Assembly (NCBI GenBank): GCA_963749075.1
Contig: CAVVLJ010000021.1
Location: forward strand, 685,555 to 749,554
From: an uncultured Pseudomonadota bacterium
GTDB taxonomy: Bacteria; Pseudomonadota; Alphaproteobacteria; JACZXZ01
Direction: 5' to 3'
DNA: 64,000 nt
Notes under the pieces: generated by a model
Told to the model about the DNA's origin: nothing
Seen by the model: only the letters and a program-made list of their open reading frames with translations
Databases searched by the model: none
Shown: positions 1 to 64,000 of the stretch, in pieces
Layout of the letters: every line of letters starts with the position of its first letter
Position numbering within the stretch: position 1 is the stretch's first letter
Translations under genes and position numbers: made by a program

Positions 1-281
1 ACCTCGGACATGATCCGCCGGCCGATCCGTCGCCTGAGCGCGTCCTTCATGACGAGATCGACCTTGACGCCCAGGGCGTCGCTCAATGCCTGCTGAAGAC
101 CGGCGACTTCCAGGAGGCCGATCCCCTCGCCTAGCTCCACGAGCACGTCCAGATCGCTCGACTCGGTTTGCCGCCCATGGACGCAGGAGCCGAAGACGCC
201 CATCCCGCGAATGGGATAGCGGCGCCGCAGGTCCGGCTGCATGCGGCGCAATCGGCTGATGACTTCGTCGAGGCTGGGCAT
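1..281 (-). CDS. Minimal nucleotidyltransferase (MNT) antitoxin-like protein, partial (runs off window start)
   Basis: Manual translation MPSLDEVISRLRRMQPDLRRRYPIRGMGVFGSCVHGRQTESSDLDVLVE...VKVDLV has the FGS...SDxD and VDLV motifs of MNT proteins. Absent from the ORF track because the stop is outside the window. Confidence 0.85.
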   Translation of the reverse strand, partial: MPSLDEVISRLRRMQPDLRRRYPIRGMGVFGSCVHGRQTESSDLDVLVELGEGIGLLEVAGLQQALSDALGVKVDLVMKDALRRRIGRRIMSE

Positions 282-335
282 GAGCGTCGCCTTTCCGCGT
301 CCGCATCATACGCGAAAGAGGGCCCGGTTGCCAGT

Positions 336-1043
336 TCAGGGCGCTGCGCCGCGCGCCGCGAGGACCGCTTCGAGGAAGCCCGTGAGATCGTCCGTGCGGT
401 GATGGATGTGGGCGTCCGTCTCGTCGAGTTTGCCGAACTCGCTCTCGGCCATGAGCCAAACGGTCGTCATGCCGAGGGCCGCGGCCGGCTCGAGGTTGCG
501 CGGGATGTCGTCGACCATGGCGGCCGCCTCGGGGGCGATGCCGTGGCGCTCGATGAGGAGGCGGTAGGAGGCCGGGTCGGGCTTGGGGAGGAAGCCGGCC
601 GCGACCACGTCGAAGACGGCCTCGAAGTGGTGGCGCACGCCCAGGCGCGCCATCACCTTCTCCGCATGGTCGGCGGAGCCGTTGGTGAAGACGAGCTTGC
701 GCCCGGCCAAGCGGCCGAGGGCGGCGTCGAGGGCGGGCGCCGCCGGCACCGCGCTGCGGTCGATCTCGTGCACGTAGTCGAGGAACTCGTGCGGGTCGAC
801 GCCGTGCTCGCTCATGAGGCCGCGCAGCGTCGTGCCGTGCGCGCGGAAATACTGCTTCTGCAGCGCCCGCGCGGCCTCAGGCTCGAGCCCGAAGCGCTCG
901 GCGATGAAGGCGCCGATGCGGCGGTCGACCTGGTCGAAGAGCCGGCACGACGCCGGATAGAGCGTGTTGTCGAGATCGAAGATCCACACCTCGACGTGGG
1001 CGAGGGAGAGGGGGGGCGCTCCTGGGTCGTGTCGCGCGGTCAT
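336..1043 (-). CDS. HAD-family pyrimidine 5'-nucleotidase
   Basis: FDLDNTLY motif I, FTNG, KP and DD motifs; usual neighbour of argB in Alphaproteobacteria. Confidence 0.9.
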   Translation of the reverse strand: MTARHDPGAPPLSLAHVEVWIFDLDNTLYPASCRLFDQVDRRIGAFIAERFGLEPEAARALQKQYFRAHGTTLRGLMSEHGVDPHEFLDYVHEIDRSAVPAAPALDAALGRLAGRKLVFTNGSADHAEKVMARLGVRHHFEAVFDVVAAGFLPKPDPASYRLLIERHGIAPEAAAMVDDIPRNLEPAAALGMTTVWLMAESEFGKLDETDAHIHHRTDDLTGFLEAVLAARGAAP

Positions 1044-1082
1044 TGGCTTGCTTGACAAGGGGAGTGCTCGGCCGACGCGGCG

Positions 1083-1495
1083 CTAATCCGACATTGGCCG
1101 CGCGCGCCAGGATGCGGCCGCCGCGAGCTCGACGGCGTGCTGCTTCTGGATGTCGCGGCCCTCGCTGGCATGGGGGACATTCAATTCGATCTCGGCGTGA
1201 TAGGGATTGCCCGGTAACGGCGCCGGTCGGACGCTTCTCCGGCCTCGAGCGGCATTTGCGCCGTCACGGCGGCCCAACCATGAAACGCCTGTCTTCGCTG
1301 CTGGGCATTTGCATCCCCTATTTCTGCCAATACTGTGTCGTCGGCAAGGCCCAACTTGTCCACGGAGAGCGTCTCGGCCTCGAGCTACTCGAGAAATATC
1401 TTGTGCGCGACGTTGACTCGCGCGGCCCCGACTGCGTCTCTTTGCGAAAACACCTCGCGCCCGAGCAGGTCCGCCGGCCGTATGGGCTCGGTCAC
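1083..1495 (-). pseudogene. Disrupted small hypothetical protein with ART/RES-like R...LSVD...NPYHAEI pattern
   Basis: GTG at 1495 overlaps the upstream stop (GTGA). In-frame TAG at 1387-1385 and a frameshift near 1255 join the ORF pieces LSVDKLGLADD...FHGWAAV and PLPGNPYHAEIEL. Confidence 0.55.
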
Positions 1496-1923
1496 ACCGA
1501 AGTCATGCGACTGAGCTCGGCCCGGACGAACGCATCGGGGACCGCGCTTGCACGGTCATATCGCGCTCTGCGGTTCTCGCCGGCAATGGAGGAGAGGCAC
1601 ATCGCGCCGCCGGACGCATCGCAAAGCACGAGCACCGCTGCGGGTACATCGCGCCTCTGAAACATGATGCCGATTTCGCCGTCCTCCGTGGGATAGGCCG
1701 CCGGGCATGGCAAGGAGCCGCCGGCCAGACCGCGAAGAATTCGCCGCGCATGGGTCTTGGCCGAAGCGGATGGCTCCGGATAGCCTTCCTCGAGCGCTTC
1801 CTCCTCCACGCGCGCAAGCTCGCCGAGAGCGTCCGCGAGCCATGCCGCAACGTGCAAGTTACGCTGCCGATCCCTCCCGATCGTCATCCAGAAACTCCCA
1901 GCATGCGCTCCCTCCGCTGGCAT
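1492..1923 (-). CDS. Hypothetical protein (PTEDGEIGIMF motif), coupled to the downstream gene
   Basis: 143-aa ORF with protein-like composition and a GTGA overlap with the next gene. Confidence 0.6.
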   Translation of the reverse strand: MPAEGAHAGSFWMTIGRDRQRNLHVAAWLADALGELARVEEEALEEGYPEPSASAKTHARRILRGLAGGSLPCPAAYPTEDGEIGIMFQRRDVPAAVLVLCDASGGAMCLSSIAGENRRARYDRASAVPDAFVRAELSRMTSV

Positions 1924-2074
1924 GACTCACCGAAGCGGCTAGTCGCGAGTCTCGACGATAACCCGCATGAGGGCACCAAAACCAATCTGCCATAGCGCAG
2001 GACAGCGGACAAGCGTTGCACCGCGCGCCGCGCAGGCAATCGGGCGGCAATGGAGCAGCCGCGGTCGGCCTGCC

Positions 2075-2986
2075 TCAGCCCCGCGCGATCATGGTGCCGA
2101 CGCCCGTCGCGGTGAAGACCTCGAGCAGCAGCACGTGCTGCACGCGGCCGTCGAGGATGACCGCGGCCTCGACGCCGCCCTCGACCGCCGCCAGGCAGGT
2201 CTCGACCTTGGGGATCATGCCGCCGCTGATGGTGCCATCGGCGATGAGCTCGTGCACCTGGCGCACCGTGAGGTCGGCCAGGAGCTCGCCCTCCTTGTCG
2301 AGCACGCCGGGCACGTCGGTCAGGAGATAGAGGCGCGCGGCACCCGCGGCGGCGGCGATGGCGCCGGCCACCGTGTCGGCATTGATGTTGTAGGTCTCGC
2401 CGTCGGGTCCGGCGCCCACGGGTGCGATCACGGGGATGATTTTCGAGTTCTTGAAGATCTGCAGCACCTCGGTGTTGATGCGCGCGGGCTCGCCCACGTA
2501 GCCAAGGTCGAGCACCTCCTCGATGCGCGAATCGGGATCGCGCTTGGCGCGCGCGAGCTTGCGCGCGACCACGAGGTTGCCGTCCTTGCCCGAGAGCCCG
2601 ACGGCGAGGCCGCCGGCGCGGTTGATGGCACCCACGATCTCCTTGTTGATCTTGCCCGAGAGCACCATCTCGACGACCTCGACGGTGGCCGCGTCGGTGA
2701 CGCGCAGGCCGTCCACGAAGGAGCTCGCGATGTTGAGGCGCTTGAGCATCTCGCCGATCTGCGGGCCGCCGCCGTGCACGACGATGGGGTCGATGCCGAT
2801 CTGCTTGAGCAACACGATGTCGCGCGCGAAGTTCTCGGCCAGCCGCTCGTCGCCCATGGCGTGGCCGCCGTACTTGATGACGAAGCTCTTGCCGGCGTAG
2901 CGCCGCATGTAGGGCAGCGCCTCCGAGAGGATGCCGGCCTTGGCGAGCCACTCGATGTGCCGCGTGCGATGGTCCTTGGTCGCCAT
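2075..2986 (-). CDS. argB: Acetylglutamate kinase
   Basis: [29 protein letters not shown] and GGMIPKV motifs. Confidence 0.97.
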
Positions 2987-2997
2987 GGGCGCGGACT

Positions 2998-3666
2998 TTA
3001 GCCGAACTGCCGGCCGCCTGCCAGCGCTGCGAGAACGGCGCGCAGCTCGGGAATGCCGCGTCCGCCCGCCGCACTCGTCGGCAGGGTCTCCGGGTGCCCG
3101 GCTGGATGCCGCGCGAGCTCGCCCGCGAGTGCGGTCGAGCACGCGGCAAGCGCCGCCTCGCTGCATTGGTCCGACTTGGTGAGCACGAGCTGGAAGCCGA
3201 CCGCGGCCTCGTCGAGCCGCCCCATCATCTCGCGGTCGCTCTCCTTGAGCCCGTGGCGCGCATCGACGAGCAGCATGAGGCGCTTGAGGCTCGCGCGCCC
3301 GCGCAAGTAAGCGCCGATGAGGCGCTGCCAGGCCGCGGTCTCGGATTTCGACACCTTGGCATAGCCGTAGCCCGGCATGTCCACGAGGAGGAGCTTGCCG
3401 CCCAAATCGAAGAAATTGAGCTGGCGCGTGCGGCCGGGCGTATTCGAGATGCGCGCCAGGCCCTTGCGTCCGGCGAGCGCGTTGATGAGGCTCGACTTGC
3501 CGACGTTCGAGCGGCCGGCGAAGGCGACCTCCGGCAGCGTCGCCGCCGGCAGCCCTCCGGCATCGGTCGCGGCGAAGACGAAGCGCACCTCGCCCGCGAA
3601 GAGGCGGCGGCCGGCCTCGAGCGCCGCCGCCTTCTCGGCGGCCTCCGCTCTGCCGGCCTCCGTCAG
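2998..3666 (-). CDS. engB: Ribosome biogenesis GTPase EngB/YihA
   Basis: [20 protein letters not shown] and TKSD motifs; apparent CTG start overlapping the yidC stop. Confidence 0.93.
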
Positions 3667-5429
3667 GGCTTGACCCCGGCGCGGCGCATGATGAGCCATT
3701 GCTGCAGGATCGAGAGGCAGTTGTTCCACGCCCAATAGATCACCAGCCCCGAGGGGAAGCGCGCCAGCATGAAGGTGAAGACGACCGGCAGCACCATGAA
3801 CATCTTGGCCTGCACGGGATCGGCCGGCGCCGGGTTGAGCTTCTGCTGCGCCCACATGGTGAGGCCCATGATGAGCGGCCAGACGCCGATCATGAGGAAG
3901 GGAGGCGGCATCCAGGGGATGAGCCCGAAGAGGTTGAAGACGGTCGACGGGTCCGGCACCGAGAGGTCGTGGATCCAGCCGTAGAACGGCGCCTGGCGCA
4001 TCTCGATGGTGACGAAGAGCACCTTGTAGAGCGAGAAGAACACCGGGATCTGGATCACCATGGGGAGGCACCCCGAGGCCGGGTTGGCCTTCTCGCGCTT
4101 GTAGAGCTCCATCATCTCCTTGTTCATGCGCTCGCGGTCGTCCTTGAAGCGCTCGCGGATTTTCACCATCTCGGGCTGCAGCTTCTTGAGCTTGCTCATC
4201 GAGCGGTAGGATTTGTTGGCGAGCGGGAAGAACAGGCCCTTGATGATGACGGTGAGCAGCAGGATGGCGATGCCGAAGTTGCCGACCAGCTTGTTGAGAT
4301 AGTCGAGCAGATAGAAGATCGGCTTGGTGAAAAACCAGTACCACCCCCAGTCGATCGCGTAGGAGAGCCGGACGATGCCGTCCTTCTCCTCATAGCGGTC
4401 GAGCAGGTGGACCTCCTTGGGCCCCGCGAACATGCGGCTCGAGGCTTGCGCGGACTGTCCGGGCTCGACGGTGAGCCCCGCGGTCGTCACGTAGTCGGCC
4501 TGGTACTTGTTGCGTCCGCCCGTGACGGTGTCGCTGAAGCGGCCGCGGATCGCGACTTTCTGATCCGGGATGAGGACGACGAGCCAGTATTTGTCCGTGA
4601 AGCCGAGCCAGCCGCCGGTCGTGGTGTCCGCGAAGGGGGCCTTCACAAGGTCGCCGTATTTGATTTTCGCGTGATCGAGGAAGGAGCCGTCATGAAGGAC
4701 GCCGTTGAACACGCAGAGCGGCCCCTCGGTGAGGATATAATAGCTGGTCGTCGGCGGATTGCCGCTGCGCGAGACGAGCCCGTAGGGGAAGAGCGTCACC
4801 GGCGCCGAGCCGTTGTTCTCCACTTTCTGGGTGATCTGCAGCATGTACTCGTCGTCGACCGCGTAGGTGCGCAGGAAGGTGAGGCCCGCGCCGTTGTCCC
4901 AGCTGAGCGTCACGGGGGTCTGAGGCGTCAAGTTGGTGCGGTCGGCCCGCCACAGGGTGTCGGCGTCCGGCAGCTTGACGCCCGAGCCGCCCGCCACCCA
5001 GCCGAACTCGGCGTAATAGGCGTCGGTCATGCCGGGCGGGGTAAGGAGGATGATCTTCGGACTCTTGGGATCGACCGTCTCGCGGTAGTCGGCCAGCACG
5101 AGGTTGTCGAGGCGGGCGCCCTTGAGCGCGATCGAGCCCTTGAGCCGCGGGGTCGCGATGACGACGCGCGGGCTCTCGGCGAGGAGGGCGGCCTTGTCCG
5201 GTGCCGCGGCTGCGGCCGCCGCCGCCGCCGCCGCGGGCTGTCCGCCCGGCACGGGAGGTGCCGTCGCCGCGGGAGCCGCCTCTTTCGCGCCATGCTCGGC
5301 GGTCGCGTGCGGCAGCGCCTGCTGGCGCTCGCGCTCCTTCTCGTGGCGCGGCATCTCGACGAGGAACTGGAAGCCAAGCACGATCGCGATGGAGAGGAGG
5401 ATCGCCGCGATCAGGTTGCGTTGTTCCAT
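3663..5429 (-). CDS. yidC: Membrane protein insertase YidC
   Basis: [25 protein letters not shown] and GLVIYW motifs; position in the rpmH operon. Confidence 0.98.
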
Positions 5430-5493
5430 CAGGGTCCGCTTCCAGGCTGTCGGGCGTCGTCAGGGGCTGCGGCCCGCGCGCTGCGGCGGCACC

Positions 5494-5760
5494 TCAAGAG
5501 GGGCCGCCGGAGGGGAGCCGCGATAGAGATTCCTCGCCCTTCCCGGGCAGCGGATCGTAGCCGCCGGCGCTCCACGGGTGGCAGCGCAGGAGCCGTCTCA
5601 GCGCCAGGAGCGAGCCCTTCACGGCACCCTCCTCCCGGAGTGCTGCCAGCGCATAGTTGGAGCAGCTCGGATGGAAGCGGCAGGCGCTCGGCAGGAGCGG
5701 GCTTAAGAGGAGCTGATAGCCGCGCACGAGCGCTGCGAGGAGCCGGGTGATCGCCGTCAT
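5494..5760 (-). CDS. yidD: Membrane protein insertion efficiency factor
   Basis: CRFHPSCSNY and RCHPW..GGYDP motifs. Confidence 0.95.
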   Translation of the reverse strand: MTAITRLLAALVRGYQLLLSPLLPSACRFHPSCSNYALAALREEGAVKGSLLALRRLLRCHPWSAGGYDPLPGKGEESLSRLPSGGPS

Positions 5761-5877
5761 GGTCGAGCCTCTATGATGCTTGCCGGCAGCACCCTGCGGC
5801 AGCTTGCCGCAGCGCCGCCCGAGCGTGCGCCGCTCGTTCGTCGGCAGGCGAACTCTTACACCCTTCCCCCATCGCCG

Positions 5878-6252
5878 TCACGCCTTGGCGCCGCCGACGC
5901 CAAGGCGCTCGAGGGCGGTCCGCAGGTCCTCGAGGAGCGCCGCGAAGGGCCGCCGAAGCGTGCCCGCGCGCGCGACGAGGACGAGGTCGTAGCCGGCTGC
6001 GGCAGCGGCCGGCAGGAGGCGGCGAGCCGCCTCGCGCAGACGCCGCCGCGCGCGGTTGCGGGCCACCGCTCCCCCCACCTTGCGGCTCGCGGTGAGGCCG
6101 AGGCGCACCTCATGCGCCGGCACGCTGGCGGGCTCCGCCGGCTTGCGCTGGTAGGCCTGGAGGATCAGCCCCGGCGCCACCCATTTGCGCCGGGCGGCGG
6201 CGACCCGCAGGAATTCCGGGCGCCGCTTGAGGCGGCCGAGCGGCTCGGCCAT
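5878..6252 (-). CDS. rnpA: Ribonuclease P protein component
   Basis: RLKRRPEF, RLGLTASRKVGGAVARNRARRRLRE. Confidence 0.95.
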   Translation of the reverse strand: MAEPLGRLKRRPEFLRVAAARRKWVAPGLILQAYQRKPAEPASVPAHEVRLGLTASRKVGGAVARNRARRRLREAARRLLPAAAAAGYDLVLVARAGTLRRPFAALLEDLRTALERLGVGGAKA

Positions 6253-6257
6253 GGCGC

Positions 6258-6392
6258 TCAGGCCGAGAGGCGCTTGCGCCCCTTGGCCCGGCGTGCCGCG
6301 AGGACGTTGCGCCCGCCGACCGTCTTCATGCGCGCACGGAAGCCGTGCCGGCGCTTGCGCACGAGGCGGCTCGGCTGATAGGTTCGCTTCAC
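6258..6392 (-). CDS. rpmH: 50S ribosomal protein L34
   Basis: Manual translation from GTG: [44 protein letters not shown] (44 aa, too short for the ORF track). Confidence 0.98.
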
Positions 6393-6532
6393 GGGTCTTT
6401 CCTCCGTCGATCGAGGCGGGCTTTGTAGGGGCTCCGGCCGGCGCTGTCAATTGCGCGCCTGGCGCTAAACTTGCCGGGCCTTGGCCGCATTAGGGTGCTG
6501 CATGCCTGCCGGCGTCGGTTATGATCGCCGCC

Positions 6533-7261
6533 ATGCGCGCACCGGAGCAATCGACGGCAGGTCCCTTCCCGCTCAAGCGCTGGCTGCCGCTCGCCGTGCT
6601 GCTCCTCGGCCTCGCCCTCTTCTTCGCCCTCGGCGGGGAGCGCTACGTGAGCTTCGAGACGCTGCGCGAGCGCCGCAGCGAGCTCATGCAGTTCGTCGCC
6701 GCCCACGCCCTCTTGGCCCCGCTTTGCTATCTGCTGGCCTACGCGGCGATGGCGGCCTTCTCGCTTCCCGGCGGAGCCGTCATGACCGTGCTCGGCGGCT
6801 TCCTCTTCGGGCCCTATGCCGGCACCGCCTATACCGTGGTGGGGGCGACGCTCGGTGCCTCCGTGGTCTTCCTCGTGGCGAAGAGCGCCTTCGGCGCCGT
6901 GCTCGCCGCCAGGGCCGGGCCGCAGCTCTCCAAGATGGAGGCGGGCTTCGGGAGGAATGCCTTGAGCTATCTTCTCGTGCTCCGCCTGGTGCCGCTCTTC
7001 CCCTTCTGGCTCGTCAATCTCGTCCCCGCCGTGCTCAACGTCCCGCTCGGCACCTATGTCCTCGGCACCTTTCTCGGCATCATTCCCGGGAGCTTCGTCT
7101 TCGCCCTTCTGGGCAGCGGCGTCGGCAGCGTTCTGGAAGCGGGCGAGCGGCCCGACCTCGGCGTCATTTTTCAGGGGAGGGTGCTTCTGGCACTCTCAGG
7201 CCTCGCGCTCCTCGCACTCCTGCCGGTCGCCTGCAAGGCGCTCAGGGCGAGGCGGCGCTGA
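6533..7261 (+). CDS. TVP38/TMEM64 (DedA/VTT) membrane protein
   Basis: Hydrophobic, LPG...GGFLFG and LRLVPLFPF..VN motifs. Confidence 0.9.
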   Translation: MRAPEQSTAGPFPLKRWLPLAVLLLGLALFFALGGERYVSFETLRERRSELMQFVAAHALLAPLCYLLAYAAMAAFSLPGGAVMTVLGGFLFGPYAGTAYTVVGATLGASVVFLVAKSAFGAVLAARAGPQLSKMEAGFGRNALSYLLVLRLVPLFPFWLVNLVPAVLNVPLGTYVLGTFLGIIPGSFVFALLGSGVGSVLEAGERPDLGVIFQGRVLLALSGLALLALLPVACKALRARRR

Positions 7262-7296
7262 GGTGCCGAGGCGGGCAGCAGGCGGAGGGAGAAGCG

Positions 7297-8721
7297 ATGG
7301 TTGAGCCGCTCGAGGTCGACATCTGCGTCGTGGGAGGCGGCTCGGGCGGGCTGCTCGTCGCCGCCGCGGCTGGCCTCCTCGGCCGTCCCGTGGCACTCGT
7401 CGAGCGCGGCAAGATGGGCGGCGACTGCCTCAATTACGGCTGCGTGCCCTCGAAGTCGCTCATCGCGGCGGCGCGCATCGCCGCACTCGCCCGCAAAGGC
7501 CCGGCGTTCGGCATCGACTTGGGCGAGCCCGCCGTCGACTTCGCGCGCGTCCACGATCACGTCCACGGCGTCATCGCCGCCATAGCGCCCCACGATTCGG
7601 CGGAACGCTTCGAGGGCCTCGGCTGCAAGGTGATCCGCGCCGAGGGCCGCTTCGTCGGCCGCGGTCTTCTCGCGGCCGGCGAGTGGCGCATCCGCGCGCG
7701 GCGCTTCGTGATCGCGACCGGCTCCTCGCCCACAGTACCGCCGCTTCCGGGCCTGGCCGAGGTGCCCTATCTCACCAACGAGACGATCTTCGAGCTCAAG
7801 GGGCTGCCAAAGCATCTCGTCGTGCTGGGCGGCGGGCCGATCGGGGTCGAGCTCGCCCAGGCTTTCGCCCGGCTCGGCGCTCAAGTGAGCGTCGTCGAGC
7901 TCCTCGGCATCCTCGGCAACGACGATCCCGAGGCCGTGGACGTAGTGCGCCAGGCCCTCAGGCGCGACGGCGTGGCGCTCTATGAGGGGAGCCGGCTCGC
8001 GGCCCTCGAGCGCGCGGACGAGGGCATCGCGGCCGTGATCGAGCGCCAAGGCGAGAGCGTGAGGCTCGCGGGCTCCCATCTCCTCCTCGCCGCCGGACGC
8101 AGCGCCAACGTGGCCGGGCTCGGCCTCGAGGCGGCAGGGGTCGCCTATAGCGCGAAAGGGATCGCGGTCGACCGCCGGATGCGCACCACCAACAAGCGCA
8201 TCTTTGCCGTGGGCGACGTGGCCGGGCGCTTCCAGTTCACCCACATGGCCGCCCATCATGCCGGCGTCGTCGTGCGCAACGCGCTCTTCCGCCTGCCCGC
8301 CAAGGTGGAGGAGCGCGCCATACCGTGGGTCACCTACAGCGATCCCGAGCTCGCCCATGTCGGCCTGAGCGAGGCCGCGGCTCGCCAGGCGCACGGTCGC
8401 TTGCGCATCCTGCGCTGGGCCTTTGCCGAGAACGACCGCGCGCGGACGGAGCGCGCGTGCGACGGCTTCGCCAAGGTGATCGCCTCGCGGCGCGGCCGCG
8501 TGCTCGGCGCCACCATCGTGGGCGCGCAGGCGGGCGAGCTCATCCTCCCCTGGTGCCTGGCGGTCGCACGCCGGCTCAAGCTCGCGGCGCTCGCCGGGCT
8601 CATCGCCCCCTACCCCACGCTCGGCGAGATCAGCAAGAGCGCCGCCGGCAGCTATTTCACCCGCACGCTCTTCAGCGAGCGCACCAAGGCGCTCGTGCGG
8701 CTCCTGGCGCGGCTCGGATAG
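7297..8721 (+). CDS. Pyridine nucleotide-disulfide oxidoreductase (dihydrolipoamide dehydrogenase/MerA-like family)
   Basis: GGGSGG, redox GGDCLNYGCVPSK, GGGPIG and YPT motifs; usual partner of TVP38 genes. Confidence 0.9.
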   Translation: MVEPLEVDICVVGGGSGGLLVAAAAGLLGRPVALVERGKMGGDCLNYGCVPSKSLIAAARIAALARKGPAFGIDLGEPAVDFARVHDHVHGVIAAIAPHDSAERFEGLGCKVIRAEGRFVGRGLLAAGEWRIRARRFVIATGSSPTVPPLPGLAEVPYLTNETIFELKGLPKHLVVLGGGPIGVELAQAFARLGAQVSVVELLGILGNDDPEAVDVVRQALRRDGVALYEGSRLAALERADEGIAAVIERQGESVRLAGSHLLLAAGRSANVAGLGLEAAGVAYSAKGIAVDRRMRTTNKRIFAVGDVAGRFQFTHMAAHHAGVVVRNALFRLPAKVEERAIPWVTYSDPELAHVGLSEAAARQAHGRLRILRWAFAENDRARTERACDGFAKVIASRRGRVLGATIVGAQAGELILPWCLAVARRLKLAALAGLIAPYPTLGEISKSAAGSYFTRTLFSERTKALVRLLARLG

Positions 8722-8772
8722 GGGGAAAGTCCGCACTGCCCCGCCACCCGCTTTCGGCTATAATCCGGCGAA

Positions 8773-10182
8773 ATGGCGGAGACCCATCCGAGCCTTCCCA
8801 AGCCCCAGCACAGCCTTTCGGCCAAGCTGCTGGTCTTCACCGTGCTCTTCGTCATGGTCGCCGAGGTGCTGATCTACACGCCCTCGATCGCGCGCTTCCG
8901 CTACGACTACCTCATGGGGAAGATCGGCATGGCGCACTTGGCTGCCATGGCGCTCGAGGCCACGCCGACCCACATGCTGAGCCCGCAGCTCGAGATCGAG
9001 ATACTGCAATACGTCGACGCCTATTCGGTGGTGCTCGACATGCACGGCACCGAGCGCATGCTGGTGATGAACCGCGACATGCCGCCCACCGTCGACAAGA
9101 ATTACGACCTGCGCAAGTCCAACCTCTTCTCCCTCATCGCCAACGCCTTCGTGACGCTGGCGCAGACCCAGAACCGGGTGATCCGCGTGGTCGGCCCCTC
9201 GCCGCACAACCGCGGCATCTTCGTCGAGCTGGTGATCGACGAGGGGCCGCTGCGCCGCGCCATGTACGAGTTCTCCTGGCACATCCTCTCGCTCTCCATC
9301 GTCATCTCGCTGATCACCGCGGGCCTCCTCTATTTGAGCCTGCAATGGCTCCTCGTGCAGCCGATGCGGCGCATCACCGAGGGCATGGAGCGCTTCCGCA
9401 CGGCGCCCGAGGACGAGGAGAGCGTCATCGTGCCGAGCCAGCGGCGCGACGAGATCGGCATCGCCCAGCGCGAGCTGCAGCGCATGCAGGCCGACCTGCG
9501 CTCGGCGCTCCACGAGAAGACGCGGCTCGCCGCCCTAGGTGCTGCGGTCACCAAGATCACCCATGATCTGCGCAACATGCTGGCGACCGCCCAGCTCGTC
9601 TCCGACCGCCTCGGCGACAGCAAGGACCCCACGGTCAAGCGCGTGACGCCGACGCTGGTCGCCTCGCTGGACCGCGCCATCTCGCTCTGCGTCAATACGC
9701 TGCGCTTCGCGCGCGAGGAGAAGCCGGTGGTCGAGGCGCGGGTCTTCTCGCTCTCGCTCCTCGTCGAGGACGTAGGTGCGGTGCTCAGGCCCCAGGCGCC
9801 GGAGGGGAGCCGCTGGGTCAACGAGGTGGCGGACGGCTTCGCGCTCGCCGCCGACCGCGACCAGATGTTCCGCGTGCTCGTCAACCTCGGGCGCAACGCC
9901 TATCAGGCGGGCGCCACCGAGGTGGCGCTCGCCGCCTACCGCAACGAGGAAGGCGTCGTCCTCGAGATCCGCGACAACGGCGAGGGCATCGCACCCGCCG
10001 CGCGCGAGCGCCTCTTCGAGGCCTTCTCCGCCGCCGGCAAGCCGGGCGGCACCGGCCTCGGACTCGCCATCTCGCGCGACCTCCTGCGCGCCCACGGCGG
10101 CGACATCGAGCTCGCCGAGAGCCGCCCGGGCGAGACGCGCTTCCTCCTCATCCTGCCCCAGCGCCGCGCGGCGGCGGAATAG
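8773..10182 (+). CDS. HAMP-domain sensor histidine kinase
   Basis: Two TM segments, H-box KITHDLRN, N-box, DNGEGI, GTGLGLAI. Confidence 0.93.
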   Translation: MAETHPSLPKPQHSLSAKLLVFTVLFVMVAEVLIYTPSIARFRYDYLMGKIGMAHLAAMALEATPTHMLSPQLEIEILQYVDAYSVVLDMHGTERMLVMNRDMPPTVDKNYDLRKSNLFSLIANAFVTLAQTQNRVIRVVGPSPHNRGIFVELVIDEGPLRRAMYEFSWHILSLSIVISLITAGLLYLSLQWLLVQPMRRITEGMERFRTAPEDEESVIVPSQRRDEIGIAQRELQRMQADLRSALHEKTRLAALGAAVTKITHDLRNMLATAQLVSDRLGDSKDPTVKRVTPTLVASLDRAISLCVNTLRFAREEKPVVEARVFSLSLLVEDVGAVLRPQAPEGSRWVNEVADGFALAADRDQMFRVLVNLGRNAYQAGATEVALAAYRNEEGVVLEIRDNGEGIAPAARERLFEAFSAAGKPGGTGLGLAISRDLLRAHGGDIELAESRPGETRFLLILPQRRAAAE

Positions 10183-10222
10183 GGCGCCGCCCGCCGCGCT
10201 CCAGCAACGGCAATCGGACGTC

Positions 10223-10732
10223 ATGACCGACCTGCGGATCGAAGCGATCGCGATGCAGGACGGGGCGACGCAGGCGGCACTGCTCGCGCTCAACAACGCG
10301 AACGCCCAGGCGACATCGCTGCTCGCGCCGGAGGAGTGGCGAAGGATGGCCGGCCGCGCCTTCGCCGCCACTTGCGCGGGCGGGTCGGCTGCCCTTCTCA
10401 TCGCCTTCGAGTACAATGCCGATTACGGCAGCCCCAACTTCATCTGGTTCCGCGAACGCCTCGCCCGCTTCGTCTATGTCGACCGCATCGTCGTCGCCGG
10501 CAGCCACCGCGGAGGAGGGCTCGCCACGCTCATGTATCGCGATCTTTTCCGTCTGGCACTGGCAGCGGGGCATGACCGCGTCGTCTGCGAGGTCAATCTC
10601 TCCCCGCCCAATCCCGTCTCCGACGCCTTCCATGCCAAGCTGGGTTTCACGGAGATCGGGCGCGCCGCTTTCGCCGGGAGCGGCAAGACGGTGCGCTATC
10701 TTGCGAAGCATCTGGCCGCAGCGGCGATCTGA
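10223..10732 (+). CDS. GNAT family acetyltransferase
   Basis: YVDRIVV...RGGGLA, CEVN..PPNPVSDAFH..LGF. Confidence 0.88.
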   Translation: MTDLRIEAIAMQDGATQAALLALNNANAQATSLLAPEEWRRMAGRAFAATCAGGSAALLIAFEYNADYGSPNFIWFRERLARFVYVDRIVVAGSHRGGGLATLMYRDLFRLALAAGHDRVVCEVNLSPPNPVSDAFHAKLGFTEIGRAAFAGSGKTVRYLAKHLAAAAI

Positions 10733-10862
10733 TTGGGGCCGGCTGACTGCGGCCGGCTGATTGCGGCAGGATGACGCCCGCGGGTTTGCCCCACTCGCGC
10801 TCCCATGCCATCTTGCCGCTGTCGCGCGCCTTCTTGCGCGCGCAAGCGGAACGCAGGTGCCG

Positions 10863-11786
10863 ATGTTCGCGCATGTCATGTCGTGGGTGTGGATCCCCAT
10901 CACCGTCTGGGCAGCACTCGCCCAGACCTTCCGCAATGCCGCACAGCGCCATCTCACCAAGGATCTCGGGACCTACGGTGCCACGCTCGTGCGCTTCGTC
11001 TACGGCCTGCCCTTCGCGGTGCTCTGGCTCGCGGTCCTCGATGACCTGCTCGGCCTCGAGATCCCGGCGCCGAACTGGCGCTTCCTCGCCTGGACGCTCG
11101 CCGGCGCGTTCGGCCAGATCGTGGCGACGGCGCTCCTGCTGCGCACCATGGAGGAGCGTAATTTCGCGGTCGGCGTCATCTATTCGAAGACCGAGATCGT
11201 GCAGATCGCCCTCTTCGCCATCGTGCTGCTCGGCGATCCGCTCTCGCTCGAGGCCGCGGCGGCGATCCTCCTCGTGACGGCCGGCCTCGTTTTCCTCTCG
11301 CTCCGGGGCGGGGAGGCGGGTGCGGAGGCCCTGGCGCGCTCCTGGAGCTCGCGGGCGGCCCTCATGGGCCTCGGCTCCGGCGCCACCTTCGCCATCTCGG
11401 CCGTGGGCTACCGCGGTGCTGCCCTGGCACTCCACGCGGACTCGGCCTTCATGGCGGCGAGCTACGTGCTCGTCTGGGCGCTCGCCATCCAGGTGGCGGT
11501 GCTCGGCGGCTGGCTCGCGGCGGGGAACCCGCGCGTGCTCGTCGCCGTGGCGCGCGAGTGGCGCCTCTCGCTCGGCGCCGGGTTCGCGGGTGCCGCCGGC
11601 TCGGCGGGCTGGTTCACCGCCATGACCCTCGAGCCCGTGGCGCACGTGCGCACGCTCGGCCTCGTCGAAGTGTTCTTCAGCCTCGCTGTCTCCCGCCGCA
11701 TCTTCAAGGAGCGCTTTGGCCGCCTAGAGGTCGCCGGCATCATCCTCGTCGCATTGGGCGTGGCGCTCATCGCAGCCGCAAAGTAG
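10863..11786 (+). CDS. DMT/EamA family transporter
   Basis: About 10 TM helices, QTFRNAAQR and YSKTE motifs. Confidence 0.85.
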   Translation: MFAHVMSWVWIPITVWAALAQTFRNAAQRHLTKDLGTYGATLVRFVYGLPFAVLWLAVLDDLLGLEIPAPNWRFLAWTLAGAFGQIVATALLLRTMEERNFAVGVIYSKTEIVQIALFAIVLLGDPLSLEAAAAILLVTAGLVFLSLRGGEAGAEALARSWSSRAALMGLGSGATFAISAVGYRGAALALHADSAFMAASYVLVWALAIQVAVLGGWLAAGNPRVLVAVAREWRLSLGAGFAGAAGSAGWFTAMTLEPVAHVRTLGLVEVFFSLAVSRRIFKERFGRLEVAGIILVALGVALIAAAK

Positions 11787-11800
11787 CGGCCGCGGTGGAA

Positions 11801-11851
11801 TTGACAGGAGGAGCGTGGTGCAGTAAATCATACGATAAGGAGTATGATTTA
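11801..11851 (+). promoter_or_regulatory. Sigma70-like promoter and palindromic operator of the DUF433-PIN operon
   Basis: TTGACA at 11801. Perfect 10-bp inverted repeat TAAATCATAC-N8-GTATGATTTA (11824-11851) covering the -10 region, RBS and start. Confidence 0.7.
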
Positions 11852-12426
11852 TGTCCGTGTCCTCCGCACCTCGGCGCTACACGCCCCAGGAGGCTGCAGC
11901 TCTCGCTGGGGTGCGACTCCAGCGCATCCAGAATGCCATTACGGATCGCCTGATCCGCGGCGCGTTCAAGCGCGCGCGGGGCGGCCGGCGCAGCGTCGAT
12001 CTGCCGGGGGTCCTGACCTTCGCCGCGGTGGAGCGGCTCGGCGAGGTGCGGATAGCACCGGCCGTCCTCTACAAGGCGTTCCGCAAGACCGGCCTGCCGC
12101 GGGGGCCCGTCGCCGTGAGCGAGGCGGTCACCATCGACGCGCCGCGGCTCCTCCGTACCGTCGTGCGCAATGTGGAGCTCTATGAAAGGGCACGCGAGAG
12201 CATCGTGTCGGACCCCGAGGTCATGGGGGGTCTGCCCGTCGTGCGCGGAACGCGGATTCCGGCGCGCACGCTCCACGCGCGGGTCAGGGGCGGCGATACG
12301 ATCGAGTCGATCTTGGCAGACTATCCCTATCTCGACCGGGAGACGGTCGAGGCCGCCGTTCTCTTTGCCGAGGCCAACCCCGCGCGTGGGCGCCCGCGAC
12401 GGCGCGTCGGCTCGGCCGGCGAGTGA
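11851..12426 (+). CDS. DUF433-domain antitoxin with N-terminal HTH (VapB45-like)
   Basis: YTPQEAAALAGV HTH, and IVSDPEVMGGLPVVRGTRIP...YPYL DUF433 motif. Confidence 0.88.
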   Translation: MSVSSAPRRYTPQEAAALAGVRLQRIQNAITDRLIRGAFKRARGGRRSVDLPGVLTFAAVERLGEVRIAPAVLYKAFRKTGLPRGPVAVSEAVTIDAPRLLRTVVRNVELYERARESIVSDPEVMGGLPVVRGTRIPARTLHARVRGGDTIESILADYPYLDRETVEAAVLFAEANPARGRPRRRVGSAGE

Positions 12427-12821
12427 CGCGGCCACTTCGTCTCCTGATCGACGCCTGCCTGACGCCCGCCGCCGCGGCGCACTTGAACGAGGCGCTCGGC
12501 CGGTCCGTGATCGACGTCATCCACCTCGATAGAGTGCTACCGCGAGCGACGCCCGATGACGAGGTCTTGGACTGGGCTATCGCCCATGAGCGGATCGTCG
12601 TCACCGCTGACCGCGCCGGCTTTCCGCTCCTCGCCCGACGCCGGCCGAGGCATTGCGGCATCGCCCTCATCGAAGATCAAGACACGCAAGCCCGACAAGT
12701 CGCGGCGGTCGCGCGCTTGGCGCGTGCGCTGCTCGTCCATAGAGCCGGCGGCAAGTCCATCATAGGGCACGTCTTCACGCTTCGAAGGTCCGGGCGGCTC
12801 GCGGCCCGCCGCATCCCATAA
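12423..12821 (+). CDS. DUF5615/VapC45-like PIN-domain toxin
   Basis: LLIDACL...PDDEVLDWA...RIVVTAD..F motif; GTGA overlap with the antitoxin. Confidence 0.85.
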   Translation: MTRPLRLLIDACLTPAAAAHLNEALGRSVIDVIHLDRVLPRATPDDEVLDWAIAHERIVVTADRAGFPLLARRRPRHCGIALIEDQDTQARQVAAVARLARALLVHRAGGKSIIGHVFTLRRSGRLAARRIP

Positions 12822-12840
12822 GGACAGATGGGGCCCCTTC

Positions 12841-14028
12841 TCAATCGAGCTCCAAGAGCTGCGACTTGAGATAGGCGGACTCGGGCAGGAAGGGGTGCAC
12901 CGGGTGGTCGGGGGCGGCACCCGCACTCCGGAGGATGCGCCCGCTGCGGCCGGCCTGGGCCAAGCCGCGGCGGACCTCCTCGGCGAAGCGCTCGGGCGTC
13001 ACGTTGTGCGAGCAGGACGCGAGGAAGACGAAGCCGCCGGGCAAGGCGAGCTCGGCCGCGAGGCGGGCGAGCTTGCGATAGCCCTTGGCACCCGGCTCGA
13101 GCTCGCGCTTCGACTTCACGAAGGCGGGCGGGTCGCAGATGACGAGCCCGAAGCGCTCGCCCGCGGCAGCCATGCGCTCCATCTCGCCGAAGGCCTGGCC
13201 GCGGCGGAAGTCGAGGCGCCCGGCCAGGCCGTTCAAGGCGGCTGCCTCGAGGGCGAGCGCCAGGGCCGGCTCCGAGCGGTCGATCGCCAGCACCTCGGCC
13301 GCACCGGCGGCCGCGGCCTGCACGGCAAAGCCGCCGCTGTAGCAATAGAGGTCGACGACCCGCCTGCCGCGCGCGAGCGAGGCCGCGAAGGCGCGGCTCT
13401 CCCGCTGATCGTAGAACCAGCCGGTCTTCTGTCCGAGGCTCAAGTCGGCGAGAAAGCGGCAGCCGTTCTCCTTGAGCTCGACGGCGCCCTCGATCGTGCC
13501 CTTGGCAAGGCGCACCTCGTTAGCCAAGCCTTCGAGGGCGCGGGCCGGACTGTCGTTGCGCAAGAGAATGGCGCGCGGCGCCAGGAGCTCGTCGAGGGCG
13601 GCTATGAGCTCGTCCGTGAGACGCTCCATGCCGGCGCCATTCACCTGGACCGCGAGCACGTCGCCGTAGCGGTCGACGGCGAGACCGGGGAGGCCGTCGG
13701 CCTCGGCGTGGACGAGGCGGTAATAGGGCTCGCCATAGAGGAGGCTGCGCAGGGCGAGGGCGCGGGCGAGGCGCTCGCCGAGGAAATGCCGGTCGATGAC
13801 GGCCTCGGTGTCGCCCGTCACGAGGCGCGCCGCGACGAGGGTGTGGGGATTGAAGAAGGCCAGGCCGAGCGCTTCGCCGTTCGCCGCCGCGAGCCGGACG
13901 AGCGTGCCTGGCTGCAGCGCCTTCGCCGCGGCGTCCAGCGCCACCTCGTTGGAATAGACCCAAGGGTGCCCGTGGCGCACGCGCTGGTGGCGGCCCGGCA
14001 GGAGGCGGACGAGGGGGGATGCGGACAT
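12841..14028 (-). CDS. rlmI: RlmI-like class I SAM-dependent rRNA methyltransferase
   Basis: GHPWVYSNE PUA domain, GQKTGWFYDQR, DPPAF, SCSH. Confidence 0.9.
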   Translation of the reverse strand: MSASPLVRLLPGRHQRVRHGHPWVYSNEVALDAAAKALQPGTLVRLAAANGEALGLAFFNPHTLVAARLVTGDTEAVIDRHFLGERLARALALRSLLYGEPYYRLVHAEADGLPGLAVDRYGDVLAVQVNGAGMERLTDELIAALDELLAPRAILLRNDSPARALEGLANEVRLAKGTIEGAVELKENGCRFLADLSLGQKTGWFYDQRESRAFAASLARGRRVVDLYCYSGGFAVQAAAAGAAEVLAIDRSEPALALALEAAALNGLAGRLDFRRGQAFGEMERMAAAGERFGLVICDPPAFVKSKRELEPGAKGYRKLARLAAELALPGGFVFLASCSHNVTPERFAEEVRRGLAQAGRSGRILRSAGAAPDHPVHPFLPESAYLKSQLLELD

Positions 14029-14103
14029 GGCGCGGCAGCATAGCGGCGCGCGGCGGGCGGGCAAGGGGAATGGTGCTGCGGTTGGGGCGCGCGGGCGCTC
14101 TCG

Positions 14104-15864
14104 CTAATCCCCCGCCGCGGTGCCGCCGCGCCGCGGGTCGGCGACGCCGTAGAGCGTGCCGTCGCGGAGCTGGATGGCGTTGAGCCCGCTCTCCATGGGG
14201 AGGAGGGCGATGTCGTGGCCCATCGCCGCGAGCGCGTCGGCGCGGTCCTCGAGCTCGCTGCCGCTCTCGATCTCGGTGCGGCCGTTGCGGTTGTCGATGT
14301 GGGGGAGGGCGATCGCCTGCTCGATCGGCAGCTTCCAGTCGAGGGCCGCCACCAGCGCCTCGCTCACGAAGCCGATGATCTCGGCGCCGCCGGGCGTACC
14401 GATGACGAGGGCCAGCTTGCCGTCGGCGCCCACCACGATGGTCGGCGCCATCGCACTCCTCGGCCGCTTCCCCGCCTCGACGCGGTTGGCGACGGGCTTG
14501 CCCTCGACCGTGGGGCGGAAGGCGAAGTCGTTGAGCTCGTCGTTGAGGAGGAAGCCCCGCACCATGAGGCGGGCGCCGAAGGGCTGGCCGATGTCGGCGC
14601 TGAGCGCCGCCGCGTTGCCGGCGCCGTCGACCACCGAGACGTGGGTGGTGGAGGGCGGCTCGTGGCCGCCCGAGCCGGAAAAGGGCCAGAGTGCGGCATG
14701 GCGCGGTGCGCCGGGTGGCACGTGGCCGCCGCGCGCGCGGCCGGGTGCGATGAGCTTGGCGCGCTCCGCGAGATAGCCGGCCGAGAGCAGCTGGGCGACC
14801 GGCACCGGCACGAAATCCGGATCCGCCACATACTCGTCGCGGTCGGCAAAGGCCAGGCGGCCGGCCTCGGCGAGGAGATGGAGGGCGGGCGTCGAGAGCG
14901 GCGCCATCTTGCCGAGGGGGAAGCGCTCGAGGAGGCCCAGGGTCTCGAGCACGGCTAAGCCGCCCGAGCTCGGCGGCGGCATGCCGCAGACGAGCCACGC
15001 GCGATAGGGCTGGCAGAGCGCCTGGCGCAGGCGCGGCTTGTAGCCGGCGAGGTCGCCCGCCTTGAGCCGGCCGGGCCGCGCGCCGCTCGCGGCGGCTGCC
15101 ACCATGTCGGCGGCGATGTCGCCCTCGTAGAAGGCATGGGCACCCTCGGCCGCGAGCTTGCGCAAGGTGGCGGCGAGTGCCGGGTTGGCGATGCGGCTCC
15201 CCGCTGGCTTGGCGATGCCGCGGCCCTGGTAGAAGAGCTGCGCCGCGGCGGGCGAGGTGCCGAGCCGGCGGTCGCCCGCGAGGAGCTCGTGCAAGCGCGG
15301 GCTCACGGTGAAGCCGCCCGCGGCGAGCGCGATGGCCGGCTCGAAGAGGGTCTGCCAGGCGAGCTTGCCGCGCCGCGCATGGGCCGCCTCGAGCATGGCG
15401 AGGAGTCCGGGGACGCCGACGCTGAGGCCGCCCACCGCCGCCTCGCTCGCCTCCAAGGGCGTGCCGTCGGGCTTGAGGAACATGTCGGCGGTGGCGGCGG
15501 CGGGGGCAGTCTCCCGTCCGTCGAGCGCGTCCATGTCGCCGGTTGCGGCGTCGAAATAGAGGAGGAAGCCGCCGCCGCCGATGCCGACCGCCTCGGGTTC
15601 CTCCACGCCGAGCACCAGGATGGCCGCGATCGCCGCGTCGACGGCACTGCCGCCTTGGCGCAGCATGGCGCGTCCGGCCTCGGCCGCCTCCGCGGTGTCG
15701 GCGACGACCATGTCGCGCCGCCCTTCCGCGGCGCGCGGGACCGCGGACGCGTCGGGGACGGCACTCTGCGCCGATGCCGCTCCGGGCATTGCCGCAAGGA
15801 GGGCGAGCGCCACGGCGGCGCCGTAGGGCGAGTCGTGCTGCCGGCGCTCGGGAGGTGCCGCCAC
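14104..15864 (-). CDS. ggt: Gamma-glutamyltransferase (secreted)
   Basis: Signal-like N-terminus, GIGGGGF, DGRETAP, nucleophile STTHVSVVD, KRPRSAMAP. Confidence 0.92.
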   Translation of the reverse strand: MAAPPERRQHDSPYGAAVALALLAAMPGAASAQSAVPDASAVPRAAEGRRDMVVADTAEAAEAGRAMLRQGGSAVDAAIAAILVLGVEEPEAVGIGGGGFLLYFDAATGDMDALDGRETAPAAATADMFLKPDGTPLEASEAAVGGLSVGVPGLLAMLEAAHARRGKLAWQTLFEPAIALAAGGFTVSPRLHELLAGDRRLGTSPAAAQLFYQGRGIAKPAGSRIANPALAATLRKLAAEGAHAFYEGDIAADMVAAAASGARPGRLKAGDLAGYKPRLRQALCQPYRAWLVCGMPPPSSGGLAVLETLGLLERFPLGKMAPLSTPALHLLAEAGRLAFADRDEYVADPDFVPVPVAQLLSAGYLAERAKLIAPGRARGGHVPPGAPRHAALWPFSGSGGHEPPSTTHVSVVDGAGNAAALSADIGQPFGARLMVRGFLLNDELNDFAFRPTVEGKPVANRVEAGKRPRSAMAPTIVVGADGKLALVIGTPGGAEIIGFVSEALVAALDWKLPIEQAIALPHIDNRNGRTEIESGSELEDRADALAAMGHDIALLPMESGLNAIQLRDGTLYGVADPRRGGTAAGD

Positions 15865-15873
15865 CTGCGAGCC

Positions 15874-16362
15874 TCAGCGCAGCCGATCCATGCCGGCGAG
15901 CGGCTGGACGAATTGCAGCTCCGTGTCCCAGGGGAAGTGGATCCAGGTGTCCTGGCTCACCTCGGTGACGAAGGTGTCGACGAGCGGCCGGCCCGCCGGC
16001 TTGGCATAGACCGTCGCCATGTGGGCGAGCGGCAGGAGCTCGCGCACGACGCGCGCGGTGGCGCCGGTATCGACGAGGTCGTCGACGATGACCCAGCCCC
16101 GGCCGTCGCCCGGCGGCGCGCTCAGGATGCGCACCTCGGCTTGCGACTGATGGGCGTAGCTCGCGACGCAGATCGTCGTGATGAGGCGCAAGTTGAGCTC
16201 GCGCGCCACGATCACCGCCGGCACCAGCCCGCCGCGCGCGATGCCGACCACGCCGCGCCACGGCCCGGTCTCGTTGAGCCGCCAGGCGAGCGCCTTGGCA
16301 TCGCGGTGGAGCTCCTGCCACGACACCGGAAAGGCCTTGGCGAAACGGTCGTTGGCGCTCAC
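15874..16362 (-). CDS. gpt: Xanthine phosphoribosyltransferase
   Basis: [27 protein letters not shown]. Confidence 0.95.
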
Positions 16363-16450
16363 GGCGGCTCCCCCATCAAAGTTGCGGCGATTTAAGCGGA
16401 TCGGCGGGGGCGAGGCAATCGCGGGGACGGACATTCGCGCCGCTGCGGGC

Positions 16451-16885
16451 TCAGGTGGTGCGCTCCTCGGGCTTGACGAGGACGCAGCCCGAGATGCGCC
16501 AGCTGCCGTCCGGCTCGCGCTCCATGCAGTAGAGCGCCAGCACCAGGCGGCCGTCGGGACCGGCGAAGAGCACCTTCTGCACGGGACCGTCGGCGGTGAC
16601 CACGAGGCTTGCGAATTCCGTCCCGCGCGGCCGGTAGACCGGCGCATAGCCGCGGCGCACCATCTCCATGAAGGCCTCGGCGGTTCCGAAGATGGCCTGG
16701 ATGGCGGGTGCCGCAAAGGCGAAGGCCGCGGCGTCGTCGTCGCGCTGGAAGGCCGCGAGCTGGCGCTCGATGACGCTTCGGATCGCCGCCGCGTCGGCAC
16801 TGCCGAGGGTGCTGCCGCCCGCATCCTGGCCCCAGCTCGCGAGCGGCCAGACGACAAGAGCGAGAACGACGAGCATGCGCTGCAT
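16451..16885 (-). CDS. DUF4864-like secreted protein
   Basis: [19 protein letters not shown]...F...F..MV..GY and WRISGC patterns. Confidence 0.8.
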
Positions 16886-17046
16886 GGCGAGTGCTCCGGG
16901 AAGAGGCGATCCTAGCGGAAGTCGCGGGCGAGCGCCATGCGGCAGCCGCGGCTCAGCCGCCGAGGCTTGATCGAATCGGTTGCGCCGCCGCCGCCGCCGC
17001 ATTAGGGATGGGTACACTCGCAACGGCGCGGACGCGGACAATTGCC

Positions 17047-18637
17047 ATGCTGAATACCTTGAGGGCGACGCGGGGGATGGTCGTAGCACCCCATCACCTG
17101 GCGGCGGAGAGCGGGCTGGCCGTGCTGCGCGAGGGCGGCAACGCGATCGAGGCCATGGTCGCGGCCTCGGCCGTCGCCATGGTGGTCTATCCGCACATGA
17201 CCGGGCTCGGCGGCGACGGCTTCATGCTGATCTCGCCCCGCGGCGGCGCAGTGTCGGCGATCGAGGCCTGCGGCCGCGCCGCCGCTGCCGCCGATCTGGC
17301 GCTCTACCGCCGCCACGGCCTCGCGGCCATCCCGGCGCGCGGCCCGCTCGCCGCCATCACGGTCGCGGGCACGGTCTCCGGCTGGCAGGCAGCGCTCGCG
17401 GCAAGCGCCAGGCTCGGCGGCCGCATGAGCCTGGCACGCCTCCTCGACGACGCCGCGTTCTACGCCCGCGAGGGTTATGCCGTCACCGCCACCCAGGCGG
17501 AGAACGCTGCTGCGAAGTGCCGCGAGCTCGCCGAGGTGCCGGGCTTCGCCGAGATCTACCTTCCCGGCGGTGCGGCGCCGGCGGAGGGCGGCCGCTTCAA
17601 GAACCCGGCACTCGCGGAAAGCCTGACCCGGCTCGCCGTGGCCGGCCTCGACGATTTCTACCGCGGCGAGCTGGCGCGGAGGATCGCCGCCGATCTCGCG
17701 CGCGCGGGCAGCCCCTTGGCGTACGCCGACCTCGCGGCCCATGGCGCGCGCGAGCCGGCTCCCCTCTCGCTCAAGCTCCGCTCCGCGCGCGTCTATAACG
17801 TGCCGCCGCCGAGCCAGGGCCTGGCCTCACTCGTCATTCTCGGCATCTTCGACCGTCTCGGCGTTGCCGAGGCGGACGGCTTCGCCCATGTGCACGGCAC
17901 CGTCGAGGCGACCAAGCACGGCTTCCGCGTGCGCGACGAGCAGCTCACCGACCCCGACCATATGCGCGTGCCCGCCGAGGATTTCCTCGCCGATGGGGCG
18001 CTCGCGGAGATGGCGGCAAGGATCGACCGCGCGCGCGCCGGCCCCTGGACGCTCAATCCGGCGCCGGGCGACACCGTGTGGATGGGGGCGGTCGACGGGA
18101 ACGGGCTCGCCGTGAGCTTCATCCACAGCATCTATTGGGAGTTCGGCTCGGGCGTGGCGCTGCGCGATACCGGCATCCTGTGGCAGAACCGCGGCATGGC
18201 CTTCTCGCTCCGGCCCGGCGCGCTCCACGAGCTCCTGCCGCGCCGCCGGCCCTTCCACACCAACAACCCGGCGCTCGCGCGCTTCGACGACGGGCGCGTC
18301 ATGGTCTACGGCGCCATGGGCGGCGACGGCCAGCCGCAGAGCCAAGCCGCGGTCTTCACGCGCTACGGCCTCTTCGGCCGGCCGCTCCAGGAGGCGGTGA
18401 CGGCGCCGCGCTGGGTGCTCGGGCGCACCTGGGGTCAGGAACGCACGGGCCTGCGCCTCGAGAGCCGCTTCGACGCCGCCGCGGTGGAGGCGCTCGAGCG
18501 CGCCGGGCACGACGTTCGAGCTCGTCCCCGCCTTCTCGTCGGTCATGGGCCATGCGGGCGCCGCCGTGCAGCGCCCGGACGGGATCATCGAAGGCGCCGC
18601 CGACCCGCGCTCGGACGGCATCGCGGCGGGCTTCTGA
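17047..18637 (+). CDS. Cytoplasmic GGT-family amidohydrolase (YwrD/HpxW-like), one frameshift near 18516
   Basis: GLGGDGF, GDTVW, SIYWEFGSG, PFHTNNP, GAMGGDGQPQ. The C-terminal MGHAGA...ADPRSDG is in a shifted frame. Confidence 0.85.
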
Positions 18638-18663
18638 AGGGGACAGGCGGCCGCGGCGGCGGC

Positions 18664-19896
18664 TCAGCGCACGTAGAGATGCACCTCGTTGGTCTCCGCC
18701 GTCCTGCTCGTGGTGGCGGAGAGCGTCACCCGGTTGGCCGGCAGGCCCATGTTGGTGAGCGAGCGCATCACGGCGTCGGCGTTCCTCTTCGACTCGTCCA
18801 GCGCGAGCGCGGACTGTCCGGCGCTGCCGTGGCTGGGAGCGACCGCCACGAGGTCGAAGTCGGCGTTGGGCTTGCGCTGCAGCGCCTGGCTCACCGCCGT
18901 GTAGAGCGCCGATTCATAGTCCACGTTGGCGCGGTCGAAGCGGATCACCACGAGCGGGCGGCGGTTGACGAGGCTGGCGGTCGAGCGCGCCCTTTCCGCC
19001 GGCGCGCGCGAGGCGAGCGGTGCTGCCCTGGCATAGGCGAGGTTCGAGAGGCTCGCGCCGAAGAGCTCGCCGTTCTGCACCGCGACCGCGAGGGTGGTGA
19101 GGTTGCCGCGCTCGCGCGCAAGATAGAGATTCTGGCGGCTGGTGTCCTCGGCGAGCTCGTTGGCCAGACGGTCGATGGTGACCACCGTCTTATTGGTCTC
19201 GTCCTCGAGCACGGAGAGCTGGCGATGGTCCTGGTCGACGGCGCCCGAGACGCCGTAGGTGGCGCGCGTCGATTCGAGAAGGAATGCCGCAAGCGAGGAG
19301 TCGTTCGACACCTCGGTGGCGAGCGAGTTCATCCCGGCCACGTCGCCGTCGATCTTGCCGAGCACGGACTGCGCCTGGTTCCATTGCGCCACGAGGATGG
19401 GATTGCCCGGCGTGGTGCCGACCTGCAGCTTGGCATTGATGGCGCCGATGAGCTGCTGGTACTGCTGCGCGTTGCTCACCGTCTCCGCGCGCAGCTTCTG
19501 CAGCTGGCCGTTGTGATCGCCGATGGCGCTCTCCAGCTTGACGAGCTCGCCGCGCATGGTCTCGACCTTGCGCCCGACCGCGGTGCCGGTCGACGATCCG
19601 GACTCGACGGGCACCGGTTGGAAATTGGTCGTGTTGAGCTGCGGCACCGGAGCGGGCTGCGTCGTCACCTCGCCCGGCGCCCCGGCCGCCGCGGACGTAG
19701 CCCCCGCCGGCGCCGCGGCAGCTTGAGCGGCGGGTTGGGCGCTCGCTTCCGTCTTGGCCTTGCCGGAAGGCTCCTCTCCGGTCAGCGTCGGCAACAGGGA
19801 ATCGCTCGCGAATGAGCAGCCCCCGAGGAGAACTCCCACGCCCACGAGGGCCATTTTCCATTGGGCCATTACTGACCTTGGGTTTTTAACGGGCAC
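18664..19896 (-). CDS. Conserved coiled-coil lipoprotein with OmpA-like C-terminal region
   Basis: Lipobox LLGGC, QVGTTPGNP, LVVIRFDR...EVHLYVR. Start codon uncertain. Confidence 0.7.
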   Translation of the reverse strand: MPVKNPRSVMAQWKMALVGVGVLLGGCSFASDSLLPTLTGEEPSGKAKTEASAQPAAQAAAAPAGATSAAAGAPGEVTTQPAPVPQLNTTNFQPVPVESGSSTGTAVGRKVETMRGELVKLESAIGDHNGQLQKLRAETVSNAQQYQQLIGAINAKLQVGTTPGNPILVAQWNQAQSVLGKIDGDVAGMNSLATEVSNDSSLAAFLLESTRATYGVSGAVDQDHRQLSVLEDETNKTVVTIDRLANELAEDTSRQNLYLARERGNLTTLAVAVQNGELFGASLSNLAYARAAPLASRAPAERARSTASLVNRRPLVVIRFDRANVDYESALYTAVSQALQRKPNADFDLVAVAPSHGSAGQSALALDESKRNADAVMRSLTNMGLPANRVTLSATTSRTAETNEVHLYVR

Positions 19897-20127
19897 GCCT
19901 TCCCATCCTTACGGCCTCGTATTATGGCGCGTAACATGCCAGCAAAGACAAGCCATTGCAACGCCCTTGTCTTCCGGCAAGCGGCGGCGGAGAGGTGCGC
20001 GGGCGGCGCCGCGGCGGCGTCCCCGGCCGCCATTCTTGGCCTTGCCTTCCCGCCGCGATTTGAGTAGGGTCCGAGCCCTTCGGCGATCCGGTGCCGCACG
20101 GTGCCAAGTGCCGCCGCGGGTTGCATT

Positions 20128-20204
<77 letters not shown>

Positions 20205-20344
20205 TTTCCATACCGCCGCCGCTGCCGCAGCGGAGTTTGCGCGGGCGTTCGGGCCGCCGGGCCCGGTGTTCCGCAGCCCGTCATCGCCCCGTCACCCGAA
20301 TGTAAGATTAGTGCGGCGCTTTCGCGCCGGACGGCGCTCTTGCC

Positions 20345-21229
20345 TCAGGCGGCAGCGCTCGCGGCACGCGCGGCGTTGCCGGCGCGCATCGCCTTGCCGA
20401 GCTTCTCGAGGGCGCGCGCCTCGATCTGGCGCACGCGCTCGCGCGAGACGCCGAAATGGGTGCCGAGATCCTCGAGGGTCGGCGGCTCGTCGCTCAGCCG
20501 GCGCGCCGCGAGGATGTGGCACTCGCGCGGCGAGAGCTTGCCCATGGCCTCGGCGAGGCTGCCGCGGCGCTTCTGGAGCTCCTCGGCGTCGGCGAGCTCG
20601 GTCTCCTGATCCGCCGCGTCGTCGACGAGAAAGTCCTGGCGCTCCGCCTCGCCGTCGGCGTCGAGCCGCTCGTTGAGCGAGGCGTCGCGTCTGGCCATGC
20701 GGCGGCCCATCTCGACGACCTCGCGCTCGCGCACGCCGAGCTCGCGCGCGATCGCGGCCACCGTCTCGGGCGAGAGCTCGCCCGTCTGCAGCTCGCCGTG
20801 CGCGGCGGCGAGGCGGCGCAGGTTGAAGAACAGGCGCTTCTGCGCCGCGGTCGTGCCGATGCGGACGAGCGAGCTCGCGCGCATGACGTAGTCCTGCAGC
20901 TGCGCGCGGATCCACCAGACGGCATAGGTGTTGAGGCGGAAGCCGAGTGCGGGGTCGAAGCGCTCGATCGCCTGCATGAGGCCGAGGTTGCCCTCCGAGA
21001 TGAGGTCGTCGAACGGCAGCCCGTAGGCGCGGTAGCCGCGCGCGAGCTTGATGACGAGCCGCAAGTGGCTGCCGGCGAGCTCGTCGAGCGCCTTGGCGTC
21101 GCGCCCGCTCAGCCAGCGCTCGACCAGCTGCTCCTCGCGCTCGCGCGATAGCAGAGGATATTTGCGCACCTTGGCAACATAGTGCCCGAGGGCCGAGTCC
21201 GGGGAAGAGTTAGCCTGTGCCACGAGCAT
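20345..21229 (-). CDS. rpoH: RpoH-family (sigma-32) RNA polymerase sigma factor, probably an RpoH2-type paralogue
   Basis: DLISEGNLGLMQA..RFDP..GFRL.TYA.WWI, RpoH box QKRLFFNLR, SRERVRQIE. Confidence 0.88.
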   Translation of the reverse strand: MLVAQANSSPDSALGHYVAKVRKYPLLSREREEQLVERWLSGRDAKALDELAGSHLRLVIKLARGYRAYGLPFDDLISEGNLGLMQAIERFDPALGFRLNTYAVWWIRAQLQDYVMRASSLVRIGTTAAQKRLFFNLRRLAAAHGELQTGELSPETVAAIARELGVREREVVEMGRRMARRDASLNERLDADGEAERQDFLVDDAADQETELADAEELQKRRGSLAEAMGKLSPRECHILAARRLSDEPPTLEDLGTHFGVSRERVRQIEARALEKLGKAMRAGNAARAASAAA

Positions 21230-21469
21230 AGAATCCCTGACAGTTCCAACCGTGAGTGCCCAATCCGTGAACGCCCGGCTCTGCATTTGGTTGCCCAAGC
21301 CGAAGGCGCCGGCCCCGGCACCTGCCGCCAAGCGGCGGAGCGCCGCTCGCACCTTGAGCCTGGCGTTGCCGTCGCAGCAGAGGTTTGCGGGGGGATGTCT
21401 CTCGATATGGCCGGGACGGCGGCGTTTTTCAAGGGCATGCGGCGTGCCGTCGGCCGCCGCGGGCAGGCG

Positions 21470-22397
21470 CTAATCGCGGCCGAGCCAGCTCTCGACCAGC
21501 CGGCGCGCGATCGAATCGCGCCGCGGCAGCCGGAAGCGCTCGTCCTCGGGGCTGGCGAGGAGCTCGCGGCGGGTGAACCAGCGGGCGTCCTCGAGCTCGT
21601 CGCGGTTGACGCGGAGCGCCGGCTCCACGGCGTCGGCGTGGAAGCCGAGCATGAGCGAGCCCGGGAACGGCCAGGGCTGCGAGGAGTGGTAGCGCACGTT
21701 GGCCACGCGCACGCCGGTCTCCTCGAGCACCTCGCGCGCCACCGCCTCCTCGAGACTTCTCGCCCGGCTCGACGAAGCCGGCGAGCGTCGAATGCATGCC
21801 GGGCGGCCAGACGCGCTGGCGGCCCAAGAGGCAGCGCTCGCCCTCCGTCACCAGCATGATGACCGCCGGATCGGTGCGCGGGAAGTGCTGCGCCTTGCAG
21901 GCGGCGTTGCTGCAGGCGCGCACGTGGCCGGCCTCGGCACTCAGCGTCCCGGCGCCGCACACGCCGCAGAAGCGATGGCGCGCGTGCCAGTGGAGGATGC
22001 CGCGCGCATAGGCGAGGATGGCGCCGTCGCTCTGCGCGAGAAGCGGGCCGTAGCGGCGCAGATCGGCGAATTCGCCGCCGAAGCGAGCGCCCGCCGCGGC
22101 GGCATCCTCGAGATCGGAGAGGTCGAGGGCGAAATGCGCTGCCGCCCCGGCGAGGCCGAGGAGCACGAGCGGCCGCTCGCCGTCCGAGAGCGCGCCGAGC
22201 TCCGCACGCGTCGGGAAAAGCGGCGCCGGCGGCATCTCCGGCGCCGCGGTCGGGCGAAAGAGGTTCTGGCCGCGCCACACCGGCACGAGCCGCGTGCGCG
22301 GATCGGCGAGGAGGCCCTTGAGCCAGGCCTCGTCGCCGCGCAGCGCGCCCGCGCGGTCGAGGCCGCTGCCGGCATAGAAATTGGGCTGACCCGTCAT
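21470..22397 (-). CDS. nudC: NAD(+) diphosphatase NudC, frameshift near 21757
   Basis: FCGVCG/CSNAAC Zn site, FPRTDPAVI, Nudix box AGFVEPGE/AVAREVLEETG split over two frames, SQPWPFP. Confidence 0.9.
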
Positions 22398-22442
22398 GCG
22401 GCGTTTCTGGCACGGCGCGCGCCGCCGCGCAATCGCCGGCTC

Positions 22443-22485
22443 CTGTCGCGGGGCTGTCGGTCTCGAGGCTGTCGGTCGCGAGGCT
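22443..22485. repeat. Short tandem repeat (about 15 bp, CTGTCGGTCNCGAGG, about 3 units)
   Basis: Visible in the nudC-ffs intergenic region. Confidence 0.6.
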
Positions 22486-22523
22486 TGCCACCGATGCCGC
22501 CGATCCTGATATAGTGCGCACTT

Positions 22524-22618
22524 GGGAGGTTGGCGGCGGACGGGGCTCTCGCCAACCCGGCCAGATCCGGAAGGAAGCAGCCGTAACGAGCCGGTCCCGG
22601 GTCGTCTGCCAGCCTCCC
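22524..22618 (+). ncRNA. ffs: Signal recognition particle 4.5S RNA
   Basis: Long hairpin GGGAGGTTGGCGG...CTGCCAGCCTCCC with conserved CAGATCCGGAAGGAAGCAGC domain IV, located upstream of dnaX. Confidence 0.93.
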
Positions 22619-22680
22619 AGCCAGCAGGCCCGCGGCCCGCCGCCAACTCAACCAGAACCGAGGGATCGCCACCGGCCGTC

Positions 22681-24492
22681 ATGACCGCAAGTCCCGTGAC
22701 CGGCGACGCCGCTGCCTACCGCGTGCTCGCGCGCAAGTACCGGCCCGGCCGCTTCGCCGAGCTGATCGGCCAGGCGGCTATGGTGCGCACCCTCACCAAT
22801 GCCTTCAAGGCCGGCCGCCTGGCGCACGCCTTCATCCTCACGGGCGTGCGCGGCGTGGGCAAGACCACCACCGCCCGCATCATCGCCAAGGCGCTCGACT
22901 GCGTGGGTGCCGACGGCAAGGGCGGACCGACCATCGAGCCCTGCGGGCTGTGCGAGCACTGCCTGGCGATCGCCGCCGACCGCGACGTGGACGTGATCGA
23001 GATGGACGCGGCGAGCCGCACCGGCGTCGACGACATCCGCGAGCTCATCGACGGCGTGCGCTACCGGCCGATCGCGGCGCGCTACAAGGTCTACATCATC
23101 GACGAAGTGCACATGCTCTCGAAGAACGCCTTCAACGCGCTCCTCAAGACCCTCGAGGAGCCGCCCGAGCATGTGAAGTTCGTCTTCGCCACGACCGAGA
23201 TCCGCAAGGTGCCGATCACCGTGCTCTCGCGCTGCCAGCGCTTCGACTTGCGCCGCGTCGAGCAGGCCGTGCTCGCGGCCCATCTCGCCAAGGTGGCGGC
23301 GGCGGAGGGAGCGTCGGTGCCCGAGGAGGCCATCCGCCTCATCGCGCGCGCGGCCAACGGCTCGGTGCGCGACGGCCTCTCGCTCCTCGACCAGGCCATC
23401 GCCCACGGCGCCGGCCAGCCCGCGGCCGAGGAGGTGAGGGCCATCCTCGGCCTCGCCGACCGCGCCGCCACGCTCGACCTCTTCGACCTCCTGATGCAGG
23501 GCGAGATCGCGCGCGCGCTCGAGCTCGCGGGCGAGCTCTACAAGGGCGGTGCCGATCCCGTCGTCATCCTCCAGGACCTCCTCGAGGTCTGCCACTGGCT
23601 CACCCGCCTCAAGATCGACCCCGCCGCGGAGGGCCCGCTCGCCTCGGATGCGGAGCGTGCGCGCGGAGGCGGGATGGCGGCGAAGCTCGCCGTGGCCGCC
23701 CTCTCGCGCGCCTGGCAGATGCTGCTCAAGGGCTTGGGCGAGACGCAAACGGCGCCGCAGCCGCTCGCCGCTCTGGAGATGGCGCTCATCCGTCTCGCCT
23801 ATGCCGCCGAGCTGCCCACTCCGGCCGAGCTCGTGCGCGCGCTGAGCCCGGGCGGCAGCGCGGCAGCGGCCGCAGCTCCCGCGCCCCGAGCCTCTCCTGC
23901 GGGCGGGAGAGGGGCAGCACCGGCGCGCGCGAGCCCGGAGGCGGGCGGCGGCCGGCCGCAAGCAGCGCTCGCGCGGGCGGCGGAGCTGCCGGCCGCGGCA
24001 GCGGACGCTCTGCCGCACGCGAAGCCCGCCGAGCCCGCAAGCTTCGCCGAGCTCGTCGAGCTCGTCGAGCAGCGCGAGCCCATCCTCGGCGCCCATATGC
24101 GCAACAATCTGCATCTCGTGCGCTTCGAGCCCGGCCGCCTCGAGTTCCGCCCGAGCCCGCACGCGCCCGCCAGCCTGGGAACGCGCTTGAGCGCGCTCCT
24201 TCAGGAATGGACGGGCCGGCGCTGGGCCATCTCGGTGTCGAACGAGGCGGGCGAGGCGACGCTCTCGGACCAGGCCAAGCGCCGCGCCGCCGACCGCCTC
24301 GCCGAGGCGCGGGCGCTGCCGCTCGTCGAGGCCGTGCTGGCGAGCTTCCCCGGCGCCGTGGTCGAGACCGTGCGCGAGCTCGGCCCCGAGGCCGCAGCCG
24401 AGGCCGCAGCCGAGGCCGCGGCGGCGGACGAGGTCAAGGCCGAGGACGAGCCCGCCGTCGAGCCCGCCCCTCAAGGAGACGCCCTCACATGA
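22681..24492 (+). CDS. dnaX: DNA polymerase III subunit gamma/tau
   Basis: YRVLARKYRP, GVRGVGKTT, IDEVHMLS, SRCQRF. Confidence 0.97.
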   Translation: MTASPVTGDAAAYRVLARKYRPGRFAELIGQAAMVRTLTNAFKAGRLAHAFILTGVRGVGKTTTARIIAKALDCVGADGKGGPTIEPCGLCEHCLAIAADRDVDVIEMDAASRTGVDDIRELIDGVRYRPIAARYKVYIIDEVHMLSKNAFNALLKTLEEPPEHVKFVFATTEIRKVPITVLSRCQRFDLRRVEQAVLAAHLAKVAAAEGASVPEEAIRLIARAANGSVRDGLSLLDQAIAHGAGQPAAEEVRAILGLADRAATLDLFDLLMQGEIARALELAGELYKGGADPVVILQDLLEVCHWLTRLKIDPAAEGPLASDAERARGGGMAAKLAVAALSRAWQMLLKGLGETQTAPQPLAALEMALIRLAYAAELPTPAELVRALSPGGSAAAAAAPAPRASPAGGRGAAPARASPEAGGGRPQAALARAAELPAAAADALPHAKPAEPASFAELVELVEQREPILGAHMRNNLHLVRFEPGRLEFRPSPHAPASLGTRLSALLQEWTGRRWAISVSNEAGEATLSDQAKRRAADRLAEARALPLVEAVLASFPGAVVETVRELGPEAAAEAAAEAAAADEVKAEDEPAVEPAPQGDALT

Positions 24493-24812
24493 AGAACCTC
24501 GGCCAGCTCATGAAGCAGGCGCAGGAGATGCAGAGCCGCATGCAGGCGATGCAGGAGAAGCTCGCCGAGCTCGAGCTCGAGGGTGCCGCCGGCGGCGGCA
24601 TGGTCAAGGTGACGATCAACGGCAAGAGCGAGATCCGCCGCGTCAAGATCGATCCCTCGCTCGCCGACCCCAAGGAGGTCGAGGTGCTCGAGGACCTCAT
24701 CGTCGCCGCCTGCAACGACGCCAAGGCGAAGGTCGAGGCACGCGTCGCCGAGGAGATGCAGAAGTTGACCGGCGGGCTCAATCTGCCGCCCGGTCTCAAG
24801 CTGCCGTTCTGA
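24489..24812 (+). CDS. ybaB: YbaB/EbfC nucleoid-associated protein
   Basis: [30 protein letters not shown]; between dnaX and recR. Confidence 0.95.
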
Positions 24813-24849
24813 GCCGGCGCCGCGCCGAGCCGAGAGGGACGGCGTCGCC

Positions 24850-25443
24850 ATGGGCGGACCCGAGATCGAGCGCTTGATCCAGCTCCTTGCCAAGCTGCCG
24901 GGCCTGGGACCGCGCTCGGCGCGGCGTGCGGCACTTCATCTCCTGAAGCGGCGCGAGGCGCTGCTCGAGCCGCTCGCCTCAGCCCTCGCCGAGGCGGCGG
25001 AGCGCATCCGCCCGTGCTCGCGCTGCGGCAATCTCGACAGCACCGACCCCTGCGCCATCTGCGCCGACGCGCGCCGCGAGGCGGGCCTCCTCTGCGTCGT
25101 CGAGGAGGTGGCCGATCTCTGGGCGCTCGAGCGCGCCGCCGTCTTCCGCGGGCGCTATCACGTGCTCGGCGGCACGCTCTCGGCACTCGACGGCGTGGGA
25201 CCCCAGGAGCTCAACATCCCGCGGCTCCTGCATCGCGTACGGGAGGAGAAGATCGCCGAAGTCATCCTCGCCACCAACGCGACGGTCGACGGCCAGACCA
25301 CGGCGCACTACATCGCCGAGCGCCTCGCCCCCTTGGGCGTTATCGTCTCGCGCCTGGCCCACGGCGTGCCGATCGGCGGCGAGCTCGACTATCTCGACGA
25401 CGGCACCCTCGCGGCCGCCCTCAAGGCGCGGCGGCCGGCGTGA
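24850..25443 (+). CDS. recR: Recombination protein RecR
   Basis: [12 protein letters not shown]4 zinc finger, [16 protein letters not shown]. Confidence 0.97.
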
Positions 25444-25452
25444 GGCGGCACC

Positions 25453-26163
25453 TCACTCCGTGCTTTCGCCGAGCTCGGGCACGCTGTGCTCGAGGCCGGC
25501 GAAGTTGCGCACCAGGAGGGCGTCGCTCTCGCGCTTGACGAGGCCCTGGCGCGTGAGGTCGGCGAAGACGCGGGCCACGGTCTCGCGCGCCGTCGAGACG
25601 CGGCTCGCGATGTCCGAGTGGATGGGGATCGGGCTGATGCGCGCGGTGCCGTCCGGCTTGAGGTTGGGCCGCGCCATGCGCAGGATCTCTGCGCACACCC
25701 GGTCGTAGGCGCCGAGCGTCGAGAGGTCCATGATGCGCCCGGTCGAGACGCGCACGATGGTGGCGAGACGGCGCATGATGACGAAGGCCGCCGCGGGGTG
25801 CTCGCTCAGCATCTTGCGGAAGCTCTCGCCCGACATGGTGGCGAGGAGGGTTGGGGCCGTCGCCACGGCGCTCGCCGAGCGCGGCTTGCCGTCGATCGCC
25901 GCGAGCTCGCCGAAGAGCTCGCCGGCGTTGAGATCGCCGAAGCTGATCTCGCGGCCGGAGAGCGAGTAATTGACGATGCGCACGCGGCCCTCGACGACGA
26001 AGAGCACGTCGTGGGTATCGCTCAGCCGGTCGATGATCTGCTCCTCCGGCTTGAAGCGGCGCCAGGTGCAGGACTGCTCGTAGCGCTGGCGCGCCGCCTC
26101 GGGCATGCCCGCGAAGAGGCTGATGCCCCTGAGCGTGTGCGCGCTCTCTTTTGCCTGGCGCAT
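25453..26163 (-). CDS. Crp/Fnr family transcriptional regulator
   Basis: FGELAAIDGKPRSA cNMP domain and ARETVAR HTH. Confidence 0.92.
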   Translation of the reverse strand: MRQAKESAHTLRGISLFAGMPEAARQRYEQSCTWRRFKPEEQIIDRLSDTHDVLFVVEGRVRIVNYSLSGREISFGDLNAGELFGELAAIDGKPRSASAVATAPTLLATMSGESFRKMLSEHPAAAFVIMRRLATIVRVSTGRIMDLSTLGAYDRVCAEILRMARPNLKPDGTARISPIPIHSDIASRVSTARETVARVFADLTRQGLVKRESDALLVRNFAGLEHSVPELGESTE

Positions 26164-26187
26164 TCCCCGTCCCCCTGAAACGCCTCG

Positions 26188-26346
26188 AGGGATGCACAAA
26201 TCCAGCTACGCGTCACGCCCGCGAGAGCGGGCATCCACGAGGCACAAGTGTTGTCAGCCAACACGCAGCTTCTGGGTTCCCGCTTTCGCGGCAACGACGA
26301 ATGAGCTGTTACGAGCGCGATGTCCTTCGAGATGTGCGCATACCCT
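26188..26346. repeat. Composite palindromic repeat: GGGATGCACA-type termini enclosing a GTCA..GCGGG REP-like element (26212-26298)
   Basis: GTCACGCCCGCGAGAGCGGGCATCCA...TGGGTTCCCGCTTTCGCGGCAACGAC. The outer ends match the element at 32276-32516. Confidence 0.7.
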
Positions 26347-26458
26347 CGGCGAAACCCGGGCATTCTAGCCTGTCGCGCGCGCTCTTGACAGGGGCGCTTG
26401 CAAGCGCTCGAAGCTCGGGCGTTGACGGCGGCCCGCCGCTTTGCTCCACTCGGCTGCG

Positions 26459-27865
26459 ATGGGGGAGGAGCTCCACAAGCTGACCGCCCGTGAGGCCGTG
26501 GCGCTCCTCAAGCGCGGCGAGGTCACGCCGCTCGAGCTCGTCGAGGCCTCGCTCGCCCGCATCGCCGCGGTCGAGCCGCGCGTCAACGCACTCCCCACGC
26601 TCTCAGCCGAGCGCGCGCGGAAGGCCGCAGGGGCAGCCAAGCGCACGAGCCTCCTCGGCGGCCTGCCGCTCGCCATCAAGGACCTCGTCGAGGTGGCAGG
26701 CGTGCGCACCACGCGCGGCTCGCCCCTCTTCGCCGACCACGTCTCGCCCCGTTCCGATATCCTGGTCGAGCGCCTCGAGCGCAATGGCGGCATCGTCATC
26801 GGCAAGTCCAACACGCCCGAGTTCGGCGCCGGCGGCAACACCTTCAACGAGGTGTTCGGCCGCACGCTCAATCCCTGGAATACGGCGCTCACCTGCGGCG
26901 GCTCGTCGGGCGGTGCGGCGGTGGCGCTCGCCACCGGCGAGGTCTGGCTCGCGCAGGGCTCCGATCTCGGCGGCAGCCTGCGCACGCCGGCGAGCTTCTG
27001 CTCGGTGGTGGGCCTGCGCCCGAGCCCGGGCCGCGTCGCGGCGGGGCCGCTCGCCGACCCCTTCGACAGCCTCGCGGTGCAGGGGCCCATGGGCCGCACC
27101 GTGGCCGACGTGGCGCTCATGCTCGACGCCATGGCGGGCAGCGATCCCCTGGACCCGCTCGCCTTGCCGCCGCCTAAGCGCAGCTTCACGGCCGGGCTCG
27201 CGCGCCCCCGCCTCCCGAAGCGCGTCGCCTTCAGCCCCGACTTGGGCGGCCTCGCCATCGCCGCCGAGGTCAAGGAGGTCTGCGCCAAGGCGGTGCTGCG
27301 CCTGGAGACCCTCGGCGTCAGCCTCGAGGAGGCCTCGCCCGACGTCTCCGACGCGCGCGAGATCTTCCAGGTGCTGCGCGCGCTCAAGTACGCCACCAAC
27401 CACGAGGAGAAGCTCAAGCAGCAGCGCGACAAGCTCAAGCCCGAGGTGATCTGGAACATCGAGCGCGGCCTCAAGCTCGGGGCTGGCGAGATAGCAACGG
27501 CGGTGCGCGGACGTGCTGCACTCTTCTACCGCATGGCGCGCTTCCTCGGCGGCTACGAGCTCCTCCTCTGTCCCGCCGCCCCGGTGCCGCCCTTTCCCGT
27601 CGAGGAGCGCTACGTGCGCGAGATCGACGGCCGCCCCTTCGAGAACTACATCGACTGGGTCGGCGTCACCTACGCCATCACCTTGACCGGCTGCCCGGCG
27701 CTCTCGCTGCCCTGCGGCTTCACCCGCGACGGCCGCCCCGTCGGCCTCCAGATGGTGGGGCGGCCGCGCGGCGAGGCGGCCCTCCTCGCCGCGGCCCACC
27801 TCCTCGAGGCGGAGCTCGGCCTCAAGGATCTCGTCCCCATCGAGCCCCGCCCGATCCGGCCTTAG
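26459..27865 (+). CDS. Amidase signature family protein
   Basis: IKDL, GKSNTPEF, GGSSGG, GSDLGGSLRTPA. Confidence 0.95.
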   Translation: MGEELHKLTAREAVALLKRGEVTPLELVEASLARIAAVEPRVNALPTLSAERARKAAGAAKRTSLLGGLPLAIKDLVEVAGVRTTRGSPLFADHVSPRSDILVERLERNGGIVIGKSNTPEFGAGGNTFNEVFGRTLNPWNTALTCGGSSGGAAVALATGEVWLAQGSDLGGSLRTPASFCSVVGLRPSPGRVAAGPLADPFDSLAVQGPMGRTVADVALMLDAMAGSDPLDPLALPPPKRSFTAGLARPRLPKRVAFSPDLGGLAIAAEVKEVCAKAVLRLETLGVSLEEASPDVSDAREIFQVLRALKYATNHEEKLKQQRDKLKPEVIWNIERGLKLGAGEIATAVRGRAALFYRMARFLGGYELLLCPAAPVPPFPVEERYVREIDGRPFENYIDWVGVTYAITLTGCPALSLPCGFTRDGRPVGLQMVGRPRGEAALLAAAHLLEAELGLKDLVPIEPRPIRP

Positions 27866-27965
27866 CAGGCGCACAAGAGGCGGCCGCGGCCGGCTCCGGC
27901 GGGCAATGCCATTGATTCCATGGATTTTTTATTAGAACAGGAAGATTTTATTGCGGTTGCCGCGG

Positions 27966-28013
27966 TGCATCGCATCGTTTAGAGTGCGCCGCAAAATCCC
28001 CCATTGCACTGCA
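27966..28013. promoter_or_regulatory. Three TGC-N3-GCA boxes (putative PhaR sites)
   Basis: TGCATCGCA (27966), TGCGCCGCA (27985) and TGCACTGCA (28005), about 20 bp apart, upstream of the PhaJ-like gene. Confidence 0.55.
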
Positions 28014-28074
28014 CCAATGAAAGGACCGCCCCATGGCCTTGGACGTGGTGGAAGAGCCGCGGCGGAACGCTCTG

Positions 28075-28512
28075 ATGATGAGCGAGCTGCATGGCTATTA
28101 CCTCGAGGATCTGTCGCCCGGCATGACGGCGCTCTATGCGCGCACGGTGACCGACGCCGACATCGTGCTCTTCGCCGGCATCTCGGGCGACGTGAACCCG
28201 GTCCACCTCAACCATGAGTTCGCCGCCAATACGGTGTTCGAGGGCCGCATCGCCCACGGCATGCTGACGGCGAGCTTCATCTCGACGGTGCTGGGCACCA
28301 AGCTGCCCGGCCCGGGCTGCGTCTATCTCGCCCAGAGCCTCAAGTTCAGGGCGCCGGTGCGCGCCGGCGATACGGTGAACGCCCGCGTCACGGTGACCGC
28401 CGTGAGCCGCGAGAAGGGCCGCGTCACCCTCACCACGGTCTGCACGGTGAGCGGCGGCGTGGTGCTCGAGGGCGAGGCGCAGGTCATCGTCCCCTCGCGC
28501 GCCGCACCTTGA
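28075..28512 (+). CDS. MaoC family (R)-specific enoyl-CoA hydratase, PhaJ-like
   Basis: SGDVNPVH, RIAHGML, LPGPG, F.APV..GD. An alternative start at 28033 is possible. Confidence 0.9.
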   Translation: MMSELHGYYLEDLSPGMTALYARTVTDADIVLFAGISGDVNPVHLNHEFAANTVFEGRIAHGMLTASFISTVLGTKLPGPGCVYLAQSLKFRAPVRAGDTVNARVTVTAVSREKGRVTLTTVCTVSGGVVLEGEAQVIVPSRAAP

Positions 28513-28604
28513 CCCTGTCGCCCGCGCGCTCCTCGGCTGCGATGCCATAGCCAATCGCGGCACAAGCTCCTAACCTTGGCGCCGGACAAGGGGACCGCCT
28601 CGCC

Positions 28605-29585
28605 ATGCGCGTCTTTCGCCACACCACGGAGCTGCCCGCGAGCGCCAAGGGTGCCGTCGTCGCCATCGGCAATTTCGACGGCATCCACCGCGGCCATCAG
28701 GCCATCATCGCCGAGGCCGGCCGCCTGGCACGCGCGGCCGCGGCGCCGCTCGCCGTCCTCACCTTCGAGCCGCACCCGCGCAGCTTCTTCCGCCCGACCC
28801 TGCCGCCCTTCCGCTTAACACCCTTCCGCATCAAGGCGCGCCTCATAGCCTCCCTCGAGGTCGACGAGCTCTTCGTGCTCGCCTTCGACGAGGCACTCTC
28901 GCGCCTTTCGCCCGAGGGTTTCGTGCGCCAAGTCCTGGCCGACGGCCTCGCCATCCGCCACGCGGTGGTGGGCGACAATTTCGCCTTCGGCCACAAGCGC
29001 GCCGGCAACGCCGAGACGCTCGCCGCCCTCGGCCGGCACTTCGGCTTCGCCGTGAGCCGTCTTGAGCGCCTGGCGGGAGCCGAGGGCGAGATCTATTCCT
29101 CGACGCGCATCCGCGAGGCGCTCCAGGCGGGCGGCCCAGGGCGCGCCGCCGCCCTCCTCGGGCGCCATTGGGAGATCGAGGGCCGCGTGCTGCCCGGCGA
29201 CCGCCGCGGCCGCAGCCTCGGCATGCCGACGGCGAACCTGGCGCTCGAGGGCTATCTCGAGCCGGCGCGCGGCGTCTATGCCGTGCGCGCCGGGCTCGAC
29301 CGCGGCCGCGACATCGACTGGCACGACGGCGTCGCCAACCTGGGCGTGCGGCCGATGTTCGACGGCAAGACGCTCCTCCTCGAGGCGCACCTCTTCGACT
29401 TCGCGCGCGATATCTACGGCCGCCATCTGCGCGTATCGCTCGTCGAGCGCCTGAGGCCCGAGCTCGTCTTCGACGGCATCCCCGCCCTCATGGCCCAGAT
29501 GGCCAAGGACGGCAGGGAGGCGCGCGCCGTGCTCGCCGCGGCGGGCGCACGCCAGGGCGAGCCCGTGCGGGGCGAGCGTGGCTGA
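28605..29585 (+). CDS. ribF: Bifunctional riboflavin kinase/FAD synthetase
   Basis: GNFDGIHRGHQ, TFEPHP, SSTRIR, PTAN, GVYA, EAHLFDF. Confidence 0.97.
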   Translation: MRVFRHTTELPASAKGAVVAIGNFDGIHRGHQAIIAEAGRLARAAAAPLAVLTFEPHPRSFFRPTLPPFRLTPFRIKARLIASLEVDELFVLAFDEALSRLSPEGFVRQVLADGLAIRHAVVGDNFAFGHKRAGNAETLAALGRHFGFAVSRLERLAGAEGEIYSSTRIREALQAGGPGRAAALLGRHWEIEGRVLPGDRRGRSLGMPTANLALEGYLEPARGVYAVRAGLDRGRDIDWHDGVANLGVRPMFDGKTLLLEAHLFDFARDIYGRHLRVSLVERLRPELVFDGIPALMAQMAKDGREARAVLAAAGARQGEPVRGERG

Positions 29586-30099
29586 GGACGAGGCTCAGCA
29601 CGCCGGCCGGGCGCCGCGGCGCTCGACGAGTGTCCTTACGCTGGCACTCGCCGCCCTCGTGATCCTCCTCGACCAGCTGAGCAAGTGGTGGATCGTCGCG
29701 CTCGTCATGAAGCCGCCGCGCGTGGTGCCCCTGGGGCCGTTCCTCAATCTGGCGCTCGCCGAGAATACCGGCGTCAGCTTCGGCCTGCTGCGCCTCGGCG
29801 GCAGCTGGGGTCCCTGGCTGCTCTCCGTCTTTGCCCTCGCCATCGTGGCCTGGCTCTTCCTCTGGCAGCGCCGCATGGGCGAGCGCTGGCTCGCCCTGAG
29901 CGTGGGCCTGATCATGGGCGGGGCGCTCGGCAACGTGGTCGACCGCCTCTTGCGCGGGGCGGTCACCGACTTCATCGACGCCCATTGGGGCACCACCCAC
30001 TGGCCCGCCTTCAACCTGGCCGATTCGGCGATCACCGCAGGCGTGGCGCTCCTCCTCTTCGAATCCTTGTTTAGGCGGCGCGAAAGCCCTAATACTTAG
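29578..30099 (+). CDS. lspA: Signal peptidase II
   Basis: DQLSK, NTGVSFG, GGALGNVVDR, VTDF, FNLADS. Confidence 0.97.
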   Translation: MAEDEAQHAGRAPRRSTSVLTLALAALVILLDQLSKWWIVALVMKPPRVVPLGPFLNLALAENTGVSFGLLRLGGSWGPWLLSVFALAIVAWLFLWQRRMGERWLALSVGLIMGGALGNVVDRLLRGAVTDFIDAHWGTTHWPAFNLADSAITAGVALLLFESLFRRRESPNT

Positions 30100-30188
30100 G
30101 GCTGGCTCCTTGCGGTTTAGGCGCGCGGCGGCGGAGACGGGCTATACTCCAGCACGACGCCGGCTGCGCGAGCGCCGGAGAGGCGCTC

Positions 30189-30240
30189 CCAGCGAGAGAG
30201 GCCAGCGGGAAAGGCCAGCGGGAAAGGCCAGCGAAAAAGG
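30189..30240. repeat. 13-bp tandem repeat x4 (CCAGCGRRARAGG)
   Basis: ccagcgagagagg-ccagcgggaaagg-ccagcgggaaagg-ccagcgaaaaagg. Confidence 0.85.
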
Positions 30241-30253
30241 GTTGAGAGGTCGA

Positions 30254-30793
30254 ATGCACAGCAAGATGTTCGTCAGGGCGCTGGCGCTTGCCGCCGTCCC
30301 CCTGATGCTCGCCGCCTGCGATACCATCGACAGCACCTTCAAGGCGCTGACCGGGAGCGGCGCCTCCAACCCCAACTACGACCAGGAGCTGCGCGCCGCC
30401 GACGACAGCGTGCGCCGGCCGCCCTTGACGCTGCCGCCCGACTTCAACCTGCGGCCGCCCTCGGCCACCAGTGCTGCTGGCGCCACCGACCTCACGGCGG
30501 CCCAGCAGGGGCGGCAGACCGTCTTCGGCATCGATCAGCCGAACGACGCCAAGACCCAGCGCAGCGCCGGCGCCAGCACCGGCGAGGGGGCCCTCCTGCA
30601 GCACGCCGGCGCCACCGCGGGCTCCGCCGCGATCCGCCAGAAGGTCGACAAGGAGACCGACGCCCTCACCAACCAGCAGAAAGGCTTCGACAACAACCTC
30701 CTGAACCCGCAAGGGGCCGCGCAGGCGGACAAGGATTCGGGCTGGTTCAGCGGCCTCTTCGGCGACAGCAGCAAGCCCAGCATCGAGCGCTGA
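30254..30793 (+). CDS. DUF3035-like lipoprotein
   Basis: Lipobox LAAC, PLTLPPDFNLRPP, GE.ALL..AGA....IR..VD.E; typical position after lspA. Confidence 0.78.
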   Translation: MHSKMFVRALALAAVPLMLAACDTIDSTFKALTGSGASNPNYDQELRAADDSVRRPPLTLPPDFNLRPPSATSAAGATDLTAAQQGRQTVFGIDQPNDAKTQRSAGASTGEGALLQHAGATAGSAAIRQKVDKETDALTNQQKGFDNNLLNPQGAAQADKDSGWFSGLFGDSSKPSIER

Positions 30794-30830
30794 GCGCCTC
30801 CGCCGGCAGGCCTCATAAGGACGGCCCGCT

Positions 30831-32225
30831 TTGAGCACGGCCGAAGCCAAGGGACGGGAGCGGCGGGTGCCGCCGGAGGCGCGAGCGGCGGCGCTCGATT
30901 TCGAGCTGCCGCCGGGGCATCCCGCGGCCTATCACCAGACCATCGAGGCGTGCTTTGCCGAGCGCATCGGGCGGCAGGGGCTCGCGCGCGGCGACTACGA
31001 GGCGGTCCTCGCCGCGGCCGCACCGGCACTCGGCCGGCTCAAGGCGGCGCACGCGGCAGGCTCGCTCCCCTTCCTCATGCTGCCCGAGGCGACGGACGAT
31101 CTGGCCCTCATCGAGCGCGAGGCCCGGCGGCTTGCCGCCTCCTTCGCCGAGCTCGTGGTGCTCGGCACCGGCGGCTCGAGCCTGGGCGGGCAGGCGCTCG
31201 CCGCCCTCGCCGACCAGGAGTTCGCGCGGCCCGAGGGGAGGCCGCGCCTCCACTTCCTCGACAACATCGACCCCGAGCGCTTCGCCTCGCTCTTCGCGGC
31301 GCTCGATCACGCGCGCACGGGCTTTCTCGCCATCTCGAAATCGGGCTCGACGCCCGAGACGCTGGCCCAGCTCCTCGTCTCCTTTGCCGCCCTCTCCGAG
31401 CGCCTCGGCACGGCGGAGGCAGCACGCCGCTTCACGGTGATCGGCGAGCCCGGCGACAGCCCCATGCGGCGGCACGCCGAGCGCTTCGCCATTCCCGTGC
31501 TCGACCATGACAAGGGTTTGGGCGGGCGCTTCTCGGTGCTCTCGCTCGTGGGCCTCTTGCCGGCGCGGCTCGCGGGCGTCGACATCACGGCCGTGCGCGC
31601 CGGTGCCGCGGACGTGGTGCGGGCGCTCCTCGCGGCACGCGAACCCGCCGCCTCGCCGCCCGCCGTGGGGGCGGCGCTCGCCGTGGCGCTCAAGCGCCGG
31701 CGCCGCATCGCCGGCACCGTCGTCATGCCCTATGCCGACCGCTTGGCCGCCTTCGGCATGTGGTTCCGCCAGCTCTGGGCGGAGAGCCTGGGCAAGGGCG
31801 GCGAGGGTACCACGCCCACCCGCGCGCTCGGCACCGTCGACCAGCACAGCCAGCTCCAGCTCTATCTCGACGGCCCGGCCGACAAGATGTTCACCCTCGT
31901 GGTGGCGCGGCAGGCGGGAAAGGGCTTGGCCGTCCCCGCCGAGCTCGCCCGCGACCCGCGGCTCTCCTACCTCGCCGGCCGCACCATGGGCGACCTCCTG
32001 GCCGCCGAGCAGCGCGCCACCTACGACACGCTCGCCGCCGCCGGCCGGCCGGTGCGCGTGCTCGCCCTCGAGCGCGTGGACGAGCGCGCGCTCGGCGCCC
32101 TTCTCATGCATTACATGCTGGAGACCGTCATCGCCGCCGATCTCCTCGGCGTCGATCCCTACGACCAGCCCGCGGTCGAGGACGGCAAGCGCCGCGCCCG
32201 CGCCTATCTCGCGGGGCCGGGCTAG
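30831..32225 (+). CDS. pgi: Glucose-6-phosphate isomerase (short form)
   Basis: GTGGSSLG, SKSGSTPET, GGRFSVLS, QLWAESLGK, DQHSQLQ, DQPAVE. Confidence 0.93.
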   Translation: MSTAEAKGRERRVPPEARAAALDFELPPGHPAAYHQTIEACFAERIGRQGLARGDYEAVLAAAAPALGRLKAAHAAGSLPFLMLPEATDDLALIEREARRLAASFAELVVLGTGGSSLGGQALAALADQEFARPEGRPRLHFLDNIDPERFASLFAALDHARTGFLAISKSGSTPETLAQLLVSFAALSERLGTAEAARRFTVIGEPGDSPMRRHAERFAIPVLDHDKGLGGRFSVLSLVGLLPARLAGVDITAVRAGAADVVRALLAAREPAASPPAVGAALAVALKRRRRIAGTVVMPYADRLAAFGMWFRQLWAESLGKGGEGTTPTRALGTVDQHSQLQLYLDGPADKMFTLVVARQAGKGLAVPAELARDPRLSYLAGRTMGDLLAAEQRATYDTLAAAGRPVRVLALERVDERALGALLMHYMLETVIAADLLGVDPYDQPAVEDGKRRARAYLAGPG

Positions 32226-32257
32226 GGCATGTCCGCTTTGCCGGAACCGCGGTACTC

Positions 32258-32567
32258 GTCACCCCCGCGAAAGCGCTATGGGATGCACACATCTCGAGGA
32301 AGCTTGCAGAGCCATCGTGGGTCCTTCGAGACGCGCCCCTTCGGGGCGCTCCTCAGGATGAGGAAAATTTGTATGTGGCACAAAGACTTAACCTCATCCT
32401 GAGGAGCGAGCGCAGCGAGCGTCTCGAAGGACCCGCCGTAGCCGGTCCGAGGCTCCTTTTGCAAAGCGCAACACCATGATTTGCCGACGGTCTTCGGGCT
32501 TGTGTGCATCCCGTAGCGCGCAAGCGGGGGTCCGCGGCCGATGGATTCCCGCTTTCGCGGGAATGAC
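32258..32567. mobile_element. Nested MITE/REP cluster
   Basis: A REP-like GTCACCCCCGCG..GCGGGGGTCC is interrupted by an element with inverted termini CTA(T/C)GGGATGCACAC (32276-32516), which contains a CCTCAGGATGAG-type palindrome. A partner arm TGGATTCCCGCTTTCGCGGGAATGAC follows. Confidence 0.75.
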
Positions 32568-32632
32568 GATGATGGCGGCAATGGCAATCGGGGTTATCCT
32601 CATTTAGCGGAGCGTCAGGCGGAAAGCGATCC

Positions 32633-34427
32633 ATGAGCATTCGCCGGCTGCCCTTGAACCTGGTCAACCAGATCGCCGCCGGCGAGGTGGTGGAGCGCCC
32701 GGCCGCGGCCTTGAAGGAGCTCATCGAGAACGCCCTCGACGCCGGGGCTAGCCGCATCGAGGCGGCGCTTCGCGAGGGCGGGCGCACGCTCATCGCGGTC
32801 GCGGACGACGGCTCAGGCATGACGGCGGACGAGCTCCTCCTCGCCGTCGAGCGCCACGCCACCTCGAAGCTCCCCGAGGACGATTTGACGCGCATCGCCA
32901 CCTTGGGCTTCCGCGGCGAGGCGCTGCCCTCGATCGGCGCCGTCTCGCGCATGACGATTGCGAGCCGCGCGCGGGGTGCGTCCGACGCCTGGAGCCTCGC
33001 GGTCGAGGGCGGCGAGGTCGGCCGGCCGCAGCCGGCAGCGCAACCGACGGGCACGCGCGTCGAGGTGCGCGACCTCTTCTACGCGACGCCGGCCAGGCTC
33101 AAATTCATGAAGTCCGAGCGCAGCGAGCTCTTGGCCGCCATCGACGTGGTGAACCGCCTCGCCATGGCGCATCCGGCGGTGGCCTTCGCGCTCTCCGACG
33201 GCGCCCGCGCCTCCGTCAAGCTGCAGGCGGCCCAAGGCGATCTCCTGGACGCGCGGCTCGGGCGGCTCGAAGCGGTGATGGGCCGCGAGTTCGCCGACAA
33301 TGCGCTGCCAATCGCCGCCGAGCGCGAGGGCATCGGCCTCTCGGGCTATGCCGGCGTGCCGACGCTCAACCGTGCGACCGCGCAGCACCAGTACCTCTTC
33401 GTCAACGGCCGGCCGGTGCGCGACAAGCTCCTCTTCGGCGCCGTGCGCGGCGCCTACCAGGATTTCCTCGCGCGCGACCGCCACGCCATGCTCGCCCTCT
33501 TCCTCGAGCTCGCACCCGAGCTCGTCGACGTGAACGTGCATCCGAGCAAGGCCGAGGTGCGCTTCCGCGATGCCGGCCTGGTGCGCGGCCTCATCGTGAG
33601 TGCCTTGAAGCACGCGCTGGCGGCTGCCGGCCACCGCGCCTCGACCACCGTGGCCCACGCCGCGCTCGGCGCCTTCCAGCCGGCGTCGTCACCGGCCTAT
33701 GGCCGCGGCGCGGGCCACCTGCCGCGCGGCCTCGCCGAGGCGGCGGCGGCCTATTTCGCACCGGCCGCGGGCGAGGCGTTGCCGGGCCTGGCCGCGGCGC
33801 CCGAGGTGCGGCCGCTCGCGGCGGACGCTGGCGAGGACGAGACCGCCTATCCCTTGGGCGCCCCGCGGGCCCAGCTCCACGGCACCTACATCGTGGCCGA
33901 GACGGCCGACGGCATCGTCATCGTCGACCAGCACGCGGCCCACGAGCGCCTCGTCTACGAGCGCATGAAGCGGGCCCTCGAGGGGCGCGGCGTCGCCCGC
34001 CAGCTCCTCCTCATCCCCGAGGTCGTCGAGCTCGACGAGCCCGCGGCCGAGCGCCTCTCGCGCCGTGCTGCCGAGCTCGCCGAGCTCGGCCTCGTCCTCG
34101 AGCCCTTCGGCCCGGGTGCGGTCGTCGTGCGCGAGATGCCGGCGCTCTTGGGCGAGTGCGACATTGCGAGGCCTCGTGCGCGATCTCGCCGACGAGCTGG
34201 CCGAGCTCGGCCAGGCGCTCTCCTTGAAGGAGCGCCTCGAGGAGGTCTGCGGCACGCTCGCCTGCCACACGAGCGTGCGCGCCGGAAGGCGCTTGGGCCG
34301 CGCCGAGATGTCGGCGCTCCTGCGCGAGATGGAGGCCACCCCCCACTCCGGCCAGTGCAACCACGGCCGCCCCACCTACGTCGAGCTCAAGCGCGCGGAT
34401 ATCGAGCGGTTGTTCGGGCGGCGCTAA
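32633..34427 (+). CDS. mutL: DNA mismatch repair protein MutL, frameshift near 34165
   Basis: [32 protein letters not shown]; ACH and CNHGRPT lie in the shifted frame. Confidence 0.95.
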
Positions 34428-34428
34428 G

Positions 34429-34583
34429 TTCCCCTCTCCTCCTTCAGGAGGAGAGGGTCAGGGTGAGGAGGTCGCGCTGCAAGGCACGTTGTCGGCCGCA
34501 GAAGCGCGCAAGCACCCGGCCTCCTCACCTTCCCATCGCTTCGCGATGGGCCCCTTCCTCTCCTCCTGAAGGAGGAGAGGGAA
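34429..34583. repeat. About 155-bp palindromic repeat (CCCTCTCCTCCTTCAGGAGGAGAGGG family), copy 1
   Basis: Terminal inverted hairpins and internal CCCATCGCTTCGCGATGGG; similar copy at 46361-46514; lies between convergent mutL and rsmD. Confidence 0.88.
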
Positions 34584-34586
34584 TGG

Positions 34587-35186
34587 TTAAGGGCTTGCTT
34601 CTGCCGCCTGCCAGCGCAGGAAGAGGAGGCGGGTGCGGCCGTAGTGGCGCTCGTCGAGTAGGGCGAAGCCCGCGGGGAGGGGAAAGGATTCGCGGCGGTC
34701 GAGCTCGACGACGGCGAGCGCTCCGGGCTTGAGCCAGCCGGCCGCGGCGAGGGCTTGAAGTGCCGCGGGTGCGAGGCCGCTCCTATAGGGCGGGTCGAGG
34801 AAGACGAGATCGCGCGGGCCCGGGCCGCCGCGCACCTTCTCGCGCAACGGCGGGCGGCAGACGTTGGCCTGGAGGAGGGTGGCGTGCGCCTCCTCGCCGA
34901 GCGATTTCAAATTTCGCCGGGCGCATTCGAGCGCGCTCAGGTCGGAATCGAGGAACACCACATGGGCAGCACCGTGGGAGAGCGCCTCGAGGCCGAGGGC
35001 GCCCGAGCCGGCGCAGGCGTCGAGCACCGCTGCCTCCTCGACGAGCGGGCCGTCCTCGGCGGCGATGCGGCCTTGGAGGAGGATGTTGAAGAGGCTCTCG
35101 CGCACGCGGTCCTGGGTCGGCCGCACCGATTCGTCCTCGGGCGCCGCGATGGTGCGGCCGCGGTGCCTACCCGCGGTGATGCGCAT
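34587..35186 (-). CDS. rsmD: 16S rRNA m2G966 methyltransferase
   Basis: [35 protein letters not shown]. Confidence 0.95.
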
Positions 35187-35949
35187 GACGGCCGCCAGCA
35201 CCCGCGAGCTCCTTCCAGGCAGCACCCAGCTGGTCGCGCAGGACCCGCCGCTGCACCTCCTCGACGCGGCCGCGCGGCAGCTCGCCCAACTGGAACGGCC
35301 CGTAGGCGATGCGGATGAGGCGGTTCACCCTGAGCCCGAGATGCTCGAGCACGCGCCGCACCTCGCGGTTCTTCCCCTCGCGCAAGCTGACCGTGAGCCA
35401 GACGTTCGCCCCCTGCACGCGGTCGCGGGTGGCATCGATCGCGCCATAGGCCACGCCGTCGATGCGGATGCCGCGCGCGAGGTCCTTGAGCCGCCCCTCC
35501 TCGACGCTGCCGTAGGCGCGCACGCGGTAGCGCCGGAGCCAGCCGGTCGCCGGCAGCTCGAGGTGGCGCGCGAGCGCCCCGTCGTTGGTCAAGAGCAAGA
35601 GCCCCTCGGAGGCGAGGTCGAGGCGGCCCACGGCCACCACGCGCGGAAGCTCGGGCGGCAGCTTCTCGAAGACCGTGGCGCGGCCTTGCGGGTCGCGCGT
35701 GGTGGTCAAGAGGCCGGCGGGCTTGTGGTAGCGGAAGAGGCGCGGCGGCTCGCGCTCGGGGAGCGGCTTCCCGTCGACCACGATTAGGCTCGCCTCGCCC
35801 ACCACGACCGCGGGCGTCTTCAAGACCTTGCCGTCGACCGCGACGCGGCCGTCTGCGATCCAGCGCTCGGCCTCGCGCCGCGAGCAGAGGCCGGCGCGCG
35901 CGAGGCGCTTGGCGATGCGCTCGCCCTTGGCTTCCCCGCCGTCCGCCAC
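35167..35949 (-). CDS. rluB: RluB-like pseudouridine synthase
   Basis: S4 domain, GRLD..SEGLLLLTNDG, EGKNREVRR. Confidence 0.88.
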   Translation of the reverse strand: MADGGEAKGERIAKRLARAGLCSRREAERWIADGRVAVDGKVLKTPAVVVGEASLIVVDGKPLPEREPPRLFRYHKPAGLLTTTRDPQGRATVFEKLPPELPRVVAVGRLDLASEGLLLLTNDGALARHLELPATGWLRRYRVRAYGSVEEGRLKDLARGIRIDGVAYGAIDATRDRVQGANVWLTVSLREGKNREVRRVLEHLGLRVNRLIRIAYGPFQLGELPRGRVEEVQRRVLRDQLGAAWKELAGAGGRHAHHRG

Positions 35950-35953
35950 CGGC

Positions 35954-36667
35954 TCAGCCTGCCGCGGCGGCCACGAAGGCGGCGAGGATGCGCCCGTCGC
36001 CCGGGCTGATGAGGAACTCGGGATGCCACTGCACGCCCAAGCAGAAGCGGTAGCCGCGGTGCTCGATGCCCTCGATGATGCCGTCCTCGGCGAGCGCGTT
36101 GACGACGACGCCGGAGCCGACCTCCTTGGCCGCCTGGTGGTGGGCGGAATTGACGGCGAGCTCGTCCAAGCCGGTGATCTCGTGGAGGAGTGTCCCGCGC
36201 TCGACGCGCACGGTGTGGCCCGCCTCGGTGCGCGGGTTGGGCTGCTCGTGGGGGAGCGCTCCCTCGACCTCGTCCGGGATGTGCTGGATGAGGGTGCCGC
36301 CGAGGGCCACGTTCAAGAGCTGCTGGCCGCCGCAGATGCCGAGCACCGGCATATTGCACCTGAGCGCCGCCTCGAGGATGGCGCGCTCGAAGGCCGTGCG
36401 GCCGTCCTTGGTCTTGACCGTGGGGTGGCGCGTCGTGGCGCCGAAGAGGGCGGGGTCCACGTCGAAGGCGCCGCCGGTGACGACGAGGCCGTCGAGCCGC
36501 TCGAGATAATCCTCCGCGCGCTCGGGCTCGTGGGGCAGCAAGACCGGCAGCCCGCCCGCCGCAACGATGGTCTCGGCATAGTTCTGGCGCAGCGCATACC
36601 ACGGCAGCTTGGAATAGCCGCCCGGCGGCTCCGCATCGAGGGTGAGGCCGATGGCAGGGCGAGTCAT
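35954..36667 (-). CDS. Peptidase C26 / gamma-glutamyl-gamma-aminobutyrate hydrolase family
   Basis: PVLGICGGQQ, VNSAHHQA, GVQWHPE. Confidence 0.92.
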   Translation of the reverse strand: MTRPAIGLTLDAEPPGGYSKLPWYALRQNYAETIVAAGGLPVLLPHEPERAEDYLERLDGLVVTGGAFDVDPALFGATTRHPTVKTKDGRTAFERAILEAALRCNMPVLGICGGQQLLNVALGGTLIQHIPDEVEGALPHEQPNPRTEAGHTVRVERGTLLHEITGLDELAVNSAHHQAAKEVGSGVVVNALAEDGIIEGIEHRGYRFCLGVQWHPEFLISPGDGRILAAFVAAAAG

Positions 36668-36848
36668 GGCGGGGAATGTAGGGCGGTTCGGGGGGAAGGG
36701 CAATGCGGGGGGGCCTGTGTGTTGTGCCAAGGACGGACATGTACGCATCCGTGCCGAGTCACGATCAGCGACTGGAAACGAAACCGGTCGTTGGCCTCGC
36801 AAAGCGACTAGAGCCGCCGCCGCGCAGGAGCCCTGACGTGCCCACGGA

Positions 36849-39308
36849 TCACGGCTTGGCTAGAAGATTGAGGTTTAGCGCACCGCAACCGCATCGCAAG
36901 CCTTCCTTCTTCTCCCCTTGTTCGGGAACGACATAGAACATTTCTTGGCATGTGGAGCAGGTGAACGCCCCGGTGAAGCCTTTGAAGGCGGCCACCACTG
37001 GTTCGAAATCCGGCTTCTGTAGGTTCGCCCATGCGTTGAAATGGACAGCTGTGTTTATCTGCCATTGCTCATGACCAGTCTTTGTCTTGGCGTCCGCAAA
37101 AGCCGCGTCGCGAGTCGCAATCGAACCGACGGCGTCCTTCTGGCCCCAAGAGTTCGCTGCGGCCTTTGCCCTCTTGAAGAGCTCGCCGAGCGCACGCGTT
37201 GCGCTGGGGAGAAGGTCGCCGAGGGTAAACTGGGCATCACCACGAAACTCGACGTTGGCACGGAGGCGATCGCAGGTTTCCTTCGCGAAGTGTTCAAGAT
37301 AGTGTCGTAGGAGGGCGGCTGCTGCGCGAATGTCATTCTTAGCGAGATGGGCGTCCAATTCGGCCCAGACATCATGATCATTCCATTCGGTTGGCCCCAT
37401 GTCGACGTTCCACGTCCTGAAGTGGGCGAAGCTGCGTCCCTTGATCAAGCCCTCCGACCTCATGTGCTTGAGCCAAATCTCGTCGTGGGTCGTGAAGATG
37501 AACTGCGTGCTCGGAAAGTGCTCCTTGAGAAGTGTGCAAACCTGCCGCCGATGTCCGGTGTCGACCGACATCAGCACGTCGTCCAAGACTGCAAGGGTGA
37601 AATTGTCTCCGAGCAGATAGCGCATCAGTGCCAGGTATAGACACAGACCCATTCCATCTTGGTGTCCTTCGCTATGGTAGGCACCCGGCGGGAAGTGCCC
37701 GCGACCGTAAAAATCCACATCGAACCCCAGCTTGCCGATGGATGGCATCAGCCTGGCTGTGAACGTGCTCTCGTCCTCATGGTTCATCTCGCGGTAAAAT
37801 TCCGAGAAGGTCGCTTCGACATCCTTGTAGATGCCTTCAAGAGCCTTTGTGGTAACCTGAGCGTATAGATCGAAGACCTTTGATGCGCGTTCGGCGCGCA
37901 ACTTGCCGATGGCGACCTTCTGCCTGGCCCTACGGTATTGCTCGAGCCGCTCCTGAGCTACCACCAGAAATTCGCGTGCGGCGTCTTGCTTGGTCGGCTC
38001 TGGAATTGCGGCGACGCCGGCCGCCAGCGCCGTGATCGTCGTCGCGAGATCAGGTGCCTGGTGCGCCGCAAGCAACACGGCGCGAGTATCGTCGAGTGGC
38101 AACAGTTTTTGCAGTTGCGCGTAGCGGCCGGCCAGAATGGCCTTGAAGTCATTTAAGGCGGTGACCTCGACGGGCGGATTGAGCTGAGCGCCGTAGCCGA
38201 TGACCGTTGCCAGCGCGCTTCCAACCGCATGAATAACATCCATCAACGGACCGATCTGTGCTTCCAAGGCTCTTCGTTTTACGGTCACGGCCTCGAAGTG
38301 TTTCAGTTTTTCTGCTACGTGCTGTCGGAAAGCATCCGGTTCAAAAGGCGTGTCGCAGACCGGACAGACCTTGTCATCATAGAAATCGAGCGCGGACCGG
38401 AGCAATGCTTCGCGGGATACGGCGTCGAGGCTGTCAGCGTCCTTTGTGAGTTCGGCCGCTGCGGATGCAGCCGCGACGCATGTCTCTTTAAACGCTTCAG
38501 ACCGCAGCTTCTCAAGGGCGTCCTTTAGCGTCGTCAAATCGCCCGTTGCTTGGACCTTTGGAACGCGAGCGGGTGCTGCGCCGGTGGAAGCGGTTGCCAA
38601 ACCGTCCTTCACGGAGGTTGTCGCATCGAGCACTGTAAAAGCGGGTAGGCCCAAAAGCTCGCGCTTGGGGTTGACGGCCCCAAGGACGCTGGATTTGGAC
38701 AATTGGGCGACACCGAGCGCGGCCAGGAGATGTGAAATGGCATCCATTTCCGTGCGCTCCAGCGGCGGAAGCTCGCGGGCGCACGCATTAGAAATCTTTT
38801 GCAGGACCGTTCGCAGTTTTTCGATATCGTCAAGCCGTAGGAGAGCCTGCACCTCTTTAGAGCGTTGGCCTGGTTCGGACAGGACGTAACGGATCAACTC
38901 ACGCCGGGACAAGACGAACTCGGGATGAAGCTTCACATTGTCGAACGCGGCCTGGACGTCAACATCATTCGGCGTGATTGTCGGAACGCCCGCTGCTTTG
39001 ACGGTCCGGTGAATGGTCGCCCTTTTTCCGCCCAGCGACGGGATGACGACATCAAGAGTGACGAAGGATCGATCGGGCTTGTTCCGGCTGTCGACGTGCG
39101 GACCGTGTGCTTTTACCGAAAGTCCGCCCGTGCCGCTTCCGGACAGGCGAGAAATGCTCCCAGTCAGCCCAAACTCAATGGCGTCGACGATGCCGCTTTT
39201 GCCGGTTCCGTTCGGACCGCATGCGGCAAAGTTCTGGTCTTTGGTATCCAGCGTGAGGTCGCGAATACCGCGAAACTCATGTATCCGCAGCTTCTCGATC
39301 CGGATCAT
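36849..39308 (-). CDS. Rad50/SMC-like ABC ATPase with Zn-hook, HEPN-like C-terminal domain and Zn ribbon (RloC-like architecture)
   Basis: Walker A GPNGTGKS, coiled coil with CPVC, signature HSEGH, Walker B VLDDVLMSVD, H-loop TTHD, LLRHYLE...TLGDL...INTAVHFN, CSTC...CGC. Confidence 0.8.
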   Translation of the reverse strand: MIRIEKLRIHEFRGIRDLTLDTKDQNFAACGPNGTGKSGIVDAIEFGLTGSISRLSGSGTGGLSVKAHGPHVDSRNKPDRSFVTLDVVIPSLGGKRATIHRTVKAAGVPTITPNDVDVQAAFDNVKLHPEFVLSRRELIRYVLSEPGQRSKEVQALLRLDDIEKLRTVLQKISNACARELPPLERTEMDAISHLLAALGVAQLSKSSVLGAVNPKRELLGLPAFTVLDATTSVKDGLATASTGAAPARVPKVQATGDLTTLKDALEKLRSEAFKETCVAAASAAAELTKDADSLDAVSREALLRSALDFYDDKVCPVCDTPFEPDAFRQHVAEKLKHFEAVTVKRRALEAQIGPLMDVIHAVGSALATVIGYGAQLNPPVEVTALNDFKAILAGRYAQLQKLLPLDDTRAVLLAAHQAPDLATTITALAAGVAAIPEPTKQDAAREFLVVAQERLEQYRRARQKVAIGKLRAERASKVFDLYAQVTTKALEGIYKDVEATFSEFYREMNHEDESTFTARLMPSIGKLGFDVDFYGRGHFPPGAYHSEGHQDGMGLCLYLALMRYLLGDNFTLAVLDDVLMSVDTGHRRQVCTLLKEHFPSTQFIFTTHDEIWLKHMRSEGLIKGRSFAHFRTWNVDMGPTEWNDHDVWAELDAHLAKNDIRAAAALLRHYLEHFAKETCDRLRANVEFRGDAQFTLGDLLPSATRALGELFKRAKAAANSWGQKDAVGSIATRDAAFADAKTKTGHEQWQINTAVHFNAWANLQKPDFEPVVAAFKGFTGAFTCSTCQEMFYVVPEQGEKKEGLRCGCGALNLNLLAKP

Positions 39309-39514
39309 GCCGCGTCCGGAAATAATGCGGCCCGAATTGCCGGCTCAGCGAAGACGCCATCATCTAGGACCACCTCCCGTAACTTCGGGGCGATGTCTGC
39401 AAGCCCTTCCGTTTTCGCGAGCTCGTCGAAGAATTTGGAGAGCACAGCATGGGCAACGGTTGTCACCGGAGCGGAGCTTTCTTCGGATTCTGATGTCGGC
39501 TCGTTTTCCGTCAT
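39305..39514 (-). CDS. Small acidic helical protein translationally coupled to the ATPase
   Basis: 69 aa, strong SD AGGAGG, ATGA overlap with the ATPase start. Confidence 0.8.
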   Translation of the reverse strand: MTENEPTSESEESSAPVTTVAHAVLSKFFDELAKTEGLADIAPKLREVVLDDGVFAEPAIRAALFPDAA

Positions 39515-39532
39515 GGCTTTCCTCCTACATGT

Positions 39533-39561
39533 ATTATAAGTTGCGTGGAGTTGTTCGTCAC
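39533..39561 (-). promoter_or_regulatory. Sigma70 promoter of the small protein-ATPase operon
   Basis: GTGACG-17 bp-TATAAT on the minus strand just upstream of the SD. Confidence 0.7.
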
Positions 39562-39870
39562 GCGCGTATTTGGGGAACTACTGGAGCGGGAACCGGCAAG
39601 ACGGAATTTGTGCGCATCGGCCGCAACAAAGATGGCGCGGTCCGGCAGGAATCCGGTCTGGCCGATAACCGGTGCGAATACGTCTCGTCGCGCCGCACGC
39701 AACAGCACTTTTTGGGCCGGGGACAGCAATGGTCGCTCCTGGCGACTTACGGAGGGGCGTGATCGCGGAACGGGGTCCAGAGGGGGTTCGAGCCGGATCA
39801 GATCACGACGTTCGGCATCGTGAATTGCTACGTCAGCTAAGTGCCGATAGACGCGTCCAAGGAGAAAACA

Positions 39871-40362
39871 ATGATTGAGGTATGTCATAATCTCTTTGTT
39901 GGCTCACAGGATGATGAGGTCAGCATTCGTGGCCAAACCGGCTGGTTCGTTGTTCACGCCTGCAAAGAGCCTTATCACCGGGAAGCGTTGGGTTACAGAG
40001 GTCAAGGTGCGCCGAAAGCTCATCCCGAATATCTCGTCGCCCGGCGCAAAGGTTGCGTGATTCTCAATCTTATCGACGCCGATGATGTCAAATTCATTCC
40101 GCCAGAATTAATCGATGCCGCGTTAAGCGACATTCATCAGAACATCGCATCAAGCAAGGTTCTGGTTCACTGCAACCAAGGCATGTCTCGATCACCGACG
40201 ATTGCCTTTTTGTATTTGTTGAGATTCTCCGATTTGTTTGATGGGCAAGATCACCAAAAAGGTTTGCAGAACTTCAAAAGGCTCTATCCGGTCTATGTTC
40301 CGAAGCAGGGCATGGCCGATTATGTCAAACTAAACTGGCTCAGATATGCGTCTAGAGAATAA
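39871..40362 (+). CDS. Dual-specificity (Cys-based) phosphatase
   Basis: VLVHCNQGMSRS = HCxxGxxRS, N-terminal LFVG, SD AAGGAG. Confidence 0.92.
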   Translation: MIEVCHNLFVGSQDDEVSIRGQTGWFVVHACKEPYHREALGYRGQGAPKAHPEYLVARRKGCVILNLIDADDVKFIPPELIDAALSDIHQNIASSKVLVHCNQGMSRSPTIAFLYLLRFSDLFDGQDHQKGLQNFKRLYPVYVPKQGMADYVKLNWLRYASRE

Positions 40363-40372
40363 GTGCAGACCC

Positions 40373-40936
40373 TCACCCCGTACGACCGAATTGATAATCC
40401 ACGCCCGTCATCCGAATTCGCCACTTCAGCATGTCAAGGCTAACGCCAAAGTGTTGGGCCGCCGTCGAATCAGTCATGCGATTGGCGCGCATCCAGAGCA
40501 AGGCAGGCCTGGGCAGTAACATTGTGCCACCAAGCCAATCCGCCTCTGCCTCCTGCGCTTCGTCGTAATTGCCATTGAGGAAATGGCCATCTGCTGTCCG
40601 GCCGGCCGTGGCTAATTCGTGGCCTAGCATGATGTGAGACAGCTCGTGCATGAGCACGCTGTTAATTCGAGCCGCGGCCAGCTTTGGATTGTAGACCACG
40701 AGATAGTGGTCGTCCTCGCGCAGGACGAATGCCGACCATTCGTCGCTGGCCACTTTGAGTAGATGGTTGCGGTCTTTATCCGGCCAGCCCGGAATTTCGG
40801 ATGCCGACCAAATGGTGACCCCGAGGTGCACACCTAGACGCCTCGCGTCTAGTCGCGCGGCCAACTCGATGCCAAGTGTCTTTCTAATCTCCAGCGAGCG
40901 GCGTTCACACTGCGCTTTGAACCCGCGCCGAAGCAA
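40373..40936 (-). CDS. ImmA/IrrE family Zn metallopeptidase (CapP-like)
   Basis: MHELSH (HExxH), QEAEADWLGGTMLLPR, C-terminal HTH AQHFGVS. Confidence 0.92.
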   Translation of the reverse strand: MLRRGFKAQCERRSLEIRKTLGIELAARLDARRLGVHLGVTIWSASEIPGWPDKDRNHLLKVASDEWSAFVLREDDHYLVVYNPKLAAARINSVLMHELSHIMLGHELATAGRTADGHFLNGNYDEAQEAEADWLGGTMLLPRPALLWMRANRMTDSTAAQHFGVSLDMLKWRIRMTGVDYQFGRTG

Positions 40937-40938
40937 TC

Positions 40939-41298
40939 TCAGTGCCCTTCTGACCCGATCTTCTCGACAAATTTTTTGTGTGCCGCAATGATAAGACTCG
41001 CGAGGGACTTCGCCGTCTGGGCGCTGAAAGTACGGCCTTGCTTGAAGCCGATTTGAACCGCAGGCATTGACGGCGCCTTTACACCGTGGCTACCCGCTCC
41101 ACCGATTACCAGCGCGGGGTCAATGTTCAGCCACGCGCAAACTTTGCCCAGCGTTCGACTGTCCGGAAGATGTCCGCGCTCGATTCGAGATAGGGTCGCG
41201 GGGCTAGTGCCAATTTCGTGCGCCGCCGCTCTGATGCCCATGCTCCCGCGCTTCTGGGCCACTTTTTGTCCCAATGCTTCAGGGGAAAGTTGTGCCAT
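40939..41298 (-). CDS. XRE-family HTH regulator (CapH-like)
   Basis: MGIRAAAHEIGTSPATLSRIERGHLPD HTH; co-transcribed with the peptidase. Confidence 0.92.
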   Translation of the reverse strand: MAQLSPEALGQKVAQKRGSMGIRAAAHEIGTSPATLSRIERGHLPDSRTLGKVCAWLNIDPALVIGGAGSHGVKAPSMPAVQIGFKQGRTFSAQTAKSLASLIIAAHKKFVEKIGSEGH

Positions 41299-41308
41299 GC
41301 CGTCTCCT

Positions 41309-41374
41309 GTCTCAGATTGGAAAAAACAGTTTCAATTGTGATACAAATGCGCTAGTATGTCTTAAAGCTGAAAC
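41309..41374. promoter_or_regulatory. Three imperfect palindromic operators (approximately GTYTCA-N4-TGAAAC) in a divergent promoter
   Basis: GTCTCAgattGGAAAA (41309), GTTTCAattgTGATAC (41329), GTCTTAaagcTGAAAC (41359). Confidence 0.55.
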
Positions 41375-41443
41375 AGCCACATCGAATCACGGCGATTCGT
41401 GGCCGTCAAGCGGAAGTTGGCTCATTGAGAGGATCACGAGGCA

Positions 41444-41869
41444 ATGGCTGCTAAATCCTATGCCCTGACTTTCAAGGGGTACTACCTAGAGTCCGGTATT
41501 GGCGGGCTTCCGGCCGAGTCGGGAATCTATTGCGTGTATGCTTGCACCTATGACGCAGCAAAAGATACGGTCAGTCTCCGCCGGCTGATTTACATCGGAG
41601 AATCCGATGACGTGCAAGACCGGGTGAAGAACCACGAGAAGTGGTCCGTTTGGCGCAGAGAGCTGAGGTCGGGCGAGGAACTTTGCTTCAGCTGCGCGCT
41701 CATCTCCGGGGAAGACGATCGGCAGCGCGCCGAGGCAGCGGAGATTTTCGAGCATAAGCCGCCCTGTAATACCGAATATAAACATGAGTTTCCGTTCGAT
41801 CGAACTACGATCACGAATAGCGGCAAGGCTGCGCTGCTTCACAGCCACTTCACGGTTGAGCGGACTTAA
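41444..41869 (+). CDS. Stand-alone GIY-YIG nuclease family protein
   Basis: GIYCVY...LIYIGES...DRVKNH...AEAAEI...PPCN. Confidence 0.88.
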   Translation: MAAKSYALTFKGYYLESGIGGLPAESGIYCVYACTYDAAKDTVSLRRLIYIGESDDVQDRVKNHEKWSVWRRELRSGEELCFSCALISGEDDRQRAEAAEIFEHKPPCNTEYKHEFPFDRTTITNSGKAALLHSHFTVERT

Positions 41870-41935
41870 GCCTGCGCGGCGATGTCCTAGACTGCGTGTG
41901 TGCGTTGTCGACGGTTGTAACCAGGAGGTGAGAAG

Positions 41936-42253
41936 ATGTCCGAGAGTGATACTCATAAGCGGGCGAAATCTCGTGCGGCCGGCGCTGGGGGTCAGACGGA
42001 GGTGCCGTTGACGGGTGGCCGCCGGCTGGACGCGTTGTCGGATGCCGGGCGCGCGACAGAGGTCGAGCGGAGCGGCAACATGAACAGTCTCAAGGCGGCT
42101 GCCCGGCGTCTTCGGGATGCACCCGGGAATCAGAGGGTGTTGCAGGTGCCTCAGCAAGACATGGACAAAGCTGCTGCGGCGATGAGGCAGATTGAAGTCG
42201 CCGGAACCGTGAAAAATTTGATCGGGACGAAGCGCCGCAGCATTCGGCCTTAA
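41936..42253 (+). CDS. Small putative PD-(D/E)xK nuclease-fold protein (CoiA-like motif)
   Basis: SD AGGAGG; ESDTHKRAK...TEV...RRLDAL...ATEVERSG. Confidence 0.6.
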   Translation: MSESDTHKRAKSRAAGAGGQTEVPLTGGRRLDALSDAGRATEVERSGNMNSLKAAARRLRDAPGNQRVLQVPQQDMDKAAAAMRQIEVAGTVKNLIGTKRRSIRP

Positions 42254-42564
42254 TTGCAATCGCCGAGCATGCGTCGGAGGCCTGTCGCTGCTGGAGAGGT
42301 TCCCTTTTTGCGGCTGAAAGCGCTGAACTTGCCGATCTCCGGGATTGGGATGATACTGCTTCGGGCCCGATGGCCCGCTGCGGATCATTGCCGCCCACCG
42401 ACCCCATGAAACCGATATCCGGAGCCGTTACTCGAGTCATACGGCTATAGTGCCAGCCACCAGCCTTGTTCGTTCACCTGCGTCGCGGCATGCCGCCCGC
42501 CCTCGCGCCCACCCACCCCCTCCCCGCTTGACGGCCCACCCCCTCTCCCGCCAACCTTCCCCCC

Positions 42565-43050
42565 ATGCCGCCGCGCAAGCTCTCCTACATGGCGACCGCC
42601 CTCGCCCGGGCCGAGGCCGCCGCCGCGCGCGGCGAGGTGCCGGTGGCGGCGCTCATCGTCGACGGCCGCGGCGAGATCGTGGCGGCGGCGGAGAACCGCA
42701 TGCGCGAGGCGGGCGATCCCACGGCGCACGCCGAGATGCTCGCCATCCGCGAGGCCTGCGCGCGGCTCGGCGAGGGGCGGCTCGGGGCGTGCGACATCTA
42801 CGTCACCCTCGAGCCTTGCGCCATGTGCGCGGCTGCCATCTCGTTAGCGCGGCTACGCCGGCTCTACTTCGCGGCCTATGATGCCAAGGGCGGCGGCGTC
42901 GAGCATGGCGCGCGCGTCTTCGCGCAAGTGACCTGCCACCACCGGCCCGAGGTCTATGGCGGCATCGACGAGCGGCGCGCGGCGGCCCTTATGGCGCGTT
43001 TCTTCGCCGCGCTCCGCGCCGCCGCGGGCGGCACGCAAGAGGAAGGATGA
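42565..43050 (+). CDS. tadA: tRNA adenosine deaminase
   Basis: GEVPV, DPTAHAE, TLEPCAMC. Confidence 0.9.
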   Translation: MPPRKLSYMATALARAEAAAARGEVPVAALIVDGRGEIVAAAENRMREAGDPTAHAEMLAIREACARLGEGRLGACDIYVTLEPCAMCAAAISLARLRRLYFAAYDAKGGGVEHGARVFAQVTCHHRPEVYGGIDERRAAALMARFFAALRAAAGGTQEEG

Positions 43051-43054
43051 TGCC

Positions 43055-43519
43055 ATGAAGCAGCGCATCGATTACGCCAAGGCGGCGCCCAAGGCGGTTG
43101 CCGCCATGCGCGCACTCCAGGCCTACGTCGACGCGACCTCGCTCGACCACCGCCTCGTCGAGCTCTTGAAGACGCGCGCCTCGCAGATCAACGGCTGCGC
43201 CTATTGCGTCGATCTCCACACGCGGACGCTGAGGAAGGCGGGCGAGAGCGAGGCGCGGCTCTATGCGCTTCCCGTGTGGCAGGAATCGCCCTTCTTCAGC
43301 GCGCGCGAGCGCGCAGCACTCGCCTGGTGCGAGGCGGTGACCAAGGTCGCGGACGGCCACGTGCCGGACGACGTCTTCGCGGAGGCGAGCGCCCACTTCT
43401 CCGAGGCCGAGCTCGTCGAGCTCACGCTCGCGATCGTGGCGATCAACGGCTGGAACCGCATCGCGGTCTCCTTCCGCCAGCAGGCGGCCATGCCCGCGGC
43501 GGCGGCGGCGGCGGAGTAG
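43055..43519 (+). CDS. Carboxymuconolactone decarboxylase/AhpD family protein
   Basis: [21 protein letters not shown]. Confidence 0.92.
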
Positions 43520-43547
43520 GCTCGGCAGCGGCAAGGAGGGCTCGAGG

Positions 43548-43946
<399 letters not shown>

Positions 43947-43988
43947 CGGCTGTCGCGCTGCGCGAGGGTGCCTCGGACTGAGCGCGGT

Positions 43989-44200
43989 GGGTCCTTCGAG
44001 ACGCTCGCTCCCGCTCGCTCCTCAGGATGAGATAAAGTCTTTCTGCCACACACAATTTTTCCTCGTCCTGAGGAGCGCCCCGCGGGGCGTAGGCCCGCTC
44101 TCTTGCGTCACGCAAGAGAGGCGCGCTTAGCGCGCCGGGGGCGCGTCTCGAAGGACCACGGTGGCACTGCAAGCCTCCTCGATATCTGTGCATCTACTAG
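43989..44200. repeat. Inverted copy of the CCTCAGGATGAG/GGGATGCACA element with an extra internal hairpin
   Basis: Reverse complement resembles 32276-32432; inserted CTCTCTTGCGTCACGCAAGAGAG hairpin. Confidence 0.8.
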
Positions 44201-45618
44201 CGCGAAAGCGGCAATGACGAACGAGGCGGCGGCACGCGCCCGAGGAGGCCCGCCGGCATGGCGCGGAGCTCGAGCGTGGCCACCGCCACGGCGAGGGAGG
44301 CGAGCCAGATCAAGCGGCTCTGGTAGCGCCCGACCGGCGTCGAGAAGACCCCGCAGATGGCGGCGTTGAGCAGGAGCCCCAGGAGGACGACGGCCAGGAG
44401 CTCGGCCGGCTCGCGCGCGCGGCGCCGCCAGCACCAGGCGAGCAGCACTGCCAAGGCCGCGAGCGAGCCATAGGCGACCGGCGTATAGAGGCGATCGAGG
44501 GCCTCGGCCAAGGGCTTGATGCGGCCGTCCTCCTGGCCGGCGGCGAGATAGGCGGGCACCAGCTCCGGGGCGTATTTCTCGAGCATGTAGCGCGTGTGCC
44601 AGAAGGGGCCGGCGATCTCCTCGGCCGCGGCGAAGCGCACGAACTGCTCTGCCGCCGACGAGGCCGCGGCGGCGAGGTGCATGGCGGGATAGGCCGCGAG
44701 CGTCTCGAGCGTGATGTGCCGCGTCTCCTCGCGGTAGCCCTCCCAGCCGCCCAGTGCCGCGAAGGGGCTGTCGTCGTCCCAGATCCACTCGCGTGCGCTC
44801 TTGGGCAGGCTCGCGCGGTAGGCGCAGAGGCGGTACTCGGGCGTGGGGCAGCGCTCGTCGAGAAAGCGCGCGACGATGCCGCTCTCGACCAGCCGGCCGA
44901 AGAGGAAGGTCTCGCCACCGGGCGTGAAGCCGAGGTAGCGCGAGGCCATGAGGTTGGCGAGCGGCACGGCGAGGAGGGCTAATCCCAGCACGCCCGCCGC
45001 AAGCGCCAGGCCGCGGCGATCGGCGAGGCCGGGCCGGCGCAAGGAAGCCGCGGCGGCGGTCGCGAGCGCCAAGCCGATGGCCAGCGCCAGATGGGCCATG
45101 TGCACGGCCAATGCGGCGAAGAGCAGTGCCGCCGTGAGCGCCGTCTCCAAGCGGCTCAGCCGCGCGCCGCGAAAGGCGAGGAGATACCAGCCCAGCACCA
45201 CGACCGGCGCGAAGGCGTCCGGCATCACCTTGGCGCTGACCCAGGCGACGCCGGTCAGCGCCGCGAGCGCCAGCGTCACCAGTGCCGAGAGGAGGGCGCT
45301 CCCGAGGCCGTGGCTCTTGAGCGTGAGATGGACGAGGTAGAGCAGCATCGCCGCCTGGGCGGCGATCACCGGCCACAGGCTTCCGGGCGCGCCCAAGAGG
45401 GCGATGAAGAAGCCGTAGAAGGGGCCGCGGCCGGGCTCGAGCGCTCCCTCGAAGGCGCGCGCCAGATAGGCGCCGGTATCGTAGAAGGTGAGGGGAAAGC
45501 CGTTGACGAGGGCAGGGTAAAGGAGGGCGAGGAGGGCCGCGGCCGAGGCCGCGATGGCGGCGAGGCGCCGCGCCGGCAGCGCCTCGATGAGTCTGCGATC
45601 GGCGGGCCGGGGGCTCAC
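44197..45618 (-). CDS. Polytopic membrane protein (possible GT-C fold glycosyltransferase-like)
   Basis: Many TM helices, NGFPL.FYDTGAY, MPDAF and RYQSR motifs; GTGA overlap with bfr. Confidence 0.65.
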   Translation of the reverse strand: MSPRPADRRLIEALPARRLAAIAASAAALLALLYPALVNGFPLTFYDTGAYLARAFEGALEPGRGPFYGFFIALLGAPGSLWPVIAAQAAMLLYLVHLTLKSHGLGSALLSALVTLALAALTGVAWVSAKVMPDAFAPVVVLGWYLLAFRGARLSRLETALTAALLFAALAVHMAHLALAIGLALATAAAASLRRPGLADRRGLALAAGVLGLALLAVPLANLMASRYLGFTPGGETFLFGRLVESGIVARFLDERCPTPEYRLCAYRASLPKSAREWIWDDDSPFAALGGWEGYREETRHITLETLAAYPAMHLAAAASSAAEQFVRFAAAEEIAGPFWHTRYMLEKYAPELVPAYLAAGQEDGRIKPLAEALDRLYTPVAYGSLAALAVLLAWCWRRRAREPAELLAVVLLGLLLNAAICGVFSTPVGRYQSRLIWLASLAVAVATLELRAMPAGLLGRVPPPRSSLPLSR

Positions 45619-46079
45619 ATCTGCGCTTGCAGGTAGTTCTCGAGGCCGAGGGTCGCGATGAGGCGGAGCTGGGTCTCGAGCCAGTCGACGTGCTCCTCCT
45701 CGCCCTCGAGGATCTTCTCGAGGAGCTCGCGGCTCACGTAATCGCCCTTGGCCTCGCAATCGGCGATGGCCTCCTTGAGCGGCGGGATCGCCTTCATCTC
45801 GAGCGCCAGATCGCACTTGAGCACCTCGGCGGCCAACTCGCCGATCATGAGCTTGTCGAGGTCCTGGAGGTTGGGCAGCCCCTCGAGGAAGAGGATGCGC
45901 TTGATGAGCGCGTCCGCGTGCTTCATCTCGTCGACCAATTCGCCGTGCTCGTGCTCGGCGAGCTTCTTCAAGCCCCAGTTCTCGAGCATGCGGGAATGGA
46001 GGAAGTACTGGTCGATCGCCGTGAGCTCGTTGGTCAGCACCTTGTTGAGGTGCTGCACGATCGCGCGATCCCCCTCCAT
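45615..46079 (-). CDS. bfr: Bacterioferritin
   Basis: NELTAIDQYFLH, DEMKHAD, RILFLEGLPNLQ, EEEHVDWLETQ. Confidence 0.97.
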   Translation of the reverse strand: MEGDRAIVQHLNKVLTNELTAIDQYFLHSRMLENWGLKKLAEHEHGELVDEMKHADALIKRILFLEGLPNLQDLDKLMIGELAAEVLKCDLALEMKAIPPLKEAIADCEAKGDYVSRELLEKILEGEEEHVDWLETQLRLIATLGLENYLQAQM

Positions 46080-46099
46080 CGCCGCCCTCCTCGTTGCGC

Positions 46100-46282
46100 T
46101 CAGCGCTCGGGCGCCGCGCGGGCGGACGTCTGCCGCACCATGTCGCGGATCAAGGGGATGCACTTGCCGCACTGCGGGCGCACGCCGAGCAGGTCGTAGA
46201 CCTCCTCGACCGACGCCGCCCCGGCGCTGGTACTCTCGCGGATGCGGCTCTCGCTCAGGGCATTGCAGATGCAGACGTACAC
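46100..46282 (-). CDS. bfd: Bacterioferritin-associated ferredoxin
   Basis: YVCICN...CGKC, upstream of bfr. Confidence 0.92.
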   Translation of the reverse strand: MYVCICNALSESRIRESTSAGAASVEEVYDLLGVRPQCGKCIPLIRDMVRQTSARAAPER

Positions 46283-46321
46283 CGGCTCTCTCCACCGCTC
46301 GCCGCGGGCATCATGCACGGC

Positions 46322-46338
46322 TGCGAATGATTGTCAAT
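46322..46338. promoter_or_regulatory. Putative Fur-type iron box upstream of bfd-bfr
   Basis: Imperfect palindrome TGCGAAT-G-ATTGTCA about 40 bp before the bfd start. Confidence 0.55.
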
Positions 46339-46360
46339 AGCGCTTGATCGCGGGGCCGAT

Positions 46361-46514
46361 TTCCCTCTCCTCCTTCAGGAGGAGAGGGTCAGGGTGAGGA
46401 GGCGATTGGGCCGATCACGTCGGACGCCAGCGTGCGCTTGTTGCGGTGGCCCTCCTCACCCTCCCATCGCTTCGCGATGGGCCCGGCCCTCTCCTCCTGA
46501 AGGAGGAGAGGGAA
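46361..46514. repeat. About 155-bp palindromic repeat, copy 2
   Basis: Termini near-identical to 34429-34583. Confidence 0.88.
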
Positions 46515-46527
46515 ATCGGCCGCGCGC

Positions 46528-46956
46528 TCACCCCTCGGGCGGGCCTTTGAGCTCGATCTGGTTGCCTTCGGGGTCGAGGAGATAGAGGGAGGGGCCCTCT
46601 CCGTCGGCGCCGTAGCGGCTGGCGGCCTCGCCGGCAGCTATGCCGTGGGCCGCGAGGTGGCGGCGGATGGCGGCCTCGTCCCAGGGCTCGACGCGCAGGC
46701 AGAAATGCTCGAGGTTGCGCGCCTCCTTCCCGGGTGCCGCGCCGCCCGCCTTGCCGATCGGCCCTGCCACGTCGGCCAAGTCGATCAGGCTCGCGCCGGC
46801 GCGCAGCTGGACGAGGCCGATCGCCGGCTGGCGCTTCTCGACCGTGCAGCCGAGCACCTCGCAATAGAAGCGCACGCCCGCCTCCACGTCGCGGTAGCGC
46901 AGCACGACATGGTCGAGGCGATGAAGCGCAAAGGGAAGGGTGGTGCTTATCGGCAC
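46528..46956 (-). CDS. VOC/glyoxalase family protein
   Basis: LDHVVL..FYCEVLG, EHFCL, SLYLLDPEGNQIEL. Confidence 0.9.
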   Translation of the reverse strand: MPISTTLPFALHRLDHVVLRYRDVEAGVRFYCEVLGCTVEKRQPAIGLVQLRAGASLIDLADVAGPIGKAGGAAPGKEARNLEHFCLRVEPWDEAAIRRHLAAHGIAAGEAASRYGADGEGPSLYLLDPEGNQIELKGPPEG

Positions 46957-48015
46957 TCAGGCCCTCGCGAAGCGATGGACCCCGTCAGAGCCGCATTCGC
47001 GCTCGAGCTCGCCGCGGCTTACGAGGAAGTGGAGATGGGCGAGCGCCTCGCCGATGGCGAAGGAGAGCTGGTGGAGATCGAGCTGGCGGCGGAAGAGGAC
47101 CGGGATGATCTCGGCCCCCGTGCGCGGCTCGGCACAGGCTTGAAGCGTGCGGGCGAGGCGCTCCTCGTGGTGCTCAACGAGATCGTCGAGGCGGCGGTGG
47201 AGGCCGTAGAAGGGGAGGCCGTGGGAGGGCAGCACCAGCGTCTCCTCCGGGAGCGCACGGAACTGCGCGAACGAATCGAGATAGAGCTTGAGCGGGTTGC
47301 CCTCGGGCTGGTCCGGCCAGACGCTCACGTTGGTGGTGATCTTGGGCAGCACCTGGTCGCCCGAGATGAGCACGCCCGTCTCGCGGCAATAGAGGCAGGC
47401 GTGCTCCGGCGCATGGCCCTCGCCCACGATGACGCGCCACTTGCCGCCGCCGATCGCGATCTCGTCGCCCGCCCTGATGCGCCGGTAGGTGGGCGGCACC
47501 GGCGTCACGTTCTGGGCATAGAGGTTGCCGCGCCGCGAGAGTGCCTCGAGCTCCGCGGCGGGGAGGCCGTTCCGGCGGTAGTGCCGCGCGCGCTTCTCAA
47601 CGTCGCCGCCGCCCCAGCCCTGGCGCACGAGCTGGGCCGTGAGCCACTCGCCTTGCGTCATCCAGAGCTCGACCGCGAAGCGCTCGCAGAGCCAGCCCGC
47701 GAGGCCGATGTGGTCGGGATGGAAGTGGGTCACGATGACGCGGCCGACGGGCCGGCCGCCGAGGCTCGAGGCGAAGACGCGCTCCCAGAGCAGCTTCGTC
47801 TCCTCGCCGCGCCCGAAGCCGCTGTCGACGATGGTCCAGCCGTCGCCATCCTCGAGGAGCCAGAGGTTGATGTGGTCGAGGGCGAAGGGGAGCGGCATCC
47901 TGAGCCAGCGCACCCCCGGCGCCACCTCGCGCGAGGTGCCCGGCTCGGGCGGTTCGGCTTGCGGGAAGGCAAGCGCGTCGCGGGTCGCTCTCAGCAAGGC
48001 AGGCGCGCCGTTCAT
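46957..48015 (-). CDS. MBL-fold metallo-hydrolase
   Basis: THFHPDHIG, GHAPEH, SGDQVLP, PSHG. Confidence 0.92.
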   Translation of the reverse strand: MNGAPALLRATRDALAFPQAEPPEPGTSREVAPGVRWLRMPLPFALDHINLWLLEDGDGWTIVDSGFGRGEETKLLWERVFASSLGGRPVGRVIVTHFHPDHIGLAGWLCERFAVELWMTQGEWLTAQLVRQGWGGGDVEKRARHYRRNGLPAAELEALSRRGNLYAQNVTPVPPTYRRIRAGDEIAIGGGKWRVIVGEGHAPEHACLYCRETGVLISGDQVLPKITTNVSVWPDQPEGNPLKLYLDSFAQFRALPEETLVLPSHGLPFYGLHRRLDDLVEHHEERLARTLQACAEPRTGAEIIPVLFRRQLDLHQLSFAIGEALAHLHFLVSRGELERECGSDGVHRFARA

Positions 48016-48098
48016 GCGATCTCCGATTGCGGCCTCGAGCGCAGGACCGGGGCAAAACTATGGCGCAGTGCGGCAAAGGTCAAATGGCCGTGCCGCGC

Positions 48099-48892
48099 TC
48101 AGGACTTCTGCGCGCGCTCGGGATAGCTCACCGCCATGCCGGCGCGCACGTCCTGCTGGATGCCGTATTGCGCGAAGGGGTAGCGGAAGCCGTTCTTGGC
48201 GAGTGCCGCCATGCCGGCGAGCGCCTTGGCGAGCCCCTCGGGCGGCAGCGCCATGAGCATCTCGTCGTCGAGCACGCCGCCGTAGCGGCGCTCGGCGAAG
48301 CAGGGGATGGAGAGGCTCGGCTCGCGCGTCTTGAGCGCACGTCCCAGGAATCGGCGCAGGCCAATTCGCCGACCACGCTCCACTCGAAGCGCTTGTAGCC
48401 CGACCACTGCAGGCCGTTGATGAAATAGATCATCGCACCCGGCGTGGCGTAGAAAAGGGCGATGTCGGGCGGGTCGAGCCGGCCGCTCGCCAGCGGTGCC
48501 ACGGCGAGCGCCTCGAAAGTGCCGTCCTCGACGCAGTTCATCGCCGCCTGGTGCGCGCTTGCGTCCTCGAGGGTGCCGTACCACACGCCGGCCATGTGGC
48601 GGCCCGAGCGCCAGGCCGCGTCCTTGGCGAGGCCGAGGCCAACCACGGCGCGGCACTGGGCGCCCACCAGGTCCTCGGCCGTGATGCCGACGGTCCAGCC
48701 GAGGCGGGCCGCCTGCGCCACGACCTGGTCGAGCGTGTGCACCGACTGCGGCCGGCGGATGCGCGGGATCGCCTCCATCTCCGCGCGCGTCTTGAAGAGC
48801 TTCATGCCGAAGGGGATGGCGCGCAGGCGCAAGCGCTGCTCCAACTCGGCGGCAAGCTTCGCCCAATCCTCTGTCATCGTCATCGTCGTCAT
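48099..48892 (-). CDS. DUF169 family protein, frameshift near 48345
   Basis: ARLGWTVG, PPDIALFYATPG; CADSW and PCFAERRYGG split over two frames. Confidence 0.75.
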
Positions 48893-48970
48893 CGCACCCT
48901 CCCCTTCGAGAAGTCCCTCTCCCGCAAGCGGGAGAGGGATTTATCGCCATTGGCGCCGTCCGCGCCCATA

Positions 48971-50240
48971 TCAGCGCCCGAGCGCGCGCCAGCCGATGTC
49001 GCGGCGGCAGAAGCCTTGCGGCCAGTCGATGAGGTCGACGGCGCGGTAGGCGCGCGCTTGCGCCTCCTTGAGCGTGGGAGCGCGCGCCGTGACGTTGAGC
49101 ACGCGGCCGCCGGTGGCGAGGAGCCGGCCGCCGTCGCGCGCGGTGCCGGCGTGGAAGATGGTCACCCCCTCCACCTGGCGTGCGGCCTCGAGGTTGCGGA
49201 TCTCGCTGCCCTTGGCGTAGTCGCCGGGATAGCCCTTGGCCGCCATGACGACGGAGAGCGAGGGCTCGGCGTGCCAGCGCAGATCGAAGAAGCGGAGCTC
49301 GCCGTCGCGCGCCGCGACGAGGGCCGGCAGGAGGTCCGACATGAGCCGCACCATGAGCGCCTGGCATTCGGGATCGCCGAAGCGCACGTTGAACTCGACG
49401 AGCCTGGGCCCCGCGTCGCCGATCATGAGCCCGGCATAGAGCACGCCCTTGAAGGGGCGGCCCTCGGCGGCCATGGCGGCGACCGCGGGCTTCAAGATGC
49501 TCTCCTCGATCTCTGCGGCGGCGGCGGGCGTCACCACGGGGGCGGGAAGTCGGCGCCCATGCCGCCTGTGTTCGGCCCCTTGTCGCCGTCGTGGACCGCC
49601 TTGTGGTCCTGCGCCGAGGGAAGCGCCAGCACGTGGCTGCCGTCGACGAGCGCCAGCACGCTCGCCTCCTCGCCCTCGAGGAACTCCTCGATGACGAGCT
49701 CCTGGCCGGCGCGGCCGAAGCGCCCGCCCACCAGTGCCGCATCGACCGCGGCGTCGGCCTCGGCCAGGCTCGCCGCCACCGTCACCCCCTTCCCCGCGGC
49801 GAGGCCGTCGGCCTTGACCACGATAGGGGTGTCGTGCGCGCGGATGAAGGCCTTGGCCTTGGCGGGATCGCGGAAGCGGCCGTAGGCAGCGCTCGGGATG
49901 CCGTATTTCCGCGCCAGGTCCTTCATGAAGCCCTTGGAGCCCTCGAGGAGGGCCGCCTTGGCGCTCGGGCCGAAGGCCTTGATGCCGGCCTCCTCCAGGC
50001 GGTCGACGAGGCCCAAGACGAGGGGTGCCTCGGGCCCGACCACGACGAAGTCGATCGCCCGATCCCGCGCGAAGCGCACCAGCTCGCGATATCCTCGGCG
50101 GCGAGCGGCACGCACTCGGCCTCCTCGGCGATGCCGGCATTCCCCGGCGCGCAGTAGATCTTGTCGGCGAGCGGCGAGGCCGCGATCTTCCAGGCGAGCG
50201 CATGCTCGCGCCCGCCCGAGCCCACGATGAGAATGCGCAT
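48971..50240 (-). CDS. purD: Phosphoribosylamine-glycine ligase, frameshifts near 50088 and 49548
   Basis: [55 protein letters not shown]. Confidence 0.93.
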
Positions 50241-50295
50241 CCCGAAACTGCTCTCCGCTGCCGCCTAGCGCTCACATTCGCCGAAGCGAGCGTCA

Positions 50296-50334
50296 CCCCC
50301 TCCCCCCTTGAGGGGGAGGGTAGGGGAGGGGGGT
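50296..50334. repeat. CCCCTCCCCCTTGAGGGGGAGGG-type hairpin repeat; related short hairpins at 48915-48938 and 51941-51965
   Basis: GC-rich palindromes in intergenic positions. Confidence 0.6.
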
Positions 50335-50436
50335 GTGCCGCGCATCGACAATTCCACATGGTAGCCGCAGGCTCTTCCCGCCGTTAACGCGCCATGGCGG
50401 CTCGGCCTCTCGTCTTGTAACATAAGCGTCCAAGCC

Positions 50437-51920
50437 ATGAGCGAAAACCTCCTCGCCGCAGCCGGCCTGCCGAACTTGCCCGAGTTCTCGGTGAGCGAGA
50501 ATCTCGGGGCTCTTGAAGCGCACCCTCGAGGAGCGCTTCGACCACGTGCGCGTGCGCGGCGAGAATCTCCGGCTTCAAGCGCCACAGCTCGGGGCACCTT
50601 TATTTGGCGCTCAAGGACGCCGATGCGGTGCTCGACGCGGTGTGCTGGCGCGGCACCGCCGGCCGGCTCGGGCTCAAGCCCGAGGACGGCATGGAGGTGA
50701 TCGCCACCGGCCGTATTACGACCTATCCCGGCCGCTCCAGAGTCCCGACTCGTCATCGAGGCGATGGAGCTCGCAGGCGAGGGAGCACTACCTCAAGCTC
50801 CTCGAGGAGCGGCGCAGAAGCTCGCGGCCGAGGGCCTCTTCGATGCCGCGCGCAAGAAGGCGCTGCCCTATCTCCCCAGCGTCATCGGCGTCGTGACCTC
50901 GCCCACGGGTGCCGTCATCCGCGACATCCTCCACCGCCTCGCCGACCGCTTCCCCCGCCGCGTCATCCTCTGGCCGGTCGCGGTGCAGGGCACGGGTGCC
51001 GCCGAGCAGGTGGCCGCCGCCATCGCCGGCTTCAACCGCCTGGAGGCGGGGCGATCCCGCGCCCCGACCTCATCATCGTGGCGCGCGGCGGCGGCAGCCT
51101 CGAGGACCTCTGGGCCTTCAACGAGGAGGTCGTGGTGCGCGCCGCGGCGGCGAGCGCCATCCCGCTCATCTCCGCGGTCCGCCACGAGACGGACACCACG
51201 CTCATCGACTTCGCCTCGGACCGCCGCGCGCCGACGCCAACGGCCGCGGCCGAGATGGCGGTGCCGGTGCGCGCCGGGCTCGTGGCGCAGGTCATGCAAC
51301 ATGGCGAGCGGCTCTACCGCGGCCTCTCGCGCATGCTCTCGGAGCGGCGCACGCATTTGGAGGGCCTCTCGCGCGGCCTCCCCGATCCTTGGCGCCTCCT
51401 CGAAGAGGCGGAACCCCAGGCTCGACGACTGGTCCGAGCGCTTGGCGAACGCGGTCAGGCACCGCGTGGAGCGGCTCGCCGACCGCCTCGCCCGCGTGCC
51501 CACGCTCGAGAAGGCCCTCGTCCAGCTCATAAGCGCCCGCGAGCATTCGCTCGCGGCGAGCGCCGCGCTTGCGCAAGGAGCCCTTCCTAGCATCCGTCGC
51601 GCGCCATGCCCGCGACGCGGCCCGCCTCGGCGAGCATCTGCAGCCGGCCACCCTCTCGCCCTGGCGCCGTCGCGACGGCGCGCGGAGGAGTTCAGCCGCG
51701 CCTCGACCTCTCCTACAGGCGCGCGTGTCTGCACCACCGGCTCCTCGCGCTCGCGGGGCCTCGGCGGAGGCGCTGGTTCCGCACCGGCGACGGCACCGCC
51801 ATCGCATCGCCATCGAGTTCCAGCGAGGGCAGCGTCGCCGCGACGATCGGCGGCGCTCCGGCCGAGCCGCGGCGCATCCGCGGCGCCAAGCCCAAGGCCA
51901 ACCAGGGCACGCTGCTGTGA
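50437..51920 (+). CDS. xseA: Exodeoxyribonuclease VII large subunit, multiple frameshifts
   Basis: [65 protein letters not shown]. Confidence 0.9.
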
Positions 51921-52022
51921 AATCGCTTGTCGCGATAAGCTCCTCTCCCGTAAACGGGAGAGGGGCTTCCCCTAATCCGGCCAGCGCCGGGGTCCGCCAG
52001 AGCCGACTCGAGGAAGAAGACG

Positions 52023-54732
52023 ATGCGCATCAATCAGCCGGTCACACAACGCGAAGTCGAACTAAAGGATGGTGAGACGATCGTCTCGAAGACGAATACC
52101 AAAGGGGTCATCACTGTAACCAGACGTTTCAGGATATCTCGGGATTCAGCGAAGACGACGTCATGGGTAAGGCGCACGATATTGCGCCAAGCCGACATCC
52201 GCGCCGCGTTCGAGGATCTCTGGAACACGCTGAAAGCCGGCCGGCCATGGTCGGGCATGGTCAAGAATCGGTGCAAGAACGGCGACCACTACTGGGTGTA
52301 CGCCGAGGCTTCACCGATCATCGAAGGGGAAACCGTGACGGGCTACCTGTCGGTGCGTTTCAAGCCCGATCGAAGCGCCATCGACGCGGCGAGCAAACTC
52401 TACAATCCATGAACGACGGCACCGCCAAGGGAGTTGCGCTTCGCGGCGGGAAGGTCGTCCGTACAGGATGGATCGCCAGTGCTCTTCACCGACTGACGGA
52501 TAGCTCCATCAAGTGGCGCCTCGTGATGCTGATCGGCATGCTGTCGGTGCTACTTGCGGCGGTGGGCGGTATCGGCCTGTACGGAATGAGCAAGGGCAAT
52601 GAAGGTCTGTTGGCCGTCTACGCGAATCGCGCTGTGCCGATGGGACAGATCGGCGACATCCAGCGGCTGTTGCTCCAGAACCGGCTGCTGGTGGCCACGG
52701 CACTGGTCACACCTGTGCCCGAGTTAATCAGGGAGAACACGGCCGAGATCGAACAGAACATCGCCGAGATCGGGAAAATCTGGAGCATTTACGCGGCGGC
52801 CAATTTGCGGCCGGACGAAAAGCAACTTACGGAAACGTTTGCCAAGGACCGCGCGAAATTCCTGCAGGAGGGCCTGGTGCCGGCGGTTGCGGCGCTACGT
52901 CAGGGTGACACCGCAGGCGCCAACAGAATCGTGCTCGACGCGGTCCGTCCCCTATATGTTCCGGTGGGCAAAGGCATCGATGCGCTGATGCAGTTGCGAC
53001 ATACATGCGGCCAAGCAGGAGTACGAAAGCGCGATGAGCCGCTACGGAACGATCCGCGATCTATCGCTCGCCGCAATTCTAGTGGGCGTGCTCATGGCGT
53101 GTGCGCTCGGTTATGGCATGATCGCGGCGATCATGCGCGCGCTATCACATGCGGCCTCGATCGCGGAATTGGTGTCGCGCGGCAATCTTGCCGTGAATGT
53201 GGATTATTCGCCGAATGACGAGTTCGGCAGACTGGTTGATGCGTTGCGCGTGATGATGCAGGCGCTGAAAGGGTTTGAGTCCGCGCAGTTAGAGATCGCC
53301 AAGCGGCACCATGCCGGCGAGATGAGCTTCAATGTGCCCGCCGGTCAATTCCAAGGGAGCTACGGAAAGATGGCCGAGCGGGTGAACGCGCTGGCACAAT
53401 CGCATATTGCAGTCCAGATGAAGCTGGCCAATGTGATGAAACATTACGCGGTCGGTGACTTCAGCGTGGACATGGAGAAATTACCGGGCGAGAAGATGGT
53501 GATCACCGAAGCCTGCGTCGAGGCCAAGCGCAACCTGGTGGCGATGAGGGACCAGATTGCCGCACTATCCAGCGCGGCGGCGAAAGGTGATTTCAGCCAG
53601 CGTGGCGATGCCAGGCAATTCGATCATGCCTACCTCGAAATGGTGAAATCGCTCAATCAGCTCATGGAAACGGCCGATATGGGATTGGGCGAAGTCGTGC
53701 GCGTGCTGGGTGCGCTCGCCAAAGGCGATCTCACCGAAAGGATTACCAACGAGTATCAGGGCACGTTCCGTCGCTTGAAAGACGACTCGAATACCACCGT
53801 CGACCGGCTAACGGATATCGTTAGCCAAATCAAGGAATCCACCGAATCGATCAACGCCGCATCGAAGGAGATCGCCGCGGGGAATACCGATCTTTCGCAG
53901 CGCACCGAAGAGCAGGCGTCCAGCCTTGAAGAGACCGCCGCGTCGATGGAAGAACTGACCTCAACTGTGAAGCAGAACGCGGAGAACGCGCCAGCAGGCC
54001 AATCAACTCGCCGCCGGCGCCTCCGACGTAGCGGCCCGGGGTGGCGCCGTCGTCGGCCAGGTGGTGACCGACCATGAGCTCGATCAACGAAAGCTCGAAG
54101 AGATTGCCGACATCATCAGCGTCATCGACAGCATCGCCTTCCAGACCAACATTCTGGCGCTGAACGCGGCCGTGGAAGCGGCCCGGGCCGGCGAGCAGGG
54201 CCGCGGCTTTGCCGTCGTGGCCTCGGAAGTGCGCAGCCTTGCGCAGCGCAGTTCGGCGGCGGCGAAGGAGATCAGAGAACTCATCAGCGACTCGGTCGAG
54301 AAAGTCGGTGAAGGCACCCAGCTCGTGGATGAAGCGGGCAAGACGATGGAAGAGATCGTGAGCTCGGTCAAGCGGGTGACAGCCATCATGGCCGAGATTT
54401 CAGCGGCTAGTCAGGAGCAAAGCACCGGCATCGAGCAAGCAAACATCGCAATCACGCAAATGGACGATGTGACGCAGCAGAACGCGGCGCTGGTGGAGCA
54501 GGCGGCGGCGGCGGCGGAGAGCATGGAAGAACAGGCACGCAATCTGGCGAAGGCAGTGGCGATCTTCAAACTCACAGGAATAGCCGCGGGCGGTGCGGGA
54601 CAGGCACTCGAACGGAGCGAGTTGGCGAACCAACCCGCGAACGTGGCACGGTTGCCGAAGCGTGATAAAGCGCCGATGAGACCGCCGTTGGCGCGCGCCA
54701 AGACTGGTAGCACCAACGAGCGCCGAGTTTAG
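52023..54732 (+). CDS. Aer-like methyl-accepting chemotaxis protein (PAS, 4HB sensor, HAMP, MCP signal), multiple frameshifts
   Basis: [72 protein letters not shown]. Confidence 0.88.
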
Positions 54733-54764
54733 TGCGAGACGTCGCGGCCGATAACGATAAAAAG

Positions 54765-55084
54765 ACGTGCAGTGTCGGCCCAGCGACTCAACCCGCTCCT
54801 TCGGGGTTGGATCGATTACTACGGGCGATATGCTCCCTCGGCGCTGCGCCCCATGCTGCGATACGTCAATCTGACGCTTGTGGCGTGCGCGATGCGGAAG
54901 TTCAAACGCTTTGTCGGCCACAAGGTGCGTGCGAGCCGGTTTCTGATCAAGATTGCCGGCGATCATGCACATTTCTTTGTACATTGGCGTCTGGGTATGA
55001 CCGGTACGTTCATCTGATGGGACCCGGATGAATCGAGAGGTTCACGTCCTGGTCGCGTTGGTGCAATTCCACCGGCCGACTCAC
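54765..55084 (+). mobile_element. 3' fragment of a group II intron (maturase X-domain tail, domain V, domain VI)
   Basis: LNPLLRGWIDYYGRY...FVHW* followed by D5-like GGACCCGGATGAATCGAGAGGTTCACGTCCTGGTC and D6-like GGTGCAATTCCACCGGCCGACTCAC. Confidence 0.8.
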
Positions 55085-55335
55085 CCGCTGATGGAAGCGC
55101 TCCCGGGCGGCGTTCTCGTCGTGGGTGGCGGCGTCCGCGGCGGCCAGCTTGAGTGCGCGTTGCCACATGCCGTCGGCGAGCTCGGCGATATCCGGGGGCG
55201 TGCGGGTAAGGGGGGGCGGAGTCGCCCTCGATGCGGGCACCGGGGGCGCGCCAAAACGTCGGAGGGCGTTGGCGATGGTGTCGGGTGAGCCGCCTTCCAG
55301 ACCTTCGCGGAGCGTCTCGACCGTCGGGCAGCGGA
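55085..55335 (-). pseudogene. KfrA N-terminal-like DNA-binding protein fragment
   Basis: PTVETLREGLEGGSPDTIANALRRF and PPDIAELADGMWQRAL in shifted frames. Confidence 0.65.
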
Positions 55336-55436
55336 CTCAGTGCAATTGCGAATGCGTTGAGTGTGTGGGGAATGGGCAGAGTTGCAAAGAGGTACAACTA
55401 TCGCGACCGAATCCTGAAGATCGGGTTCAGACCGAT

Positions 55437-56812
55437 TCAGTCGCCGCTGACCTGGAGTACTGCCATAAGGCTTTCGACCATCGTGTCCAACGTCGACGGA
55501 TCGATATTTAGCGAGTCCGCCGCTGCGGGATCCACTCTTCGACCGGCGACTCGTCATCGTCGCCAATACCGGCTTTCGCCGCGAGGAGGTCGGCCAGATA
55601 CACAATGCGCGGTCCGAGAGAGTCCACCGGAAGCTTTCTCTGGCGTCGCGTGAAATTGCGCCACTTCGCCGTAGCTTGCCGGCAGCTTCCAGATCTCCAG
55701 CAGCGTTGTGCCGAACACGCCGTGATTGGTCTCGAGGAACTGCGGCAGCAGGTCAATCGGATACGCGACCTTGAAGGCTCCGCCGTACTCGAGTTGCGCC
55801 ACGGCTTGGATCAGAAACAGCTTACCGATGTCGTGAAACAACCCCATCGCGAATGCTTCATTGAGCGACTCGAGGCCGATTCCGGCGGCGATCCACCGCG
55901 ACAAATGAGCGACCGCGGTGCCGTGGCGCCAGAGGCTGGCGAGCATCGGTTGCAACCTCGGATTGCGCACCGTATACAGTGCGCGGTTTGCGATGAGGGT
56001 GACGTGGTTCAGTGTAACGTCGAGACCGAGCAGGGCGATGGCGTGCTCGACCGTCCGATTCTCCCGGTTGCTACGGCGGTAGTAGGTAGAATTGGAGATG
56101 CTGATGAGTTTCGCGGCGACCGCCGTATCCTGCTTCAGAAGTTTGGCGATCTGGTCGATGCTCCGGCCGTCCTCGATGAGTTGGTCGAGCCGACGACTCA
56201 TTTCGGGATAAGCCGGAAGGTTGACCTCCCCGCTGTTGAGACGATCGACGATCGTCGTCAGAAGATCGCGGCGCCTGGCGGCAGCATCGTGCGGTGCGGG
56301 TGCCGATACCCGCGTAGAGGTGCGGCGTGAAGGCGGGTCGATCGATAGGCGTTCGACTTGGGCTTCCAGATCCGTGACGTGGGTCCGAAGACTCTCGATG
56401 GGCGTGTGGGTATTCTGCTTGGTCTTGAAGCTGCGTACGGCCTCGCACAGCGCGAGTTCCAGAACCTCGTATATCTTATCGGTCTTGACGAGGAAGTTCG
56501 ATACCCCGAGGCACTGCGCCTCGATAGCGCTCAGCGGATCGTCGGGAGCGCTGATGAACAACAGGGGGCGCGGGAGGCTGGAATAGGTTTCGTTATGAAC
56601 TCCCTCCCCTTATCGCGCGTGAAACTCGCGTCCAGAATGACCGCATCAACTGACTGAAAGTCGATCGAATGGGGTTTCCAGACACCAAGCTTCTGTACTG
56701 CATGGCGCCGCTTGAGAATGCCTTCGATGCGATCAATTTCGGCGGTGTTGCAGCTGCAGAGCAAAATGCGCAGGCCCATTGGCACAACCGGCTTTCCCGC
56801 TGCTTTCTCCAT
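55437..56812 (-). CDS. Receiver-like plus HDOD domain protein, frameshifted
   Basis: NLPAYP, D..VAAKLISISNS.YY, AIALLG, LWRH, GLFHDIGK, H..FG..LL..WKLP. Confidence 0.8.
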
Positions 56813-57049
56813 CCACTCTCCGATACCCTGATCCGGCTCATCCCCTGGACCGCGGGTAAATTTCCGTCGCATATTCAGTAGTGCTGTTGAGGATACCGAT
56901 GTGAGTTTCCCGTTACTGTGTCCTTTGTCCCCTTAATTGCGTCCTAAATCGGAAACTAGCGATGCTGGTTGATGATTGCGACTGCTGAATATCTGCGGCG
57001 GCGCGTGGCTGGTGCGGTTTCGGTTCAACTGCAGACTTGCCGGGTTCAG

Positions 57050-57373
57050 TGTTGCCCCGTTCCCTGAGAAGCTTCTGAATGTCGCTCGCGAGATCCACAG
57101 CCAGAGTGCCCGAAGCGCCCCCAATGGTGAACGCGCGAGTCGCCTCGGCTCTCGACGCACGCGAACCCAGGAAGTCACCAAGCTGCGTTGCAGGCCCTCG
57201 AGGGACGAAGCGCGGGAGCATCGCTGCGTGAAATCATTAGCGCCATTTCCGGCGCAAAGATAGTAGCGAAAGACTGGACCCTGGACGGCGAATTGCGCGC
57301 TCGCGTCCGTTACTTCCTACGTCGCGGCTGGGCACTCGTGAACGGAGGCTATCGGCGGCTCGTCTATTTCTGA
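57050..57373 (+). pseudogene. DUF2285 (FseA-like) C-terminal fragment
   Basis: QALEG..AGASLREI...W....LRARVR...RRG.ALVNGGYRRL; no intact N-terminus. Confidence 0.7.
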
Positions 57374-57587
57374 GGTTTTTGCGTACAGGGAGAAATGGGG
57401 GGGCACCGATTCTCCCTGTCACCGAGCCAGAAGTTCTCCAAGAATGTCTCTTATACTCGGCGACGCAATGCGGGACGCGGATACCTATGGGAGACAGTCT
57501 GCATGCCAGCACTACGCGAACATCGACAACGGCCGCTTCAAGCGATCTTCGTCATGCGTCGGCGCCTCCGGTGGAAGATTCGAAATC

Positions 57588-57824
57588 GTGTCGGCTCCGC
57601 TGCCTCCGATTTTTCTCAACAACGATGAAGCTGCGCAATTTGTCAATCTCTCGCCGCGGACACTGGAAAAACATCGCGTCATTGGAGGTGGCCCGCGGTT
57701 CCGGAAGTTCGGCCGACGAGTTGTCTATGCGCAGGCCGACCTCGAGGCCTGCGCGATTGCTCGATCCTGCAAGAGCACGTCCGATCCGCAGTACCTTGCG
57801 ATGCGTGGAACGGAACGTCCATGA
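57588..57824 (+). CDS. AlpA/RdfS-like HTH excisionase of Tn4371-type ICEs
   Basis: FLNNDEAAQFVNLSPRTLEKHRVIGGGPRFRKFGRRVVY...STSDP. Confidence 0.85.
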   Translation: MSAPLPPIFLNNDEAAQFVNLSPRTLEKHRVIGGGPRFRKFGRRVVYAQADLEACAIARSCKSTSDPQYLAMRGTERP

Positions 57825-58277
57825 TGTAGAAAAGCGTATTCGCGTCGATGCGTGCTCCCGGTAAGGCAGAACCGCGACATGCCAGATCGATAATCGTGCC
57901 ACCAACCGGCAATGCGTATCGCCGATCCACTTCAAACAGGGAGTCTCACGATTCAGGTCGAGGCCACGGCCGAGTTCGGGGTGGCGAGAATCGGAAACGC
58001 CGACGTACTGATCCGGGCTGCATCGCAGTTGATCGAGGCACGTGATCGCGGCCTGCCCACCTCTCGACTCCTCGTGGTGACCCTATGAAATACTAACCTT
58101 CAGCCCGCGCGTCACGTCGGTCAGGGATTACCAACGACTTCGCTTGCGATCGACCACGGTGGCGACGCGTTCAGGTAAAGTTTCTGCGGGACGGAACACT
58201 AGGTGGTTACCTCGCGCGAGCCAGCGATCCTCCGCCGCGCCACATGGCGAGGTAGCGCGGGCTGACGGGTCTGACGC

Positions 58278-58772
58278 TTACCGAATTTTTGATTCGTGGG
58301 CCGTTACATCGAACAGTGTCGTCCTCTGCATTGTAAAGACTAGCCGGTCGTTCTGGTTCCAAAGCTCCGACTTCGACAGGAGAATTCCCGTGCGACCGGA
58401 TGGCGACTTGCTTGAGCGCAGCACCTCGAGGCGAAGGGCTACTGTGTCTTCGGGACGTACCGGGTGAAGCCATTTCAACGACTCGATTCCAGGTGAACCG
58501 AATGATTCGGATCCGACAGAACGTTGTTTCACCATCAATTCCATTGCGATGGCGCAGGTGTGCCACCCACTTGCGATTAGCCCTTTCCATCGTCCCTCGC
58601 GCGCACGTACCGGGTCAATGTGGAACCACTGCGGATCGTAGCGCGAGGCGAACTCGATCATCTCTTTAGCCGTGACGAGGCGAGGGGGCGTTCGAATAAC
58701 GACTCCTGGAATGAGGTCAGCGAAGCGCACGTATGCTTCCTTGTAGTTGCCGGATCCGATTATATCGGACAA
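58278..58772 (-). CDS. MaoC family dehydratase
   Basis: FASRYDPQWFHID, IASGWHT, GSPG, PVRPED. Confidence 0.9.
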   Translation of the reverse strand: MSDIIGSGNYKEAYVRFADLIPGVVIRTPPRLVTAKEMIEFASRYDPQWFHIDPVRAREGRWKGLIASGWHTCAIAMELMVKQRSVGSESFGSPGIESLKWLHPVRPEDTVALRLEVLRSSKSPSGRTGILLSKSELWNQNDRLVFTMQRTTLFDVTAHESKIR

Positions 58773-58922
58773 TTATATCCCGTGGCCCTCAAGCGCCCCG
58801 TTGAGAACGGATTCCCCGCGCTGGCTCCTGCGCATTTCACGCGGCTTGAACTGTTCCGAGAGCGGATCTAAACTCGCTGGCCTGCTTCCAAGGATCCGCG
58901 CAGCCGGCAGAGGAGGGTAGTC

Positions 58923-61400
58923 ATGTCTGAATTGACTAGACGCCAATTCTTGAAGGTCACCGGCATGTCGCTGGTGGGTTCGAGTCTGGCACTGATGGGC
59001 TTCTCGCCCGGCGAAGCGCTCGCGGAGGTGCGTGAGTACAAACTCACGCGGGCCACCGAGACGCGCAATACCTGTCCGTATTGCTCGGTTGCCTGCGGCG
59101 TTTTGATGTACGGCCTGGGTGATGGCGCGAAGAACGCTCAGCCGAGCATCTTCCATATCGAGGGAGATCCCGATCATCCGGTCAATCGCGGCACCTTGTG
59201 CCCGAAAGGCGCCGGCCTCATCGACTTCGTGCACAGCGAGAGCCGCCTCAAGTATCCGGAGTATCGCGCGCCGGGATCCGACACGTGGCAAAGGATTACC
59301 TGGGACGACGCGCTCGACCGCATCAGCAAACTGCTGAAGCAGGATCGGGACGCGAATTTCGTTGCCAAGACGCCGGACGGGCTGACCGTGAACCGATGGC
59401 TGACGCACCGGCATGCTGGCAGCGTCCGCGTCGAGCAACGAAGTCGGGTACATCACTCACAAGGTGGCGCGATCTTTCGGATTATTGGGATTCGATAACC
59501 AGGCTCGTGTGTGACACGGCCCGACGGTGGCAGGTCTTGCCCCGACGTTTGGCCGTGGAGCGATGACGAATCACTGGGTCGACATCAAGAATGCCGACGT
59601 GGTCCTCATCATGGGCGGGCAATGCCGCCGAGGCCCATCCCTGCGGCTTCAAATGGGTCACCGAGGCGAAGGCCCACAATAAGGCGAAGCTCATCGTCGT
59701 CGATCCGCGCTTCACGCGATCGGCGTCGGTGGCGGATTACTACGCGCCCATTCGGCCCGGCACCGACATCGTATTCCTCGGCGGCTTGATCAACTACCTG
59801 CTGACCAACGACAAGATCCAGCGCGACTATGTCGTCCATTACACCGATCTGTCGTTCATCGTCAAGGAAGAGTTCACGTTTACCGACGGCATCTATTCCG
59901 GCTACAACGCCGAAAAGCACAGCTACGACAAGTCCAGCTGGGATTACGAAATCGGTGCCGGATGGGTTTGCCAAGGTCGATCCGACTCTGTCGCACCCGC
60001 GCTGCGTGTACACGTTGCTGAAACAGCACTACGCGCGCTACGTGCCGGAAATGGTCGAGCGAGTCTGCGGCACTCCCAAGGACAAGGTGCTGTTCATCTG
60101 GGACCTGATCGCCTCCACGGCGACGGCGACGCGGGCGATGACCATCATGTACGCGCTCGGCTGGACGCAGCATTCGATCGGTTCGCAGATGATTCGCACC
60201 GGCGCGATGGTGCAATTGCTGCTCGGCAACATCGGCGTCGCCGGCGGCGGCATGAATGCGCTGCGCGGACATTCGAACATTCAAGGGCTCACCGATCTCG
60301 GCCTTTTGTCGAATCAACTGCCGGCCTATATCGCCCTGCCCCTCGAGAGCGAACAGGACTACGGGAAGTTCATCACGGCTCGGACACTGAAGCCACTGCG
60401 GCCCAATCAACTGAGTTACTGGCAGAACACGCCGAAGTTTCACGTGAGCTTCATGAAGGCGTGGTGGGGCGATGCGGCGACGGCGGGGAATAGTTGGGCC
60501 TACGACTACCTGCCCAAGGTCGACAAACTCTACGACATGCTGCAGATGTATGAGTTGATGCATCAGGGCAAGGTCAACGGCTACCTGGCGCAGGGCTTCA
60601 ATCCCCTGGCCGCGGCGCCGAACAAGGCCAAAATGACGGCGAGCCTCTCGAAGCTCAAGTTTCTCGTCATCATGGACCCGCTGGCGACCGAGACTTCCGA
60701 GTTCTGGCGCAACTACGGCGAACACAATGACGTCGATCCGGGCAAGATCCAGACGGAGGTGTTTCGCCTTCCGACGACCTGTTTCGCGGAAGAAGACGGA
60801 GCGATGGTGAATTCCGCTCGATGGCTGCAGTGGCATTGGAAGGGAGCAGCCCCACCCGGTGAAGCGCGCAGCGACATAGAAATCATGGCCGGCATATTCA
60901 CGCGTATGCGTTCCATGTATGCCAAGGACGGCGGCGCGTTTCCGGATCCGATCCTCAACCTGACCTGGAAGTACGCACAAGCCGAAAGCCCGCGGCCGGA
61001 GGAACTGGCGCGGGAATACTCGGGCAATGCGCTCAAGGATCTCGCGGATCCGAAGGATCCGACCAAGATCACGCGCAAGGCGGGCGAGCAGCTGGCGGGG
61101 TTCGCGGAGACTTCGCGACGACGGCAGCACGCAGTGCGGCTGCTGGATTTTCTGCGGCGCCTGGGGTCCTACCGGCAATCTCATGGCGCGGCGCGACAAT
61201 TCTGATCCGAGCGGCATTGGGCAGACTTTGAATTGGGCCTGGTCTTGGCCGGCCAACCGGCGCGTGCTGTACAACCGGGCGTCCTGCGATCCCAGGCAAG
61301 CCCTACAACCCGGCGCGCAAACTCATCAGCTGGAACGGCACGGCGTGGAGCGGGGTGGACGTACCGGATTTCAAGGCCGATGAGAATCCGGCCGGCGGTT
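58923..61400 (+). CDS. fdnG: Formate dehydrogenase-N/O alpha subunit (selenocysteine), frameshifted and 3'-truncated
   Basis: Tat signal TRRQFLK, CPYCSVAC...LCPKG Fe-S motif, DNQARV(TGA)HGPTV, AMTNHW, ALRGHSNIQG. Confidence 0.9.
59512..59545 (+). other. Selenocysteine UGA codon and bacterial SECIS hairpin
   Basis: TGA at 59512-59514, then CACGGCCCGACGG-T-GGCA-GGTCT-TGCC-CC with a bulged U, as in fdhF/fdnG SECIS elements. Confidence 0.85.
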
Positions 61401-62400
61401 TAGCTATCCGACACCATCCTTCAGCCCCAGTCCTAGCCTCAAGAATTCCTACATTCAGCAGTACAACTTGAACGTGCAACACCAGTTCGCCAGCGACTTG
61501 ATGGTGCAGATTGGGTATGTTGGATCGCATGGAAGCCGGCTCTGGCGCACCAACGAAGGCAATTCTGCTCCTTGGGTGCCTGGAGCAACGGCCGCGAATG
61601 CTCAGTCGCGTCGGCCCTTCGAAAATCAATATTTTGCTTCAATCGGGGTACTCACTTCGGATGCTTCCTCGAACTATAACTCGTTGCAGGTTACTGCGCG
61701 GAAACGCTTCGCGAGGACCTACACCATGCAGCTGGCGTATACGTATTCGAAGTCTCTCGATGTCGCTTCGGATGGCAACTTTGCACCTAGCGTGCAGAAC
61801 CCGGCGGATCCATTCCGGGGCGAATACGGACTCAGTACCTTCGACCAACGGCATCTGTTCCGGGTGAACGGTGTTTGGGATCTCCCTCGTTTGAACGACT
61901 GGGGTCCGGCACGACATGTGGTGGGAGGATGGGAAGTCTCTGGTATCGCCAATTATAGTAGCGGGCTTCCGTTTTCGGTGACCACCGGTTCGCCTGCCTC
62001 CTGGCTGGCGTCGAGTTGGGTGGGCAACCTGCGATTGAATGCAGTAGGCGCTCCGTGCGTCGGCTGTGGGAGCCGCACTCAATGGACAAGCTCTTCCGTT
62101 TCGGGCGGATACTTCAACCCTACCGCATTTGCCAGCCCTCCTGACGGCCAGTTCGGGGATAGTGGGCGAGACAGCCTCATCGGACCGAGGTATTTCGACA
62201 CAGACCTGAGCTTAGTGAAGAACTTCACGCCGTTGAGGAGCGAGAGCCTGCGGATCCAGTTCCGTGCAGACTTCTTCAACTTATTCAACAACGTAAGTTT
62301 TAACAACCCCGTGAATACAAACACTTCATCCAACTTTGGCAAGATCACTTCCGCGGGACCGGCACGGGAAATTCAGGTTGCGTTGCGATTTGATTTCTGA
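61400..62400 (+). CDS. C-terminal part of an Oar-like TonB-dependent receptor (5'-truncated)
   Basis: YVGSHG, SNYNSLQV, YTYSKSLD, GGWEVSGI, QFRADFFNLFN..F, REIQVALRFDF ending in Phe. Confidence 0.85.
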
Positions 62401-62468
62401 AGAGCCGGAGTGTATACGGCGCGACCAAGGCAGCCGTCGATGCCTTGAGGCGGAGTGGTGCCATCGCG

Positions 62469-62795
62469 CTAGTACCGTGACCGCGTGATTGTGGAGCCAA
62501 AGGTATTGCGAAGCCTTCTAGCGAGTAAATTCCCGCTGGATCGGCGCTTCCAAGCTCGAGTTTCCTTGCGCAGAGAGGCTCGATCTGCGATCCGGCGTTG
62601 GCCTAAGCATTGCCGGGAGAACAGGCTGATGGCGATCTCCGCCTGGTTCAGTCAACTGCCGTGTTTGGGGGGTAGTGCGCCGTGAAGCGGTTCCACAGCC
62701 AGTCACCCGCTTTGTCGCCGAAGCGTTCCACCACGGCCTTGCGGGTATGCGAAATCAGGTTGTCCATCACCAGATGGATGGTGTCGGCCTCCGGT
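62469..62795 (-). mobile_element. IS630-family transposase C-terminal remnant
   Basis: Manual translation TIHLVMDNLISH...FTAHY..KHGS*LNQAEIAI; ends at CTAG. Confidence 0.8.
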
Positions 62796-62882
62796 GCCTC
62801 GCGAAGCGAGGCTCCAATTGGGGCATCGGTTGAGTGAGCTGACTTCTGGCAGCAACCAGGATCTTTTTGAGCGAGGGTTGAT

Positions 62883-64000
62883 GTGAGTACAATAAAATCA
62901 TTGCTGGCCAGGCGTATTTACGCCGCTTTTCTGGGAATGTTGATCGTGCGGCCTGCACTTGGATCGAGTGTCATCCGAAGCTGGGAGTTCGATGTCAATA
63001 ACGACCGAGAGGGTTGGAGCGTCCCCGAGCGGATGACCGGCGCGGTGATGGGCGGTTCGTTGTGGTTGACGCCGACTCCGAAGGAAAAGGATCCCGAGAA
63101 GCTGACGAGCCTCAACTACCAGATTTACGGCGACTACAATGTTCTAAAGCGAATAGTTGCGGGGGAAAAGGCGAGCGAGACGGGTCCTTCGAATTCCGGT
63201 GGCTTGAGTATAGCGGGTCCCTCAAGTGTCGATATCGTCTCGCCTGGTGATCTGGGAATCGAGGCGTTGTCTCAATCGGATCAACAGCTCCAGGTCAAGG
63301 TGCGATTGCTGAATCTGTCACCGGCAACGAACCTCGATTTCAAATGGCGATCCAAGGATATGGCGAAGGACAGCTGGTCCTTGAAGCGCTGCAATCTGAA
63401 GCCCGACCTGAAACAATGGCAGGAAATTACCTGCTTCTTCGGCCGGCAGTGGCGCGGTACGGTCGATCAAATTGCGCTGGGCGTTTCGGAAAACGTCATC
63501 CGCGGCGATCTCTGGATCAATTCGATCCGGATCGAGGCTGGTCCAATGGAGCCCGTTCCGTTGCGCCCCGATGTAGTGAGCACGCGAATTGTCCCCAAAG
63601 TCTCCATACCGGGTCTGTCGCAGGCCGGCTTTGCCGATGCCTTCAAGGTGCTGGACGAGGGGCTCGTTGTGGATGTTCCGGCCTATGGCTTTCCCTATCC
63701 GTTTATGAAGGCATCAGGGGACGCCAAGTACGGCGACTACCCGTGGGCTCCGGACGCCACCCTCAACGCCGCCGCGGCCGCCTGGGTCAATCAACCCTTT
63801 GCCGAGAATGTCATGCGCGGATTTCATGAAGTGCAATCGCTCAATCCTGATGGGCGAATCAGTGGATACCCTTGGGAAGCCTTGATGGGGCAGGTAGGTG
63901 ATGTCAACCAGTGTCCGGGGTACTTCTTCGAGTCTGCCTACGCGATAGCCGTTCGTAGCCCGGATAGGGCTTTGCGCGCCGAGACGTATAGAAGAGTTGG
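62883..64000 (+). CDS. Secreted hypothetical protein, possibly glycoside hydrolase-like, partial
   Basis: Open frame from GTG 62883 to the window end; signal peptide MSTIKSLLARRIYAAFLGMLIVRPALG, WEF...EGW beta-domain, later W..D...NPDGRI. Missing from the ORF track. Confidence 0.65.
   Translation, partial: MSTIKSLLARRIYAAFLGMLIVRPALGSSVIRSWEFDVNNDREGWSVPERMTGAVMGGSLWLTPTPKEKDPEKLTSLNYQIYGDYNVLKRIVAGEKASETGPSNSGGLSIAGPSSVDIVSPGDLGIEALSQSDQQLQVKVRLLNLSPATNLDFKWRSKDMAKDSWSLKRCNLKPDLKQWQEITCFFGRQWRGTVDQIALGVSENVIRGDLWINSIRIEAGPMEPVPLRPDVVSTRIVPKVSIPGLSQAGFADAFKVLDEGLVVDVPAYGFPYPFMKASGDAKYGDYPWAPDATLNAAAAAWVNQPFAENVMRGFHEVQSLNPDGRISGYPWEALMGQVGDVNQCPGYFFESAYAIAVRSPDRALRAETYRRV

Follow-up and report, generated by a model that had tools for sequence, protein, structure and literature searches.

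A probable mosaic island in an uncultured alphaproteobacterium that combines a RloC-like two-gene operon with a candidate switch-controlled GIY-YIG nuclease

The seven-gene insert of ~5.8 kb in the window (the whole 64,000-nt stretch of DNA that was analysed; Table 1) is foreign, horizontally acquired DNA in a variable intergenic spot. We consider it rather probable that this island is a mosaic of three or four independently moving cassettes, in which cassette A is a RloC/Lamassu-like core and cassette C a switch-controlled nuclease. The first-pass annotation of this DNA is thereby supported in part: it had allowed for either one system or 2-3 co-inserted modules, and the separate modules stand, as three or four cassettes, whereas the single system does not. 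The places and strands that it gave for the seven ORFs were all reproduced.

Table 1. Positions of the island, its genes and smaller features, and the flanking genes in the window
Feature	Position	Strand	Basis or remark
Left flank, C26 peptidase/glutamine amidotransferase gene	35954..36667	-	Pfam Peptidase_C26 4.3e-60
Inserted island	36690..42520	.	bounds approximate, about +/-40 nt; intergenic flanks diverged
Cassette A large gene, 819-aa Rad50/SMC-like ABC ATPase	36849..39308	-	Pfam SMC_N 5.5e-15, AAA_23 2.1e-11
Cys4 zinc ribbon (C784, C787, C806, C808)	36852..36959	-	invariant in 46 sequences
C-terminal helical domain (residues ~645-780), candidate HEPN-like nuclease	36969..37376	-	invariant R668, E672, D691, W749, N752, H756
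CPVC zinc-hook motif (residues 315-318), mid coiled-coil insert	38355..38366	-	C315, P316, C318 invariant in 28 sequences
Cassette A small gene, 69-aa helical protein	39305..39514	-	stop overlaps ATPase start by 4 nt (ATGA)
Promoter-like site 5' of small gene, GTGACG-17-TATAAT	39533..39561	-	10/12 consensus matches
Cassette B, 163-aa Cys-based dual-specificity-type phosphatase	39871..40362	+	Pfam DSPc 5e-07
Cassette C, 187-aa M78 (ImmA/IrrE-type) zinc peptidase	40373..40936	-	Pfam Peptidase_M78 5.5e-13, residues 75-174
Cassette C, 119-aa XRE-family HTH repressor	40939..41298	-	Pfam HTH_3 3.2e-06
Divergent control region XRE/GIY-YIG, 145 nt, AT-rich	41299..41443	.	sequence read directly
Cassette C effector (candidate), 141-aa minimal GIY-YIG nuclease	41444..41869	+	145 homologues, some NCBI-named GIY-YIG
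Cassette D, 105-aa protein, predicted PD-(D/E)xK restriction-endonuclease fold	41936..42253	+	fold and conserved residues
Right flank, tadA-type deaminase gene	42565..43050	+	Pfam MafB19-deam and dCMP_cyt_deam_1, 1e-25 to 1e-26

In the alignment with relatives, from which the start of the C26 gene was also set (ATG 36667), homology stops near 36,690 and restarts near 42,520. As noted in the initial description, the block between the housekeeping genes is low in GC, with 0.50-0.62 across 37,000-42,500 compared to 0.70-0.75 in the flanks. Searches at the island detected neither a tRNA nor flanking direct repeats, and no structural, replication or integrase gene is present among its seven ORFs, in agreement with the earlier account of an island devoid of an integrase. 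The suggested comparison with relatives lacking the insert revealed an empty site in four of the five same-genus genomes, where the C26 and tadA flanks are 105-145 nt apart on one contig each; in the fifth genome, the distance is 1,588 nt and a Fic/DOC gene occupies the gap. The C26-tadA gap is an insertion hotspot, and the ATPase is absent from it in all five genomes.

An error of assembly or binning in this metagenome-assembled genome is an extremely unlikely source of the block. Such an origin could be suspected from the 23 contigs and 5.15% contamination of the genome, from the abrupt GC drop at the island and from a low-depth contig in run X2 that joins 36351 to 42624. However, the island is internal to a contig of ~750 kb, the synteny of the flanks with relatives reaches the junctions, and both junctions are bridged without mismatches by separate Logan contigs of run X1 (36640-38641 and 41003-42606), although run X1 is possibly the source sample, so that these contigs do not count as independent support.

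Cassette A is an autonomous, widespread, unnamed two-gene operon that is built like RloC. Its ATPase consists of a head with a coiled coil and zinc hook, a C-terminal helical domain and a Cys4 ribbon, the latter modelled as three short strands. The motifs GPNGTGKSG (Walker A), SEGHQDG (signature-like), AVLDDVLMSVD (Walker B/D-loop) and FTTHDE (H-loop/switch His) are invariant among 28 sequences; a CxxC occurs at the location of the hook in 67 of the 70 ORFs picked from ATPase loci, and the Pfam Rad50_zn_hook model matches at 7.8e-4, under its cut-off. The 2,670 homologues are nearly all 816-835 aa long, and a relative of the ATPase is encoded by 296 of the 310 pattern-matched genome-contig stretches, in many phyla. 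The protein had been read as a Rad50-like ATPase fused to a HEPN domain. The Rad50-like part holds, given the SMC_N and AAA_23 matches and the zinc hook; for the C-terminal domain, the fold gives a weak hint of HEPN. The HEPN motif Rx4-6H is not conserved in the family, considering that in R668-x4-H673 of the window's protein, the histidine is replaced by Y/F in other members, and that N752 or Q750, rather than an arginine, precedes the invariant H756.

RloC joins a zinc-hook ABC ATPase and an anticodon nuclease in one protein (Davidov & Kaufmann 2008, PMC2610378). The cassette A ATPase resembles RloC in its length of ~800 aa, in an ABC head split by a coiled coil that bears a CxxC hook at its centre (residues 266-305 in RloC-like controls), in a helical domain at the C-terminus where an invariant Arg-x3-Glu precedes an invariant His, and in a patchy distribution in defence contexts. 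An hhalign comparison with 12 RloC-like proteins yielded a probability of 97.9% (E 4.5e-13) over columns 545-786, which cover the C-lobe of the ATPase only, and profiles of the C-terminal domains themselves reached probabilities of 1% and 0.3%, too low to demonstrate homology between these domains. The spacing of the invariant residues is also different, with 83 residues from Arg-Glu (R668-x3-E672) to His (H756) in the ATPase as opposed to 36-52 in RloC, and RloC differs further from cassette A, which has an extra Cys4 ribbon and a conserved, translationally coupled partner of 69 aa. A weak lead from the Atlas connects the C-terminal domain to AAA_13 fragments (0.80-0.81); Pfam AAA_13 (PF13166) did not match the ATPase at E<=0.01, and at E<=1e-20, AAA_13 is found in 13 of 301 genomes and nowhere in the window's own genome.

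Lamassu comprises the effector LmuA, the SMC-like ATPase LmuB and the small subunit LmuC. Cassette A similarly combines an SMC-like coiled-coil ATPase, a small partner and a candidate nuclease-type effector, and the top PADLOC match of the ATPase, weak and partial, is to LmuB (PDLC03859, 6.5e-17, 60 bits). Unlike in Lamassu, the putative effector is fused to the ATPase and there is no separate LmuA or LmuC gene; at 65 of 77 loci, cassette A holds two genes only. RAZR (Nature 2026, PMC13017515) has an N-terminal Cys4 ribbon, a divergent HEPN RNase, a DUF4145 domain, a conserved Arg/His pair and no ATPase, whereas the ribbon of cassette A is C-terminal and attached to an ATPase on which Pfam DUF4145 has no match. 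More generally, none of the PADLOC models fits any of the cassettes A-D, consistent with the expectation that the island would match no named system.

The small gene overlaps the ATPase gene by 4 nt at 65 of the 77 loci that have upstream DNA, and the small ORFs of these 65 loci all match a single HMM built from themselves; by tblastn, the small protein is detected at 36 of 80 loci. The 69-aa protein has no match among PADLOC, Pfam, NCBIfam and PHROG models. Modelling of its complex with the ATPase gave ipSAE values of 0.65/0.65/0.64, compared to 0.00 for the best control; among solved complexes, 116 of 157 reach the ipSAE mark used, as do 2 of 215 mismatched pairs, counts that hold just roughly here because the model was built from our own alignments. 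At least 70% of the contacts agree between runs, with a partner pLDDT of 70-72, and the model seats the small protein on the neck of the coiled coil, at an interface that involves residues 157-172 and 471-493 of the ATPase. The promoter-like site 5' of the small gene is a consensus match only, one of 3 sites in a scan in which 2.3 were expected.

Rad50 and SMC proteins are bound at the coiled-coil neck by Mre11 and by kleisins, respectively, and this predicted likeness could speak for a complex of the SbcC/RecN/RecF type that serves DNA repair or chromosome maintenance and includes no immune nuclease. So could the database names of the homologues (RecF, SMC or AAA ATPase) and the best matches by sequence among solved structures, which are PtuA-type, Rad50 and SMC heads. 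We regard this explanation as improbable given that the ATPase is missing at this site in the same-genus genomes, is patchy across phyla with high identity and some copies on plasmids, and has a further conserved domain at its C-terminus, in which polar residues are invariant. Moreover, defence genes are frequent around it: in a scan of 18 loci (139 proteins), hand-picked for diversity and full flanks, a known defence neighbour (PADLOC E<=1e-10, within 4.5 kb) was present at 13, a count that comes without a background rate. These neighbours include Hhe/PDC-S37, capH and capP, mad3, DarTG and type I/II/III R-M, as well as AbiEi, GajB-like, HmaB and HEC-05/08 genes.

Under the RloC- or Lamassu-like model, a dimerising ATPase would have its neck clamped by the 69-aa partner, and the ATPase and zinc-hook part would sense DNA ends, DNA damage or phage DNA. 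The small subunit might gate the ATP-driven motion of the heads and neck, which would free the C-terminal helical domain (R668, E672, H756) and the Cys4 ribbon. The freed domain could then cleave nucleic acid, with RNA (for example tRNA) as the most likely target, and so halt the infected cell.

The other five island genes were sought near the ATPase and found at none of 80 loci, and the largest neighbour cluster apart from the small ORF covers 6 of the 80, in a comparison drawn from relatives other than the nearest ones (83-84% identity). Reciprocally, the ATPase, the phosphatase and the 105-aa gene occur at none of 80 GIY-YIG loci. The neighbourhood analysis that had been proposed came out in two ways, with defence genes near the ATPase, albeit in an uncontrolled count, but no co-occurrence of all seven genes at these loci. 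These data disfavour, as very unlikely, one integrated system in which the XRE/M78 switch rules the two nucleases and has indirect control of the ATPase and phosphatase. The genes are tightly packed with a common low GC and no interposed housekeeping gene, and the phosphatase and the ATPase operon face each other at a distance of just 327-356 nt, as one system would have it; however, the GC content is uneven, at 0.50 in the phosphatase versus 0.57-0.62 in the rest of the island, and the phosphatase and 105-aa families each occur elsewhere alone, unlinked to other island genes.

The phosphatase (cassette B; alternative start GTG 39841) scores 30 bits against Pfam DSPc, with a cut-off of 33.5; relatives carry PF00782, and the HCx5R P-loop is present (HCNQGMSRS), with H100, C101 and R107 unchanged across 33 sequences, so that the original assignment is retained. 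Its 1,263 homologues are mostly 163 aa long. The family twice adjoins true RloC genes, and the phosphatase is probably a separate passenger that may be accessory to RloC-type nucleases.

The phosphatase family is common in phages, with members in 50 viral contigs and also in phage isolates (Vibrio phages 1.077.O, 1.070.O and VpV262, and Tunturiibacter phage Tunturi_3). This would fit a decayed prophage or integrative-element remnant, with an ImmR/ImmA-type switch and with the GIY-YIG, phosphatase and mini-nuclease as morons that have no role in host defence. Pairs of XRE and M78 are characteristic of prophages and ICEs (Lau et al.), and tyrosine-recombinase-like ORFs lie close to GIY-YIG at 8 of 80 loci. 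We nevertheless find a remnant unlikely: the island lacks integrase, structural and replication genes, the ATPase is found in 2 viral contigs only, and GIY-YIG joins many unrelated XRE/M78 lineages, which argues for a cassette of its own.

In this cassette C, the XRE gene is located 5' of the peptidase gene in a common operon, divergent from the nuclease gene, which bears out the CapH/CapP-like arrangement seen initially. Similar HTH and M78 pairs beside diverse immune operons are described in two preprints (Lau et al. 2022; Calloji et al. 2026). As in CapH/CapP, ImmR/ImmA and DdrO/IrrE, the HTH-M78 operon lies upstream of and opposite to the putatively regulated gene, here one minimal GIY-YIG nuclease, unlike in CapH/CapP. 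CapP is further described as bearing a C-terminal GAF domain (Lau et al. 2022), whereas the M78 domain of cassette C ends at residue 174 of 187 and so leaves no GAF domain. The PADLOC capH model does not match the XRE protein, and the peptidase matches RmrA (3.5e-5) and capP (1.2e-4) weakly; a true capP/capH pair, at locus L019, reaches 1.6e-58 and 6e-37.

Pfam yielded no nuclease match at E<=0.01 for either the GIY-YIG or the 105-aa protein; the claim of two mini-nucleases is backed by fold and conserved residues, with the 105-aa protein as a candidate. G27, Y29, Y50, G52, R60, E97 and N109 of the GIY-YIG protein are invariant in 29 sequences and include what we take to be the catalytic Arg, Glu and Asn. 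Among 65 GIY-YIG loci that extend 600 nt or more upstream, 28 have a divergent gene for an HTH protein, an M78 protein or both (M78 at 23 of them, six as HTH-M78 fusions), and at the remaining 37 neither was detectable upstream. These M78/HTH genes stem from several unrelated subfamilies; at five loci, the XRE is a relative of the window's own, four of them also have the M78, and the gene order is kept. By analogy, cassette C would be a CapH/CapP- or ImmR/ImmA-type switch over GIY-YIG: XRE would repress the divergent promoter (a simple promoter scan of the 145-nt region passed nothing) until a stress signal led the M78 peptidase to cleave it, whereupon the nuclease would be made and serve as effector or toxin. 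A limited literature search found no such pairing of an XRE/M78 switch with a lone minimal GIY-YIG in print.

The 105-aa protein (cassette D), like the phosphatase, appears from its family's occurrence to be a separate passenger. It has no evident partner or DNA-binding part and is far smaller than the BamHI/BglII/OkrAI, NucS, Can2 and CdiA-CT chains, whose cores its predicted fold resembles. The predicted PD-(D/E)xK fold covers ~95 of its 105 residues, with the acidic E22, D32, E42 and E44 on strands 1-3, and it has E-x-E where PD-(D/E)xK nucleases have E-x-K.

The seven ORFs of the island, spanning 36,849-42,253, have the order and strands that the first-pass annotation assigned to them, and the lower-GC block that it described between housekeeping genes is equally apparent, with a GC content of 0.50-0.62 over this stretch versus 0.70-0.75 on both sides. 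That annotation also proposed a comparison with relatives free of the insert, and 31 related genomes were searched with 10 kb around the block. In four of the five genomes of the same genus (G001, G003, G004 and G005), both flanks lie on one contig, 105-145 nt apart, and in six genomes of the same family or class (G006, G008, G009, G010, G016 and G021) the gap between the flanks is 86-280 nt. In the alignments, the left junction falls near 36,690, shortly after the start codon of the C26 gene (36,667), and the right one near 42,520, immediately ahead of a conserved TTGACG that lies upstream of tadA. A distance of 1,588 nt separates the flanks in G002, the fifth genome of the genus, where a 404-aa protein of the Fic/DOC family (Pfam Fic, 8.3e-14) is encoded between them; because this cargo occupies the same C26-tadA site, the spot is a hotspot that takes different foreign cargo. 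No integrase was found in the island, as had been noted from the sequence, and no tRNA gene near it; the flanking direct or inverted repeats detected at the island are short, chance-level pairs.

The source genome is metagenome-assembled, in 23 contigs with 5.15% contamination. Both junctions are crossed without mismatch by Logan contigs of a soil-metagenome sequencing run, X1 (36640-38641 and 41003-42606), which rules out a scaffolding error; X1 may be the source sample, so that these contigs do not constitute independent biology. In another run, X2, a low-depth (2.2) contig joins window positions 36351 and 42624 with 25 other letters between them; this contig does not fit the empty site of the relatives and may come from another organism.

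Genes of the island and its flanks, and genes at comparable or homologous loci (L numbers, loci of homologues; G002, a genome of the same genus; cassette A, the 69-aa protein and the 819-aa ATPase)
Feature	Location	Strand	Remark
ATPase, 819 aa	36849-39308	-	
Small ORF, 69 aa	39305-39514	-	stop overlaps ATPase start
Phosphatase	39841-40362	+	start in relatives is ATG at 39871
M78 peptidase	40373-40936	-	
XRE-family HTH protein	40939-41298	-	
141-aa ORF (GIY-YIG)	41444-41869	+	
105-aa ORF	41936-42253	+	
Left flank			mutL, two RNA-modification genes, C26 peptidase/amidotransferase gene
Right flank			tadA-type deaminase gene, AhpD-like gene, msrB
Fic/DOC gene of G002	L003:210-1421 (G002:C202)		C26-tadA site; 1.6-kb insert unlike that of the window
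Hhe/PDC-S37, 1,989 aa	L013:797-6763		directly upstream of cassette A
Weakly LmuB-like protein, 1,191 aa	L011:3195-6767		directly upstream of cassette A
capH and capP; HNH enzyme	L019		neighbours of cassette A
mad3	L020, L041, L056		neighbour of cassette A
Nicking endonuclease	L024		neighbour of cassette A
PDC-M37B	L031		neighbour of cassette A
DarTG, GajB-like helicase, HmaB, HEC-05/08	L058		neighbours of cassette A
DarTG, AbiEi, type I R-M	L063		neighbours of cassette A
Type III R-M	L072, L074		neighbour of cassette A
PDC-S31	L077		neighbour of cassette A

The single ATPase protein, used as the query, retrieved no relative in the first genome-contig scan, which was repeated with an alignment of the ATPase (A1). 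The scan with A1, at one genome per species, gave 310 pattern matches, 296 of them encoding an ATPase relative, and the 80 loci kept span Alpha-, Beta- and Gammaproteobacteria, Acidobacteria, Verrucomicrobiota, Bacteroidota, Patescibacteria, Omnitrophota, Nitrospirota and other groups; in viral contigs the ATPase is rare (2 loci). When these 80 loci were compared with the window's proteins by tblastn, the small ORF was found directly upstream of the ATPase in 36; none of the 80 gave a match to any of the remaining five genes of the island. Of the two possibilities raised at first reading, a single system or two to three co-inserted modules, the former is not borne out, and the defence-type character of the island stands. 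Furthermore, none of the 80 loci retained for the GIY-YIG protein was found to carry the ATPase, phosphatase or 105-aa gene, an A1-type ATPase was found in none of 51 phosphatase loci, and the phosphatase in none of the 80 cassette A loci. We conclude with high confidence that the island is an ordinary mosaic of independent defence-type cassettes; taking so tight an island for a single system would have misled.

Cassette A is a well-defined unit. The 4-nt stop/start overlap of the small ORF with the ATPase is present in 65 of the 77 loci that have at least 250 nt upstream, and all 65 overlapping small ORFs match one HMM, built from themselves. Clustering of the ORFs within 5 kb across the 80 loci revealed no further conserved neighbour; once the clusters of the small ORF itself and of an ORF antisense to it are set aside, the largest cluster is represented at 6 of the 80 loci. 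Because the small ORF is coupled to the ATPase and nothing else is conserved, cassette A consists of exactly two genes (2.7 kb).

The ATPase matches SMC_N (5.5e-15) and AAA_23, and the Rad50 zinc hook weakly. It has at least 2,670 homologues at E<=0.001 (8,000 candidates scored), and among the 120 homologues listed nearly all are 816-835 aa long, with many genera represented and some plasmid-borne. A 28-sequence alignment shows invariant Walker A (GPNGTGKSG), signature-like (SEGHQDG), Walker B (AVLDDVLMSVD) and H-loop (FTTHDE) motifs, together with an invariant CPxC at 315-318, mid-way in a long helical insert. A CxxC is found at the hook position in 67 of 70 ORFs picked from the ATPase loci, the remaining three of which look like wrong ORFs. 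A sequence search of solved structures with A1 returned ATPase heads only.

The 69-aa protein has no match in PADLOC, Pfam, NCBIfam or PHROGs. Complex prediction of this protein with the ATPase (A1 and a second alignment, A6) gave ipSAE values of 0.65, 0.65 and 0.64, compared with 0.00 in all three controls; among solved complexes, 116 of 157 attain this ipSAE mark, as do 2 of 215 mismatched pairs, a calibration that is approximate here given the custom alignments. At least 70% of the contacts agree among the runs, and the partner pLDDT is 70-72. The confident predicted contacts join residues 19-65 of the small protein to residues 157-172 and 471-493 of the ATPase, the two points at which the coiled coil emerges from the head and returns to it. 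The Rad50-binding helices of Mre11 and the N-domains of kleisins sit at the same neck place on Rad50 and SMC. The prediction supports a model in which the 69-aa protein would bind the coiled-coil neck of the ATPase, and it supplies concrete residues for mutation, namely 165-172 and 478-486 of the ATPase and F28, L32 and 57-64 of the small protein.

The C-terminal part of the ATPase (residues 605-819), folded with 46 diverse sequences, gave a model (pLDDT 83.6) in which a bundle of long helices is followed by three short strands with four invariant Cys. R668, E672, D691, W749, N752 and H756 are invariant as well, and E687 nearly so. The first-pass description of this protein as an ATPase-HEPN fusion holds for its Rad50-like ATPase; as regards HEPN, the long-helix bundle is modelled and R668-x4-H673 resembles the HEPN motif, but H673 is not conserved and a Pfam search of the 46 C-domains at E<=1 found no HEPN or other domain family, apart from stray zinc-ribbon matches in at most 4 members. 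Foldseek against the PDB gave no match to the C-domain at E<=0.001. In a protein atlas, the top three named look-alikes of residues 645-819 are AAA_13 fragments, with scores of 0.80-0.81 that arise by chance in a third of cases. Assignment of the C-domain as a HEPN RNase is made with low to moderate confidence.

A close point of comparison is RloC, for which the triad Arg-x3-Glu-x36-52-His has been published (PMC2610378). The window's ATPase has R668-x3-E672 followed by H756 after 83 residues, instead of the 36-52 of RloC. Twelve natural RloC-like proteins were collected by a Pfam AAA_13 search of 301 genomes; they are 754-807 aa long, with R-x3-E and (S)H motifs and one or two CxxC, one of which always falls at 266-305. 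Comparison of whole-protein profiles matched the two families (97.9% probability, E 4.5e-13), with the confident part confined to the ATPase C-lobe, whereas the C-domain profiles alone gave no match in hhalign (1% and 0.3%), and Pfam AAA_13 does not match the window's ATPase. The ATPase is built like RloC, and, on profile comparison, membership of the RloC family is not demonstrated. Cassette A combines the zinc hook and fused nuclease-like domain of RloC with a Lamassu-type feature, a small subunit on an SMC-like ATPase; with these features joined, it could reveal how SMC-type DNA sensors couple to effectors.

The search for a named system that was proposed at first reading returned, with PADLOC-DB 2.0.0, only weak, partial matches: LmuB (6.5e-17), mad3 (1.2e-16) and PtuA heads for the ATPase, RmrA and capP for the peptidase, and PDC-S14 (2.1e-5 over 25 residues) for the GIY-YIG protein. 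The small protein, the phosphatase and the 105-aa protein had no match in that library, and NCBIfam and PHROGs added nothing specific on the island proteins. Cassette A is unnamed in the 2023 PADLOC library, and no description of the ATPase family was found in the literature searched; the 2020 classification of ABC ATPases by Krishnan et al. may already list it. With regard to genomic context, 22 ATPase loci were chosen for taxonomic spread and full flanks, and a PADLOC scan covered 18 of these, with 139 proteins. At 13 of the 18 loci, those entered in the table, one or more neighbours within 4.5 kb reached E<=1e-10, and none did at the other 5. This raw count on chosen loci, which is not a measured enrichment, fits a defence-island habitat. 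We consider cassette A an immune nuclease with moderate confidence.

The second unit, cassette C, comprises the XRE, M78 and GIY-YIG genes. The 141-aa protein has 145 homologues, several of which are named GIY-YIG by NCBI, and G27, Y29, Y50, G52, R60, E97 and N109, which make up the GIY-YIG core, are invariant in 29 sequences, in agreement with the nuclease originally called here. Of 160 loci obtained in a metagenome scan, 80 were retained; among these, the window's XRE can be recognised at 5 and its M78 at 4, in every case with divergent orientation and unchanged gene order. Because the XRE and M78 proteins diverge fast, the divergent upstream ORFs were scanned with Pfam, and a divergent HTH and/or M78 gene was detected in 28 of the 65 loci with at least 600 nt upstream. 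M78 is present in 23 of these 28, six times as an HTH-M78 fusion, and several unrelated sequence clusters are involved. In five other GIY-YIG loci (L117, L118, L120, L125 and L126), a divergent 64-aa ORF and a 453-455-aa AAA_21/AAA_15 ATPase replace XRE/M78; the remaining loci were assigned to neither arrangement. At another locus (L097), a DarT gene follows the M78 gene.

The XRE/M78 arrangement of the window is that reported for CapH/CapP next to operons such as CBASS and DISARM (Lau et al. preprint; Calloji et al. preprint). The CapH/CapP-like switch initially proposed for the window stands as to this arrangement but not as to the protein: the peptidase matches the capP profile at 1.2e-4, compared with 1.6e-58 and 6e-37 for the true capP/capH pair in L019, and, with 187 aa and an M78 domain that ends at 174, it is without the GAF domain of CapP and IrrE. 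We read XRE/M78 as an ImmA-like switch for a one-gene nuclease effector, of which the signal and the toxicity are inferred. Unrelated XRE/M78 switches are repeatedly paired with one minimal GIY-YIG nuclease, which extends the CapH/CapP theme to a one-gene effector; no description of this cassette was found in the literature searched.

The phosphatase (cassette B) has 1,263 homologues, mostly 163 aa long and carrying Pfam DSPc; the H, C and R of HCNQGMSRS are invariant in 33 sequences. The family was found in 1 of 400 other genomes of the class, in 50 viral contigs and in isolated phages, with few cellular contexts, and plasmids yielded a single partial match. In Vibrio phage 1.077.O (L203, MG592453.1 26042-28691), the phosphatase gene forms a row with genes for a HAD acid phosphatase and a metallophosphatase-like protein, and in L184 it lies near a Metallophos_2 gene. 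The one other copy in the class sample (G229, locus L175, G229:C3) lies just downstream of an AAA_13 RloC-like gene broken by a TAG codon, and on a viral contig (L176:3676-7863) the phosphatase has a type I specificity gene on one side and a full RloC-type gene (AAA_13, 4.4e-156) on the other, with RhuM nearby. Including the window, there are thus three loci at which the phosphatase lies next to a zinc-hook ABC ATPase that has a helical domain at its C-terminus. An RloC-like neighbour occurs in only 2 of the 51 phosphatase loci, most of which are true phage genomes, and the association is a lead only. The phosphatase may act on RNA ends made by RloC-type nucleases, for the host or, in phages, against it; the three separate loci hint that anticodon-nuclease immunity, or counter-immunity, includes an unstudied step at RNA ends. 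The family of the 105-aa protein (cassette D) was found in 2 of the 400 other genomes of the class, in few contexts, and Foldseek against the PDB gave no match at E<=0.001.

The most useful outcome of the analysis is that cassette A is now cleanly delimited: two genes, encoding a zinc-hook ATPase that resembles RloC and a subunit predicted to bind its neck, make up a compact, highly conserved candidate immune system across many phyla. A more ambitious reading is offered tentatively, and we think it rather doubtful. It holds that the 69-aa and 819-aa proteins would form a widespread unnamed abortive-infection system, in which a minimal subunit of kleisin or Mre11-RBD type would clamp the coiled-coil neck of a zinc-hook SMC/Rad50-like sensor and gate a new HEPN-like/zinc-ribbon RNase domain in the chain of that sensor; that the phosphatase would be a recurrent RloC-type accessory acting on cleaved RNA ends, with the phage copy a counter-measure; and that XRE/M78-GIY-YIG would be a stress-induced one-gene nuclease defence. 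If this were true, cassette A would be an evolutionary bridge from single-chain RloC to three-part Lamassu.

Several observations concern the window outside the island. In mutL (32633-34427, + strand), the reading frame changes near 34,165-34,175: the N-terminal part follows the frame of 32633, and the true C-terminus that of the ORF at 34065-34427. The break reflects either a genuine frameshift, in which case the organism could be a mutator, or an indel from the assembly of this metagenome-assembled genome. On the other side, the segment 43,571-44,500 is 99% identical to another contig of the same assembly (G000:C4:23887-24816), and represents either a duplicated segment or an assembly overlap. 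Downstream of msrB, at about 43,946-44,211, lies a repeat of about 140-260 bp that is present in many copies (80-91% identity) in the window's own genome and in all five same-genus genomes, and looks like a REP/MITE-type element.

Follow-up and report, generated by a model that had tools for sequence, protein, structure and literature searches.

Control of a C-terminal HEPN RNase by an ABC ATPase is described as a recurrent and independently evolved defence design, with PrrC, APECO1_4465 and ERFG_01251 given as examples (PMC3710099). In RloC, a protein of 770-804 aa, an ABC head is followed by a coiled coil with a CPxC hook near residue 300, the second part of the head and a C-terminal helical nuclease-type domain, and the Arg, Glu and His of this domain are each reported to be essential by mutagenesis (PMC2610378). 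PrrC lacks a coiled coil and a hook and requires a linked type I restriction-modification system. Heads, coiled coil and zinc hook are also found in SbcCD and Mre11-Rad50, where the Rad50-binding domain of Mre11 or SbcD sits on the base of the coiled coil beside the head. In long Lamassu the protein encoded just ahead of LmuB, LmuC, is described as resembling the SbcC-binding end of SbcD, in an account that is also consistent with the placement of Mre11/SbcD near the heads (PMC12663957).

The window, by which we mean the whole stretch of 64,000 nucleotides that was analysed (uncultured Pseudomonadota bacterium, GCA_963749075.1 CAVVLJ010000021.1:685555-749554), carries on its minus strand a small acidic ORF followed by a Rad50/SbcC-type ABC ATPase ORF. 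This gene pair is horizontally mobile, and it is probably a self-contained and as yet undescribed conflict module that would act against phage or plasmid by abortive infection, in the manner of RloC and Lamassu.

The likeness to RloC extends to the order of the parts, to the size (819 aa) and to an invariant Arg-x3-Glu followed by hydrophobic-Asn-x3-His (PMC2610378), and both families are patchy and laterally transferred. The differences are an additional four-Cys ribbon in the tail, an obligate small partner where rloC is described as spreading without an external silencer (PMC3458546), and a spacing of 83 between Glu and His as against the 36-52 given for RloC (PMC2610378), the spacing here being longer because two core helices are longer. 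Furthermore the head scores with SMC_N, Rad50 and LmuB models and not with AAA_13 (PF13166), which is absent among the Pfam matches at E <= 0.1 and finds nothing in the genome from which the window comes. It is unlikely that the pair belongs to the ABC-HEPN families of APECO1_4465 or ERFG_01251.

Of the PADLOC models LmuB of Lamassu is the best for the ATPase, and as in long Lamassu a small gene comes immediately ahead of the one for the SMC-like protein. The single CxxC hook and the hhhhDD-type Walker B are as described for long LmuB, and the small product is predicted near the heads, like the C-terminal domain of SbcD (PMC12663957). However, there is no separate LmuA effector, an effector-like domain being instead fused to the ATPase, the 69-aa protein matches no PADLOC LmuC model, and a third conserved gene is absent. 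With SbcCD and Mre11-Rad50 the locus has in common the head, the coiled coil, the zinc hook and a partner site predicted next to the head, at the base of the coiled coil, whilst its coiled coil is much shorter, it has a HEPN-like C-terminal tail, it lacks a phosphoesterase nuclease subunit or a conserved Metallophos neighbour, and it is accessory, mobile and not inherited vertically.

Organisation of the gene pair

The original prediction was of a two-gene unit with a promoter, an AGGAGG and an ATGA overlap, and all three are present on the minus strand (Table 1), with the TGA of the small ORF and the ATG of the ATPase ORF sharing the ATGA. Sites resembling the sigma-70 promoter are no rarer than chance (2 found against 1.0 +/- 1.0 in shuffles), and it is therefore only by its position that this promoter is supported. 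The ABC motifs, the mid-coil CPVC hook and the tail motifs RHYLE, TLGDL (residues 695-699), INTAVH, CxxC and CxC were likewise all located in the 819-aa protein.

Table 1. Features of the gene pair and of the island that carries it, in window coordinates; residue numbers are those of the 819-aa ATPase.
Feature	Position	Strand	Basis and remarks
Low-GC inserted island carrying the operon, ~5.9 kb	36683..42585		GC 50-60% against ~72% in flanks
Sigma-70-like promoter GTGACG-17-TATAAT	39533..39561	-	10 of 12 positions match
Shine-Dalgarno AGGAGG	39521..39526	-	read from sequence; 6 nt ahead of small-ORF ATG at 39514
Acidic partner ORF, 69 aa	39305..39514	-	net charge -9; variable acidic N-tail (~18 aa), then three-helix part
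ATPase with zinc-hook coiled coil and C-terminal effector-like tail, 819 aa	36849..39308	-	sequence, Pfam, PDB, homologue alignment
Walker A GPNGTGKS, 31-38	39195..39218	-	invariant (21 homologues)
Outgoing coiled-coil base, 157-172	38793..38840	-	predicted contact of small protein; L157, R158, D161, E163, R166 and L169 invariant
Zinc hook CPVC, 315-318	38355..38366	-	C315, P316 and C318 invariant (21 homologues)
Returning coiled-coil base, 467-493	37830..37910	-	predicted contact of small protein
ABC signature HSEGHQD (545-551) to Walker B LAVLDD (572-577)	37578..37676	-	homologue alignment
H-loop TTHD (606-609), end of ATPase head	37482..37493	-	Pfam and homologue alignment
Tail, 617-819 (~200 aa): HEPN-like helical domain and four-Cys ribbon	36852..37460	-	structure model, structural matches, alignment
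R668-x3-E672 in RHYLE (668-672)	37293..37307	-	R in 150/150 non-gap rows, E in 151/151
N752-x3-H756 in INTAVH (751-756), just ahead of last core helix	37041..37055	-	N in 150/151, H in 151/151
Zinc-ribbon-like C784-x2-C787 ... C806-x-C808 (CSTC 784-787, CGC 806-808)	36885..36959	-	model and alignment

ATPase head, coiled coil and hook

The residues of the ABC motifs are mostly invariant across 21 homologues, and the ATPase is matched by SMC_N in Pfam (5.5e-15) and by Rad50 heads amongst PDB sequences (1.4e-7). The match to LmuB in PADLOC (PDLC03859, 6.5e-17) spans only residues 259-618, and the mad3 and PtuA models of the same collection score similarly. The hook is matched by Rad50_zn_hook below the Pfam threshold (E 7.8e-4, 19.7 bits against 24.3). 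Amongst the best 150 cluster representatives of the tail, 101 are 780-860 aa long, and of these all 101 have a Walker A and 100 have the CPxC hook; the tail is thus unseen on any other architecture within this set.

The C-terminal tail

The tail, for which the structure model has a pLDDT of 83.2, was proposed from the start to be HEPN-like. HEPN domains, named as such or known to be so, make up 9 of the 13 top rows in a VIA structural search with this model, at Z of 5.2-6.7, values below 8 being weak for a helical domain, where they can reflect merely a common helical arrangement. The nuclease domain of RloC, folded as a control, returns the same HEPN set at the same level (maximum Z 6.6 against 6.7 for the tail), with 11 of the 13 top rows of the tail recurring in the top 24 rows of the control. 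The proposal is partly supported by this likeness of fold, which is on a par with that of the RloC control, but the likeness has no counterpart in other comparisons, since Foldseek gave no match of the model in the PDB (best E 0.9), no HEPN family was found in a Pfam run on 62 tails, the tail profile found nothing below E 0.28 amongst PDB sequences, and when the tail and the RloC C-domain were compared in hhalign the probability was 0.2% with a narrow profile and 0.26% with a more diverse one. In the ESM Atlas the tail meets unnamed clusters only. Three other candidates were rejected as being at chance level, namely zinc-ribbon and IBR matches in Pfam, which were weak and seen in at most 5 of 62 tails, Csx1/Csm6 in PADLOC (2 of 62 tails, best E 9.7e-4), and PDC-S48 (E 0.012).

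Conservation in the tail was counted over the tail in the window and its best 150 cluster representatives, at pairwise identities of at most 50%. Alongside the near-invariant Arg, Glu, Asn and His (Table 1), each of the four ribbon Cys is kept in 145-148 of ~150 rows. E672 falls within helix 44-66 of the tail model, and the conserved acidic residue of the upstream core helix is thereby present (151/151). HEPN domains are described as carrying Rx4-6H at the place where the tail has N-x3-H, and an acidic residue where it has Glu (PMC3710099). At position -5 to H756, however, all 151 sequences have I, V, L, M or T and never Arg, and the Rx4-6H motif is accordingly absent. It had been predicted that the tail lacks the canonical Arg, and whilst this is true of that position, RHYLE holds an invariant Arg-x3-Glu, and RloC itself reads I-N-x3-H, the same deviation being present in the RloC clade used for comparison. 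HEPN families without the Arg of Rx4-6H have been described (PMC3710099). The four residues R668, E672, N752 and H756 are candidates for an active site, as their pattern in the alignment mirrors the Arg-x3-Glu...His triad of RloC, where the corresponding invariant residues of the compared domain are R60, E64, N99 and H103.

The term "RloC-related" needs some qualification. In a full-length hhalign comparison only the ATPase motifs and the hook align, the ABC motifs with those of RloC and CPVC with the RloC CPFC (E 0.0046, probability 7.6%), and a PDB sequence search finds no RloC or PrrC structure. As Foldseek, Pfam, PDB sequence searches and hhalign were all empty, the relationship that had been suggested is one of architecture and motif and not one of demonstrated homology. 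A search with an RloC protein in 401 genomes of the same phylum returned nothing at E <= 1e-20 and is uninformative in this respect. The comparison with RloC was prompted by a sub-threshold lead in the ESM Atlas, a cluster with AAA_13 on 13% of its members (score 0.81), which is not itself evidence.

The small partner protein

It was anticipated that the small ORF would be kept upstream of homologues of the ATPase, and this is indeed so, an HMM of the partner matching 74 of 81 loci, with all seven of the remaining loci having an N-terminally incomplete or interrupted ATPase gene. The ATGA overlap recurs in 62 of 71 evaluated loci. The partner belongs to no Pfam, NCBIfam or PADLOC family, and in the ESM Atlas it meets unnamed clusters only. 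The only fused form is a single protein of 139 aa, probably an over-long start call, which is weak evidence against fusions.

A model of the partner with the ATPase has an ipSAE of 0.62 as against 0.01 for the best control. Of 157 solved complexes 116 attain this mark, as do 2 of 215 mismatched pairs. At least 75% of contacts are shared between the three runs, and the partner has a pLDDT of 69 or more. The predicted interface brings partner residues 19-67, amongst them the nearly invariant F28, against the two coiled-coil bases of the ATPase. The high score may stem from a likeness to solved Rad50-Mre11 complexes. As modelled, the partner is predicted to sit at the base of the coiled coil and not on the nuclease domain, and would thus be more like a subunit of the SbcD-CTD or LmuC type than a classic antitoxin.

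Distribution and mobility

Whilst a query of genome contigs with the single protein yielded no loci, an alignment-based scan of 185,579 species genomes gave 349 candidate stretches, of which 290 encode relatives. The best 80 loci are spread over many phyla, with identities of 46-75%, and the tail is represented by 692 cluster representatives. Amongst plasmids, 19 records carry the family, seven of them conjugative, and a copy of the ATPase family is also carried by an archaeal plasmid.

In the window the pair lies on a low-GC island which is missing from all five genomes of the same genus that were compared, where the flanks stand ~105-146 nt apart. The ATPase family was found in one of 61 genomes, that of the window itself, and in none of its 60 relatives. 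There is no integrase within the island, and its edges show no convincing direct repeats or att-like sites. The neighbours of relatives include TraG/T4SS genes, integrases, IS elements, SIR2, CHAT/caspase, PIN, a restriction enzyme, AbiEi and HepT, and many other neighbourhoods consist of ordinary metabolic genes; beyond the pair no gene is conserved, and the commonest neighbour cluster occurs at 7 of the 81 loci. A search of 50,697 phage records gave no homologue. The lone match on a contig labelled as viral adjoins gene-transfer-agent genes, with no recognisable phage.

Possible function

On the reading that we favour, the ATPase with its zinc-hook coiled coil would sense DNA ends or damage as a dimer, and the fused tail would be a HEPN-like, metal-independent RNase with R668, E672, N752 and H756 as its putative active site, the four-Cys ribbon probably helping to hold RNA or to pair two tails. 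The partner, made by translational coupling, would clamp the coiled-coil base next to the head and set or gate the ATPase switch. Foreign or broken DNA, once sensed, would drive an ATP-dependent movement of the heads that frees the RNase, tRNA or another RNA would be cut, and translation would stop. That the tail cuts RNA, what triggers it, how the partner acts and that the pair defends its host are inferred from the comparisons set out above.

It is rather improbable that the pair is instead an SMC-like DNA-handling machine without an RNase, with the tail as a non-catalytic binder of nucleic acid or of a partner, combined with a zinc ribbon, and with a role in Wadjet-like plasmid exclusion or in the repair or maintenance of mobile elements. 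Such a machine would be in keeping with a head that is Rad50/SMC-like and with the frequency of the family on plasmids and beside T4SS genes, and zinc ribbons commonly bind nucleic acids. It would also suit a tail without the canonical Arg of Rx4-6H, some HEPN domains being described as non-catalytic binders (PMC3710099). However, the near-invariance of R, E, N and H at no more than 50% identity, in exactly the catalytic pattern of RloC, is typical of an active site, and the neighbourhood has neither a nuclease nor a kleisin/KITE partner that is conserved. A toxin-antitoxin addiction module, in which a labile acidic antitoxin neutralises the nuclease and the main role is the stability of a plasmid or island and not phage defence, would seem quite unlikely, even though a small acidic gene that comes first and an overlapping stop and start are the order of a type II module, the family occurs on plasmids, and a HEPN toxin can have its antitoxin encoded upstream, as in RnlA-RnlB (PMC3710099). 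The predicted interface is at the coiled-coil base and not on the tail, the partner has no recognisable DNA-binding fold or family that would serve autoregulation, and an ATP-driven sensor of 819 aa exceeds the needs of a simple toxin. An addiction module and the defence module that we favour are compatible and do not exclude each other.

That the ATPase is a paralogue of SbcC, RecN or RecF with a housekeeping role in DNA repair is highly improbable and is already contradicted by the data. It is suggested by names in the source records, including "RecF/RecN/SMC", "chromosome segregation protein SMC" and "recombinational DNA repair ATPase RecF", and by weak NCBIfam matches of the N-terminal P-loop region to recF, Rad50 and SbcC, but these are far under the curated cut-offs (recF 42 bits against 172, sbcC 16.6 against 478). 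The genome has its true recN at another place (431.9 bits), an SbcD/Mre11 gene is not conserved next to the ATPase gene, and the latter is island-borne and missing from all 60 relatives searched. The comparisons made of the tail fold, of the small ORF and of a housekeeping origin all failed to contradict the original reading, which is nonetheless only partly supported.

A bolder form of the defence module, possible but doubtful, is that the pair represents a third independent lineage of Rad50-type immune sensors, which combines a minimal SbcD-C-terminal-like subunit, as in Lamassu, with a fused HEPN RNase, as in RloC, and would be a living intermediate of SbcCD, Lamassu and RloC. The partner would then act as a gate bound at the neck, its acidic tail mimicking DNA on the surface of the head until real DNA ends displace it, and engagement of the heads with ATP would free the RNase. 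The ribbon would pair two tails into a composite site, with Arg668 of the first core helix replacing the lost Arg of Rx4-6H.

If the favoured defence module is correct, an unrecognised family that spans phyla would be added to the bacterial immune repertoire, and the design of RloC, a Rad50-like switch with a HEPN tRNase, would be joined in one pair with the small head-proximal subunit of Lamassu and SbcCD. It would also offer a simple two-protein system for studying how a zinc-hook ATPase couples the sensing of DNA to the activation of a nuclease, and one for asking how a HEPN site functions when the canonical arginine is missing. Should the tail be non-catalytic, the pair would still represent a mobile SMC-like complex that is new and has an obligate mini-subunit. 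In databases the family is named RecF, SMC or "AAA ATPase", and it is therefore missed by defence-finding tools and by annotators.

The operon and its ATPase

The minus strand carries every feature reported in the original prediction, namely the promoter-like site, AGGAGG, ATGA overlap, ABC motifs, hook and tail motifs, and both the ATPase and its hook are intact (see table). Promoter-like sites are not above chance, with 2 found vs 1.0 +/- 1.0 in shuffles. In Pfam the 819-aa protein is matched over residues 4-617 by SMC_N (5.5e-15) and also by AAA_23 and a sub-threshold Rad50_zn_hook, with no family covering residues 620-819. Sequence searches of the PDB return Rad50 and SMC heads (best 1.4e-7), in PADLOC the strongest matches are to LmuB (6.5e-17, partial coverage), to mad3 and to PtuA, and no NCBIfam model comes near its cut-off. 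The best 120 homologues are 749-835 aa long and 61-100% identical, 114 of them falling at 815-840 aa, and are named at source as AAA ATPase, SMC or RecF.

At its end a 125-aa ORF (39511-39888, minus strand) overlaps the beginning of the 69-aa gene through a second ATGA, and it spans the promoter-like site of that gene. Matching no Pfam family and lacking an upstream counterpart in other loci of the pair, this ORF is probably either a remnant or spurious.

Features of the operon, the encoded ATPase and the surrounding island
Feature	Position	Strand	Remark
GTGACG-17-TATAAT 5' of 69-aa ORF	39561-39533	-	10/12 positions
AGGAGG 5' of 69-aa ORF	39526-39521	-	read from sequence
69-aa ORF	39305-39514	-	net charge -9
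819-aa ORF	36849-39308	-	stop/start overlap ATGA with 69-aa ORF
Walker A	residues 31-38 of 819-aa protein		
CPVC hook	residues 315-318 of 819-aa protein		
Signature HSEGHQD	residues 545-551 of 819-aa protein		
Walker B LAVLDD	residues 572-577 of 819-aa protein		
H-loop TTHD	residues 606-609 of 819-aa protein		
RHYLE, TLGDL, INTAVH, CSTC, CGC	~200-aa tail of 819-aa protein		
Dual-specificity-phosphatase-like ORF in island	39841-40362	+	DSPc 5e-7, below cut-off
ImmA/IrrE M78 peptidase in island	40373-40936	-	directly after XRE HTH gene
XRE HTH gene in island	40939-41298	-	
GIY-YIG-like ORF in island	41444-41869	+	PADLOC candidate PDC-S14, 2e-5

Conservation of the pair

Across 185,579 species, each represented by a single genome, relatives were found to be encoded in 290 of 349 candidate stretches. 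The best 80 loci (identity 46-75%) come from Alpha-, Beta- and Gammaproteobacteria, Bacteroidota, Verrucomicrobiota and Acidobacteria, with further sources in Omnitrophota, Patescibacteria, Elusimicrobiota, Spirochaetes and other phyla. When the window is added to these, an HMM of the small protein matches 74/81 loci, so that the small ORF is indeed conserved upstream of homologues; in the seven loci without a match (L005, L025, L057, L062, L067, L073 and L076) the ATPase match is itself without its N-terminal part or interrupted in every case. The ATGA stop/start overlap is found in 62 of the 71 loci evaluated, and the pair is both conserved and translationally coupled. There is no conserved third gene, the commonest true neighbour cluster occurring in 7/81 loci.

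Damaged copies of the module occur in two loci. In L004 (5591-8370), one of the 74 with a small-protein match, the ATPase gene is 5'-truncated by 28 residues and has an inverted small gene upstream, and in L021 (5620-9131) the ATPase gene is split into an N-part (5620-6849) and a C-part (7776-9131) with ~0.9 kb between the ORFs.

The C-terminal tail

Among 1.84 billion representatives scored, 692 proteins match the tail at E <= 1e-3. Of the best 150 of these, 101 are 780-860 aa in length and the remaining 49 are shorter and fragment-like, with no protein above 860 aa; as Walker A is present in 101/101 and the hook in 100/101 of the full-length proteins, the tail is seen on no other architecture among the best 150. 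Across these 150 and the window's own protein (n=151) the tail has an invariant set of R668 (150/150 non-gap), E672 (151/151), N752 (150/151) and H756 (151/151), with the four cysteines retained in 145-148 of ~150 and H673 in just 15/151. Position 751, the place of the Rx4H arginine, is I, V, L, M or T in 151/151, which bears out the prediction of a tail without the canonical Arg. The parts of PMC3710099 that deal with these motifs describe Rx4-6H as ending helix 3 of HEPN domains, usually with N, D or H following the Arg, an acidic residue in helix 2, frequent inserts between helices 2 and 3, and loss of the Arg in some families.

An AlphaFold2 model built from 62 tails (pLDDT 83.2) has helices at 31-40, 44-66 (with the R and E within), 80-104, 108-128 and 149-164, the N-x3-H lying in a distorted stretch immediately before the last helix and the Cys pairs on three short strands after it. 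With a Foldseek-independent aligner the best match is 4nqf_B (Z 6.7, rmsd 4.3, 111 aligned), followed by 2hsb (6.2), the Roquin N-terminus (5.9), sacsin HEPN (5.8) and AbiA (5.8), and further by 1ufb, 1wwp, 1ylm, 1wol, 5yep_B and 1jog. The HEPN-like fold that had been proposed is favoured by an HEPN-rich list of matches, but in a Z range that the aligner rates weak for helical proteins, and Foldseek against the PDB returned no match.

Likeness to RloC

As a positive control the same structure search was applied to RloC, represented by locus L081 (770 aa, CPFC at 294) and relatives named at source 'wobble nucleotide-excising tRNase'. R60, E64, N99 and H103 occur in all of 29 aligned RloC C-domains and I98 in nearly all, and their model (pLDDT 77.1) has 1wwp_B as best match (Z 6.6), with 8xdj, Csm6, 2hsb, 4nqf, 1wol, 2jpu, Roquin, 5yep, 1ufb, 1ylm, sacsin, 1jog, 3mfn and AbiA also found. 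The RloC list is the same HEPN set, and 11 of the 13 top rows of the tail reappear in its top 24. By this measure the tail resembles HEPN domains no less than does a domain already assigned to HEPN and with demonstrated RNase activity. In both, R-x3-E lies in the second helix and N-x3-H ends the fourth, whereas the Glu-to-His spacing is 83 in the tail vs 38 in the RloC clade used, because two helices are longer in the tail. The RloC motif is given in the relevant part of PMC2610378 as Arg-X3-Glu-X36-52-His, with R692, E696 and H737 each essential.

At the sequence level, comparing the 62 tails with RloC C-domains by hhalign yields a probability of 0.2-0.26%, the full-length comparison (E 0.0046, probability 7.6%) aligns Walker A, hook, signature and Walker B alone, and the ATPase has no match to AAA_13, the Pfam family to which RloC belongs. 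The relationship to RloC that was predicted therefore holds for architecture, fold class and active-site pattern but does not extend to these profiles, and it is possible that the two tails are convergent. No description of the family was found in literature searches, and Pfam (2025), NCBIfam 20.0 (2026) and PADLOC 2.0.0 hold no model for tail or partner. Fusions of an ABC ATPase to HEPN, APECO1_4465 and ERFG_01251 among them, are an established design that has arisen repeatedly; identity with one of these two is unlikely, and we rate the pair as a variant of the design.

The small partner and a possible mechanism

The 69-aa protein is matched by none of the Pfam, NCBIfam and PADLOC families. 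Its N-tail varies (median 16.5 aa) and is acidic in 35/46 sequences; the three-helix part after it is acidic in 43/46, and F28, L45 and A63 are nearly invariant. A search for longer, fused forms gave only one 139-aa protein, which is weak evidence against fusions.

The full ATPase (21-row alignment) was modelled with the small protein (46 rows) in three runs, giving an ipSAE of 0.62 (0.61-0.63) where the best of 3 controls reached 0.01; that mark is attained by 116/157 solved complexes and 2/215 mismatched pairs. The runs share at least 75% of contacts, with partner pLDDT of at least 69, and place partner residues 19-67, including F28, against ATPase residues 157-172, 467-493 and 565, these two stretches being both coiled-coil strands at their exit from the head. 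The model supports binding of the partner at the coiled-coil neck, the site where Mre11/SbcD holds Rad50/SbcC, and its score may in part stem from Rad50-Mre11 structures already known to the predictor. For long Lamassu, a 2025 study (PMC12663957) reports that LmuC is similar to the C-terminal domain by which SbcD binds SbcC, that its gene directly precedes LmuB, and that long LmuB retains one CxxC and a Walker B of hhhhDD type.

In the mechanism proposed, the ATPase dimer would detect damaged DNA or DNA ends, and the partner would tune ATP-driven movements of the heads that release the putative RNase; RNA cleavage would then lead to translation arrest.

Mobility and genomic surroundings

The pair is accessory and mobile. 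Its stretch is 50-60% GC in a ~72% GC genome, and the flanks (up to ~36683 and from ~42585) are ~105-146 nt apart in 5/5 same-genus genomes; the ~5.9 kb between them is therefore an insertion. No integrase lies within this island, and its phosphatase-like, ImmA/IrrE, XRE and GIY-YIG-like genes are not beside the pair in any other locus. A family-profile search of the window's genome and 60 others (5 congeners, 5 genomes from its family and 50 from its class) found the gene in 1/61, the window's own, and the true recN is on another contig of that genome, so a housekeeping SbcC/RecN is very unlikely.

Relatives occur on 19 plasmid records, 7 of them conjugative, annotated merely as 'AAA family ATPase | hypothetical protein'. 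One of the 19 is the archaeal plasmid NC_021913.1 of Halorhabdus tiamatea, where a full-length homologue (307704-310157, 28% identity over residues 2-815) with this annotation extends the family to archaea. No homologue was found in 50,697 phage records. The only viral-collection match, contig L107 (3849-10862), has the pair adjoining RcGTA-type genes (GTA_TIM, Phage-tail_3, Rcc01698_C, DUF2793 and peptidase M15), and these surroundings are a gene-transfer-agent cluster rather than a phage.

Among 121 flanking ORFs of 42 loci are TraG-type coupling proteins, integrases and IS transposases, defence-type ORFs (SIR2, CHAT with caspase, a PIN-GHKL protein, a restriction enzyme, AbiEi and HepT) and also many ordinary metabolic genes. 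In several loci, including L001 (858-5767), L021 (1819-5394) and L023 (5385-9208), a second, SbcCD-like pair adjoins the module; its ATPase, AAA_27 or SMC_N, has 900-1190 aa, and L001 and L023 also carry a Metallophos gene; a TraG-type coupling protein also adjoins the module in L001 and L021, which suggests cargo regions of conjugative elements.

Elsewhere in the window, mutL (32633-34732, plus strand) seems to shift frame at ~34100-34200, its 699-aa ORF joining a normal MutL N-terminal part to an Arg-rich nonsense tail whilst the canonical C-terminus lies in a different frame (ORF 34065-34427), the result of either a frameshift or an assembly error.
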